Source: Ginglymostoma cirratum (taxonomy: Eukaryota). Taken from it: a stretch of 64,000 bases of DNA. The notes under the pieces were generated by a model. That model did not search any database, had not been told where the DNA came from, and worked only from the letters and a program-made list of their open reading frames with translations. Positions within the stretch are counted from its first letter, which is position 1. Each line of letters starts with the position of its first letter. The stretch lies in assembly GCA_024137785.1 (NCBI GenBank), contig JAHRHZ010000020.1, positions 53,646,551 to 53,710,550 of the forward strand, in the 5' to 3' direction. Shown here piece after piece: positions 1-64,000 of the stretch. Made by a program: the position numbers and the translations under genes.

Positions 1-66
1 TCCTGCTCCTCTGATGCTGCTTGGCCTGCTGTGTTCATCCAGCTCTACACCTTTTTATCTTGGATT
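1..66 (+). mobile_element. Penelope pLTR fragment (cut by window edge)
   Basis: gatgctgcttggcctgctgtgttcatccagctctacac, as in the other copies. Confidence 0.8.
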
Positions 67-591
67 TATAATGCTCTGCCTTGCATCAAAGGTCATAACA
101 GTAGGTAAATCTTGCTTCAACTACACAGGGTGTTGGATTAGATCACACCTCGGGAACTGATCATAATTGTCTCTCTAATTAAGGGGGATATTTGCATAGC
201 AAGCCATTCAGAGAAGGTGCTGTCAGTTAATTGTGGAATGAAGTAGTCGCCTTCTAAGCAGAAGTTGTGCAGTGTAGTCATAAATTGTTGGAGGTTTAGA
301 AGAATGAAAAGGCGATCTTACTAAAACAAACATTAGATGCGGAGAGGTTTACCCTTCTGCAAGAACCGAGAACTACGCAGAATAGTTTCAGACCAAGAAG
401 TCACCCATTTAAGAGAGATCAGTCTTGGAATCGTATTGAAACCCTGCTCCAGAGAGTTGTGGAAATAGACAAAGATATTTGAACTATAAAAGGGACAGCT
501 CAGCGTGTAATGCAGAACGATGACACTAACATGGTTTCATTTTCCGTATTAGTTCTCGTAGGTCTTAGAGACTTGTGACCTTGCCTTATTC

Positions 592-816
592 ATAAAATGC
601 AAAATTCTATAGATGCTGGAAAACAGAAATCAAAACCAAGTGCTAGAGAAACTCAGCAGTTCTGCAGCACCTACGGAAACAGAGAGAGTCAGCGTTGAGT
701 TCACTAACTCTTCTTTAGACAAAGAAGAATCATATCAGACTCAAAACGCTAACACTAGTTCTCCCTCCATAAATACTAGCACAGCTGCTGAATATCTACA
801 GCACTATTTTGATTTC
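592..816. mobile_element. Older palindromic Penelope-related element (second subfamily)
   Basis: Inverted arms (gtgctagagaaactcagcag / ctgctgaatatctacagcac) around a decayed gaagagtc..gactc.aaacg core. Confidence 0.6.
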
Positions 817-3800
817 ACCTTATCTTGTTCCTTGATGGACAGTGGTTCCCCCCAAGCTATGGAACAGGGTGTCTTCCTTTAATGAAAAGATTTGGTTCCG
901 GTCCTCTGTGAATGTACAGCTAATTATTTAAAATTGCTAAGACAGTTAGGGGTTACGGGAAACAACTGAGACAAAAATGGAGACCAGTTGCTGACGAGTA
1001 ATGATTATTACTGAATAGCAGAGCAGGTGTTAAAACCAGCTGGCCTAACGCTGATCCCACTTAAAGGTCTTTATATGTATCGTTTGATTTCAGTATTTCA
1101 AAAGTCAGTAGTGGCTTCATCGATTACACTCTAACCTCAGAACCAGAAAGTGTCAGGTTTAGGTTCTACACAAAACAGTCAAGGCTGATACAGTTCAGTA
1201 CTAAAGGAATGCAGTACTGGTAGATGGCCATCTTTTGGAATGGGAGGTGAAGCTGAATCCCCATACGTGGATGCAGAAGCTTTTGGTGTTAAGAACAAGG
1301 GAATTATCCATTAATCAAATTAAAATAAAAACTCTTCATTGTCACATTATGGTTTAAAGAGTTTTCTACATTACAATAGTAATCACACTTCAGAGTTTCA
1401 CTTTTTCCGAAAGGTCTTTAAGAGTCCTTCGTGACCACTGGACATTTCCATAATAAAAAGGCAGGCTTATATTTATAATACACTGATTGAGCCCAGACAG
1501 GAGTTTAGAACATTCTTCACAGCCAAAATGATGTATTGTCAGGTGGCAAGGCTGATTTTGGACAAACTTAATATATGTAGCAACATTACCTCTTGCTGTG
1601 AGTAGAAATTCAATTACTTATTCAGTTAAAAAGGACTTCAAGACCCAATTTTGTGTTTTGTTTACGATTTATTGGCCAATGGCTTAAAATTACTTTCAGC
1701 ATCTCACAGAAATTCTTATATGCTTTGCTTTTTTTTAGAAAAGGAAAAAAAAAGGTGTAGATAGAGAGAGGTGAGATAATAAAACATAGTAAAGAATCAG
1801 TAGATGAGGTAGGAGCTGAATAGGGGGTTTAAATGTTTGAGTCAATATCTTTCAACAGCACTGGTTCACGCTTTCAGATATTCTACTTCGGTTTCCTTTT
1901 TGCTTTGCATTATCATCTGTTAGTGATCATACCTACAGAAACCTGTGGAAGCAATGCTAATGGAGAAATTTCAAAGAAACAAAAAGTATAAAAGATAGTT
2001 TAGCCAAGATTTTTTTTTAAAAAAAGAAAGGAGAGTTTTGGCAAATTATTATTTAAATAATAAAAAAGTTGTAAGTGATTTTACTTAGTTTTTTCGCAAT
2101 AAAATCTGGAAGGATTGATCTTCAATTTGCTTTTTCCCTGTCAAAGAGGATCTGCATAATTATTATAACTGAGTACTTTCCACGCTTGTTACCCTAGCTT
2201 TAGTCACCTGCTCCTATAGTAACATTTTTAAAAAAGTAGGCAGAAAAAGAGTGTGATGTAGCCCACTGCCTTTGAAGCACAGAACACAGCCACTTAAATA
2301 ATTACTACAGATATACAAGAAAAGTGACCTACAGTGTTTTTTTTGTCACATCAGTGCTTTAATATGAAAGATTTATGCAGATCTTGAAAAGAAAACAAAA
2401 ATAATGGTCAAGAGAGATGGAGAATATTCTCCTTCTCATGCCACGAAAGGTTGATACTCTGTTCAACCACTTTGATATTCCCATCTTGTGGGAACGTAGC
2501 TAAGCTTTGCTCCAAGTTGCATGCAGTATCCGTAGTTCTTATCTGCTTCGGCTGGTGTAAATTGGGCAAACAGTGAATGCCATGTATCTGAACTCTAGAG
2601 TAATCAAGTTGTAATTCTGGTTGTAATTCAAGTGGAAATTATCACTGGGGATAAAAAAAAATTCACACGGTGGGATCAAACAAGTCTATTACATGATCCA
2701 AGCTCAAAACTTGAGCAGGTCAAAGAATAAACCACCAAAATCAAAAAGTATAACCAACCCTTCAGGAAAACGCAACATCCGATGCGAGAAGAGGTCCGGC
2801 CAGAAAGGACTAGACTAGGAATGCTGAAACTCTGAAAAGGGCCAGGAGGCAGTTTTGCTTACAGTTCCTGAACCTACAATATTGTTTAACCTCACAGTAG
2901 CCGCTTGCATATTCATAGCTTTAATTGAGAGCAGAGGTGCTTCACTGAAGCAAAACAAAGTGACTGTGGCACGAGAAGATAGTGGATCAGATTACCGAAA
3001 GAAAAACAAAGGTATTCAGAGCCAGGATAAGCTCAGAAAAAAAAAAGTGCAATGAATATATTTTCTAGGCCCTTCAGCCTGGGGGGTCTAGAAAACTGCT
3101 GGCACAGGCAATGGTGGAGAAGTTATAATTGGGAATGCACACAAGGCCAAAATCAGAGCCTCGAGTCCGAGGGAGATGATTTTTCAAAGATCTCCTTCCT
3201 GTCTCTAAAGGCATCATTACTTTCACAAACTGTTGCTTCACCAGAACCCAATGTGGGCTGGTGAACTAATGGGTTATTAGTGAAAAGCGGTGGGGTTGTG
3301 GGGGAAAAAAAGAGAGAGAACGTGCTAGGAGTAAAAACTGAGCAGAGGGATTTTAGACAAGTTCCAATTTCCGGATGGCAGAATGCAGGGCACTAGCCAG
3401 GAGTGCAAAGTAGTCAAATCTAAATATTATGAAGAAAGCAGGATTTCAGCAGATGAGCAAAGTCAGATAACCTTACGGAGGAAACATGCAGTCTTCGTCG
3501 TGGTGCAAAATTAAGGCAGAAGCTCAGTCAATTCGGACACCAACTGCTGTGAACAAAGTGGCTTCCTCTCAGACTGTTGCCAGGGAATAATGGAAACTGG
3601 CTTCCGTTGTTCCCTAGCAACAGTCTGAGAGGAAGCCAGCATGGCTCCCATCTTCCCAGTATTTCTATTCTAGAATATTTATCCCTCCACACCATGGTAC
3701 AAATGAAATGTGTAGCACTCTAGGGGAAAGTCGCTGAAGACTTAGACCAGGATAACAAACCCACAGATCCAACACATTCAGTCTACAGCAGTAGTGAGGT

Positions 3801-4589
3801 TGCATGAAGACAATTCACGTCTACGTGGGCACTACCCTATGCACCCTCTGATAGTAATGGGTGAAAAAAAAATTAAGTCTCAAATTATCCAAGCTCACCC
3901 TTTACAGACATTACCCAAGCTAAATATAACCTTAGAACGAACAAAGAATTGCAAAGCGTGTATGCACATATCAAGTATGGAAACGCGTCAGTCAATGTTG
4001 ATGGGCAACAATATCACCACGCAAGTTTGATTTCTACCTTTCACTCAGGTGAACACAAGTACGAGAATCACAAAGCTAAACATTTATTTTCTCCCCCAAC
4101 CCCCACCACAACCACCACCCTCCCCCTGCCCTTTGCAGGCTTTCCCACAACTTTGTAAGAACCAAAAAAAGACCGGAAGGTTGCCCTCCAATAGATCATA
4201 GCATCATATCTGCATGCCTACTTCACACATTTTCAGAGGTGGATTGGAGAGACACAGAACATCAGGTTCCATATCACTTATTCTCAAATCCAAAACTGAA
4301 AAGGAGTCTTTTTTAATCTGGGGAATAGCGGAAGACAAAGGAAAGGGTGGTACAACAGCAACAGTTGTTTTCTGCAGCATGATGAGGTGCTAATCGCCAG
4401 TGGGCTCGAGGGAAAGTTGCACCTCCTGTGGAAGCCCAGGTACAAAACGCAAGGGAGTTGGGAAGAACATGTGACTAGCTATTCACTTAAGGTTTAAACC
4501 TCAAATTCTGTGCTTATTGGAGCTAGGACTTGATGTTGACACTATGCAAAGGGACAAAGTTAAGAAAAAAAAATACTTTCAAAAAGGAA

Positions 4590-4872
4590 GACAGCATCAC
4601 TGGCCAGCATTTATTGCCGTGGGGATAGTTAAGAGTCAACCACATTGTTGTGGGTCTAGTCTCGTGTGTCTGATTAGGTAAGGGTGGCAGCTTCCTTCCC
4701 TAAATGACATTAGTGAACCAGATGGGTTTTGCAGGACACCGGATTTACGGTCATCATTAAACTCCTGTCCAGATTTTTACTGAATTCAAAATTCCATCTA
4801 CTGTGGTGGGATTTATACCTAGGTCTCTGGATTAACAGTCCAGGGATGATGTCACTAGGCTGTCACCTCCCT
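4590..4872 (-). mobile_element. SINE of the same family as 63299-63655
   Basis: Reverse complement aligns by eye along its length with the 63.3-kb copy. Confidence 0.78.
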
Positions 4873-5894
4873 GCAAGGTGATATTAGTTAATATTCATCA
4901 AGTGCCGGAGTCTGGGCTAGTCAAGGAAACTTAAAGGAACAGGCAGATGCTAACTAACTCCTCAAAGCTGACAACTAAAGCTCTATGAACAGTAGGACAC
5001 CGAGAAGCAGGACAGGTGGATAAAGGAGTTAACCCTAACCTGATCCCTTAGAACATTATTTACATCTACCAGTGGTGGAAGGAAGTTGCTTTTGGTCTTC
5101 GAGGAAACTTTGCCCTACGTCTATTTTGGATACTTGTCTTTGTTAGGGAGAGGGTTTCAGAGTGGAGATTATCTGGGACCTGTATTGCAACTTTGGTCAG
5201 GGACTAGCTAGAGTATTGTGTAGTTCTAGCATCCAAATAAGCAAGGATGTGGCAGGCAGGGGGGTTGTAGAGGAAGTTTACCAGGATATTTTGATTCAGA
5301 GTTTGGACTGACAGGGTGTTTTCCCTTAGTGAAGGGATGACATGTAAAATTGAGGGACATAAATTGAGGAAACTTTGCCCTAAGAGCAAAAGCAACTTCG
5401 TTCCACCAATGGTAGATGTAAATAGTGTTTTAAGGTGAAGATGCCCACTTCACTTAAAAGTTGGGCAAGCCTAATGGTTTCCAGCATAAAGAGAGCACTT
5501 GACTATCCCACAATCATTGTGCAGTCAAGAACAAAAATAAAATCAGCTTTTTGTAACAAGTTACTTTGGAGGTTTAGATACTAAGTGACCAGTCTTCTAT
5601 TTGGAATGGATTAGTACAGAAAAGTTAGACAACTTGAATAATGTCAAGTGCAACTTAACGTGCATCATCATTTATCCTAACATGACTTTGGAAATTCGTT
5701 CACTTGACATGGAGCAGAGAACCAGAGAACCTTTATAACTAAGGACGAATTAGTTGAAATATCCAACATAGGAACATTTTAAGTCCCTGTAAGTGATTCC
5801 TTAGCATAATCAGCCAGACACAGCCATCACAAACTGGTGGCAAGTCTACTTGTGTTAGTGTTGAGTTGTAAAACCCAAGGGCCAAAAAGTGACC

Positions 5895-6330
5895 CTCAGT
5901 CATACAACATGGAAACTGAGCCTTCAGTCCAACTAGTCTATGCTGAACATAATCCCAAACTCAGTTAGCCCCACCTGCCTTCTCCTGGCCCATATCCCTC
6001 CAAACTTTTCTTATTCGTGTACTAATGCAAGTGTCTTTCATGTGACACACAAGCCACCCTCTAAAACATTTGCCCCATGTGTTTTTAAAAATATCCTTCT
6101 CACCTCAAGTGTGCCCCTTCGTCTTAAAATCCCCAACCCAGGGAAAAGACTACCAGTGATTCTATCTATACCCCTCTTTTCACTTGAGCACAGGCGTTTG
6201 AGGTGACCTTGCTGGAGGTCTAGAAAAGTCCTGCCTTTCTTTGTAACAACCCTTCCACACCTGGCAATACCCTGGTAACTCTCTTCTCAATCCTCTCTAG
6301 CTTATATTGCATCCTTCCCATAACAAGGCA
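5895..6330 (-). mobile_element. CR1 LINE 3' fragment
   Basis: Similar to 49570-50230. Confidence 0.7.
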
Positions 6331-7506
6331 AAGCACTCAGAGCAACTAAGTAAAATTTAAAAGCAGGTGGGATACTTGTCAGAGCATTTTAAAATGCCAT
6401 TACAAACATTTATGGTCAAGCTGGCAAATGTTTCTCTCTCTCTCTCTCTCTCCTCCCCTCCCCAAATGGAAGTAGATTCCAGTTTTACGAAGTTACTAGT
6501 GAAGAAAGAAAGACTTAACTGAAGCTGTTTTATAAACAGTGATTTGAAAGCTACTGAAGCCCATGTGATGCTTGCTTTGGGAAGGATTTTCACACTTGTG
6601 TTAAACTACCTTTACCATCTTTCAAAAAAAAAAAGCCACTGAAGTTACACCTTCTCAGTCAAGATGTTGTTTAATTAACATTTCCATTCTAGTTTGGAAG
6701 AGATTTTCCCCTAAAAAGTTCTAAATATATCTTTGATACTGAACATTTTCCACACATTAAATTTAGTGTTTCAAATCCTTGAAACAAGTAACCGGATATC
6801 ATCTTTTGGAAGATTTGAGCATGCACTGAACAGCAAAGGTATACATCTTAGCCCTAAATGGTTGGGGCAGTGGATTGAATTAACTCTTTGCTCATCTATT
6901 AACCCCAAAGTCTAAACTAGTATTGAAGACTAAGTCTAATCTTTCATCAATTTCAACATACAGATTCACTGTGGGGTAAATTTCAGCATCGAAAGTCCTT
7001 TTGAGAAGCTCATGCAATAATGCAGTTTGGTAATTGTGGAGAAATGCAAGCATTCTCCAATAATGAGGATCTTTGGCTCTGGTTCAGTTTTTACCATTTC
7101 AATTTCTCCATCTCCACAAAATTGAAAAAATTCAACCCCATTTGATAAACTGCTTTAGGAATTTGCAGGAAATGTTGACCCATTGGCAAATTGAGTGTTT
7201 TATTGATTAGTTATCATTAGATTTAATTTTCAAAATCAAATTTCAGAAATGCTGCCAAAGGCTAGTCAACAAGACTGATTCTCAGGGAAAGTGAAATGTT
7301 TAAAAAGTAAAATTGAAAAAAGTCAGTTAACATTAGTTATGAAGGTGCAAAATATTCCTTAATCATTTGACTTGTGCTGATAAGTATTTCTGCAGCAAAA
7401 CACTTTCACTTAATATTTGCAGGGTTGTCAACTCAATTCTTAGAATGCACAAGAATTTAGCAGCTATACTGTCCATTCAAAACACCAACCAACAGTGCAG
7501 AATATC

Positions 7507-7512
7507 TTTATT
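7507..7512 (-). terminator. Candidate CAPRIN2 polyadenylation signal AATAAA (second candidate at 7199-7204)
   Basis: First AATAAA on the minus strand, ~300 nt after the stop codon. Confidence 0.5.
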
Positions 7513-7806
7513 GAGGCACCATGAGGCATTGTAAATAGCAGGATATCTTGCTAAGGGAATCTATCCATTTCAACAGTCACAGAAAGTTGTCTTTGACTGA
7601 CAAGTGCAAGTCATAACATTCTGTAACAATATATTCACAACTCTACCAGCAAGGCATCACAGGTTAAAGTGCCCAGTCAGTGCAAACCCAAATTCCAGAA
7701 AACCACTGCAATAGTTTAACAAGTCATCTCTGGCAACTCGCTTCAGTGACCCTTAAAGATACAGTGATCAGAGTGCAAAGCATTTTAGCTATTTAAGCAC
7801 ATTGTT

Positions 7807-8399
7807 TCAGTCCTGATACAAGAGGTAGCCAGAAAAGGTAGAGTACTTCCAACTGCTACCGTAGATGGCACCTCTGTGCAATCGAAGCCAGATCTGATCT
7901 CCCTGGAAAAGCTGCAGAACAGCATGGTTGCTGGCAGTCTCGTGATCTGGAGCACCATCATTGGCATAAGCTGAGCACAGGACTTCATCGTTTTTCATGA
8001 GGTTTACATAGAGTGGAACATTCACAGCTAGCTTCAGCATGTGAAAGATGAAGACATAGGTGCCATTCACAGGGCAGGTAAATCGCCCCAATTGAAAATC
8101 AAATGTTTCTCCAAGGTTATTGAGTAGAAGGTCAAAGATAATGGGCTGGTCCAGGGATCCAGGGGTAAAGTTAGAGGTCCTTGCAGTGGAGAAGGCCACT
8201 CTCATCTGCTGAGGAAGAGGGTAGACATGTACAGGCAAGAGGGTGGCAGCTTGACCGGTCCCTGGCACATCCACTGGAGTAATGCTTCGCGAGTCCCCTT
8301 GTCCAGAATCCCCACTGTTGTTGAAGTGCTCACTGTCTTGCTCTGGACTGCTCATCTGAGATGAATCGCTCCACCCTGCAGTTGAGTAATTAGGACCTG
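7807..8399 (-). CDS. CAPRIN2: CAPRIN2 last coding exon with C1q domain (GWSDSSQ...MRVAFS...FSGYLLYQD*)
   Basis: C1q signature (VAFS, GRFTCPVNGTYVF, LQLFQGDQIWL, FSGYLLY); in-phase acceptors at 8399, 8396 or 8375; TGA at 7809-7807. Confidence 0.95.
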
Positions 8400-11300
8400 C
8401 TAAAGGTTGAAAAATCTTCCACTCTGCTAGACAAGGCAATAATCACATTCTGATCTAAAAGAGGTTAACCCAAAAAGCAAAGAAAAAAAAACTACCATTC
8501 CTCCACCACCCAAAACCTTGCCCACCAACCACACCCCCCAACCCTGACAATCAAAACATGATTGCTCACAAGACTTTAAAAGACATCTTTCAGAAGCAAA
8601 GCACTAAAAACTCCTTTTGGTAAATCAGAGTCTTGCAAAACCCAGAATGCAACTTTAAAACCCCTGTTCATGGTTTACTTCTTCCATCTTGCACCATACT
8701 AGAAAATTCAGTGGTCCCCTCACTGGGTTCATATTAGCTAATTCTAGGAAGATGTGCATTGCCATTCAAATTTACATCTAGGGGTTCAGAGGTCACAAGC
8801 AAGCAGCATGTGACCAATTTGCAGAACTTGGCTTTATGGAGAATACTACTGAAACTCATCTTAACCTGCATTTTAACAGCTGTTCAACTATGGAAGTTAC
8901 TTTCAAACCAAGCTGTATACTAGCAGTTTATTTAGTAGAATGAGGGGCAGTGAGTGTTAAAATGGTCCCCCAGACACCTCAAATACTGGGGCCAAATGCT
9001 GTGGCACATCACAAACTGGAGAAATTAAGTATTTCTCACTAAGCAGTCAAGAACATTCTGCTGGACAATACCCCAACTGGAAACCATTATTTCCCTGAAG
9101 TATAAAAGTAATCCCACACATCTCTAGGCTCATTCGAAAGAAATTACTTTTATGTAAAATTATAACTTAGAAATTTAATATGCATTATGAATGAAGAGTG
9201 ATAATTTGAACGCTAAAAGGGTTGGGCAGGGACAAAACTTCTAAAGTCACACTAAACAAGTTTATAAGGCAGCCATTAACTGATGGTGATCAAAGTTTTT
9301 AGTTGGCTTCAGGTAGAGAGTAAGAGAAAGATGCAGGCAAGCCACAATCCAAAGCTACAGTGCATTACCAGTTGAGGCAACAATTAAGATTCAACTAAAC
9401 AGCTCATATCCTAAGCTCAGAAAGCAGCACTGGAAGAGTTCAAGAATAGCAATACTTGTGAAAACTTAAAAGAGTTCAGTATCGAAGAAATCAGAGCCAA
9501 AAACAAACCGGCAGCTCTTTCAAAAAGAAATCAGTTCAGCAACTTTACTGGACTGCATCACTTTTCATCTAAAGTAATTGCCAAAGTCGTCCCAATTGAT
9601 CAGATGAAAGCCACAAGATCCAACTTCATCTTTGCTTCAAAAGAAATCTGTAGCTCCCCATCCACACAGTAGGTATGCTGAGAAGTTGATGGATTCTTAA
9701 ATCATGATGATGAAAGCTTATAGCTCAGATTCTAAAACAGACATGCATTACCTTATTCAAGAACGGTGCACATACTAAGTACACAGCAACTCCTGGAAAG
9801 ACTGAAAATCCTCAATTGGCAGTCTTGATCTAGCCACGATAAGATTCGAACTTAGACTGTGTCAAGTTAAGTAATCCATCATGGATTTAAAAGTGTGCAG
9901 GACCAAACAGGGGTTTCGTTTCTTTGATACAAATGCACACTACCCTGTACCTTCAGAAGAGTTCTACCACTACAACTTGGATTCCAAACTTTGGTGACTG
10001 AAGTACTTCTTCAGAAGAGCTCCTCACCCTTAAAGAGAAAGGAAACTAACATGTGGAGTAGACAACATAACAGTCCTGTTAGTGATGGAATTCTGGGCTC
10101 AATTACAAAGAAGTAAACGGACTAATTTTCAGGCCAGGACAAAAACTGTACTACAATTCCAAGGCACAGGCTATTTCAAAGAAGGATGTTTAACGTGTAT
10201 TTACCGACAAGTCCGATAAGTCACAAATGCCCTGGTTGGTAGGTGAAATTCCAACAAAACCCTGTTTACTAGGGGACCATGGGGAAGACAGCACGCATGT
10301 GTCTGGCTGGCATCTCGAACCAGCTTTGAGATTGTTCAGCTAAAAAGAGTTAAATAGCAAGATGGCCACACTAATACAGGTAAAGCTGTCCAAACAGCTG
10401 GAGGTGTAAACCTTGTGATGCCAACAAATTCCATTGTGGAATCTCATGTTACAAGTCAGCTAGCTCGTATTCCAATTGCGTATGGATGGTATTCAATATC
10501 TCAATGGTCAAATTAGCAGCATTTAAATATCCAGAGTTTGATGAATCAATTCTCCTGTAGTTTGGATTACAGATAATTCACTGAAATGTAGTACCATCCT
10601 CACACTGAAGGCGCTTTGTAATTCAGTTGGAGAAATAATATCTTGTCCAAGGTCAATTTTTTAGTCATTTGCCTAGAAATTAGATACCCTAATCTCAGAC
10701 AGAAAGGTGAATCAATCAGGGATCTGCATTAACAGCAGGGCTTACCATGCAAGTCCAATTTGGACACTTATTTGAGACATGAGTGGTTCATCCTTAAACA
10801 TGCCAGACTTCTGTATCCTTAAAACTGCTTCAAATTGCATAGAAGAAAAAAAACAAGTAGAAATGCCAAGGCAACAACTGGCCATATGAATATAAATAGT
10901 TAATTAGATATCCAGTGCCCAAGTCTACAATTGGGCAACTAAGAAATATCAAACTCAGCTGTTATTCTGTACATTTATTGTTCAAATATATAGTTCAGTC
11001 AAAGTCTAAATACTCCCATAAACCATTCCTAGAGTGGGAATTGTGAAAGCCATAGATAGAAGCAAGAAAGCAAGCTGCTACCAAACTCTGTGCCATCATC
11101 TAAGTGCACAGTTAAAGGCAGAAAGCTGGCCTCTAAAGGCCTGTTTTTGAAGTGTTTGTAGGAAAAGACAAAGGTTTCTTGGTGTTGATCTTGAAATTAA
11201 GGGAAAGTCTTTCAGGCAAGGGCACTCAACTAAAAACGCAACTAGAGCCGCTGCCCAAAATGAAGGCAGTAAGTATTGGAGGTACCACTGTGCCCAAACT

Positions 11301-12266
11301 AGTGACAAGTCAAAATCCAACTTAGGTGTTGGCTGATAAACAGGAAGCTTGGTATACTCAAGGATGAAGTGATACCACGAGACAAAGTGTCAATGCAGAT
11401 ATTCCAAGCAAATGGAAGCCAATAAAACGGACATGACATTTGCAGACTCCAGTTGTCTCAAACCGCAGCCTGATTTTCTTCATGGGTTTCATGTTTGAAA
11501 GAAGAGTTTCACTAATCTAAGCAACAGTCATATGCACATTAAAGATTATTCACTACTTAATCCAGCATTAGTTTTCCCCAGCTCCAGATGAAATAAAACC
11601 ACAATGGGAATAAACCAGATTGGTCCCATTTACAGCTTTACTAAATGAGTAGTGTTTCTTTTAGAACAAACTTTCAACTGTCATCTCAGCAATATCTATT
11701 CAAGTTGGAGTCTAAGCACTAATGAATTCCTGTTAAGGAGGAAAAATCCTCAGGTTATTAGGATGCAGCTATGTCTCCATTTCAGCTTTTGTTAATATTT
11801 CAATTCTCTGTAGAATAGATAGCAGGCAAGTGAGAAAACCAGACTGACTTCATATTAGAAGAGAAAGTAGTGCAGTGATCTTTACAAACGATAACTTTCC
11901 TGGGACAGTTTTACTTCACCAATTCCCAAAAGGCTTCTGTATTTTGATGTATGACCTAGCATTGGAGCTCATTGAAACAATGAGTAAGAACTTACATTAC
12001 ACAACGTTTTTGCACAGGGCCACTCAGCAAGGATTAACATGTTGCTGCTGTCACATCCACCCAAAGATACTGCAAGGGTGATAGCAAAAGAAAAACAGCC
12101 TAAAACAACATTAGCCAAAAACTCAATTTGTCCTTTTTCAGGAAGGATTTGGAACTGCACTGCTCAGTTACCGTATGTTAATAAACAGCCTCAACCTATT
12201 TAGGTTTGGCTATAAAGCCATTAATATGGTTCTTTAACTTTAGTCCCAAGAATAATGCATAATTAC

Positions 12267-12333
12267 CTCCTCTCATTGTCCCACGAGGCCCAACTCCTGT
12301 GCCACGTTTGTAGCCCTGTTGGTATCCGGACTC
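12267..12333 (-). CDS. CAPRIN2: CAPRIN2 coding exon 18 (ESGYQQGYKRGTGVGPRGTMRG)
   Basis: Acceptor gtctttcag, donor GAG|GTAATT; YQQxYKRG motif; 67 nt. Confidence 0.92.
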
Positions 12334-12666
12334 CTGAAAGACAGCAGACGTTGTAGTCAAAAACCGCATGAGGTACAAGCCCATCCAAAAGATACCACAA
12401 GACTAGACAGCTATAATCTCAAACAGTCCAGTACATTCAGTCAATCTTCACCTCCATCATATCCTACATTAACTTGAACACATCCACGTGTCCGTGCATT
12501 TCAGTTTACACAATGCCTTTAGAGCTGTAAAAACATGGTATCAAAATCTGACAGCAAACCTCAAGACTTATTTGGGCAGAAATGACAAAAAAAATTGGCC
12601 AGGTTAGTCAGTTTAAGTAGCAGAGGGATAAAAGGTATTTAGTGTGAAAATACTATGGCTTAGAGG

Positions 12667-13221
12667 TGTTTTGTCCTGTATTTTTGAAAAGAGGTTTTAA
12701 GACCAAGATTCCAAGCTGTATATTTGAATCCAATGAAGTAAAAACAGCCTGAGGATTTTAAAAAAACAAGTTGCAATAGAAGTAGCCTGCGTGGGTGGGG
12801 TCAAGCTCCCACCCAAACAGGATATTGAGCTCTTTTTTAAAAGAAAAGTTGTTGGGGTCTTGAAGCCAGGTGTGGAAGCTGCTTTCCCTGTTCAGCGACA
12901 AGCTGGGGTTCTCTTCCAGCTGCTCGGCTTGCATGCAAGTCAATCTTTATGACAAATCTTCCTTTGCCAAAAAGGTGTTTATGGGATGTTACCATATTGG
13001 AACAATGAGTGTTCAGTTAACTAATTGATTGCTCTGTTCAGTTAAGTATTCCAATTTCTTTTTGTAGTATTTAACGATAGTGTACGAATAGTGTTTTGCC
13101 TCAGATCTGGTAGTTTCACCAAACTGCATCCAGAACATAAAGCCTGGCCTTTGCCTTCAAAGAAAAAGTCAGGGTCTCAGCTATCTTAATAGCTTGAGGG
13201 GGTTAGGTCTGGTCCATAACA
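12667..13221 (+). mobile_element. Possible solo LTR
   Basis: Starts TGTT, ends ggtccatAACA, ~550 bp; no clean TSD found. Confidence 0.4.
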
Positions 13222-15804
13222 TTAGGAACAAAATTTGACACTGATGCTTAGGAAGCTGAAAGAAAGGAAAAATTGGGATGGAGTGGGATGAATACAAGCT
13301 CAGATCTAGAGAAATTTGGGGTGGAAAATCAGAAAAATCTGAGATGGCAAAGCCATGGGAGCAATTCAAAGATCAGGGACAGAGCATTTTTTAAAAAAAG
13401 TGAGATGTCAGATTGAGAACGTAACAGCAGAGCAGCGTCACAAGTAAAAGCAAGGTTAGATTGAGTTAGAATTATAAAAAAGGTCAGTCTGTCTCTTGGA
13501 TGTTTGTATTTCAAGTTTGCCCAAGTTGGGTTTTACCACACAGCTGGACCCAGCAACAGAATCCTTTCGGGATCACCTAGGAACCATGTAAGCAATGCAT
13601 ATGGTGATACATGCTGCACAAGAGTTTTAACAGACTTCGTTGCTCAAGACCAAAATCTTTTGAAAAAGGTAGCTTTCTGGAAATGCAACAGAATTTAAGT
13701 TTCCTGGATGTAATAAAGACTGCACCAAGTATTTGATTTAGTTAAACTGTCATATACTACAACCTGGCAAAAAACAAAATAGCTGCCATGCAAGGCTGAA
13801 GTAGTCAAATCTTTAACCTTCCTGATAGCACACCACCAGTCAGAGGCATCTACAGTACATTAAGTTTCATTACAGAAGCAAAAATGATAAAAAAACATCA
13901 GCATCCTAGACAAAATACATTTGGGGCAAGCGAAGGGGTTTAAGTTTCATTGACAACTGGATGGAGCCAGAAAAGTGGATTCTTCCCATAAAGCAAACTA
14001 AATGAAGCAAATCTATTGACCTTCCATACTAATGTGACTGGAAGTCTTAATGATGGAGACACTACCAAGCATCTCAAATCTTCAACAAAAACCAAGATGT
14101 GGATTTTTTTTCCCCCCGCCAGGAATTATCACAATTGAAGGGGGTGAAAGAAAAACCCCTAAAAAAGGAGCACACTGTATGGTCCTTTTTATAAACTGGT
14201 CATGTCTCAAATTCCAATATTATGAAGGCAATCTTTTAGCACCTTCAAAGCACTAACTTTCTGTAGCTTCAATGGCTGCAGTATTAATGACAGTTGTAAC
14301 CAAAACACTGCAAGCCAACAGAAAGAAAGATTCCATATCTGCCTTAAAGTCACAAAATCACGGCAGCATGACCACCAAGCTGCAATCACCAAGATTAAAC
14401 AACAATAGCATTTGGTAGTGTCGTAAAATCAGTCACGGGCATTGGTGTAGAATACATGAAAATAAATGACCGGAATCTGGATTTGGCAGTGCAATCAATG
14501 ATCAGCTACATTGGAGACACTAGGACAAGACATGGCAGGATTCATGGCATCAGGTTGCCAAGTGTAACATTTTAGGCTACAGTAGGAATAGCTAGAGATA
14601 AGTGGCAAGTTTAGCAGGTTTGAGACAAAGAGGAATGAACCCAAGGCTCAAAGCTCTTGACTTTAGGGACAGATTGCCCTTGTGTCTGGACCAGTCAATA
14701 ACTTAGTAATCCCATCATGTAAAACAAAAAGTGTCTATACAGCACACATTAGGGAGGGAACAAAGCAGCTTTACGAGAGATACTGGTTCAGTTGAGATTT
14801 AACCAGCTTAAGCACCTACATAAATTGAGAAACATATGGATAAGAGTTTTGAACTCTTCCACAAAATGACAATGCTAAACCTTAATCTGCAAGTTAAGAA
14901 TTCTTGTGGATAGAAATTTGGATGAACATAGGGCAAAAAGGACATGTGACAAGTTTCGTCACATACCATCCATGAAACTTATTCAATTGCTAGAGGACTA
15001 AAATAGCCTCCAGGATGAGCTGTGAAATCAAAGTCTCAATCCAATTCACCTTACGCTTTAAACAAAAAAAAAACCCAGAAGCTGGTTAGAAGACAATGAC
15101 ATTTAAAAAAGAAAAAGAGTGAATGGATGCAGTGTTATACTAATTGTATTACATTTCTCATTAACTCCTGGGACAAATTAAGTGGAAGCTGGCCATTTGG
15201 CCCAACAGGCCATCACCAATTATATCATAGCTGATTTGATTGTGGCTTTTAATCCTAGGTTCCATTGTAGATCCAAATCTTAGGTCTAGCCTCATATCCA
15301 CTGTAGTGGAAATTTTTATTAGAATCCTCAAAAGTACCTCATCACCATCTTAAGTGGAAGAAGCTACTACTTTTAAAAAGGTGTGCTTCTTTGTTCTCGC
15401 TTCATCCAAAGTGAGCCACCCTCAGCACCTGTGTCAAGCACATCTCAGAATATTCATTTCTCCATTCAAGTGGAAAACAAACAAAAGGCTTAACATTTCC
15501 TTAAGGGCACCAGCCAACCGAGGAAATCAAGCTAGAGAACCTTCTGAGCTACTCCCTATGCAAGTCTGTCCTTCTTAAAAATGAAGAAAGTTAACAGTAC
15601 TGAATGTGCTCACACCTCTGACCTACACAGTCATAGCAAAAATAATACAATGACGCCTGATAATGACATAGACCTTCAAGGTCTACAGGGAATCGCTGTA
15701 CTTAATTGCTGAGTACAAGTTTCCCTTGCTAACAGACAATGCCCTGTCCAGCTGGAGTTCATCACCTGAGCCCACCACAGAGCAGACCTTATAGCAGCTG
15801 TCTT

Positions 15805-15900
15805 GTGACACAGTAGTGTTCCTACCTTTGGACAGGAGGCCAACGTTCAAGTCCCACCTGCTCCAGAGGTGCACAGTAACATCTCTGAACAGATTGATAA
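15805..15900 (+). repeat. Short interspersed repeat with B-box-like GTTCAAGTCC (copies at ~16345-16442 + and ~57740-57835 -)
   Basis: Shared gttcaagtcccacctgctccag...ctctgaacag. Confidence 0.6.
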
Positions 15901-15975
15901 GAAAAGATAGGAATAAAGCAGACCCATTTGCCCATGTGGTGTTTTTATTTTTAAGAAAAGTTAGTGGTTAGTTTT

Positions 15976-16021
15976 TAAAAAAAGAAAAAGAAAAAAGAAA
16001 AGAAAAGAAAAGAAAAGGAAA
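15976..16021. repeat. (AAAAG)n microsatellite
   Basis: Directly visible. Confidence 0.9.
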
Positions 16022-17229
16022 GCCAGAGATTTTGGTGGTGGGGAGTCACCCAAAGTAAAGACTGGTTTTAGTTGCCATAATGGGTGTTGCTTGCACATCT
16101 TAGTTGACTATGTCCCAAGCAGACCCAACAACGCTCGTGGCAGTGGTTGAGTCCCAGGTTGACATACCCCACGTTCTAAAAAAATTTAAAAAAGGTGCGA
16201 AATAGCATCTCCGAACAGGCAGATTAGAAAATAAAGCAGACCCGTTTTACTGGCAGTTAATAGCTAAAAAGTCTGACTTAGCAGCAGGGAAAACATTTCC
16301 TATGTGCAAGAACAGTTCTTGATGTTAAAAAATACATCAGAACCATGGGGGTTCTTGTGATGCAACAACTGTCTTACATCTGGGTCAGAAGGCCTGGGTT
16401 CAAGTCCCACCTGCTCCAGGTGGGCAATAGCCTCTGAACAGCTTTCCAAAAAGCCTCTCAAGCAGACCCAGGGATTAGTCTACAGAACTGCCAGTCATAG
16501 GCAGGGACTAGTCTAGGTATGCCACTGTTAGTGGCTCTAGTTAGATGTTGAGAAATAAGTGTTCCTTTCCAGTCAGGCTTAGAGTATTTTTTTTTTTAAA
16601 TATTTGTCCTATTACTGTACCAGAATGCGGACTGCAATTCATATACAGGGACCCCTTGATCCCCATATCTTGTACAATATTCTACTTCATTTGGTCCTTT
16701 TTTAAAAAAAAAACTGCTTACCTACTGAAATCTCTTTGCAGACTGCATCCTCAAATTGCTTTCCTACCTATCTTCAGACCATCAGTAGATTTGGTTGCAG
16801 TACACAAGGGGGCTCTCAAAATTAGCATAGGTGGTAAACACTGGAGACTCCAGAAATGCCTTGGTCAGCAACTGGAGCACCATAAGGATCAAAAACCTCA
16901 AGTGTTTAGACCGTGTCTTAACGGTCGATTGCAGACTTTGTTACAAGTGAATTTGTTCACCACTTGAAAGTGACTCGAGGGGGCAGGGGGTGGAAAAACC
17001 TAAATTTGGTGATTTAATCCTTTTAGAAGGGAAAAGAGGGGCACGATTCAGACAGGAGCCTGTGTAACTGATCTAACCAGTAAACAAAACCATCCAAGAA
17101 AACTCATTTGCTTTTTTTATTCATACCAAGTTCAGCAAGAAAGTGAAGCTGATAAATCCAGGCAGAAAAAATAGGCTGCAGAATTGTTAAGCCAAAATGT
17201 TATTTACAATGGTATATGGCAATCCTTAC

Positions 17230-17324
17230 CCTCGGAGTGTATGGCATCCCAGGGTACTCCCTATTTGGAAAAGGTCCATATGTTCCATTGCCAGGTATGG
17301 GAATTCCTCTGTAGCCGTCAAATC
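17230..17324 (-). CDS. CAPRIN2: CAPRIN2 coding exon 17 (GFDGYRGIPIPGNGTYGPFPNREYPGMPYTPR)
   Basis: Acceptor tctcttcag, donor AGG|GTAAGG; GFDxYRG motif; 95 nt. Not in the ORF track. Confidence 0.92.
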
Positions 17325-17949
17325 CTGAAGAGATAAGCTAGCATTAAATCTCAAATTAGAACAAACTTGATGCACTCAAGATCAAGATACTAGCTTTTTT
17401 GTTAAAAACTCCCAATAAACTGGAGGTCTCCTCAAGCACATTTCACTTATTTAACAGTAACCTATAAGCCAGCTCACCGTTATCTGAAAGATGGGACAAT
17501 TTTAAAAATTCCCACACCCAAACAGAATCCTGCTGCCCTCCCACAAAAACAGGTCAACTTGTGCAAGTTACATACGTTGCATTTGAAACAATGCAGGGAA
17601 TTGTCTTTGAATTCTTGTATCCTGATCCTCAGCTGAATAAGATTACTCCAAAGCCCCATATGCTCTCACTATAAATGCAGCAGGAGTAAACTCCATTTGT
17701 TGAGGAAGGCATTATTAGAATCTGCTTTTCCACAAGGTATCATCAGAACAAGCTTACATGGAAGTGAGCCACACCTAGGAATCTACCTCAAAGAAAAAAG
17801 CAAACTGGCTTCAACTAAAAAGTTTATCCAATGAGAAATACCAATTTGCCCAAGACACCAATGTAATACAGGTCTTGAGTAGCTTCGAAGTCCATGGAGG
17901 AGAAAGAGTTTAATTCCTATTAAAGTTAAGGGGAAAAAGCCCAATTGTC

Positions 17950-19200
17950 GACCTATTCCTTGACAGATTGCAGATTAGAAGCACAAGAGTCATTCATAAT
18001 CTATTGATTAATTATTTATTTCACCTTCCCATCTACCACTAATCTTGGCTTTCCTTGTCATAACACAGGGCTGCATAGATGAATTTTGGCAGTGAGGCCC
18101 AAGGCAGAAAAGCTCCAAAGTCATACAAATCAAAATGCCTTATGCCCTAAAAGGGTGAACCTACCTTTTAAATAAGGCAGGCCTCTAGGTCTCGACTCTT
18201 CCCCTACCCCACCAAACATCCACTCCTGAACCCCGAAGGGGAAACATCACTTCCACAGCCACCTTGTCAAGGCTATTTAGGACTGTACACTTGAAATCCA
18301 TTCCTCCGGTGGAAGTTCAGCCTGATTTTTCCTTCCCAAGTATCAATCTAATAAATCTCCACTTAATCACCTCCAATGCATTTATAAGACAGAAGACCAA
18401 AACTGCACCTAATTTAACATGAAGTCTAAAAATGCCCTGTAACTGAAGCTTAAAAGATCCTTATTTTCAGATGCAAAATCAAAAGAAACAGAATTGCATT
18501 AGCCCTTAGTTACATACCATGCCACAGTGCTATGGCTTGAACTAGAGCACCCGGTTCCTTCAATCATTTCCCATTCAGGTAAGGTTGCCTTAAGTTCCTG
18601 TTAAGTGCACTCCTTCATCTTTCTCCACACTATATTCCATCTACCAGGTTTTAACCCACAACCCATAACCGTTTGCATCCTTGTGTCCTCTTCACTACAT
18701 TTTGTTCCTTTGCCAATGTCTTCTTTACAATTTCTATCTGCTTAAAGGAAGATCGAAGTCACGCAACAGACCCGTCGGATCTCAGTGGGCTCAGGTTGCC
18801 ATTTACACAAGCATTACTTTTAACTTGGGTGGCACCTTGTCTTCTGGAAATCCAGATATGGTACAACGTGCTGCACTTCATCCACACAATCAACCAATTT
18901 ACTGACTTTGAAGATTGGAAATGGCTTTGTGGAAGAAACTAATTACCTTGCTGGTTCTCAACATCCAGCAATTACTCCCTTAGGAAAAACTTTAACACCA
19001 GTCTATGACAGTAGAGCAACTGAAATGGCCTTTAGTTATTTCTATCACCCTCCCTTTTTAAAAGGCATTGCATTAGCCACTCCAAGATGGAGCCTAACGA
19101 GCTTTGGAAAGTTAACACCAACACATCACCTCATTAACTTTATCCTAGTCTTGAAGATGGCTAATCAAAGCCTGGATACTGATGAACCCACCAATCCCAT
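17950..19200 (-). mobile_element. Heavily decayed CR1-type LINE
   Basis: Patchy resemblance to the other CR1 fragments; boundaries approximate. Confidence 0.45.
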
Positions 19201-20331
19201 TTGCACAGTACCACTTCCCTAAAAGATAATGTCACCAAGTTCCTTGCTTTCCACCTCAAATACAAAGCTGTTATCTGGACACTGTGCATCATCTGTAATG
19301 AACACAGACATTCGTTACAACTATCATTTCCATGTCGACCATTGACTCAGTTCTTAAATGGCCAACACTCCCTATTAAGATATTTCAAGCAACTCTTTCT
19401 ATCCATTTCTTTCAGCTAGCTTCTTAAAATCATTGGCCAGATTGTCAAGAATAGTCATTTGCCGTCCCAGCAGCATTCTAATGAATTTGTCTGTCTGCAC
19501 TGAACAGAGGTCCACTCTAAATGGCAACGTCCAGAAATCTGAAGACAATGCAATGAATACATCCACATGCTGATCGCTGTATGCAGCCTCACTGCCTACT
19601 AGTCGTTATGCACCTGTTTTTTCCAAATCAAATGTGATGCCATCTTTCACCTCAATTAACCAGAATTGCTGCACTGTGGATTTTTTGTTTTTAAAAAGAG
19701 GAGGATGATTGATCAAGTGTTCAGAAGTATTCTTTGGACTATCATTGCTTATTTCTGATCTCCTAGCCCAATATCCCAGCACACTCCAGGGTGTCTTGTG
19801 GGGGTTTTAAAGCTTAGTTAACTGAAGTTTTAGAATACTAGCCTTGATCAACCCTTTATCCTTTCTGAAGGGATGACAGATTTGCATGATTACTTCTAAC
19901 AACGTCATTGATCCATTACCTTCACACAAACTGTGCAACTAACAGAACAGATAAAACATTCAAGTGCCCTTGCACCTGCAGTAAAACCGATAACATGTGT
20001 ACAAAAATTGCTATCTTTGCCTCAGTTCTATAAAATAAGTCAACATCTTCCTAAACTAGGAACGTTAAATTATACCAGCTGGTTCTGCAGTTAACAGGAT
20101 TTGCATTCAACTGGCACTGTCTTGTCAGGACTGGGTGAAAATAGTCTGGATTTCATAATTTAACAAAATGCAAGCCTGAAAGAGTGTATAGCATTGCGCA
20201 CAATGTCAAACTGGAGAGGTATGGCCACTGAAGGAGCAAAGGAGTTAAATCATTATTAGCTGAACCTAAGTTTGGAATTCACAACACTGGTGCACAGGGT
20301 ATTTAAAGCAACTAAAAATTAAGCACTCTCA

Positions 20332-20357
20332 CCAAGTCCAAGTCCAAGTCCAAGTCA
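20332..20357. repeat. (CCAAGT)4 microsatellite
   Basis: Directly visible. Confidence 0.85.
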
Positions 20358-21199
20358 ACATTTGAAATAGCAGCTCTGGGTAATCCAAGTTTTATTCCAA
20401 AGATAACCTAATTACTGGTAAAGTACAATTCTCCAAAAGACCTAACATGATACAAGTGCTACACAGGATTTTTCCATGTGAAAAACATTAACAAAACCTT
20501 ATTACCACAAATTAGAAAATCAGATTTGGAAGCTGCATGTCAGCAGTAAACTCTTCTACATAGTAGAGTGGTACTCCGCTTCAGAACAAGATGTCCAGGG
20601 CCAGGTACAGTTACAAACTCAGCAAGCTCACGTGACTCCACAGCTGCTTGCGCACACTAGCAATTCCACTCCAGTTCACAGGCCCCAACTTTTTTGGGGG
20701 GTGGTCCAGCACTTTGGCTGGTGTCCACAAGAAAGACCACCTTCCCAAGGCAAAAAAAGCCTTGACAGATGTTGGAAAGCAAAATGGTATTCCTAGAGAT
20801 TGGGAGGGGTGTGCAGTAGGGCAGCATTGGAGAGTGGATTTGCCTGTGAAGGACAATAGTGGCACACATTAAAACTGGCGGCATAGCCTGTTCATTCTGT
20901 TGCAGAAAAATATTACTCACCACTTTTTCTGTAGTGTATTTTATGTCTATATTTCTTAGCCTGTCGTCATTAATAGCAAAGTTGGTTTCAAAATATTTAG
21001 CATCCATATTCATTAAATATGGAATGGTTGGGCAGGTGATGTGCAGCTGTAGTATGGTGCTGGTGGACCCCAAGTGCTGACGGCTCAAAGAAATCTCGCA
21101 ATCGAGCTGAAGTTCCAACAGTCTACGATGGACAAAGCATTTGACAATCAATGGTACTGAAGGCAGACAATTCACCAGGACCTGGTAGCCTGAAATCAA

Positions 21200-21650
21200 G
21201 GGTTTTAATAAAAGAAAGTGGATTGTGGAGGCATTGGTTGAAATATCCTACAACTCACAGGGAAGGTTCCAGTGGATTGGAAAACCGCTAACATGATTTC
21301 ACGTTCAAGGAAGAGAGACAGAAAGCAGAAGGTTATAGGCCAGTTGGCTTAAGATCTGATGGTGGGAAAATGCTGGCTTCCACTGACAGAAGGAATAACA
21401 GGGCACTTCAAACATAATGCCAGTCAACAAGGAAGTGACATTCATTAGAGTTCTGAAGATACAAGCAGAATTGAAGGCAATCCAGTAGATGAGCATTTGG
21501 ATTTCCAGAAGTCATTCAACAGTGCCACAGGAAATGAAGGTTTTGCTGAAGATAGAAGCTGTTTAGGGTAATGTATGACCTCAACTAAGGACTGCGTACA
21601 TTAAGCAGGAATTAAAGCAGCTTTCTGGGTCAGAAAGATTAACTGGTCAT
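21200..21650 (+). mobile_element. Decayed CR1 RT fragment
   Basis: gattggaaaaccgctaac, tataggccagttggctta (YRPV.L) and ttggatttccagaagtcattc (LDFQK.F). Confidence 0.6.
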
Positions 21651-22344
21651 ATCCCACAACAATCAAAAGCTAAAGCCTCAGTACAGATTCCTACAGTACA
21701 CACAGTCTATTATATTTGAGTACATAAAAAATAGGAATAATGCCTACTTTTTAACCAATTGGTTAACAGGCCAGAAAGAAAAACCAAATCCAACCAGGCT
21801 CCACAAAGCTTGGAAATAAAATAGAGGCCTTTAGTAACATACTGTAAAAGATGGATACTTTACAAACCAAAGACAGGTTGCACAAGAGTTTTGCTTTCAC
21901 AAACTAGTGGATAGCATTAGGATCTCATTTCAGATTATGGCCAATTCAGTTAAGACCTAACCAACTAATTTAATTGCCAAGCTTAGCTCCTACCTTCAGT
22001 GTTACATTTGCAATTCTAATCCAAGTGGTCAAATAAGCAAAATCAAAAATTTCCTCACCTAATTTCAATCTTCACATGGAAGCCATCATGTCCTGAAGAC
22101 TGGTCTTTTACATTTTCCTTTTCCAAAAACTCCCCTTTTTGAAAGGATTGCCCCAGCATTTGATGTTTTGTCTCAGTAAAATCTGCTATTTCAGCATTTC
22201 CAACTCACTGCATCACTTATATTTGCGCTCCACTTCAATTTTAAGTAATTATTTTCACCATTAAAAAGTATTAAGGTTGTCTCCCTTAAGATCATCCAAG
22301 TTTGCTTTACGTTCTTTTCAGTTTAAGACTTATGAATGTGCTCA

Positions 22345-22528
22345 TGAAAATAAAAGCAGAAGTTGCTGGAACAGCTCAGCAGGCCTGGCAGCACATGTGA
22401 TGAGGGTGGGTCACCAGACCCAAAACATTAACTGATTTTCTTCACAGATGCTGCTAGACCTGCTCAGCTTTTCCAGCACCACTGTTTTTGTTTCTGATTT
22501 ACAGCATCCACAGTTCTTTTGGGTTTTT
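22345..22528. mobile_element. Older palindromic Penelope-related element
   Basis: gctggaacagctcagcaggcctggcagca / tgctgctagacctgctcagcttttccagc inverted arms around gggtc..gaccc.aaac. Confidence 0.65.
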
Positions 22529-23002
22529 AAGATCAATTTGCTATTCTGCATCCATTATCTTGTACTTAAGTCATTTTAATTTTACACTCAAATTAGGAGA
22601 GTAGAGAACTTGCTCATCTCAGTTCAGCACTACACTTTAGCAGGATATTGGATAAAATTACGGCTTCAACCATTTTGGCCAATTCTTCACTGTCTGCATG
22701 ATGGACACACACCTAATTTCTACTCATGACGATTAGCCTGACAAGTGTCTCTACCGCCTCCTTTTGGATTTGTTTGGGATGAGGATGCTTGTTGCACTAT
22801 TTATCATAAAACACGCCATTAACAACAGCCATAACCATTGGTTTGGTGAATTGGTCAAAATCAGTCAGCAACTGAGGTTCCTGTCATCTCAAGTCAGATA
22901 TCACAACCCATTTCTGCATGCAAACCCAAAACCAAAGTTGGGAACCAGTATCCATTCCTCCGTTGTTTAAAAACACGGGTAAATAAATTGGCCCAATATT
23001 GT

Positions 23003-23090
23003 ATCAGAGAGGGTTTAGGCCCAAAACGTCAAGTTTTCCTGCTCCTATGCTGCTTGACCTGCTGTGTTCATCCAGCCCCATGCTTGTTAT
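23003..23090 (+). mobile_element. Penelope pLTR fragment
   Basis: Near-identical to 55620-55705; imperfect flanking repeat CCCAA(T/A)ATTGT. Confidence 0.8.
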
Positions 23091-23679
23091 CCCAAAATTG
23101 TGTTGGTTTATCCCACTAATGAAATTTCTGCACACTTGTGAAACAATAGTGAGAAAAACCCAACAAGTCCACTCTAGTCAAACAGCAGGGTTTTAAAAAA
23201 GGCACAAAATTTAATCTCAGCAAGGTACTGAATTACAACAACCACCAACTCCCACGCCAATCACCAAGTGGCCATTCTAGGACAAACCCTCATTAGTGGA
23301 GACCTGTGTTAAATACTTCACAAAAATCTTTCCAATAATGAGTCTATTCCCACAAATATATCCTTCTGTCCTTTGTTCCCTCAAAATGTAACTGCTTTAT
23401 CCCCCACACACCCCCAATCTAATAGTCCTTTTAGTGATTTCCAAATTTTTCTCCACTCCTTGGGGCAATGAAGTTTATCCTCCATTCTCGATCAGATTTA
23501 TTAATACTCTTACACTTGTGGCCCCTAGTTCTGGTCTCCATGCTAGGGAAGTGAGGACATCAGTCAATTCTTTAGTGGTTTAAGTGAAAGATTGGTGTCA
23601 AGTTTTCAAGGCTGACTGGAGCGGTGCACAATGCAGTATGAGTGATGCCACTAAACATCAAGTGTTGTAAGTGATAAGC

Positions 23680-23950
23680 ACAGCAGCTCCATGGTGAGCA
23701 CCGCTGCCTGACCCAGGTTAGATTCCACGCCGACAACTTTACGGAGTTTGCGCTGCGCAATCTCCCCATATCCGCACTGCTTTCCTTTGGGTGCTCCAGT
23801 TTCCCCTCAGTCCAAAGACAGATACATTACGTGGATTGGCTATGCTAAATCACAGAGATTAGAGGGCTAGGTCTGGGTGGGATGCTCTTGACAGTTAGCG
23901 TGGACTCAGTGGGCCGATTGGCATCTTCCCACACTGTAGGGATTCCTGAA
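23680..23950 (+). mobile_element. HE1-like SINE, diverged
   Basis: Same central domain and tail as 25897-26180. Confidence 0.7.
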
Positions 23951-24517
23951 TCTATCGTCTCCTGACTTCTTTCTTGAAATGAAGTAACCAAGGAGTAGAA
24001 TATTCCACCTGGAATGCACATAGTTTAACTAGAGTATCAATTCTTTTCAATCACATTGCTGTTATTTCAAGCAAGCACGTTTGCAGAGTTGAGACAATCA
24101 CCATTTAACAAGCACACTGCAAGTCAAACAGTGCAAGTGTCTCAGGATTGCTCACACGCTGCATTTGAAGATTCAACTTGGGAGAAAAAGCAAAAATCAG
24201 GTATGAGGACGCGGCACATAAGTTAGATGTGTGACAAATACTGCATGGGCAATCTTGGGCAAAAAACACTACTCCAAAAGCCGTGCGTGAGTTCAGAGAA
24301 TGTAAGATTCATAATATCTGCACAAAGCTACAGTTTAATGTTAAAGGCTTTAATGCCTTAAGCGCATCTTGTTATTGATCTGGTCTCAAGTGGGACTGGA
24401 GCAATTGTTTAACTCATGAGAATTCTAAACCATAATTGATGCTTTGATAAAGAAAGCTAGAAAAGTAAGCAGCCATTTTTTGGCCACATGGATTCTATAC
24501 TGTACCTATCTGTACAC

Positions 24518-24694
24518 CTTTATAACCATTACTAGAACCACGGTAGGCATTAGCAATTCCTCTGCCACTTCGTGCAGCTCCCCTTACAGCACCTCTGCTT
24601 CCAAAGTAGGGTTGGTTTGGTCTTGGTAAAGGATTACTTGGCTGACTGTGGGGTAGAAAAACCGGGGTCCCGTTGGCAACTGAAGTAGGTTCTT
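24518..24694 (-). CDS. CAPRIN2: CAPRIN2 coding exon 16 (EEPTSVANG...SRGAVRGAARSGRG...GYK)
   Basis: Acceptor tttctcatcag; RG-rich segment; donor AAG|GTGTAC (in-frame alternative at 24506); 177 nt. Confidence 0.88.
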
Positions 24695-24829
24695 CTGATG
24701 AGAAAGAAAGCCAAGGTAAATTTAAACAGCACCCAAGCACAAATCTGAGATAGACAACAAGATTTTAATCACCATCTGCTTTAGTTTTACTGAGCGTTTA
24801 ACGAGAGCATCCCTTCCTACTGACTTAAA

Positions 24830-25030
24830 GACATACAGAACATAGAACAGTACAGCACAGTATAAGTCCCCCAGCCCACAACGTTGTGCCGACCTATTAT
24901 CCTACTCTAAGATCGAACTACCCTGCATACCCTTCATTTTACTAATATCTGCATGCCTATCCAAGAGTCGCCTGAACATCCCCAGTCTGACTCCACCACC
25001 ACCTCCGGCAGCGCATTTCACCTACCACTG
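24830..25030 (-). mobile_element. CR1 LINE 3' end
   Basis: catagaacagtacagcacag tail signature. Confidence 0.7.
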
Positions 25031-25131
25031 TGGAGATTTGTTATTATTTCGTGCATTTACTACAAGACCAGAAATATTCCTGTACATTCTTGCAAATAGA
25101 AAATTTCTATCCCATAACTCAAATTCAATAC

Positions 25132-25315
25132 CTGTTAAAGAATCTTGTGTCAGAGCATTTTGCTCCACAGCATGTGAAGATTGGACAGACACAGGCTGAG
25201 GTGGAGTCTGAGTACTTGCTGTAATCAAACTTTGATTAAAGGCAGGCGAATATGGAGCATCAGATTTCACTTCCTGTTCACTTCTTGGAGGAAGAGGAGC
25301 ATTCACATTGAACAC
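25132..25315 (-). CDS. CAPRIN2: CAPRIN2 coding exon 15 (VFNVNAPLPPRSEQE...QDSLT)
   Basis: Acceptor gttttgcag, donor CAG|GTATTG; 184 nt; TASTQTPPQ motif. Confidence 0.92.
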
Positions 25316-25896
25316 CTGCAAAACAACAATGCAAGCTGCTGTTTAATTTCATACACTTAATTATTTTTGGCATTTTAATTTTCAGTTTAAGTAGTCAATT
25401 GTGACTGGGCAGCTATTTTAATTTTGAAGCATTAAGGATAGGTAACACTTGGCTAGTCAGACATGTCTCATCCTGAAGGTTGCAAGACAATCACAACAGT
25501 GACAGCAACTCTAATGTTACTCTCACTGCAAAAATGAAGGTGTAGAAGGAGGGAGAGAGAGTAAGGAAGTACTTCCAAAGAAAAAAAGCCATTATTAATG
25601 TTAATTTTTAACCAAAAGATATTATACAACCTTCAAGCTGTACCTAAAAGATCTTTGCTTTGGCCACAGCTGGAATATGTAAAGTCCGGTCACTGCACTG
25701 GGGATGGTGCAGAAGAGAGTTACCAGTCAGTACTCGGCTCAAGCCGTTCAGCTATGAAGAGGCTGGATAGGTTTGTGTTCTTTTCTTTGAGTACAGAAGA
25801 TAGGGTAGGGTAGGGTAGGGCAAGGGGTGCAACACGGTTATGAAAGATTGCAGGGGTGGGGGGTGTGGACAGAAAACAGCTGTACCCCTTACACCA

Positions 25897-26180
25897 TGGC
25901 ATGGTGGCTCAGTGGTTAGCCGTGCTGCCTCAGCACCAGGGACCTGGGTTTAATTCCACCCTCCGGCGAGTCTGTAAACTCCACATTGTGTCTGTGTGGG
26001 TTTCCTTTGGGTGCTCTGGTTTCCTCCCAGAGCAGAGATGGGCAAACTGGGTAGATTGACCATGCTAAATTGCCTTTTTAGTCTTCAGGGATCTGCAGAT
26101 TAGGCAGGTTACAGGAGGATGATTTGAGGATCGATGTGGACTTGTTGGGCTGAAGGGCCTGTTTCTGCACTGTAGGGCTT
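25897..26180 (+). mobile_element. HE1-like (V-SINE) element
   Basis: A-box TGGCTCAGTGG, B-box-like GGTTTAATTCC, central gtgggtttcc..gggtgctc..gtttcctccc domain, CR1-like tail. Confidence 0.8.
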
Positions 26181-28062
26181 CGAAGATTATAGTTTCAAAA
26201 ATAAAAAAGTGGAAAAAAGGCAGGAAATCTGGAAGTGAGGGCAAAAGAGCTTTCACCCCAAGGGTAGAAGAAATCTGGAATGTACTGCCCAGGAACAGTA
26301 GAGGTAGGAACCTCTCACCCTTTTCCAAAGTGGGGAGGGAGAGAAACAAAGAAAGAAACAAAAAAAAGAGGGATTTGGACAAGCACTGTGTGTGTTATAA
26401 TATTCAAGGCTACGTACAAGATGCTGGAAAGCAGAACTAGCATAGACAGGGATGCTTTTTAGTTGGAGGAGTGAGGGGAGGAGCAGAGACAATGAGTCAA
26501 AGGACCACTTCTGCACTGTATGACACTGGTCATTGAAACCAAGGGAGCTTCAGAGAGGCTAAATCATCTACATCTACGCCCAAGATCCAAGAAATTGACA
26601 CTGCAAGTCTGTCCACTCCTATTATGCAATTTTGGAACAGATTCTGCAAAAACTACATGATTCAGTGAAGACCACCCTCAGACTGCAACATACACTCCAC
26701 ATCCATGAGCAGAGAATGTTCTGTCGTTTTGCAAAATTGAATATTAACTTATTGCATTAGGATCACTTTCACAGGTGGACCTTTCTAGTGCCTTCGATAG
26801 GCAGAATTGGGAGATTCTGAAAGAAATAAGTAGCTAATCGTCTGAAGTACATTGGATGTTCTAGCATCACAATTCATTCATGGTTACTTTGAAAGCAATG
26901 ACCAATAGTAACTAAGTATTAAACTATTTGTACTTTTTAAAAAGGGACAAGGATCCAGTACATGGTTGACAAAATGGCTGACTGACTGCAGGAATGTGTT
27001 TTTTTGGGTCCCTACTGCACACCTTCAGCTGTCATTGACAGACAGACACCATTAAGTACAGGAACCTGCACAACAAGATGGGTAATCAAAAAACCCAGAT
27101 GGATTACCATCCATTTGGGATCTGGAGTTCAGGTACAAGAATATGCAAAAAGGTCTAGAAGACAGTGGTAGAGTGGACAGTGTTGGACTCCACCACCACT
27201 CCACACCTTCGTTAACCAAAAATATATGCAGCTCAGACTTTAATCTGTACAAGGTTCCAACATGTTCAAGATCAGATGTCATTATTCCACGCTATCGTAC
27301 AAAATCGGTTAGTGGAGTCACTGTTAAAGGCAAGCAATTCAGTCTTAAGGATAAGGTATTTTCCTCAATTCTGTTCCAAGGTTGACTGAAAAAACTCCAC
27401 ATATCAGGATGGACAATTAAAAAGAAAGTGGAAGTGGAAATTATTCACTACCCCTGCAACAGTGGCTAAGAAGTGTTGGCCATCCCAAAAAAACTGAAGG
27501 ATTTAAACAAGTTTAGAATGAGAAATACTTCTACTGGAGGTCACAGCAGTGCAATTTGATACAGCAGACACATCCTAAAGCTGTTCCATACCCTCAGGAC
27601 TTCCATAAGTTCCCTAAAGTGCACTATCCTCCATCTCACAGCATCCCCTCTCTGAAGACTTGGATGGTCAGTTGCACACAAAGTACTTCATAAGCAAACC
27701 CAAATGGTCACCAGCAAGCTGTTCCATAAGCCTACTTGTGATTTTAAAAAACAAACCACGAAAAAGGTGCAGAAACAACCAAGAAAGTTATTAAATGAGA
27801 AGATCCAAGTGCCATTATACAGATATGCATCCCTAAACCAGAAAACAAACTAAAAAACCCAGTCTATGGAAACACTAGAGCTAGAGGGTACTGGAGTTAC
27901 CTCTTACAAACTCAGCATCTCAAGAAGAAACAAAAAAAAAAGTACAAATAGATGGAAACCCACCATTTCCTTCAAGGCAGAAGTGCCAAATGTCTATGCA
28001 AGGACAGAAAAAAAAAAACAGGACAGTAATTTGCCCAAATTAAAACCATCTCAGCCACTCAC

Positions 28063-28197
28063 AGTCTGCATAGCCTGAAAAGGTGTGGTCTTCATGCTAA
28101 CTGGAGAATTGCTTACTGGAGTCTGGCGTCCCAGTCCTTGAGGTGTTACCATTATTGCATCATACACAGCCGTCTGGTTGTTGGGCAGAGTAGTCAC
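28063..28197 (-). CDS. CAPRIN2: CAPRIN2 coding exon 14 (VTTLPNNQ...TTPFQAMQT)
   Basis: Acceptor ttccaccag, donor ACT|GTGAGT; PFQAMQT joins VFNVNAP; 135 nt. Confidence 0.9.
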
Positions 28198-30114
28198 CTG
28201 GTGGAATTGACAGACAAGCAAGAGAGACTGAAATAACATTCTTTCAAACCCACACAAGCCCTGACTGCCAGGTGTCAGCATTTTCAAAACACACAAAACC
28301 ATTAGTTACCAGTGCCAGAGACAAGTTCACGCTGACAAGCAACCGGAAAGTCCATTTAATGCTGCGTCAAGATATTCCCCCTCCCCTCGAGGGCCAGAAG
28401 TGTAATCAGACTAGTGTATTTTGGTATTGAAGGGAAATAGTGATCCTGAAACTGACACGATTTCATTGAATGAATATTTTTCCTCCAACAGAAAAGTCAC
28501 TCCACTGGACCATGACTTGACAGCAACATAGGTAGGGGGTGCTTAAACCATAGGTGTGCTTTAATACAGTGACTGGCAGAGACAGAGACTGACGCTGCAT
28601 TCTGCACAGAATCTCAGGCTTACAGTCCAATGTTCAGTAGCTGCTGCACAATAGCATCTTAGCTAGTTGTGGGGTCAGGGCCAAACCTCATTTGCAATAG
28701 AGTGAAACAATTCAGTAATCCCTACTGTTTCCCTCTGGGTGGGAAAACTTGAAGCCACACTGCCCCACCCCAACACCACTTACACAAACTGCAGAGTTTT
28801 GCACAAAAGACAAACAAACAGTATTCCAATGCGACATTGGCCTATTTGAATTAATTCATGCATGCATTATTTTAAAATGCAATAATGGCAAGTTCAGGTT
28901 TTTAGTTTGAGTTAGTAACATTTAGGTTTTCAGTGTTTGCTCAGTAATTCACACGCAAGTACTTCTGTAGCCACACTGATTTATTTAAGTAGAGAGAAGC
29001 CTAGTTTTAGAAATGAATGCTTTTGCACAATTTGTTTTTAAAAAAGTCTTTGCTTGTTTTGCAGTCCCACCATGTTAAATAACAGGACCTTCGAATTCTG
29101 GAACTTGAACCTCAGAAAGGAAACACCCATCACATGGACAGGGTTTGTATTTTCAGGTTGGACAGTCCAGTCAGTCCTTGGAAGATTATTAAATTACAGA
29201 CCAGTGCCTGCGTGTAAAACAGTGAACTAGGTTACATTAGAAATAAGAGTTAAACGTTAATGTTAACTCACACCAGAAGTATGGCAAAAATATCTGGGAA
29301 GTTTCTTAAAGCTGAAGGGTGTTTAAACACAGGTGGATAACTCCAGGCAAAAGCCACCTGCAGTTCAATCTACACTATTGGGACCACTTAGCTCCAAACC
29401 AAAAAGGAGAAAAATTGAGTTTAGTTTAGAATTGGAATATAGCTTGTGTTAAGAAAAAAAAAAGACTGATGTTTGCTGTTGGGAAATTGGTCTCAACCAG
29501 TAAGAACATAGGTTAAATTACAACTCTAAGGAACTGCAGACGTTTTGGCACCAAAGATGTCGTTATGCACATGGATTGGCAGCTGATTGACTAGTTTAAC
29601 ATACAATCGAGAGAGAACAAATGTTGGCCGGCCAGCCACAAAATTGATAATGGAGAAAAAGAAAACAGGTGAACTGCCTCAGACTGCATTCTGGGCAGGG
29701 ATAGTTTTTTTTGTTGGAAGCTTTTTGATGGAGTTATCAACTTGTTCAGCGTTAGAGGGAAAAATCTTATTTCTTACAGACTGGGGAAGTCTCCAGAGGT
29801 CAGCACAAGCTATTTACATCGAATCCCCATGTCATCCGAGAAATAGATTCCTTGATGCCAGTAATACAGCCCATTGTCCAGAGATTTCATGAATGCCTGG
29901 CATTCAGAGACTACTACATATTTAGTTAATGATAGTTTCTTTAAATTTATCCCTTTATTGCATCTTAATGTGAGGGCAGGCAGGAGGGAATGTGGGCTTA
30001 TCAAGGAAGAAGGGCTCAGATTGCGGCTATTATATTGTAACTTTAACAGAAAACTACAAACTACAAGGCATTCTTGAATCAAAGTGTGTTTTTAAAATAG
30101 ATCTTATTTGTAAA

Positions 30115-30283
30115 AAGGAGCAAGTTACTGCAGATGCTGGAATCTACAGGAAACAACAGATGCCACAGATCACGGGGGTAAGGTAGAATCCATGGAGGAG
30201 AACAAGCTAATGTTTCTAGTCTAGATGTGCTCTCTCCGATCGATACTGCCTGATCTGTGATCTCCAGCATTTGTTTTCAGTTC
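30115..30283. mobile_element. Older palindromic Penelope-related element with 14-bp TSD
   Basis: Flanked by ATCTTATTT(G/A)TAAA at 30101-30114 and 30284-30297. Confidence 0.65.
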
Positions 30284-31491
30284 ATCTTATTTATAAAGTC
30301 TAGTTAGGAACAAATGAGATGTCAGTGAATTTTTTGGATCCAGCGAGGAAGTTGATTTGGTTTGGCTCCTATCCCATGTTATAGCAACACTAGTGACTAA
30401 ACCTACAGAGGTGTTCGAAGAGACTCTGAAAAGAGGACTGTACATGGGTTGTTATAGGGTACTGTAAGGATTTGTTATTAAGCACTGAAGTTACTTTTCC
30501 TTTAAAAGTATAACACTTTTTTAAATAAATTTAAGAAACTGGATGTTTAGATGTTTGCTGAATGTGTTGCGAGTAGTTTAGCTTATTTTATCTCTCTTCT
30601 ACGAAGCTTGTAAAAGCAAATTCTGGAGCATTATGTATTCATGTTTGAGACAGACTACTTTTGTTAGTGTCAAGAAAATCAAAACAGAAAATAATCAAGC
30701 CAGGTTTCAATCCAGGATCTGACTTGTCCAGTAACAGCTCATTGTACAAGTGTAACTGTCATGGTCAGAAGAAGCTAAGTATTTTTGTGCAACAACCATT
30801 TCACTCAAGCAGGATTTACTCTTAGTGCAAGGCAACTATCTTTTAGATTAGGAATCCTCTGCGCAAGGGTCTCACTATTACAAGCATTCCCACTCACAGC
30901 TGGGAAAACTCAGCAGCACTGCATCACCAAATCACCCAACACTCCAGCAGTCACTGCTAACCAGATCCATTGAACAATCCAAGTCATTCAGCCAGAGCAC
31001 AAAGCCCTCAAAAGATTTACAGGCAACATCACGAGAGTCACAAACTGATCGAGGCTTCAAGTTCAGAGCAGAGAAGGAACTGCTCTTAACCTAGAGATGA
31101 GGAATGGCAACTTCAAATGCTTCTTCGGAATACATCCCTCAAAGGAAAGGAACCAAGTCTCGATAATAAAATGGTGATGAGACTGAAGCCTAAACTCAAA
31201 TTTGGATTATCAAGAACTGAAGCTAGCCATGACAACTAAGCAACAGTCTTGGAATGAGGAGAACTGCCAATATAACCCAATTTCAAAATGGAATTCTGGT
31301 TCCTCCCACCCAAAACCCACTTTCTAATGTTAGTAGATGGTCAATAATCAAAGTTAAACAAGAATGCTGATTTGTACTACGTAACAAGAGAACTTTATTT
31401 AATATAATTTGTCAAAGCTTACAGTTGACACAAAGTCTGGACTGCAGAAGAATCTTTGAACTTTAAATAGTAAAACCACAAGAGAACTCAC

Positions 31492-31605
31492 CTGACTTGT
31501 CTCCAAGGACTTTTGTGTCAGGGACTCAGTAATGGGTGTACTTGTTTGGTATATCTGCGATGGAGGAACGTATGCTTCACTTTCTGAATTGCGTGCAGCC
31601 GAGTT
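31492..31605 (-). CDS. CAPRIN2: CAPRIN2 coding exon 13 (NSAARNSESEAYVPPSQIYQT...ETSQ)
   Basis: Acceptor ttctccctag, donor CAG|GTGAGT; 114 nt open frame. Confidence 0.8.
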
Positions 31606-32994
31606 CTAGGGAGAACACAATCAAGGCCAACTATTTAACTATTACCTTTCACGTTTCACATTAATGTTATCAACAGGCTTAGATACTTGACTACGTCTAG
31701 ACTTATGGATGTGTAGCAGTGAGCTTGCTTATCTCGAACAGAAACAGGAAATACAAAAGACAGCTGCTTGATGTTAACATAAGCAGAAGAGGTTTGTAAG
31801 CAAAGGAATATTTAAGTCCTCAAACTCTGGAATGGTTGCTCCAAGATAATGCTTCAACATACAAAGGCTATTGAAAAGCCAGCAGCTTCTAGATTGAAGT
31901 TAGTTGTAGCTGCATTGCAAGATGCTTCAATTAAGTGCTCTTCTCATAACACTTCTTCCTGTCTCTCACCAATTGTGAGCAGTTAATTAAATGCTTTCAA
32001 AACAGATGTAGATTTGAAAGACAAACTAATATTTGGTTACATGCCTTAATTATAGCACCAATGGCTCAAATACCAAGGCATGGGTTTGCAGCTATGAGCA
32101 TTTCATTAGAATGCCAAGTTTTACATAACACATCTAGACAGTTATTGTGTACTTGAAGGGAACCGTATTTATTTCAGAAGTCTGATTTTTTTGTTTGAAC
32201 CCATTATGTAGGGCATCTTGGACTTGGCTAAAAGTTGGTAGCAGTGACGAGAGGAATAAAGTTGGGCTTGATGAGCCAAAATGACTCATTCCATAAAGTC
32301 ATCCATTCAGCGTCATGGCAGCAACATTGCACAAAACACAAGCCTGGCTCTCCTCCTTCAGCAGTCACCAGTGAAGATGTTACTTGCTGATTGGAACCCT
32401 CTTAGGTCGTTATTCATTTGTAGTAAAAGCAAAGCCAATTGGTTTTTGAAAACAGCGTCTTTACTTCAACTTCATACATGCATATTTTTGCATAAAATGT
32501 TAATGCACTAAATGGGAGACAAATTCATTCCCAATTTCACTGTTCAAAACAGCACTTCTGGCTTGTATAAGTAGTGCTACCATTTTATTGTCAAATCATT
32601 TAAGGGCGGTCTCTCCAAAACAGATGGAGAAACACACCCACAAACCTTTCCAGCATCTAGAATGGTCAATGAAATGAACCAATTAAGACAGATAGGAAAT
32701 AAACCATACCACTATTTTTGCTAAAACACAAACGTCTAATTACTGTTTATTTGCCATGAAATAGTTACATCAGGGCTAAACTACAAAAGGTTAGTACAAG
32801 AGATGAAACATTTGGAAATTTGAAAGATTACATTACATAATGTGCTGGGTTTTGCTCACACAGCTAGATATAAGGAGTTAACATTTAAAGAGAAATGGCT
32901 AGCATTCAAGTTGAATGAAACGGAGATGCCACAACTACAGTCGTAATTATTTGCAAGGATTTGGCATTAAAACTGGTCAGTTACTAAATCTTAC

Positions 32995-33102
32995 CTGTGG
33001 CGTTTGCCCTGAAAGATCATTTGTGGAACCAGATAGTGAAGACTGGTCATCAGAACCTGAACTACCCCCGACACTGGAATGAACAGTCAATTCTGAAGCA
33101 GG
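32995..33102 (-). CDS. CAPRIN2: CAPRIN2 coding exon 12 (PASELTVHSS...DLSGQTPQ)
   Basis: Acceptor ctttgacag, donor CAG|GTAAGA; 108 nt open frame, Ser-rich. Confidence 0.75.
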
Positions 33103-34597
33103 CTGTCAAAGTTGAGACACATTTAGTTCTTACTAGACTTACTGATAAGGGGGGGTGGGGAGAAGCACAAAATAGTTTTTGTCAACCCATTAAGAGTACC
33201 AACCGACATCCGCAAATGTGGGCTAATCTACCTATAGTGATAACTATAGCTCAGCATCTTTGCATATCCTTGTGATGTCAGTAAGAATCAGGAGCCCATT
33301 TGCTATACAGTTCAATCAGTTGACAGTTTTGTTGTCAGTATGACGGCTACACTGGTGGGCCTACTACTCACCAAGAGTCCATTCGTTGTTTGTTACTGAC
33401 TTTTCAGCCATTTCCCCAATACTGCTAATTTTAAACCAGGGTGTTTCTTTTAAAAAAAAAAAAAGGGGGTGAGCAACAAGATCAATTGGTCAAACATAAA
33501 ACAAAGACAGAAGATCAACTGGGCGTTTTTGTTTGAGGTCAGGTAAAGAATTTCAATAAATTTTCCTTTCTCATCAGGATTTTTTGCAAACCAAGTCAAA
33601 AAGAGTTCCAGGAAAAAGGTAATAGGTACAAAGGGTCACTGGTAGCTCAAGGACCAATACGTTATCGTTGAAATGGCACTATTTTATTCTAAGAAATGCA
33701 AAGATTCTAAAACCAGGACACATGGGTATGACATTTTGCATTGTAGTGTCTGTTTATCATACCACATTAGTAACATCATAATGCAAAACAAAGTTCAAAA
33801 ACCTAGAGGCTCTGCTTAAGGAGTCCCATTACAGATGTATTTCTCCTGCTCCCCTCCCCAAAATTTAAAAGCACCTTTAACTGTTTATAATGGGAAAACT
33901 GCACTTTTACCTAGACATCATTTGAGCATTGCAAGGACAGCAAGTTGCCAACTGCTATGCTCAGTGGGAACCAGATGTCAGGTTTGTCAAACTTTCAAAG
34001 TTTAACTTTTACAGCCATCTTCAAGAAATTTCAAATCAGTGTAAGCAGTTCCAAAGAAAGTCATATTGGACTTGAAACATGAACTGACTCTCTCCACTGA
34101 TGCAACAGAGCTAGCAAGTTTTCCCATCCGTGGTATTTTCCTTCCATTTCAGAGTACCAAAGTGACAGAAGGCCCCAAAATTTCTGTGGGGAAGAGACTG
34201 GTGAAGTCAAATTTTACTTCAGAATCCAGCAAGCTGTTCATGCAATTTGATGGGGTTTATCCACAATTAAAGTATTAGAACAGCTGCTCAAGACCGAGGA
34301 GCTTAAACTATAAACCTGAATATTATGAATTTGTGTTAGTGCACCCAACTGTTAACTGTTTCTAGGTCAAAATGAGAGCTCAGTGCAAACAGGTTTAAAA
34401 TGAACCAGCTCCTTCCTGAAGAAAACAAACCCAAAAATCAAAATACCAGCAGCTAACGAGAATCTCAGATCCCAGTGAAAGGGCAGGTACACTATAGCCA
34501 TCAAGTAGCAGGTCACTGAAGCCACTTAGGTCTCCTTCAAAAGAAAGGGACTACAGCCTTTCACACTTGTAGCAAGTAAAAAAGTTATAGTTCTCAC

Positions 34598-34650
34598 CTT
34601 TGGTGGGGATGGAATGGTTTCACTCTTTTGCTGCTTCTGTTGCTTTGGAA
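34598..34650 (-). CDS. CAPRIN2: CAPRIN2 coding exon 11 (VPKQQKQQKSETIPSPPK)
   Basis: Acceptor tctcttttag, donor AAG|GTGAGA; 53 nt converts phase 1 to 0 as required. Confidence 0.75.
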
Positions 34651-36695
34651 CTAAAAGAGAAATATTAACCTGTTATTGAACCAAGAAGCACTCAAAAAAT
34701 CCATTTAATGGTTATTAACAGAAGTCAGAGCGAAAAACCAAACATTTAACTTCTATGGAGGACACTTAAGGAATAGTACTGTCAGACAACAAATTAAACG
34801 TTCACCTCCAGGGTCATTGTACAAGAACAAAAACTAGTTGAGCAGGGAAGTTTTACTGAAAGTGCCATTTGTCCCTCATCCAAGGTTGTTTGAAAAAGAT
34901 TGCAGTCTTGTATGTATTAACCTGTTCTCTAAAAAGATCACTGAACTACTGACTTTGAAAAGCATTTCAAAAATTTAAATGCTGAAGTACTCCACAGGTC
35001 TGGCAGCGTCTAAGAGAGAAAGTAATTCTCTCTACAAAGGGTGTTGACCAGCAGACCATTTAGTCTTTCTCCAGATTTTCAATAGTATTTTAATTCTTAT
35101 AGCATTTGAGACCAGATCACAAAAAAAGGCACAAAGTCAATGACTGTCCACCTCTCACAATGAAGTATTGCAATGCCACGTGCCTAACATTCCCAATGCA
35201 CCACAGCAGGAAGAGATACACTAATTCAAGGCACAAAAGTTGATTTGACAAATCAAATAAAAAAGCAACCCTAGATTGAAGAACAGATCATGTTTGATAT
35301 TAGAACCAGTAAGGCCATCAGCAGATTCACTGCTAAAATACTAACAAGCGATAATGTGAGCATTGAGAATTCAAGATAGATAAGCTTCAAAAGACAAGCA
35401 TTTTGGCTAGAGGAAGGATTAGCCTGACCGAATATCCTAGTCAATGTTACTTGTTTTCTCCACGCCCCCCCCAACACACAAGAGGTCACAGGTGCCCATT
35501 ACAGGCTTTCTAAAAATAAAAAACTGAACATACTTCCATGTTAAAGGAAAGAAACAAAGCAAATTTAAAAAAAAACACAGCCTTAGTCAAGGTTCTCAAA
35601 GATGATGAAGGGGATTAATAAAGCATCAAGATAAATTATGCAACACTGAGCCCAAGCTGCAGAAGGTAAGCAAACTGTTAGCAGTGAAGAGGGGCCAGTT
35701 AGGGAATGGTGAATACGCTCTGGCAGGGCAGATGACAGGGAGGAAGCAAGCGAAGAGTTCTGGAAAAGGTGTTGAAGAGCTAGGAGCAAAAGTAACAAGA
35801 CACAAGTACGTAAACAGGAGCCATTGAAAGCTACATCTAACAGGGAGATCCTGGCACAAGTTTTATATTTCAACTAACAATTTGAAAGAGGACCATACAG
35901 TCACTTGGGCTCAACCCCACCCCCACTCTACAAGTCTAAATGCAAAACCACATCCTGTACACTTACATCTCAATTACATGAAAAAATAACCAAATCCTCC
36001 AACCATTTAGCTGCTGCAACAGATTAATCCCCTCCATCTCATCTCTAGTTGCACTCCTTCTGGCAAGCAACAATTCACCAAAAGTCTGCCAATCACCTAC
36101 AATTCAACACCTTCCCAGGGGATTTCTGCCAACTAGTTTCACCTGCAAACAGCTCACAACCATACCTGGGTTACAAAAGCCCAAACAAGTTGGATGCCAA
36201 TTACAACGGCAACAAGCAAAATATCCTGTTGTCTTGACAGCCATTAAATTCACTTGGTAGCTTAACCTGTAGTAGTTTTTGATGCCAACATTTCCCTGCA
36301 CAAACTGCCAGCTTGCATTTCAGAAAATTTGGACAAGTTTATAGATTTGCATGCCAGTAGCAGTGGGCAGACAGCATAGTAGGCTAGGAGGTCAGACTGT
36401 TTACTGCTTGACCAAATTCTGTCTCCACCACACCCCCTGCACCTCCCCCCCGAAATTATATATAAGGGGCACTTCAAGTGTGCCATTTGATACCAGAAGC
36501 AGTGTTAGTTCACCATAAGTTGTCTTACCAAAAAAAGTGTTGCTCTGAACCACTAACAAAACCCAGTTTCAAAATATCCAAGCTAGGGGAAATACAGCTT
36601 TAAAATCAATTACTGTATATTTGTTCCTTCACTGCAGGCATAACATGCATGTCTGGGCCAGTTATTAAAAAGGGGAGGGATAAAGGATTTCATAC

Positions 36696-36774
36696 CTGCA
36701 GCATTGAGTGATATTGTAGCCTTCTGTGATCCAACAGCACTTGGTGAGGAAGAGTCAGAATCCAACATAGAATC
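36696..36774 (-). CDS. CAPRIN2: CAPRIN2 coding exon 10 (DSMLDSDSSSPSAVGSQKATISLNAA)
   Basis: Acceptor gtcctag, donor CAG|GTATGA; continues the FIQ|DSMLD caprin motif; 79 nt. Confidence 0.9.
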
Positions 36775-38055
36775 CTAGGACAATAATAAAGAGTTCCACA
36801 AAATGGAGTCGGAAGTTACAATTTTGGGTCCTCACTGGAAAATACTTCCATACACTGCTTGCAGAGAGCCACTGTACTAGACAGCAGCACAAGACAACTC
36901 AGTTTTAAAAAGAATGTCATGCATCTCACCGACCTTCAGTGAACAGGAAGGAGTGTATGCAGAGGGAAAGGTTAAACAATTTATATTGGAATGGGTTTTC
37001 GAGCATCATAGTAAAACGTGACTATCTTCTTGGACGGGAAGTTTAAAAGATTTTTTCAACAAGTAGATGAGATGCATTCAATTAAATTTGTAGCAGATAA
37101 GCCAATAACGTTAATGTTAAGAACTGGTGAAACAAATGACTTGAACACAAAGCGACAATGTGAAACTCAAGGAAACATAGGTTGCCATTCAGCCCACTGT
37201 ACCCACGCTGACCTTGGGCAGAAAGCACTGGAGCTAAAACTAGTCTCCCTTCCCCTGACAAATATCCCCGCTATGATGTTTCAATTCTGGACCCCGAATT
37301 CAACAGTACTCCAGGGAAATTTTTCCGGCCAAGAATTTATAGATGATAACTTCAATTTCTTGAATTATAGACAAGCAACACTGACTGGGCCAACATTTAC
37401 TGTCCACCCAGCAGCTGCCCAACCATAACTCTCAAAACTACTGCATACCACAGTTTTGCTACATTAGGAGAACTACAATACTTTAGAACACAAATCAAGG
37501 GAGGTTGCTCATGTCGATTTCAATTTCATGTTATTTCAGCAAACTCACTCATTTCTCTTACTAAGTTCAGCATTCACTCACTGCTTTTACTGGATCTCAC
37601 TTCAACAAAAGTTTTAATCTCTATTTCCTAATCTCATCCTCCCTACCAACATGATACTTTATAGCTCTGCATTATCTTCCCATTTTAACAGTTCATAGCC
37701 CACAATTCTTGATTCATGTTACTATCATCTGCCACTTTTGAAGACAGACCCAAATGCAGGTATCCCAGCAGATCAGAGGAACATCACTGCACCAGTCTCG
37801 ACAGCCTGAGAACCAACAATTTGTCATTACTCTGCATTCTGTCCCTGCAATTCTTTGCCCACATTCACTGCCTCTCTAATCCCACAGGCTTTAAATTTTG
37901 CTAGCATTTGAAAAGGTCTTTTGAAAGCCTATGCAAACAATGGTACCACCATAACATTTACAAAAAGGAGGAACTATGGTCTAAGGGAAAAAATAAAACA
38001 GACACTATTAGAACACTGGGATAGAAATCTGCAGTGTGCAAAAAGTTTGACATGC

Positions 38056-38187
38056 CTGAATGAAATGACATGTCCCTTGTATCTGGGACATGAGGTCTTG
38101 AAGCTTCTGCCTCCTGAGTTCTGGATCCTTTGGCAGTGACGAGGTTGAGCAGAACTCTGCAGCAGCCTGTTGCACTACCTTCGACAC
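38056..38187 (-). CDS. CAPRIN2: CAPRIN2 coding exon 9 (VSKVVQQ...LPKDPELRRQKLQDLMSQIQGTCHFIQ)
   Basis: Acceptor cttttgttag; conserved caprin HR-2 start; 132 nt; donor is CAG|GCATGT (GC). Confidence 0.92.
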
Positions 38188-39622
38188 CTAACAAAAGATT
38201 AGCCATTGCACAAGATTAGTTGGCGTGAATTTTAAGACCAAGACTCAAGCTGCTGCTGTCGCACATCACATCAAAATATGACAAGTGAACATCTGCAGTT
38301 AACATGACACTTCCAGTATTTATGATACATGCCTAGTTCTATCACTTGAAACACAGGTGGCATTGAAATTCCCAAAAACACAGCATGCCTTTCAAAAAGG
38401 AAGTCAGCCTTTGCTACCGCACTACCAGTAGTGTTCTTATTCCTAATAAAGTTGCATGAGCCAAACAGAGCAGAACCAAAAAAACAAACAAGCATTAATG
38501 TCACATCAGATCCCATTTAATCAGATTAAAAAAAGTGTACAGCAATACCTTCAGTAGAAAATCTGGAACAACTAAGTGTTTATGGTAGACCAAGACCTCT
38601 AGAATAAGTGTCTGCAAGCTTTTCCTCGATTGTTTCATTTCACAGCTGGCTCCATTTGGTCAGTCATTTCAAGTTAGGGACAAGCAAAAAGGTTAATACT
38701 TCATTCCTAGATAATGTTCCTGGAGATGAGCTTTTCCCAAATAGAATGCAGCAGACAAGCCATCCAGAAGCTTGCAGTTAGCACACTTCAATAATCTCCA
38801 AACAAAAGTTTCTCCTACCTTGTGTAAATTCAGGTACACCTTACTAATTTCAAACCAACTGTGTGAATTGGTAGCAATCAGTGCTGACTAGAAGGGAAAA
38901 ATAAGCTACCACAATGGAGACGGGCACTCGAACAGAAGACTTTCACCAGTTAGGCTCACTTGAATGAACAGGGTGAAAAGCTATTTTAAAACCATCATTA
39001 ACATTAGTCAGAACATGCTGCCCCAATAGAAACAATGATCTATGTCCTACTTCTAACCCAAATGTGAAAGTGGTAGGGACTTCTCATCTAACTCAACTGA
39101 GAAACTGAAGTAATGGCAGAGAGTCTTTTACTAAGTGTGGCAAGAGAGCAAATACCATCACCACTACTCGCAAGTTCCCCTCCAACTATCTAGCATTGGA
39201 AATACAATTGCTGTTCCTTCATTGTCACTAGGTCAAAATCCTGGAATTTCATTAGGCATTGGGAAGTGTACCTACAATGCACTGCAGTGTTAAAGCTGCA
39301 GCTCATCACCACCACCTTAAAAATGCTGGCCCAGCCAGCAACACCACACCCCACAAGTGAATTTAAAACAAATGCAGTACTAGCCAAAACCCTGCCTACA
39401 CTAGATGCCAACACCCAATTTAGAATGATTGTGCCACCTTTAGAGACAAGTGCCATTAACCACCACCACTGCAGTCTGTGGTTCAAAAGCAAATGTTTCA
39501 CCCACTTGCTTTGCTTCACTTTGTTTTGATGTACGTTCCCGTTTCTAAACAGAAAAACAAAAAAGGACCTTAGTCATGATGTGCAAGCATTTACTGGTCA
39601 TCACAGCTCATCACCTTCTCAC

Positions 39623-39988
39623 CTCTTTGGGTTCCGGCAGAATTCTCTTTGGTTCAGCAGATTCTTTCTGAACAGATGGTGATTCCCATCTTTTTGTCTC
39701 CTGGACTTCAGCATACTGTCCATCCCACTTTTTGGGCTGCTCCTCTAACTTTCTGTTGTTGATATATTCTGTATCTCTTTTCTTGAGGGGCTCCTCCTGT
39801 TTATCAACATACTCATCGTCCCAATTTGCAGGGGGCGATTCCTCATGTTTTCTACTGATGTAATCAGTATCCCATTTTTTGGGAACATCTTCTTGCTTCC
39901 TGCCAACATACTCATTTTCCCAGTTCCTTGGTTTTTCAGGCTGTTTTACAGCATAGTCAGTTTTGTTCATGTATTGTCTATTCAAAAA
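39623..39988 (-). CDS. CAPRIN2: CAPRIN2 coding exon 8 (FLNRQYMNKTDY... W-repeat region ...EPKE)
   Basis: Acceptor cttcctag, donor GAG|GTGAGA; 366 nt; FLNRxYM motif. Confidence 0.9.
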
Positions 39989-41042
39989 CTAGGAAGAGGT
40001 GAGAAACAGGTTTCGTTACACTTACATCACTTCCTGCTGAGCCAAGCATTGAAAACAATGACAGATGCCTGATGGCTGGTCAGTGTTCTTGAATTCAAAG
40101 AGGTAGCATGCTCACTAGTGGCTATTCAGCTCACATTTGACAAGTCCAGAGCAAGGAAGCATTACTGCTCAGTTGCCACAGAGATAAGTTCATGTCAATA
40201 AGTGACTTCATTAGCACCATATTTGCCACATTGAGTTGAATCAAGCACCTCAGATCAGAAAGAGGATACGTAGACAGACAAGCAACTGAGGTTCAAAGTC
40301 TACCCGTCATTAATTTCTTACTCTGCTCACATTATCCTAAACACTGACAGATAAAGCTGCTGTATGCAGTCCTGAGGCAACAGACAAGTTCCAGATTTAT
40401 GAAATTAGATCTTTGAATGTGTACAGTTTAAAAAATCAAATTTGTTTACACTAAATTAGCACTGACCTAGAAAAAAGGTAGTTGTTCTGGTGGATATCAG
40501 CCATAGCTAAGCAATAGCTGCTGTTCCTACGTCAGAATTGTAGGTTTGAAATCTCAAAGTCTCAAGAGAAATTTCAACTGACCTCAACCAATCTGACAGG
40601 GCTGCGCTGTCTTGCCATGTTGATAATTCTGGCCTCCCTTACCTTCAAGATGGTAAGGATTCACAATATGTTACAGACCAAGAGTAGAAAGTTTATCCCC
40701 CTATAGCCTGGCCAATGGTCTAAAAATAAAACTTTTGGCAAAAAAAAAAAAAAAAAAAGTTTTCCCTCATTCGTTGTGGAATCTTGCTATGTGCAAATTG
40801 GCTGCTGTATTTCCAGCACTGAAAATGGGGCTCTAGTTAAAAATGAGCTGTGTGGCTATTAATTGCTTTTGAGCAGCAAGGCTGTGAAAAACACTCGAGT
40901 TCCCCCCGGCTTATCATGGACTTCAAGTCATTAGACAGCCCAACTAAAGGCAGCTGAAGTTACTGCATAGCTATTTTCAGTAAGAGCTTTCACTTTAAAG
41001 TTTAAACAGGCTCAGATGGCTTGAGGAAAATTAAAACGGTAC

Positions 41043-41089
41043 CTCTCTTGGCTGCATGTCACTGGAGCACAAAAAATGTAGATCGGATT
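41043..41089 (-). CDS. CAPRIN2: CAPRIN2 coding exon 7 (ESDLHFLCSSDMQPRE)
   Basis: Acceptor tttcgttgcag, donor GAG|GTACCG; 47 nt restores phase 0 before FLNR. Confidence 0.82.
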
Positions 41090-43461
41090 CTGCAACGAAA
41101 ACACCACTATCAGGAATGTTAACATCTGCACAACATTTGCTTTCAAGACTAAAGCAGCTAAACCCTGATTTATACAAAGTCTACCAACTGAATTCTGCTG
41201 ACCTCAAAAAAGGACGGTCATGCTTTTATTTTGACATTTGCTTCATCAGTCAGAGGCTCTGAAGCCACACGTTTAAAAATGGTTTCACAGTTGTAAACTC
41301 TGCCTATTACACAGGAGTACAGAAGTCTAAGATGAGGGCAAGGGGTTCTAATGCATGGTTACTACAACTGTTGACTTAGCTGCTCAAAATTCTAATAACA
41401 AGGCATATCCACGTTTAATAAACCCAAGGGACCATGGCAACAAACCAGAAGCATCAATAATTGGGCACCAAAATCTTACCTTCACTAAATACTAAAAAAG
41501 GGAGATAAAAGCAATCCTAAACTTTTACTTGCTATGCAAAAGAAGATTTCTGAAGTATAAGCAAGCAGGTTGGACTACGAACACGAGTGCTTAAATAATA
41601 TGACCAATTGCAAAAATTATACCCTGTATGTGGTTCTCACTTCCCACTAAATATCAACTTGTTCATTTCAGAGGGACAGCAACAAATACAGTTTAAAAAT
41701 CCCAGAGCCAGAGCTTCTCCCCAGCTTAAAAATCGGTGCTGCTGTCAGTGACAAGCTTCCAAAGAAACCTGATGCACGTGATAAAAAAATTTAAGCTCAA
41801 TACAAACAATTATCTAGTCTACACACAGCATCAGATCAGGGACCTGCTGAAAAGATCAGAAATTTCTTCCACTTCTAATCTGAATGCTTTAGATTTTAAT
41901 GTCTGCACATTACAGAAACCCCGCACAAAATTTTAAATGGTCAACTGGCCAAATAAAAAGAAAATACATTACTAGTATTTCTTGCTGTTAAGTGAACTCT
42001 TCCTACTTGCCACAAGGATATGAAAAGGAAATATTACCACGTGGACTAATAAGCACTTTTCAGGACTGCATGGTTATCTATCTCAGTAGCACCATCGAAA
42101 CACCTCTTCTGCCCAAGAGGTTTACTAGAAATTAATTTCCTCCATCTACTGGAATGTAAGTAGTCAAAACATCCCATGCACAAAACAGGGTAATTTTCCC
42201 AATATATTATAGGAACCTGGGAGCATATATGGAATTAATTTGGTTATACACACCAAGGGTCCAACCTGACAAGTGTAATACAGCTTCCCCCAACACGTTC
42301 ATTAAAAAAGGGCAAGGGGACGGAGACAAAAACTATAGAATTGTAATCAAGCTTCGACGTGCCCTAATTACACACTTGCAGAATTCAAGGACAGGTCCAC
42401 TGTAGAACTAATTCTACCAAGTGAAACTATGGTGACGCATGCCATGCAACAATGTGACACCACCTCCCATTGCCACCTAAAAAAGCTTACATACTGAGAG
42501 TTGAGTTGAGCTGAACTGAGCTGACAGACAAGTTGTATGCAAATTCATCTGCAGGTAGTCATGCATGTTTGTAATGATTTACTATTCTAGAAAGATACCT
42601 AGAGGCTGATCTGTCAAGGAGTGGTGTTCAAAATAGCACAGAAGCAGATTGCTACAGAAGTTTGAAAAGTAGGCATCAGTAACAGTGCATTCACAGGTCA
42701 TGGGGGAGGGGTGGGGCAGTGAAAGGAGGAGGTCAATTAACCAGACGGGTGCCCTTAGTCTGTGCTAAAGACGCTAAACTGGGCTGTCAAGGTCATTCCA
42801 ACACATACAAGAATCCAAAATTAAAACCCAACTGGCCATCAGGTACTGATGATTCCAGCAAAAGGAGGGAGGGGTGGGCAAGTCACATTCCTTCACAACA
42901 GGCTGAAGGAATCTCAAAGCTAAGGTTTCACAAAACCCAAACCAACCTTAAAATGCTATGTAGCCCAAGAGAAATGCATCAGTGTTTCGTTCAAGGATAT
43001 ACACGTTTGTGTATACTTTGTCATACACTGTTACATATCACTGGAGCAGACGGAACTTTAACTCAGACCACCTGATTCTAGAGGAAGGGACACTACTACT
43101 GTACAAGAGACCTGCCCCTCCCCAACTGACATGCTGCATATGGCAGCAACATGCATTTCCTCGAGGTACGTTTTATTACCCACTGCTCCATGGAAATCCA
43201 TCCTTCGGTTAAGCCCCTATACCTACAGGTCATGGATCTTACCGGGACTTCTGCTAGCCCTCAGAAACAAGAGTTTCAGACACCCCATTCACAAATTTAA
43301 AGATTGCTAATGAGACAGACTACGGATTTTTGAGCTGCTGAATAAAAAGGCTGTGAACAAAGGAACCCGACTGGATACTGGTGTTCTGCTGTTTCTGCCA
43401 ATAGCATGTAATTTCACTTGAAAACAGAAAGGATCTTACTTTTACCATCACAACAACTTAC

Positions 43462-43611
43462 CGGAATCCTTTCCGGACAAGGCTTTAGAAGTTACTTGTA
43501 CCTCTTTAATTTTAACATCTTCATCATCCAACAACCCATTGTGAGGGACTGGAATACTATCAAAGTAGGTAGAGTTCAGTAGTCTGCTTATTGTTTCCTT
43601 CAAGTGTTTAT
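43462..43611 (-). CDS. CAPRIN2: CAPRIN2 coding exon 6 (YKHLKETISRLLNSTYFDSIPVP...GKDS)
   Basis: Acceptor ctcctag, donor CG|GTAAGT; 150 nt; lies within ORF 43448..43705. Confidence 0.92.
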
Positions 43612-43748
43612 CTAGGAGATAAAAGTGATTTTTGTGCATCACTGCTAAGTGCCAGAAAATTTTGAAACAAGTATATTCACGGTAATATCCGATTCCTATA
43701 TACACAGGCAGCCTACCCTCATTTAGAGCAGAACAAGTTTGAACTTAC

Positions 43749-43831
43749 AGGTGCTACCAGCCACTATTTTATCAGTTCCTTCCAACAGGTCCCACATTTG
43801 ATTTGACACCAATTCAACCTGATCCTCAAGA
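43749..43831 (-). CDS. CAPRIN2: CAPRIN2 coding exon 5 (LEDQVELVSNQMWDLLEGTDKIVAGST)
   Basis: Acceptor ctttttcag, donor T|GTAAGT; WDLLEG motif; 83 nt. Confidence 0.93.
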
Positions 43832-43961
43832 CTGAAAAAGAAACACCAAAAACAAGAGGGTCATTTATATAAACCAGGCCATTTGTTTTCCACCCAGAAC
43901 AGAGAAGCCTACTGTAAACAATACCTCACTAAATGTTATGCCTTCAAATAATAAGCTATCC

Positions 43962-44361
43962 NNNNNNNNNNNNNNNNNNNNNNNNNNNNNNNNNNNNNNN
44001 NNNNNNNNNNNNNNNNNNNNNNNNNNNNNNNNNNNNNNNNNNNNNNNNNNNNNNNNNNNNNNNNNNNNNNNNNNNNNNNNNNNNNNNNNNNNNNNNNNNN
44101 NNNNNNNNNNNNNNNNNNNNNNNNNNNNNNNNNNNNNNNNNNNNNNNNNNNNNNNNNNNNNNNNNNNNNNNNNNNNNNNNNNNNNNNNNNNNNNNNNNNN
44201 NNNNNNNNNNNNNNNNNNNNNNNNNNNNNNNNNNNNNNNNNNNNNNNNNNNNNNNNNNNNNNNNNNNNNNNNNNNNNNNNNNNNNNNNNNNNNNNNNNNN
44301 NNNNNNNNNNNNNNNNNNNNNNNNNNNNNNNNNNNNNNNNNNNNNNNNNNNNNNNNNNNNN
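43962..44361. other. Assembly gap (400 N)
   Basis: Run of N; its right edge abuts a Penelope-derived repeat. Confidence 1.
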
Positions 44362-44445
44362 GATGCTGCTTGGCCTGCTGTGTTCATCCAGCCCCACACC
44401 TTGTTATCTTGGATTCTCCAGCATCTGCAGTGCCTTTTATCTCTG
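44362..44445 (+). mobile_element. Penelope pLTR fragment at gap edge
   Basis: Same consensus sequence as the other copies. Confidence 0.8.
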
Positions 44446-45179
44446 ATACTTTTAAAGATGCTTGGTTATCACAAACACCTTATTACCAAGTCCATCAAAA
44501 GCCCTTCTTGCAATTACTCTCAGGAAAGATTAAGGAAGCGAGGATATAATCAGTGCAGCAGAATTATCTTGCTGCAAGTTGAAGATTAGCAATGCACGTA
44601 CCATCCTTGAAAATTGCCACGACTAAAGGAGGGAGAGTGTGCCAAGTACACTGGAGTAGGTCTTGGGATGCCAATTCCAACATTGGTTTCTGTTTAGACA
44701 CACAATGTGTACCACAGCAAAACTACCGCCATTACCTAGGATACTCAAAAGACAAGAAATCCCTTCCAAAGGCTCGCTCTCAAAAAAAACTGCAAGCAAA
44801 CTAGAGGGCTCTTAAATCAGATACTCAACTAAAATCTATTCTGCTATCTGCTGTGCTCCACACTGGCTGCATCAAGATCAGCCTTAAAACAATCTTAAAT
44901 AGGCTGCCCAAGTATCATGTCAAGGCAGCTAGCCTACAATTCTTGGCTCAAGTCCATGGAGTACAGTTTTATATTGATAAAGCCACACTTTACATTTAAG
45001 AAGCACAGACTGATTTACCATCTGCAGATCAGAGATACATTTTAATCAGAGTCAAGACCTGGAATGACTGTCATGAAAGGACTGAATACTCGAGGGGCAA
45101 CTAATAAATGCTAGTGGTAGCGATTTAGCAGAGGATACAGTGAAAGACATTGCAGATGAAGTATCAAATCATTACTCAC

Positions 45180-45418
45180 GGCATTCTTTCATCCCTTTCA
45201 GGGCAAAGAAGTTTACAGAAGTCCTTGAGGAGGCTGATTTCCTTTCGAGAAATAATAAATGCACCATTAATGCCATCTCTGAAGTCATTTTGAACATGCT
45301 CCTGCTTGAAGTTCTCCAGTACATATTTAACATGCAATACTGTACGAAGGCGTCTCTTCTCCATTTCTGTCCTCAGCAGTTGCTCACGTCGTAAAGTTTT
45401 CTTTTGTGCTTTTAGCAG
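45180..45418 (-). CDS. CAPRIN2: CAPRIN2 coding exon 4 (LLKAQKKTLRREQ...CPERDERMP)
   Basis: Acceptor ttctgagcag, donor CC|GTGAGT; 239 nt; HR-1 dimerisation region. Confidence 0.93.
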
Positions 45419-46176
45419 CTGCTCAGAATAAAATCAGACAGACCTATCAATTAAGTTTAGATCAAGGGCTCTAGATGCCTTTCATTAGGGCTATTAATAA
45501 GCCAATTAACCACACCAGATCAAGGGGGAACCTGGTAAAAATCTAATCTGCACTTATTCACTCAGTCCGACATATCACAGCAAGTAGCTTCAGCGTACTT
45601 TTGTTGCAGAAGATGGGGAAGGGAGGGAAAAAGTAGAAAGTACAGATTTACTTTAAAATCCACATCCATTAACCTAGATGAAGATACATGGTTAAAGGCT
45701 TTTGAATCAAGTTAAAAATGGTATTAGGGCAGAATATAAAATGTCAATCTCACAACAATTAGCCAAACAGTAATAACTAATTAAAAGTTTGAAGAGTGTC
45801 TGTGGTAGTCAAAGATCTGAGGTACATCTTTGTTCAATCCACTTCTGCAAATGCAATTGTTAAAATTTGCACCACCAGCAAATAGCATAAAATTGCTTAA
45901 ATCTGTTATTCTCATCTAAAATTCCAACTAAGTTGCACAAGTCCAATTTGCCAATTGGAATGGACATCATTCCAACAAGAATGAGTGAGTAATTAGCATC
46001 AGTTCAGTGCTATTTATCTAGTTGAGATGTTTAGCTATTGCATTTCCAGAGGAACTTCAGCCATTCAAGTGACGTAGCACAATCTAACACTTCACCTCTC
46101 ATGCTTATGGGCCACCCCCCCTACCCCTTCCCCTTCCCCCAATCAAAAACAATAGCAGCAAGGGTAAAGATCTTGC

Positions 46177-46263
46177 CTCTTGGTTGAGTGCAACAAAGGT
46201 TTTCTGCAGTTCCTTAGCAAACTCCAGATTATGAATTACTTCTTCATATTTGGCCACAGCATC
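46177..46263 (-). CDS. CAPRIN2: CAPRIN2 coding exon 3 (DAVAKYEEVIHNLEFAKELQKTFVALNQE)
   Basis: Acceptor tctttcacag; NLEFAKELQK motif; 87 nt; donor is GAG|GCAAGA (GC). Confidence 0.92.
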
Positions 46264-47269
46264 CTGTGAAAGACAGCATTTGTGCATTATGGTTCAAGCA
46301 TTGTTAAAACTTCAAACTGGACATCAAGATTCAAGTTTTATTTATAGCAGCCAGTTTACTGAATAGTTGCAATAACTGTACATTTACACATTTAAAAAGC
46401 AAAAGTCTGATCCTCACCCGAATTTTCTTACAAAACAGCAGGTCAAGCCTTGAGCAATGAAGTTGGTTGCAGCAAAATCCTGGCTTCTGCCAGATACTTT
46501 GCAACCACATTGACATTCTAACTAAGCAATCCAGTACAGAAATCATAACTGAAAAGCAGTGGTAACTATTTGAGCTAAATCTTTGGACAGAAGAGGCAAA
46601 GGGGAAAACTCTTGTCCCCTTAATTGCTTCAAGTCCTCTTCATAAATGCCTTGCTCCCTCATGTACCAAATCATTAGTTCACTGAACATATGCTCAATAT
46701 GCTGCAACACAATTCATCTGTGAAGGAGCAACCAAGTTTCTTTTCCGTTGCTTCCTCCTGCATATTGTAGTGGCTGATTGTTGGTGTGTGGGGAAGAGAG
46801 GGAAAGAACACTATACCAACTTCTAGAGATGTTTCTGATGCATGCTAGATTTTTGCTCAAGTCTTTCCCCAAATTCTCAAAGTCAGATTGCAGCTTTATA
46901 CAACCAGCTGTTCCAACCATCTGAAAAAGGACAAGAGAGTCATAAATGTGCATTTAGGGAGTCAGTATTGCAATGTTAAAATGGGTCCTGAAAGAGTTAA
47001 AATTATGCTTTGTATCTGTACCCAAACTTGCACTACAATAATTGGCCAGTTTAATTAATGCAGCTGACAATGAACTGTCTAGAAATTACTACAGTTACCA
47101 ACCATATTCAAAGAACAGATTTCAGGAATAATTGCAGAAAGCAGATTTAAGTTTTAAATGATAACTCACCTTAGAAGTAATTTCACTGCCCACCTCAGAA
47201 TCCCTAGTGTGAAAGCCCAGAGTCCACACCAAACCTTCCAAGATCATCCCACTCAGAACCCACGCCTCT

Positions 47270-47472
47270 ACCCTATCAATGTAACCCAGTATTTCCCATA
47301 GCCAATCCAACTAACCTGCACATCTTTAGATTGTGGGAAGAATCTGAAGGAAACCCACACAGACAGGAAGAATGTGCAGACTCCACAGAGAGCCACCCGA
47401 GAATGGAATCAAACCCACATCCCTGATGTGGTGTGGTGTGGCAGCAGTGCTGACCACTGAGCCATGCTGCCC
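47270..47472 (-). mobile_element. HE1-like SINE
   Basis: Reverse complement begins gcagcatggctcagtggtcagcactgctgcc and contains the central domain. Confidence 0.75.
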
Positions 47473-48326
47473 TTAAGATATTTCCCCCCACCACCAAGAT
47501 ATTTTCTAAAATTAGCCTGTTTAAGAGATATTAGATACTTCTGGGGCAGCAGGATTTGTACCCAGGCCTTGCGGCTCAGAATTTTCCACCTTAAAATGCT
47601 GTTATTGTTTCTTCATGGTTGCAGTCAAAACAAACAAACCACCTACTTTCAGTTTCTTCAAGGTATAGGCAAGTAAACATGCCCTGACAATGAAGCATCA
47701 TCTAACAAATTTTGAACCGGCTTAAAAAGATTAAGATGGCAACCAATGCTGATTGGAAAGGCCATTTTGGAAGCAAAGCATGAGGTTTTGAGGGGGGCTT
47801 CTACACCTCAAGGCTCAGCCACAAAGGCACTAGAACCTTGGGAAATCCTCAAGGCCAGAATTTGAAGGCTGGCAACAGGGGAAGGATAGAGATAGGGAGT
47901 GGTAGACCAGTGAGACCAAAACAATTTTAACAAGGGTAAGAATTTTTTACTTTCAGATATCACGAGTGAGGTGCTAATGTGCATCAGCAAGCACAATGCA
48001 ACTGCTGAGCAGAACTGATGAAAATCCTTCCCTTCCAATTCAAATAACTTCTGGAGTTCTCCACTCCTCCTTGACCCTATTCCACGTCACCTATATGCAG
48101 TGTCAGGACTTCAGCTATCACGTGACACCCAGATCTATTTTGCTGGAAACTCTCGAAGTCACTACTCCCAATGTCAAGGCTCACGAACAGAAATTTCCAC
48201 CAAGCCAAAGTCAATTTTATTTGGCCCTTTCCACAAACTCCAACTGGCCAACATCAGGCTTCACAACCTTGGCATCCTAAATCAGATCTGAACTCAACCC
48301 CATATTCCATTCTATTACAAAGGCCA

Positions 48327-48529
48327 GAGACAGTAGGAACTGCAGATGCTGGAAAATCTGAGATAACAAGGTCTCGAGCTGGATGAACACAGCAGGCCAA
48401 GCAGCATGGCTGACACTTCAGGCCTAGACCCTTCCATTTCTGTAAAAGGGTCTAGGCCTGAAACTTCAGCCTTCCTGCTCCTCTGACACTGCTTGGCCTG
48501 CTGTGTTCATCCAGCTCTACACCTTGTTA
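48327..48529. mobile_element. Non-autonomous Penelope-derived palindromic element with 16-bp TSD
   Basis: Long inverted repeat; flanked by TCTATTACAAAGGCCA at 48311-48326 and 48530-48545. Confidence 0.85.
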
Positions 48530-49397
48530 TCTATTACAAAGGCCATCTGCTTTCACCTCCAAATGTCAGCCCTCGTGCAATTGCCATAAAACTCTTGGTA
48601 CTTCTAGATTCCATTGGTCCAACATTCCCCTAGATACATCCACCTACATTTACATCTTTAAACGTAAAGTTAGACTCCACCATCCACATCTTATCAGCAG
48701 CACTCAATGCTGTACAAGAGAAGTTTCAAAAACGGTCATTCTCATGATATTCTCAGTCTCACTCTTGATTACAGACTTTACAATTCTTGGTTCGTTTGTC
48801 CCAGTGTTCATGCAACTGTCACATTTCGACAAATTAGGCTAGAGTGCAGCAGCTTTGGGAATATTTTACTCACCAGAATGCACTATACAAACCAAGTCTG
48901 TTCTGGACAGCAGAATTGCTGAGATGCCACAAGTTGAGAACAAAGGGTGAGAAAAGACTGATAGGCATTGTACAAGAAATAATCAGACTTTTCAGCTTAA
49001 AAACCCAAATCTGGTTTCATACTGCAAGATCACAGCCACCATTACCGTGAAGTGATCAGTTTGCTACTTGGAAGTCAGCAAGTGCCAAATAATTACAAGG
49101 TTTAAACACACCAAAGTGCAATGAGGACTACAAGCAGCAATTCAAGCCTCTGGAACTGTTTAAAATGGGAGGAGGGTAATTCAAAATAAAAAGCAAATGC
49201 ATGATGTTGAACATCATGTGACATGACAATAACTCTCCAATAGCACATGGATTAGTAAATTTAAACAAGCTTCATTCCAGTAACTACAACAATGCTGGTT
49301 TGTTCAGTTCAATTCAGCAGCAAATATCATGGAACTAAAGAATAATTGGTTTTGAAGTTTACCAGCTTTTAGTATTAACTAATTGAAACATACATAC

Positions 49398-49457
49398 CAA
49401 TTGATCTTGATTCAGTTCTTCACGTTTTAGGCGTTCCTTATAGTCATCCAGTTTTGC
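49398..49457 (-). CDS. CAPRIN2: CAPRIN2 coding exon 2 (AKLDDYKERLKREELNQDQL)
   Basis: Acceptor ttctttttaaaag, donor TTG|GTATGT; caprin KLxDYKxRL...LNxDQL motif; 60 nt. Confidence 0.93.
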
Positions 49458-49569
49458 CTTTTAAAAAGAAAGACCATCACAAGGTCACGCATTGCAAATA
49501 ATAGTGATTTGCCCTTAAAAGGGAATAATCAACTGTTTTTCCACATGGTAAAGAAAACGTACTCCGTTA

Positions 49570-50230
49570 TAGAGTCAAAGTCATACAGGACGGAAACAGA
49601 TGCTTCAGTCAAACCGGTCCACACCAACCTGTTCCAAAGTTAGTCGCACTTGCCTGCATTTGGTCCATAACCCTCCAAACCTTCCTAATCCCAAATGAGT
49701 TTTACGGGTTGTAACTGCACCTGCAGCCACCACTTCCTTTGGCAATCCATTCCACACTAACCACTCTGACAAAGTTACCCTCACCTCTTCACCAACCTCC
49801 CACCACCACCGCCGCCCTCCCCCCAAAGTCCTTTCTAAATCTCTCCCCTCACCTTAAAAAAATGCCCCCACGTTTTGAACTTCCCCCAACCTAGGGAAAA
49901 GATCCTAGCTATTCACTTTAACTCTGCCCCTTATGATTTAAGGCCAACCTCAACAATGTCATCATTCAACCTTCTACACTTCCGTCAAGGAGTCCCAGCC
50001 TCCTCATAACTCAAACCCTCCCTTCCCAGCAACATCCTGGTAAACCTTCTAAACCATCTCCAATTTAATAATATTCTTCCTACAGCAGAACGACTAGAAC
50101 CACACAGTACTCCAGAAGAGGTCTCACCAGCATCCTGCACAGCTTCGACATGACCTCTTGACTCCTATATTCGAAGGAGTGAGCAATGAAGACAAGCATG
50201 TTAAACGCCTTCTTAACCACCTTGTCCGTG
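49570..50230 (-). mobile_element. CR1 (HER1-like) LINE 3' fragment
   Basis: Typical CR1 3' tail (atagagtc..tacag.acggaaacag) and adjacent ORF2 remnants on the minus strand. Confidence 0.75.
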
Positions 50231-50649
50231 ACGCAAAAAGATCATAAGTCATCTTCAGTTTCACAACGCAACCTCAATGTCAAATGAGGTCACTTGCCTT
50301 CCATTAAAGAGGTCAAAGTGTGAAGTGCACAAGCTGTGCCTTAAACAAGTAATATTACAAGCTTTGCCATTACCCTCTTGGGGTAATATCTTGCTTCATG
50401 CATTTGCTTAAAAAAAAGCAAATAAGCATCAAGTTTCGAGGGCACTAAGTTGCACTACCAGTGTCAAAAAATGCAAGTCACATTTAACTAAAGAAAATGA
50501 GTTACTAACAAAACTATTTTTACATCTCAGTAAAGATATCAATGCAAAGTTTCAGGTTCGCTTAAGCCATTGGGAGGTTAAAAGCTTAATGCGTACGAAA
50601 TTCATATTGAAAATTTAAAGCCAAAGCAAAGGCCAAGTTTCCCTCAGTT

Positions 50650-52350
50650 GAATGCACAATCTGCAACCGCATCTTGGCTGTTTACGATACGATTTCACGC
50701 TGTTAAAAAGGTAATTGGGGCGACGAATGCAATTAAGGGCTTCCCTGTCTAACTGCAACACTGATCGCTCTTCATTAACGCAAGGCGTATGTGTCTCCAA
50801 TAATATTTGTCAAAACGACTCAGCATTTGCCTCGTCGCTATTCTACGAAACGAAAAAGAAACCCGAACGTTTCAGCATTCCCGGTTGAGGTGAAAATCGA
50901 GCTGCGCAATCTGGGCGCTGTCCCTTTAAACAAACGTAGGACAGTATCACGAAGGTACTCATCCCGTTAAAAGCTGCACGAACCGAAACAGATTTAAAAA
51001 GGTGTTGCAAGGTCAAAAAAAAATGAATGCAAACTTTAAAAGTTGGATGGAGGGGTAGGGGAGGCGGGATGAGTGCAGGGGAGGAACACATAGGCACAGA
51101 TGATGGTGTAACTCAATGCAATGCAGTTAGACTGCAGCAAGGGCTGTGCACTGCAGAAATATTCAGGGAGCATCTCATAGATTCAGCGCCAGAGGGTTAG
51201 TGAGAGGACAGGAGAGGGTGAGGGGGTGGCGAGGGTGCAGTGCGGAGTGCTTTCCCGTTTACCTTCCTTTTCTCAATATTCCGGATCTTATGCTTGAGGC
51301 AGATCATGCCATTCTCCAGGTACGTCTCGTACGCCTGATACTGGCTGTTGGCGGCGGCCAGAGCCTGGATGAAGGGGGCCGGCCCCTGGCTCGAGGCCCC
51401 ACCGCCTCCAGCAGCAGCACCGCCACCGCCGCTGGAAGGCGACCTCTTATCGGCTTTCATCTTCATCTCGCTGCTACTGCAGTAACTGCTGCTCTGGATT
51501 CCGGAGTGAGGACACCGAGCCTCACCATAAGAGAAAGAGGGAGGGAGGGAGGGTGGGTGGATGGATGGATGGCAGGCAGGCAAGCAAATCAGTGCACGAG
51601 GGGGAGGGCGTGCTTGGTGGCGGCTATCCGGCTACCGCTGCCTGCCCTCTGCTGCATCCTCCGCCGCTTCTGGCCCGCGCTCCCGCTCGCGCCGCCGCTT
51701 TTATGTCACCGAATCCTAGCGGGTGTTTTTTTTTCCCCCTCCCCCCCCCTCACCCGGCCAGCACCACGTTCCATTGCGTCCCGCGACGTTCCAATCACAC
51801 GGCGCGCGCTTCCCCTCCCACACCTCCCTGGGACATCCCTTCCCGTTGCAGCGGCACACAACTGGCACCGAAACGTTGACCACTGAAAATTAAATAAAAA
51901 ATGAAAGGAACGTTTTGGATCTTATGAAACGTCTCGGTGCCACCTATTGCAAAATATAACATATGCATACACACGCGCGCGCGTTCTCCTCTTCTCTCTT
52001 CACCCCCCCCCCCCCCCAAACAATGCTATACACCTTGTTTTATTCCAGTCCCATCCCTCCGAAACATAACGGGCATGGAAACATTCGCAACGTGCACTTC
52101 CAGTCGCCGGGGGACGCAAACCCACCGGCCCGTTGCATTGCACAAAACATTGATGCGATATTAGGAGTTCGTGTTCACGCATTGGCTTTGCACTGTTGTA
52201 CGGGCATTGCGTCCCGCCGCCGTCGGGTTTCGATGTGTTTACTGTCGTAGGCATCAGCGTTAACCACGAAAGATGGATCTACAAGTGCAAGGAGCGTAAT
52301 CGCTAAATAAATAAAAGGAGTAATATCGGGCAGTCTGCTGTTTGTCCCGT
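50650..52350. promoter_or_regulatory. CpG island / CAPRIN2 promoter
   Basis: Sharp CpG enrichment around exon 1 in an otherwise CpG-depleted window; CCAAT at 51791-51795 and GC-rich tracts. Confidence 0.8.
51263..51466 (-). CDS. CAPRIN2: CAPRIN2 coding exon 1 (MKMKADK...KHKIRNIEKRK)
   Basis: First in-frame ATG at 51466 (the ORF-track start at 51583 is TTG); donor AAG|GTAAAC; 204 nt, phase 0. Confidence 0.88.
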
Positions 52351-53139
52351 TTCTTGCAGCGAAACAGAAAGTGCTGGAAAAATTCAGCAGGTCTGACAGC
52401 ATCTGTAGAGGGGAAAACATTTAACATTTCGAGTCTATTGCCCCATCGACTTGCGTGTTGATTATGAAGGGGATGAGGAAGATCATGGTATAAATCCAGA
52501 GGCTATAGCAGTGCAAGAGCTGCAAAATAGTTGCCGTTATTTAAAGGGACAGGTTTAAATGCAAAGAGGTGTTTCCATTTGTAAACAATCATCATGTGAT
52601 GACAGCAATTGTATCAAAATAGGCCCTTGCGTCATTCTCTGACACGTGATACGGTTGGGGCCGAAATTTGTCAATAATCGGTAGAATATTAAATAACAGT
52701 GAGCATTCAAAATAAGATTTTATTGCACCAAGGGGCTGAACAATCCTATCATCTTTATCAAGTAATGTAAAGGACAGTAAAGTGAGGACCTGTTGATGAA
52801 AAGAAATATATTTTGGAATATTATACTTAAAAATTCTTCCTCTGATTTTCTAAAGCCGCCGATCCAAAGAGCCACAAAGTTCCCCCTATCGTTTTTCCCC
52901 CCAAAAAGTGTTCCACAACTGACTGAAAGATACTTAAGTTGTATCCTCTGCACTTCCAACTCCCTCTCTCAAGTCAAATCCATTGATAAAATGAACATGT
53001 TACAGTTGTCAGGACAAATGATTCCTCTTGTTTTCTTCCCAAACGCAATGCTCCTGCCCTTCATCCGTAGAACGCAAGAGCATAATAGACTGGCACAACA
53101 TCATTCAACAACAAGGCCCGTGAATTGAGGATCCCAACT

Positions 53140-54372
53140 GGCCAGCGTCTGATTGTCAATACTAAGGAGCACGTATCATTTCAAAAAGGTATGGCAGAAA
53201 GTAAGAGACGGTGAGACAGCTCTTCTAATAGTGAAGTACTGTTGTGAGAAATTACTTTGAAATAGGTCAGTAAATCGCAAAATAATGGGAGCTTGTAAGA
53301 AAGGTAGTGGAATAATCATGGGCAGTTTTAATATTTATACAGATTGGACAAATCAAAAATAGCCTTGAGGATGACTTCATGCAACGTATTTAGCAGCTAA
53401 AGTAAAGCATTTGTCCCTTAGGGGGATGGGACTGGTGAAGTAATAATTGGAAATAAATAGAGAAAGATTTTGAACATATATTTCGTCCTGATCCGATGGC
53501 ACCATTCCAGCTACAGTATCAAATCAAAAGGATAAAGGAAACGTGGGACTTAAAACTATAATGATTGTTTTAGAAAAACAAAATCTAGGCAAACTAATGA
53601 GATTATAGACTGACAAGTACCTTGAACCTGAGACCCTGCTTCCTAGAATTTTATAAGAGACTGTAGAAATAGTGAACATTTTGGCAGTAACCTCCCAAAG
53701 TTCCCTAGATTCTGAAAAGGTTTTAGTGGATTGGAAAACCATATGTGTTTAAAACAAACAGAGACAGAAAGTAGAAAACTATAGGTCAGGTGGCCTAACA
53801 TTTGTTATTGGGAAATTACAAGAATTTACTGTTAAATAAGTGATAGCAGCACATTTTAAAAAATGTAATGCATTTTGTTCTTGAACGGGTAAGATTCACC
53901 AAATTAATTTGAGCACTTTGAGAATGCAAAAAGCAAGATCATGTGGTCTGATATGTAGTATATTTGGACCGTAATGCTTCTCTTACTATTGTAGACTGTC
54001 CCAGATGAGTGGGGATCCAGAGACACTTTTTCAGACGATAATTTTTAAATTGTGTTCCCAGCCCCACCAATTATTAGAAGTTTGGCCCAAAGAATCTGCG
54101 TAGTGATATCGATAGTTTAAGTGAGTGACTAAACATTCAGCAGATAGAGCATAATGTGAGAAAAAATGAGATTATCCGTTTCACCAGAATGAACAGGAAA
54201 TCAAAATATTATTAAATATTTGAGAAGTTGTGTCAAAAGAGATTGCAGAAGGTCGCAGTACAGAAGGATCTGTGTGTGTTTTATATCACAAAGTAGTAGC
54301 ATACAGGTACAGCAAGTAATCAGAAGGCCAAAGGATTGTTGGCTTTTACTGCAAAAGGGATGGAGTATAAAG
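53140..54372 (+). mobile_element. Decayed CR1 LINE fragment
   Basis: Remnants such as ENYRSGGLT and QVIRRP..LLAFTAKGMEYK typical of CR1 ORF2; boundaries approximate. Confidence 0.65.
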
Positions 54373-55705
54373 GTGGGGAGCGGAAGTGGGAGCTATCCAT
54401 TGTCCATTTCAAGCCCACTGACTCCCACAGCTACCTGGAATACACCTCCTCCCACCCACCCTCCTGCAAAAATGCCATCCCCTGTTCCCAATTCCTCCGC
54501 CTCCGCCGCATCTGCTCCCAGGATGAGACATTCCACTCCCGTACATCTCAGATGTCCTCATTCTTCAAGGACTGCAACATCCCCCCCACAGTGGTCGAGA
54601 ACGCCCTCGACCGTGTCTCCCACATTTCCCGGAACACATCCCTCACGCCCTGTCCCCGCAATAATAACCAAAAAAGAATACTCCTCGTCCTCACGTACCA
54701 CCCCACCAACCTCCGGATCCAACGCATCATCCTCCGACACTTCCGCCATCTGCAATCAGACCCCACCACCAAAGACATTTTTCCCTCCCCACCCTTATCT
54801 GCCTTCCGGAGGGACCACTCCCTCCGTGACTCCCTTGTCCGCTCCACACTCCCCTCCAGCCCCACCACACCCGGCACTTTTCCCTGTAACCGCAGGAAGT
54901 GCTACACCTGCCCCCACACCTCCTCCCTCACCCCAATCCCAGGCCCCAAGAAGACTTTCCACATCAAGCAGATGTTCACCTGCACATCTGCCAATGTGGT
55001 ATACTGCATCCGCTGTACCCGTTGTGGCTTCCTCTACATCGGGGAAACCAAGCGGAGGCTTGGGGACCGCTTTGCAGAACACCTACGCTCGGTTCGCAAC
55101 AAACAACTGCACCTCCCAGTCGCGAACCATTTCAACTCCCCCTCCCATTCCTCGGATGACATGTCCATCCTGGGCCTCCTGCAACGCCACAGTGATGCCA
55201 CCCGAAGGCTGCAGGAACAGCAAATCATATTCAGCCTGGGAACCCTGCAGCCCAATGGCATCAATGTGGATTTCACAAGCTTCAAAATCTCCCCTCCCCC
55301 AACTGCATCCCAAAACCAGCCCAGCTCGTCTCCACCTCCCTGACCTGTTTTTCCTCTCACCTATCCCCTCCTCCCACCTCAAGCCGCACCCCCATCTCCT
55401 ATCTACTAACATCATCCCGCCCCCTTGACCTGTCCGTCCTCCCTGGACTGACCTATCTCCTCCCTACCCCCCCACTTACACTCACCTTTACTGGCTCCAT
55501 CCCCGCCTCTTCGACCTGTCTGCCTCCTCTCCACCTATCCTCTCCTCTATCCATCCTCTATCCGCCTCCCCATCTCTCCCTATTTATTTCAGAACCCTCC
55601 TCCCCTCCCCCATTTCTGATGAAGGGTTTCGGCCCGAAACGTCAAGTTTTCCTGCTCCAATGATGCTGCTTGACCTGCTGTGTTCATCCAGCCCCATGCT
55701 TGTTA
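54373..55705 (+). mobile_element. Penelope-like retroelement, 5'-truncated (RT thumb + GIY-YIG endonuclease + 3' pLTR)
   Basis: ORF to 55343 with KPTDSHSYL, HPxxCKxAIP, CxRxKCxTC and VVYCIRCTRCGFLYIGETKRRLGDRFAEH (GIY-YIG with Cys motifs), then a pyrimidine-rich 3' region and hammerhead motif. Confidence 0.92.
55616..55643 (+). ncRNA. Minimal hammerhead ribozyme core in Penelope pLTR
   Basis: CTGATGA-A-GGGT-TTCG-GCCC-GAAA-CGTC: both catalytic boxes, stem II and a GUC cleavage triplet. Confidence 0.8.
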
Positions 55706-56089
55706 ACCCACAAGTTTCACTGTTTTAAACAAAGAGAAGCTGAAATTCAGAGAAGCTGAAATCTAATGACTACAGTCTATCTAAAATAGTTACATTAAGG
55801 ATATTAAAAGTACAAAGGACACTGTTACTTAGACTCAAACCTGAAATTCCTAGTTCATAGTTTCTACTACATCCATTTGACGTATACCCCGAAAACTCAA
55901 GAGCCAAGCTTGGAAGGTTAACTACTTGGTCTGAGCACTACTTCAAGGTTCATACAAGGATTGAGATTCCGTGGGCCTTCGGTTTTATTCTGGCAAGGTT
56001 TTCCCAAGAAATCCCTTCGAACCATCCCACGGCTGTAGAATGGCTGATTAACACAGGCCTTGCTTTAGCTTAAGCATCTATCTAGAAAT

Positions 56090-57145
56090 ATGGAAAAATG
56101 TCCTGTGCAAAAAAGCAAGACAAATCAAATACGGCTGATTAACAACCTCTCAGCAAAGTGATGGAAAGTGTCATCACATGCATAGGAAATAACCTGCTCC
56201 CTGATGGTCAGTCTCAGTTCTCCCAGTGCCACTCAGCACCTAGCCTCATTACAGCCTTTGTTCAAACATGGACAAAAAGCTTAATTCCAGAAGTGAAGTG
56301 AGAGTGACAGCCCTTGACATCAAAGCTGCAATTGACCAAGTGTGGCATCAAGGAGCCCTATCAAAACTGGAATCAATGGGAATCGGGGGTAAACTGTCCA
56401 CTAGCAAGAGAGTAACATGATACAAAGGAAGATGGTTTTGGAGGTCAGTTATCCCCGGCTCCAGGACGCCTCTGCAGGAGTTCCTCAGGACTGTGTCTGC
56501 CAACCAACCATCTTCAGTTGCTTCATTAAGATCTTCCCTCCATCATAAGTGGGGAAGTTCACTGATGATTGCACAATGTTCAACACCATTTGTGACATCT
56601 TCTGTTTCCCCAAAGCCAGTCCATCATCTGTAAGACACAAGTCAGGAGTGTGATGGAATACTCCCCACTTGACTGGATGCTTGCAGCTCCAACAACACTG
56701 AAGATACTCGACACCATCCAGGACAAAGCAGCCCACTTGACTGGCGACCACCCAACTACACTTTCAACCTTCGGTCCCTTCATAACTGGCACACAGTAAC
56801 AACAGTGTCTACCATCTACGAGGTGCACCTCAGTAACTCACCGAGGATCCTCTGACAGCACCTTCCAAAACTGCAATCTCTACCCCTGGATGGACAAGGA
56901 CAACAGGTATATGGAACCACCAGCACTTGCAAATTCCCTTCCAAGGCACACATCTTCCTGACTTGGAACTACATTGTCGTTCCCTCACTGTCGCAGGTCA
57001 AAATTCTGAAACTCCCTTCCTAATAGTTTCCCTCACCCCAAGGACCTCAACAGTTCAAGAAAGCTGCTCACCACCACCTTCTCCAGGGCAGTTAGAGATG
57101 GCAATAAATGTTGGTCTAGCCAGCAATGCCCATATCCCATGACAA
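56090..57145 (+). mobile_element. Decayed CR1/L2-group LINE 3' part
   Basis: RT motifs VTALDIKAAIDQVWHQG and GVPQ; 3' tail shared with the SINEs above. Confidence 0.8.
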
Positions 57146-57472
57146 ATAGAGAAGAAAAGCTTTGATTCTAATGTTATTTCACTCCAAAGTTGTGTACCTA
57201 GAACTCTCGCTCATGTTCTAAAACTCCAAAGTCTTGTGTCCAGAACTCTCTCTTCTCGGCTTAACTGTTTCAGAAGTCCAACTCCACGAAAGCAATATTT
57301 CATGAATTAAGCTTTGTCCTGAATTAAAACTCCACTCTTTGAAGACAGAGCCACACTTACGATTAAGTTCTGATTGATAGTTTTCCTTTCAATGTTTGTA
57401 TCTTCCAGGGTGGTTGGTCATGGCCAGTTACTGGAAGCAAATGATTGTTTACAAGGAATCATTTTAAGAGAA

Positions 57473-57641
57473 GATAATAGGAACTGCAGATGCTGGAGAA
57501 TCCAAGATAACAAGGTGTAGAGCTGGATGAATACAGCAGCACAAATGCATTTCTGATGAAGGGTCTTGGCCCGAAACGTCAGCCTTCCTGCTCCTATGAC
57601 GCTGCTTGGCCTGCTGTGTTCATCCAGCTCCACACCTTGTT
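57473..57641. mobile_element. Non-autonomous Penelope-derived inverted-pLTR element with 15-bp TSD
   Basis: Inverted arms; flanked by ATCATTTTAAGAGAA at 57458-57472 and 57642-57656. Confidence 0.85.
57553..57580 (+). ncRNA. Minimal hammerhead ribozyme core in non-autonomous element
   Basis: CTGATGA-A-GGGT-CTTG-GCCC-GAAA-CGTC. Confidence 0.75.
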
Positions 57642-58439
57642 ATCATTTTAAGAGAAACCTGGTTCTGGAAGTATTTTTCCTCAAAAGCACATGGGCTTTT
57701 GGGCACAAGCACATCACAGAATTCCTACATATTTTCTAATCTACCTGTTCAGGAATATTGTGACACATCTCTGGAGCAAGTGGTACTTAAACCCTGGCTC
57801 AGAGGTAGGGACAATAATTCTGCACCACAAGAACCCCCACACTATTCCTACACTTAGTGCAAATTGGGTGACAAAAGCTTTAGAAGAGTTAAATTTGGCC
57901 TTGTTAGAATTGGCAACAAGTGTCTTTGAGAGTCCAAGGAATTGGCTTTTCAGACTGCGTTGATGAATCTCCCTGGAGTTATGGGACCAGTCGGAGCAGA
58001 CAAACTGAGTATGTCGGCCCTGGACATGCTTAAGTTACAATGCTGTCGGTAACAAAGTGGTTGTGATAACCAGTGCCCTCCAGCTATGCCCCACATGGCA
58101 TCAATAGTCTGGATGAGCATCTAGTTTGTGTGGGAGTCATTGGTTCCTTCAATGGGGGAGTGTAATCGAGGCTGAGATTTTCCATGTTGAATTTGAAGCG
58201 TGGCAGCGAGGATTTTAAATAGCGCATGTCCATCAATGCCTGAGGGTTATCATGTGCTTCTCAGCTTATTATCTAGACAAGGGAGATGGTGCACCAGTTA
58301 GTTGGTGAATCTCAAATGGCAAGCAAGACAGAGGTTTTTGCCACGAACAGGCCCTTCTGGGTCCTAAGGTTCTGGAACTATATTTAAAGGCCACCTGGAC
58401 ACCTCATCACTGTCTATGAGCCAGGAACTCCCTTGAAGC

Positions 58440-58650
58440 TGGGAAATGCTTTCTGAAGGGTCGTTGATGCTGCTGTACGAGGTCACTGTGGGAAGGTCCA
58501 TCCCATTCCCAGGGGATGGCATCAGACACCATCCTATTGGACAATTCTGGCTGGAAGCACTGTGTGTCAATATCAGCGGTCCATACAACAGGGATGGCAA
58601 AACAGTGCTGGAAGAAAATGAATGACCTCATGCCCTTCACAAGGGTAAGT
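58440..58650 (+). mobile_element. Decayed Myb/SANT-like exon, probably of a PIF/Harbinger transposon
   Basis: FSEGSLMLL.EV...FPGDG then (frameshift) W...SAV....AKQCWKKMNDL followed by GTAAGT. Confidence 0.55.
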
Positions 58651-59699
58651 GACACCATCTTCTCTCCAACACCTCACACTCACTGGGACATCACTCAGCC
58701 TCACTCTTGTACCTTACAGGCGTCTCAAGTGGTCATAGGCTGCAAGCTGCAGCCTCGCATCGAAGATGCGTGAGCGCAAGGGATCACACCCACCTCATGC
58801 TCTCAAGCTACTAGCCCTTCCTGCCCACTGTGCTTTCTACTCACAGGGCACCCCTCACCACCTTTCAAGGTTCTGTGCACTCATAAACTGCTCCTGCATC
58901 CGTTCCAATCGCACTCACTCCTCTTTATCTCATTGCAGAAGCAGATACACAACTTTGCAGAGAGGGCCAAGTTCAGTGAGGTGAGACATATAAATGTCCT
59001 CAGCTCTTTTGAGGAAAGGGCCATCAAGCTGGCTGGGGAAGACTTTGGTGACAGTGAGACACAAGTGGGCCACTAACCCAATAAGCAACGTAGGGCTCCA
59101 CTCATCTCAGATGAGCAGTAAGGCCAACACACTGGTCTACATCGGTTATTCCGGGCCTTCACCAATCAATTCTTTCTATTCTCCTCTGCAGGCACTGATG
59201 TCACCCAGCACCAGTCTCAGGCTAAGAGGCTGCAACCAGAGCCCATCCTGTGCCAGCAACAGCTCAGACGGTGAAAAGTGTTCACCCAATCACCCACCAA
59301 TGTTGAGACCTTGGTGGGTCCTTTAACCAAAATAATCTGGTGAGCACAGCACTGTCTGCAGCCTCCAGAGGAAGAAACATAACCAGGCACCTGCTTGGTG
59401 AGAAGAAGGGACTCCTGGACTGAGGTTGAGGTGCCGAAGCTGAGCATCTATGGCCGAAGTAATGGAGTGCAGGTCTGAGCACATATCCACAGCCACTGAG
59501 TGCTCTTGCTGGACCTGGGTCTCAAAGGTGGCTCCCACTTGTTCCATGAAGACAAGCAGGGGCTTGCATGCCAGACTCATCGTCATGGTGAGGATATGGG
59601 TGGTTTCCTCATTTCGAGTTTTGTTCTTGCCTCCCGAGACCCTCTGGCACATGTACCTGATGTTCGCACGCCGCCCTATCAAGGTTGACTATGTAACTT

Positions 59700-59872
59700 A
59701 TGTACTGTTACAACATTTAAAAGATATTTAGCTAAATACATGAATAAGAAATATTTGGATGGTTAAAGGCCAAGCATAGGCTGGTGGGAATTGTTTAGTT
59801 TGGGACTATAGTCGGTATGGACTGGTTGGACTGAACGGCCTGTTTCCATGCTGTATGACTACGACTCTATGG
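59700..59872 (+). mobile_element. CR1 LINE 3' end
   Basis: ggcctgtttccatgctgtatgact..gactctatg tail. Confidence 0.7.
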
Positions 59873-60789
59873 TTGAGTGCAGAGGCACATATTCTGCACA
59901 GGGCCTGCTTCTTAGGAGCAATGGTAGAATCGTCCATGTATCTACATGCTTCAGCAGTGAGTAGTCTATTCCATGTCAGAGGTTCTACACACTACGACAC
60001 TTACGACTGCGAGGTGGGCAATGGTTAAATCGTGTCAATTTACTGCGAGTGTGGAAACAAATGGACAGGGCACATCCACACTTCGTAGTCCATAACAGCG
60101 GAAGCCATGCCAGTGAAGATGCTCAGGCAATTCAAGGGTAGAGTGAAGGCTTGTTTTGTTCCACAGCACTGTAGGGATGATGACGAGGACCACTTTCAAG
60201 ATGTGAGACAGCTCAGTAACATTAACATTTCTGTTCCAAGGCAGCCAAAGCTATGTTCTCACCCAGAGGAGTGAAGTCGACAGGCACACCTTTGATTTTT
60301 GCAGTAAAGCTTATGAAATGTTGAGTATCTTGATTGGGCAGAAGTTAATTGGGAAGTTAATCCTGGCTAGGTGGGTCATAAATGCATGTTTTTGGAATTC
60401 TGATGATAAGAAAGGAGGGACAACTTAATTGCTAAACTTTCCTAGATGACAAGATTCTGACTTTTGGAGGTTTGCTCAATTAACTCATGACACTCACCAT
60501 TATTCTTGCACCTCAGCAACCAGAAAGGCGTCCAGTCTAAACCATTCTGATTATGTTGGAACCCCTATCCACGATAACTGCCTCCGGAATAAGTTGGGGA
60601 AGCTGGGATTTTCAGCATTGGGAGTCTTTATCCCTGGGCATCGCTGGCAACATTTGAAGCAGTTGAAGGCCCCAATTCCTTACAGGACCAAGTAGGGACT
60701 CGTGATTATAACTCAAGTCTATCCTGATCCTTTCCTATCTCAACTGAATCTGTTATGCCCAGGTCCTGGAAGTGAGGCTTCAGTCCCTG

Positions 60790-61175
60790 CTAACCTTTTG
60801 AGTGCGGCAGCCTCAAACACCATTACATTACTGAGGGTGTTCTGCACAGTCGGTTGTACTGTTTTATAGCTCTGTGACTTAAGGCTAGAAGTCTGATGCT
60901 ATCTCAGGTGATCGCAAAAGATCCCACCGTATTACTTTGAAGCACAGCTAAGGGAATTCTTCCAGGTGCCTGACACAATATACGTTCCTCAACCAATGTC
61001 AATGGAACAGATTATAGGGTCATTTATCCAATTGCTGCCTGTGGGATCTGACTGTGCACAAATTGGCTGCTGTTTTTCTGATCTTACAACAGTGACTACA
61101 CTTTGAAAGTATTCCAGTGGCTGCAAAGTACATTGGTAAGCCCTGGTTGTTGCCATATAAATTCAAGCATTCTTT
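60790..61175 (+). mobile_element. Deu-domain SINE (SacSINE/AmnSINE-like)
   Basis: attgctg..tgtgggatct..ctgtgcacaaattggctgc core; further decayed copies at ~61810-62020, 40540-40895 and 1100-1440. Confidence 0.65.
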
Positions 61176-61590
61176 TCTTTCATCTTGCTGTGCTGTTTCA
61201 TCGGACTGCTGCTGGAATAGAATCAGGCCGTGCTAAGAGTAGCAGGCCAAATCCAGGAACTCTCCAAACAGTATTTTCTGCACACTTTTCCTCATCAGGA
61301 TGTTGCAACTGGGACTTGAACGCCCTGATGAAATATCTTTAGTGTCAGTTACTTAATGGAAGACGGTATTTTTTTGGGCACTGAGATCTCTGGCAGTACG
61401 TGCAGTGATCCCCTGGAGTGTGTCCTTCTTGAGGATGTCCCTGTCATACTGACAGGAGTTACCACGTTGAGAAGACCCAAGCAGTTGCCATGCCAAGTGC
61501 ATTGTGACCACAGGATGGTGCTATATTACCCTTTAAAGGCAGTTCTGTCACTGAAACCAGAGATAAAGAAATATCGGTGTAAAGAAATGT

Positions 61591-61730
61591 TCTTCAGAAA
61601 AATGAAGAAGGGTCTAGGCCCGAAACGTCAGCCTTCCTGCCCCTCTGATGCTGCTTGGCCTGCTGTGTTCATCCAGCTCTACGCCTTGTTATCTCAGATT
61701 CTCCAGCATCTGCGGTTCCTGCTATCTCGG
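61591..61730 (+). mobile_element. Non-autonomous Penelope-derived element with 10-bp TSD
   Basis: Same pLTR sequence; flanked by AAAGAAATGT at 61581-61590 and 61731-61740. Confidence 0.82.
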
Positions 61731-63074
61731 AAAGAAATGTCACCTATTTACTGATTAATGAGCATTCTCAAGAACTTACTTTTCAGGGTGCAGCACATTC
61801 ATTCATTCGTCCATAAAAGATCCAATAGCACTCTTCCAAAGAAGAGTGGGTGGAGATTACCCTGATTTCCTGACCAAAATTTACCCTTCACGCACTATAA
61901 GAAATTATCTGGTCATTATCCAACTACTGCTTGTGGATGTTTGCAACATTTAAATTGTCTGCTGTGTTTCCTACAATCTGTGCTTTAAAAGTCCTCAATT
62001 TGTTGTAAAGTGCTGGTAGAATGTTTTGAGATTTGAGCAGAAATTCCCAGATTTTCCCATACCTTTGACAGGAGAAATTCTTCCCGACATTACCATTGAC
62101 TCTGATTTAAAATTTATGTCCCCTTTTCCTGTATTTTCCCATTAGAGGAAACAGATTTCTTTCCATCCACCTAATCAAATCCTTTAATCATCTAAATAAC
62201 TCAATTAGATTAACCTTTAATCTTTTATAGCAAATACAAATTGTAGGCAATGCAATCTGTGCTCAGCATTTAATCCTTTTAGTCTTGGTACAATTCTGAA
62301 AAGGATACCTTTAGCAGGACCTCAATTTCAATTATAATTCAATTTCAATTTCACGTTATTGTTCACACAGAAATTCATTTTGGTTACATGGCTCATTCAT
62401 TAGGAAAACATACATGTAAATGAACAATAACAGTAATACGGAAAAGAAATATCCTTTTGCAGAGGTCTACCTTTAATTAAAATGGACATTAAAGGCTGTT
62501 CAAATAAATTAAGATTATCCATCAGTGCAGAGTGCATATCAAAGTCAATACATCGACTCCTGTTAAAGGTTCTTACAGAAAATGGAAAAATGCGTCGAGG
62601 AACAAATCTGAGCGATTGCAACCTAATCTCTGAGTGCAACCAGCAGTGATACTGAGATAAGGGATGATTCTCTTTGTTCATGAGACTCTTCACTTCCATC
62701 AAAGTTCTTTGTGGCATAATTTCTTGAGAATGATTTGCTCATCAAATACCCTTCCTCCTTTGTTCAATAAGCTCTGTACCCTTAAGGAGTCTGCTTTCCT
62801 AAAACCACATTATCAGGCATCCAAAAGGGATAACACTCTCAACTAAAGACTGATAAAATTATTTCATAATGGTTGGATTAGTCAAAAGGATTTTCATTTT
62901 CTGTGGCAGTGTAATTGTGTCTATCCCCGGCCACCAAATCTGTACTCCAATTTGATTTATCATCAACTTTGATATTTATATTGTGATTAACTACTTCAAT
63001 GTCCACAGCATGAATGCTCCCAAGAAAAAAAACGTCATTAGCTAGCTTCTTCCTGAAGTCCATAACCAGTTCTT

Positions 63075-63975
63075 TTGAACTGAAAACAAAAAAATGCTGA
63101 AAATCACAGCAGGTCAGGCAGCATTCAGGGAGAGAGAGAGCAAACTAATGTTTTGAGTCTAGATTATTCTTCATGAGAGCTGATGTGAAGTGTGGGGCAG
63201 TATTTATGCAATAATTGGGTGGGGGTGAAGTGCTGGGGAATGAAAGGCGTTGATAGTTCAGATTAAGTGATCAGAATTTGGGAATGGCAGAACAATGGGG
63301 GAGGCGTTGGCCAATTGGTATAATTGCTGGACCGTTAATCCAGAGACTCGGATAACGTACTGGGAATGTAGGTTCGAATCCTGCCACGGCAGATGGTGGA
63401 ATTTAAATTCAATTAAAAAATATCTGGAATTAAGAATCTAATGATGACCATGAATCCATTATTGAAAAACCCATCAAGTTCACTAATATCCTTTAGGGAA
63501 GGAAACGGCTATCCTTACCTGGTCTGACCTACATACAACTCCAACAACAAAGTGGTTGACTCTTAACTGCCCTCTGGGCAATTAGGGATGCGCAATAAAT
63601 ACTGCCTGGTCAGCAACGCCTTCATCCCGTTAATGAATAAAGATAAATAAAGAAAAACAATGGTGTGTCCAACTGCCAAACTGGAAAGACCAGATAGTCC
63701 CATTGAGCTGGGGGGAAGTGAGAGAGGACATGGTGACAGAGAATGTAACAAGCAAATCAAAAAGAAAGGGAAGAAATGGGAGTGGATTCACAATCCGAAG
63801 GTGTTGAAGTCAATATTAAGTCCAGAAGGTTGTAAAGTGCTTGGTCTGAGGATATGTCATTCCTCCAGTTTGCGCTGTGATTAGCTGGAGCATTGTAGCC
63901 TGCCAAGGACAGACAAGTGGGTATGTGAGCAGGACGCTGTGTTAAAATGACTGGCTACGGGAAAGTCGGGGTCTT
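63075..63975 (-). mobile_element. Decayed Penelope-like element (GIY-YIG C-terminus + pLTR) interrupted by a SINE
   Basis: Minus strand reads PVASHFN...HLSVLG.LQC...RKLEE...TLQPSGLNIDF, homologous to the C-terminus of the 54336-55343 ORF. Confidence 0.8.
63299..63655 (+). mobile_element. tRNA-derived SINE with LINE-shared tail, 8-bp TSD
   Basis: B-box GGTTCGAATCC, A-rich tail, AACAATGG at 63291-63298 and 63656-63663. Confidence 0.82.
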
Positions 63976-64000
63976 CTTTTGTCTCGTTTTCATTCATTAG

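Follow-up and report, generated by a model that had tools for sequence, protein, structure and literature searches.

The window, by which we mean the whole stretch of 64,000 nucleotides of Ginglymostoma cirratum DNA that was analysed, contains a truncated coding copy of a Penelope-like element (PLE) and several much shorter insertions related to its 3' end. Four of the latter are bounded by target-site duplications (TSDs), and the content of all four is limited to the pseudo-LTR (pLTR) and the 35-nt tail of a PLE. The features are as follows, with units 1 to 3 being those named in a first-pass annotation of the window.

1–66, plus strand: pLTR piece, its 5' side cut by the window edge, ending about 7 nt into the tail
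23003–23090, plus strand: fourth unit, 88 bp, with a 6-nt fold-back at its 5' end, the short 3' end and no intact hammerhead core
44362–44445, plus strand: pLTR piece with tail (long end), its 5' side hidden in a run of N (43962–44361)
48311–48326: left TSD of unit 1, 16 bp, an exact repeat of 48530–48545
48327–48434, minus strand: inverted arm of unit 1, pLTR from helix II onward with about 16 nt missing internally, ending in the 35-nt tail (long 3' end) and without CUGANGA
48435–48529, plus strand: direct arm of unit 1, starting 5 nt upstream of the hammerhead core, which is mutated (A6, G8), and reaching the short 3' end, followed by 3 nt common to the TSD
48530–48545: right TSD of unit 1, 16 bp
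54403–55705, plus strand: 5'-truncated PLE with RT thumb, CX4CxxC linker (54885–54911), GIY-YIG domain (about 54996–55229) and stop at 55343
57458–57472: left TSD of unit 2, 15 bp
57473–57547, minus strand: inverted arm of unit 2 with tail (57473–57539) and an 8-nt junction, the last 5 nt of which fold back onto the start of the direct arm
57548–57641, plus strand: direct arm of unit 2, starting 5 nt upstream of the core and ending at the short 3' end
57642–57656: right TSD of unit 2, 15 bp
61581–61590: left TSD of unit 3, 10 bp
61591–61730, plus strand: unit 3, made up of 14 nt from the 5' region of the hammerhead in inverted orientation (61591–61604), a direct arm (61603–61728) and 2 extra nt
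61731–61740: right TSD of unit 3, 10 bp

The protein of the coding copy matches the GIY-YIG profile (PF01541, E 9.6e-07), and its homologues (137 hits) carry an RT domain (PF00078); the copy itself lacks the RT core and the 5' pLTR. The CX4CxxC motif before the GIY-YIG domain agrees with the CX2-5CxxC linker of Neptune/Nematis-type PLEs, which makes this a candidate clade. The 3' part comprises a pyrimidine-rich 3' UTR, an intact minimal hammerhead (55616–55643, helix I of 4 bp) and the short 3' end, and no TSD was found around 54403–55705. An open frame across the pLTR and tail matched only five short gene predictions (81–174 aa) and no RT protein, so that the start of the ORF cannot be placed. 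In contigs of related organisms, the summed depth runs to millions over the ORF bins (54457–55484) against 10–60 on most unique flanks, a depth that does not give a copy number; after rescaling, pLTR positions lie about 4–5 times above the endonuclease region, which again gives neither a copy number nor any indication of how the sizes are distributed. Searched with an exact 21-nt pLTR motif, the metagenome, viral and prokaryote contigs gave 0 matches each.

The three named units measure 203 bp (48327–48529), 169 bp (57473–57641) and 140 bp (61591–61730), a range marginally wider than the 140–200 bp first reported, and the exact direct repeats of 16, 15 and 10 bp described around them lie precisely where they had been placed. 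The fourth unit has an 11-bp TSD with one mismatch (22992–23002 and 23091–23101). Random placement of the same spans with a slack of ±3 nt gave a longest exact repeat of 9 bp (1 of 2000), and 11 bp with one mismatch was reached in 4 of 2000 placements. With ±15 nt, two of 1500 placements gave a 10-bp repeat and three of 1500 one of 13–16 bp, these three having probably fallen on the real units. Since chance can produce 10 bp at this wider slack, the TSD of unit 3 is persuasive mainly through its position at the homology boundary. The pieces at 1–66, 23003–23090 and 44362–44445, which had been called related, belong to the same repeat as the named units.

Two 3' ends recur, at +92 (short) and +127 (long) from hammerhead C3, and the 35 nt between them constitute the tail. 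In both fully inverted units (units 1 and 2) only one arm is tailed. Unit 3, with a single direct arm that lacks C3 and carries the 35-nt tail, is no real palindrome and shows only the 14-nt fold-back at its 5' end, a correction to the first-pass annotation. The variable inversion points reported earlier are borne out, with centres that differ in all four TSD-bounded units. The 5' ends of these same four units are confined to positions 1–7 nt upstream of the hammerhead core (−7 to −1), whereas the coding copy reaches −1213. This stop is likely to be the 5' end of the RNA, and its site fits an initiator consensus. With four of the five measurable insertions ending just upstream of the hammerhead, the sizes form no smooth continuum, a point that favours the first-pass annotation.

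At least three sequence variants occur among the seven insertions in the window. The arms align to the coding copy at its 3' end (67–77 of 80–82 positions identical to 55623–55705), in agreement with the claim that the insertions consist of nothing else. The three named units share 67–72 of 82 positions with the coding copy and 77 of 83 among themselves, while the fourth unit is of the same subfamily as the coding copy (77 of 80). The coding copy, proposed earlier as the driver, therefore does not belong to the subfamily of the three named units and is not their direct driver.

A descriptor scan of the window located intact hammerhead cores only at 57553–57580 (unit 2) and 55616–55643 (coding copy). 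The hammerhead of unit 2 is a minimal type I motif with a helix II of 5 bp, a palindromic helix III and a helix I of 2 bp. One of the three named units, or one of four if that at 23 kb is counted, therefore has an intact core; the label "hammerhead-bearing" suits unit 2, and the other named units hold remnants only. Rfam at E ≤ 1 returned no hammerhead match and just two weak, unrelated ones, and folding of five hammerhead regions gave no significant z-score (0.19 to −1.91). In neither of the two intact hammerheads does the predicted fold take the ribozyme form; the core is paired with the cleavage region instead. Units 1 and 2 are predicted to form long hairpins (−120.6 and −74.7 kcal/mol).

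Contigs of related organisms, among which sets X1 and X10 come from the same organism, provide a view of other copies. Single-copy contigs of two relatives (X1, X14) stop matching at the last base of the left TSD of unit 2 (57458–57472) and appear to resume past the unit, i.e., the orthologous site reads as empty, a reading based on where the pieces end and on their agreement in depth, the joint itself not being among those listed. The flanks of unit 2 differ from those of an organism about 96% identical at 34 of 931 and 46 of 1141 letters, and by this sequence comparison unit 2 appears to be younger than that split. At unit 3, the other named site that this comparison covered, the X1 match ends at 61578 with 29 nt left and the X14 match at 61457. 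Among the matches listed (the best 24 of 13,153 contig rows), the short and the long 3' end recur as loose ends with mixed flanks, behind 61728 in 550 (X1), 1616 (X14) and 27 (X24) contigs and behind 57644 in 340 (X10) and 2089 (X14); that X24 is an RNA run is a guess, and its contigs carry no information on expression, on strandedness or on circular forms. A set of 925 X14 contigs, from which UTR-linked ones are left out by construction, departs from the sequence ahead of 61603; the consensus ends in ATTTC and then gives way to mixed sequence.

Of 5464 joints in the relatives, other repeats included, 15 were listed, and 11 of these are head-to-head, with nine distinct breakpoints once two joints at 57531 are set aside, where a mismatch in the reference pools many contigs. 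Not one of the 15 coincides with the hammerhead cut (+28) or runs from tail to hammerhead. A joint from 55618 to 61609 in X1, X10 and X14 (22–42 letters on its short side) leads from a PLE 3' UTR into the variant of the named units, and this variant therefore also terminates longer copies. In a few single contigs an inversion joint stands at a depth exceeding that of single-copy sequence more than 100-fold (57530 to 57602 in X14, 1735; 57593 to 61620 in X10, 1359). Such joints could mark amplified subfamilies with a fixed centre; X1, although from the organism that also gave X10, does not have the second of them, and the mean depth of a contig says nothing firm about copy number. The 5' fold-back of unit 3 may also be present in one X14 contig (57531 to 61590).

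Taken together, we regard the units as probably the shortest products, containing pLTR and tail only, of the normal insertion reaction that the PLE RT/GIY-YIG protein carries out on the coding element's own RNA. That they stem from PLE insertion is supported by the alignment of their arms to the 3' end of a copy with a GIY-YIG domain and RT-bearing homologues. That they are likely by-products of the coding element, and not a separate ribozyme passenger, is indicated by the differing centres of all four units and the nine distinct head-to-head breakpoints in relatives. The original proposal of target-primed reverse transcription by a PLE instead of cut-and-paste transposition is upheld by TSDs of 10–16 bp, by outermost 20 nt that match as inverted repeats at only 4–7 positions and by the origin of the units from that 3' end; fixed-length TSDs with constant terminal inverted repeats were looked for, and the TSDs vary and such repeats are absent.

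A possible course of events can be drawn by analogy with in vitro data on Poseidon of Anolis, an element of another clade than the shark PLE (PMC11167929). There, both strands of the target are cleaved and extended, and the tail is the stretch between two RT start sites. By this analogy, the PLE endonuclease would set staggered nicks 10–16 bp apart, and one or both nicked 3' ends would prime cDNA at two internal start sites. Synthesis would halt at the preferred point just upstream of the hammerhead, or earlier, after which the joining of the two cDNAs, or of a short fold-back, would create a new centre at each insertion. Hammerhead mutants of Poseidon insert normally (PMC11167929) and no listed joint falls at the cut, for which reasons cleavage is likely unnecessary for insertion. 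Poseidon RNA requires the first 172 nt of the ORF, with RT starting 111–118 nt in (PMC11167929); a stub that ends at the start sites would therefore lack part of the RNA needed. The inserted stubs are likely dead ends.

The clustering of 5' ends (−7 to −1 in all four units) is also expected from a dedicated short RNA, which speaks against the by-product reading. In that case an internal promoter would drive transcription of the pLTR-and-tail stubs into a small RNA, which the PLE protein would insert anew in trans, the inversion arising at insertion; the stubs would be a kind of PLE "SINE". We consider such a self-propagating non-autonomous family unlikely, even though the four units share a 5' boundary to within 7 nt, the 925 X14 contigs diverge before 61603 and a few joints in relatives reach high depth. 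The PLE promoter and start site lie in the pLTR (PMC2377424, PMC8557442); in a rotifer, pLTRs alone sufficed to mobilise a gene in trans (PMC3846280), and non-autonomous PLEs such as MRC1 exist (PMC8557442). However, there are several sequence variants, each common to longer copies, the units have no short spacer or private sequence that sets them off from the coding element, and stubs would lack the RNA that, downstream of the RT start sites, is required in cis (PMC11167929). A related proposal, that each stub is a small-RNA passenger of the shark PLE with a fixed start upstream of the hammerhead and two internal priming sites used from both nicked strands, strikes us as similarly doubtful.

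Deletion could also have shaped the units, in that a full insertion (inverted pLTR, pLTR, ORF and pLTR within one TSD) lost its ORF by recombination between direct pLTRs, as in the formation of solo-LTRs. The full structure is a typical PLE insertion (excerpt of PMC3846280), and such a loss would yield exactly units 1 and 2 with the TSD intact, but the direct repeats span only about 100–130 bp, little time was available if unit 2 is as young as it appears, and a 5' pLTR is missing from the coding copy of the window; this origin is rather improbable. Non-LTR retrozymes proper, the offspring of tandem hammerhead arrays that replicate via self-cleaved circular RNA, are a very unlikely source. Animal retrozymes are pLTR-derived, give monomeric offspring and are present in the one cartilaginous fish sampled (bioRxiv 10.64898/2026.07.22.740005), and one unit has an intact core; against this, the window has no tandem repeat of the pLTR unit (the nearest same-strand pair is 1937 bp apart and represents separate insertions), cores are broken in two of three units, tail-to-hammerhead joints are missing from the 15 listed, and arms on opposite strands cannot form a dimeric hammerhead within one RNA. 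The idea of a separate retrozyme-like passenger, central to the first-pass annotation, is not supported, in view of the absence of tandems from the window, the single intact core among three, the different centre of every unit and the match to the published PLE insertion pattern. A MITE or other cut-and-paste DNA transposon is scarcely credible. The units are short, non-coding and TSD-flanked, and for two of them (1 and 2) long hairpins are predicted, but the TSDs measure 10, 11, 15 and 16 bp, no inverted repeats are seen at the termini and the sequence derives from a retroelement 3' end.

As read here, the units are ordinary PLE debris of a pattern already described for this class, and in annotation such hairpins should be filed as Penelope ends and not as MITEs or retrozymes. 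The units also have a modest mechanistic use, as they bear on how PLEs come to produce inverted ends and tails; among the relatives, contigs that carry these ends number in the hundreds to thousands. Should a short self-propagating RNA exist after all, it would be a new type of non-autonomous PLE partner, SINE-like and distinct from tandem retrozymes; should the passenger proposal hold, each palindrome would record two-strand priming by a dimeric RT-endonuclease, and the mechanism of PLE insertion would be documented across the genome.

A search of the literature alone, judged from listings, found no paper describing this PLE family in sharks, and another that combined Penelope and twin priming turned up three unrelated papers. 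The existence of a palindromic, pLTR-only human repeat was not confirmed: PMC5753468 lists UCON13 as Penelope and contains no "palindrom" passage, and no paper was found by the repeat's name. The minimal hammerheads of truncated PLEs (excerpts of PMC4209133) resemble those in the window in being single motifs, with remnants in close opposite-strand pairs and a palindromic helix III, and the 2-bp helix I of unit 2 recalls a D. virilis variant described there; sharks are not named in the excerpted results of that paper. With non-LTR retrozymes (PMC7229834; bioRxiv 10.64898/2026.07.22.740005) the units share their non-coding, pLTR-derived nature, the type I hammerhead, long TSDs and a presumed PLE drive, but retrozymes are head-to-tail tandems with a hammerhead per unit and circular RNA, whereas the shark units are single or head-to-head with mostly broken cores. 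As in Poseidon PAc of Anolis carolinensis, two 3' ends delimit the tail, with the hammerhead about 90–130 nt upstream of them; insertion of PAc is independent of cleavage (PMC11167929), and the shark family is of a different clade and known here from sequence. The coding copy shares with Neptune/Nematis-type PLEs (excerpt of PMC8557442) the C-terminal GIY-YIG domain after CX4CxxC, the RT core being missing from it. An inverted copy with tail and TSD is the published PLE insertion pattern (excerpts of PMC3846280 and PMC8557442, the latter in its Fig. 2), and inverted insertions with TSDs of 8–10 bp are on record (excerpt of PMC3846280). The closest counterparts are the complex insertions of endonuclease-positive (EN+) PLEs, in which an inverted, 5'-truncated pLTR is accompanied by a 30–40 bp tail (excerpts of PMC3846280, PMC8557442 and PMC8969392), which share with the shark units the head-to-head inversion, the tail on one arm (35 nt here), the variable TSD, the small palindrome at the junction and the minimal hammerhead in the pLTR, and from which the shark units differ in consisting of pLTR ends only (88–203 bp) with no ORF between them and in having 5' ends that cluster just upstream of the hammerhead.

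The short insertions discussed here are real and belong to a known kind; they behave like ordinary insertions of a Penelope-like element (PLE). The relevant features are as follows, with signed numbers counted from hammerhead C3 as +1.

48327-48529, unit 1: two pseudo-LTR (pLTR) copies, or arms, head-to-head
57473-57641, unit 2: two arms, head-to-head
61591-61730, unit 3: single arm with tail
23003-23090, the 23-kb unit, a fourth unit: single arm without tail
54403-55705, the ORF copy: a 5'-truncated GIY-YIG PLE, with no target site duplication (TSD) found; no other PLE piece of the window bears an ORF
1-66: a PLE piece whose 3' end lies between +92 and +127
7.8-8.3 kb, minus strand: C1q exon of caprin-2 (match E 7e-83)
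near 51.3 kb, minus strand: N-terminal exon of caprin-2 (match E 6e-11)
3559-3638, downstream of the C1q exon: an 80-bp near-perfect hairpin (87.5% self-complementary), unrelated to the PLE, with merely a weak miRNA match in Rfam, far under threshold

Unit 1 is situated between the two caprin-2 exons, units 2 and 3 upstream of the N-terminal one. Units 1 to 3 carry exact TSDs of 16, 15 and 10 bp, as the first-pass annotation had reported; the first two lengths are uncertain by 3 nt, because the TSD opens with 3 nt (48530-48532 and 57642-57644) that equal the element's next 3 nt at the short 3' end, possibly through primer-template microhomology. In random controls, the longest exact repeat was 9 bp with 3 nt of slack (2000 placements), and with 15 nt of slack 10 bp was found in 2 of 1500 placements and 13-16 bp in 3 of 1500, the latter probably falling on the real units themselves. 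The TSD of the 23-kb unit is 11 bp with one mismatch (chance: 4 of 2000 placements).

There are two main 3' ends, at +92 and +127, which gives a tail of 35 nt. In units 1 and 2, the direct arm spans -5 to +92 and the tail is on the inverted arm, whose start differs from that of the direct arm. In unit 1 the inverted arm starts at +5 and has an internal deletion; in unit 2 it starts at about +60 and a 5-nt fold-back is added. Unit 3 has a 14-nt fold-back extending to -7 and the 23-kb unit one of 6 nt extending to -1, and the centres, or inversion junctions, differ in all four.

Self-BLAST and alignment identify every arm as the 3' end of the ORF copy, which bears out the Penelope origin first proposed. 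The encoded protein comprises an RT thumb, a CX4CxxC linker and a GIY-YIG domain (PF01541, E 9.6e-07). Homologous to it are 137 longer proteins, most of them containing RT domains; the one from Chiloscyllium punctatum is 69% identical across 46% of the query and, together with the first-pass annotation, points to a shark as the host. By a criterion given in PMC8557442, the linker motif points to the Neptune or Nematis clade. Two subfamilies are present in the window: one joins the 23-kb unit to the ORF copy (77/80 identical), and the other comprises units 1 to 3, which have two tail variants and whose direct arms are 77/83 identical to each other and 67-72/82 to the ORF copy. In unit 3, an open frame (61602-61727) begins in the hammerhead core and continues across pLTR and tail; it is contained in five short gene predictions of another genome, probably false gene models, and by analogy with other PLEs may represent the start of the PLE ORF.

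A descriptor scan of both strands of the window gave convincing minimal hammerheads at 55616 and 57553 only, besides one weak, chance-like match at 17746. A6 and G8 are altered in unit 1, C3 is missing in unit 3, and the 23-kb unit has no core. No hammerhead matched in the Rfam search, as expected for motifs with minimal helix III. The minimum-energy fold of both intact motifs (55616-55643, 57553-57582) is an inactive hairpin in which the CUGAUG core pairs with the helix III/cleavage region, and this predicted structure would fit a protein-assisted ribozyme. A polypyrimidine tract with CAG at its end, 24 nt 5' of the hammerhead core (55592), resembles a splice acceptor. PMC4209133 describes helix I of the D. 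virilis Penelope as the place where an intron ends and a D. virilis variant with a helix I of 2 bp; it reports no cleavage by a lone minimal motif, and most minimal hammerheads as single or on opposite strands, probably of truncated PLEs.

The best sequencing runs have 24% of sampled words in common with the window and thus represent related organisms, not the source organism. Four of the 24 listed runs were compared, as contigs, over 54200-61900 at 80% likeness, among them the genome-sized X1, X10 (same organism as X1) and X14; flank divergence is about 4% in one organism and about 8% in another. At unit 2, single-copy contigs of X1 (record 4, depth 11.7) and X14 (record 22, depth 10.3) cease to match at 57472, where the left TSD has its final base; a further 136 and 855 letters remain in them. 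At 57706 no depths other than these two values, 11.7 and 10.3, are recorded, and in X1 the distance-to-end there is 51, which places the restart of the match near 57656. From the contig ends and equal depths, with 15 of 5464 joints listed, we read the site as empty in both, which shows one empty target site indirectly. At unit 3, record 8 of X1 matches as far as 61578, with 29 nt over, and record 24 of X14 as far as 61457. Single-copy contigs of both runs also cease to match at 55704; their remaining 759 and 746 letters find no place on the PLE end, so that the ORF copy, too, seems to be missing at the orthologous site. At its 5' junction, about 25 nt (54377-54402) are without assignment and the adjoining fragment is presumably LINE-like; left of 55704, the relatives have about 750 nt of other sequence, and the element may have been inserted in place of target DNA.

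Loose ends at +92 and +127 recur: hundreds to thousands of contigs have them, and their flanks are mixed (agreement 0.38-0.44). A set of 925 X14 contigs departs from the window sequence before 61603; its consensus has ATTTC at the end, and by construction it excludes contigs continuing into the UTR. The joint and loose-end data also include two further high-copy repeats, 56256-57142 and 59597-59860. Among the 15 joints listed, 11 are head-to-head; two of these, at 57531, pool contigs where the reference sequence has a mismatch, and the other nine have distinct inverted-arm starts (+21 to +102), none of them at the hammerhead cleavage site (+28). One joint connects the PLE UTR with the variant of units 1 to 3 in all three genome-sized runs.

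In the mechanism we propose, the target would receive staggered nicks, cDNA would be primed at +92 and/or +127 on one or both strands and extended to a preferred stop immediately upstream of the hammerhead, and two products, or a short fold-back, would then be joined. The stop would most simply be the 5' terminus of the RNA made from the coding element, since internal priming 100-130 nt from it yields exactly a pLTR-only cDNA, barring a template jump or the reading of a tandem transcript; alternatively, the enzyme could stall at the C-rich UTR. A start site within the pLTR is described for a PLE in PMC2377424. The first-pass annotation had invoked a small ribozyme-containing passenger RNA, to be abandoned if sizes were continuous; no continuous distribution is seen in the window, yet an RNA-end stop can itself yield pLTR-only cDNAs with no need of a separate small RNA. 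The units are probably by-products of ordinary PLE insertion on the coding element's RNA.

Two observations count against by-products: a few single contigs have a joint at >100 times single-copy depth, although contig depth is not copy number and the high-depth X10 joint is absent from X1, and one X14 contig may carry the same fold-back as unit 3. A self-propagating stub is unlikely, though it has precedents: pLTRs can mobilise in trans (PMC3846280), and non-autonomous Chlamys such as MRC1 exist (PMC8557442). Deletion between direct pLTRs is somewhat less likely still. A true retrozyme, which the units were first said to resemble, is very improbable: retrozymes are defined as tandem units with hammerheads (PMC7229834; bioRxiv 10.64898/2026.07.22.740005) and are reported from one cartilaginous fish (bioRxiv 10.64898/2026.07.22.740005), whereas no tandem copies were found in the window, no tail-to-hammerhead joint occurs among the 15 listed, and most cores are broken. 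A MITE, already rejected in the first pass, is scarcely credible, with no inverted repeats at the unit termini (4-7/20 positions match) and TSDs of 10-16 bp.

Preference for by-products agrees with described PLE behaviour. A typical insertion has direct pLTRs with an inverted pLTR adjoining and a 31-bp tail on one, and TSDs of 8-10 bp, junction palindromes and solo pLTRs are reported (PMC3846280); the insertion structure in PMC8557442 agrees, and inverted pLTRs and 3' extensions are named as PLE peculiarities in PMC8969392. According to PMC11167929, a PLE protein requires RNA beyond the RT start sites and can dispense with hammerhead cleavage; it cleaves and extends both strands, and RT begins at two internal sites bounding the tail.
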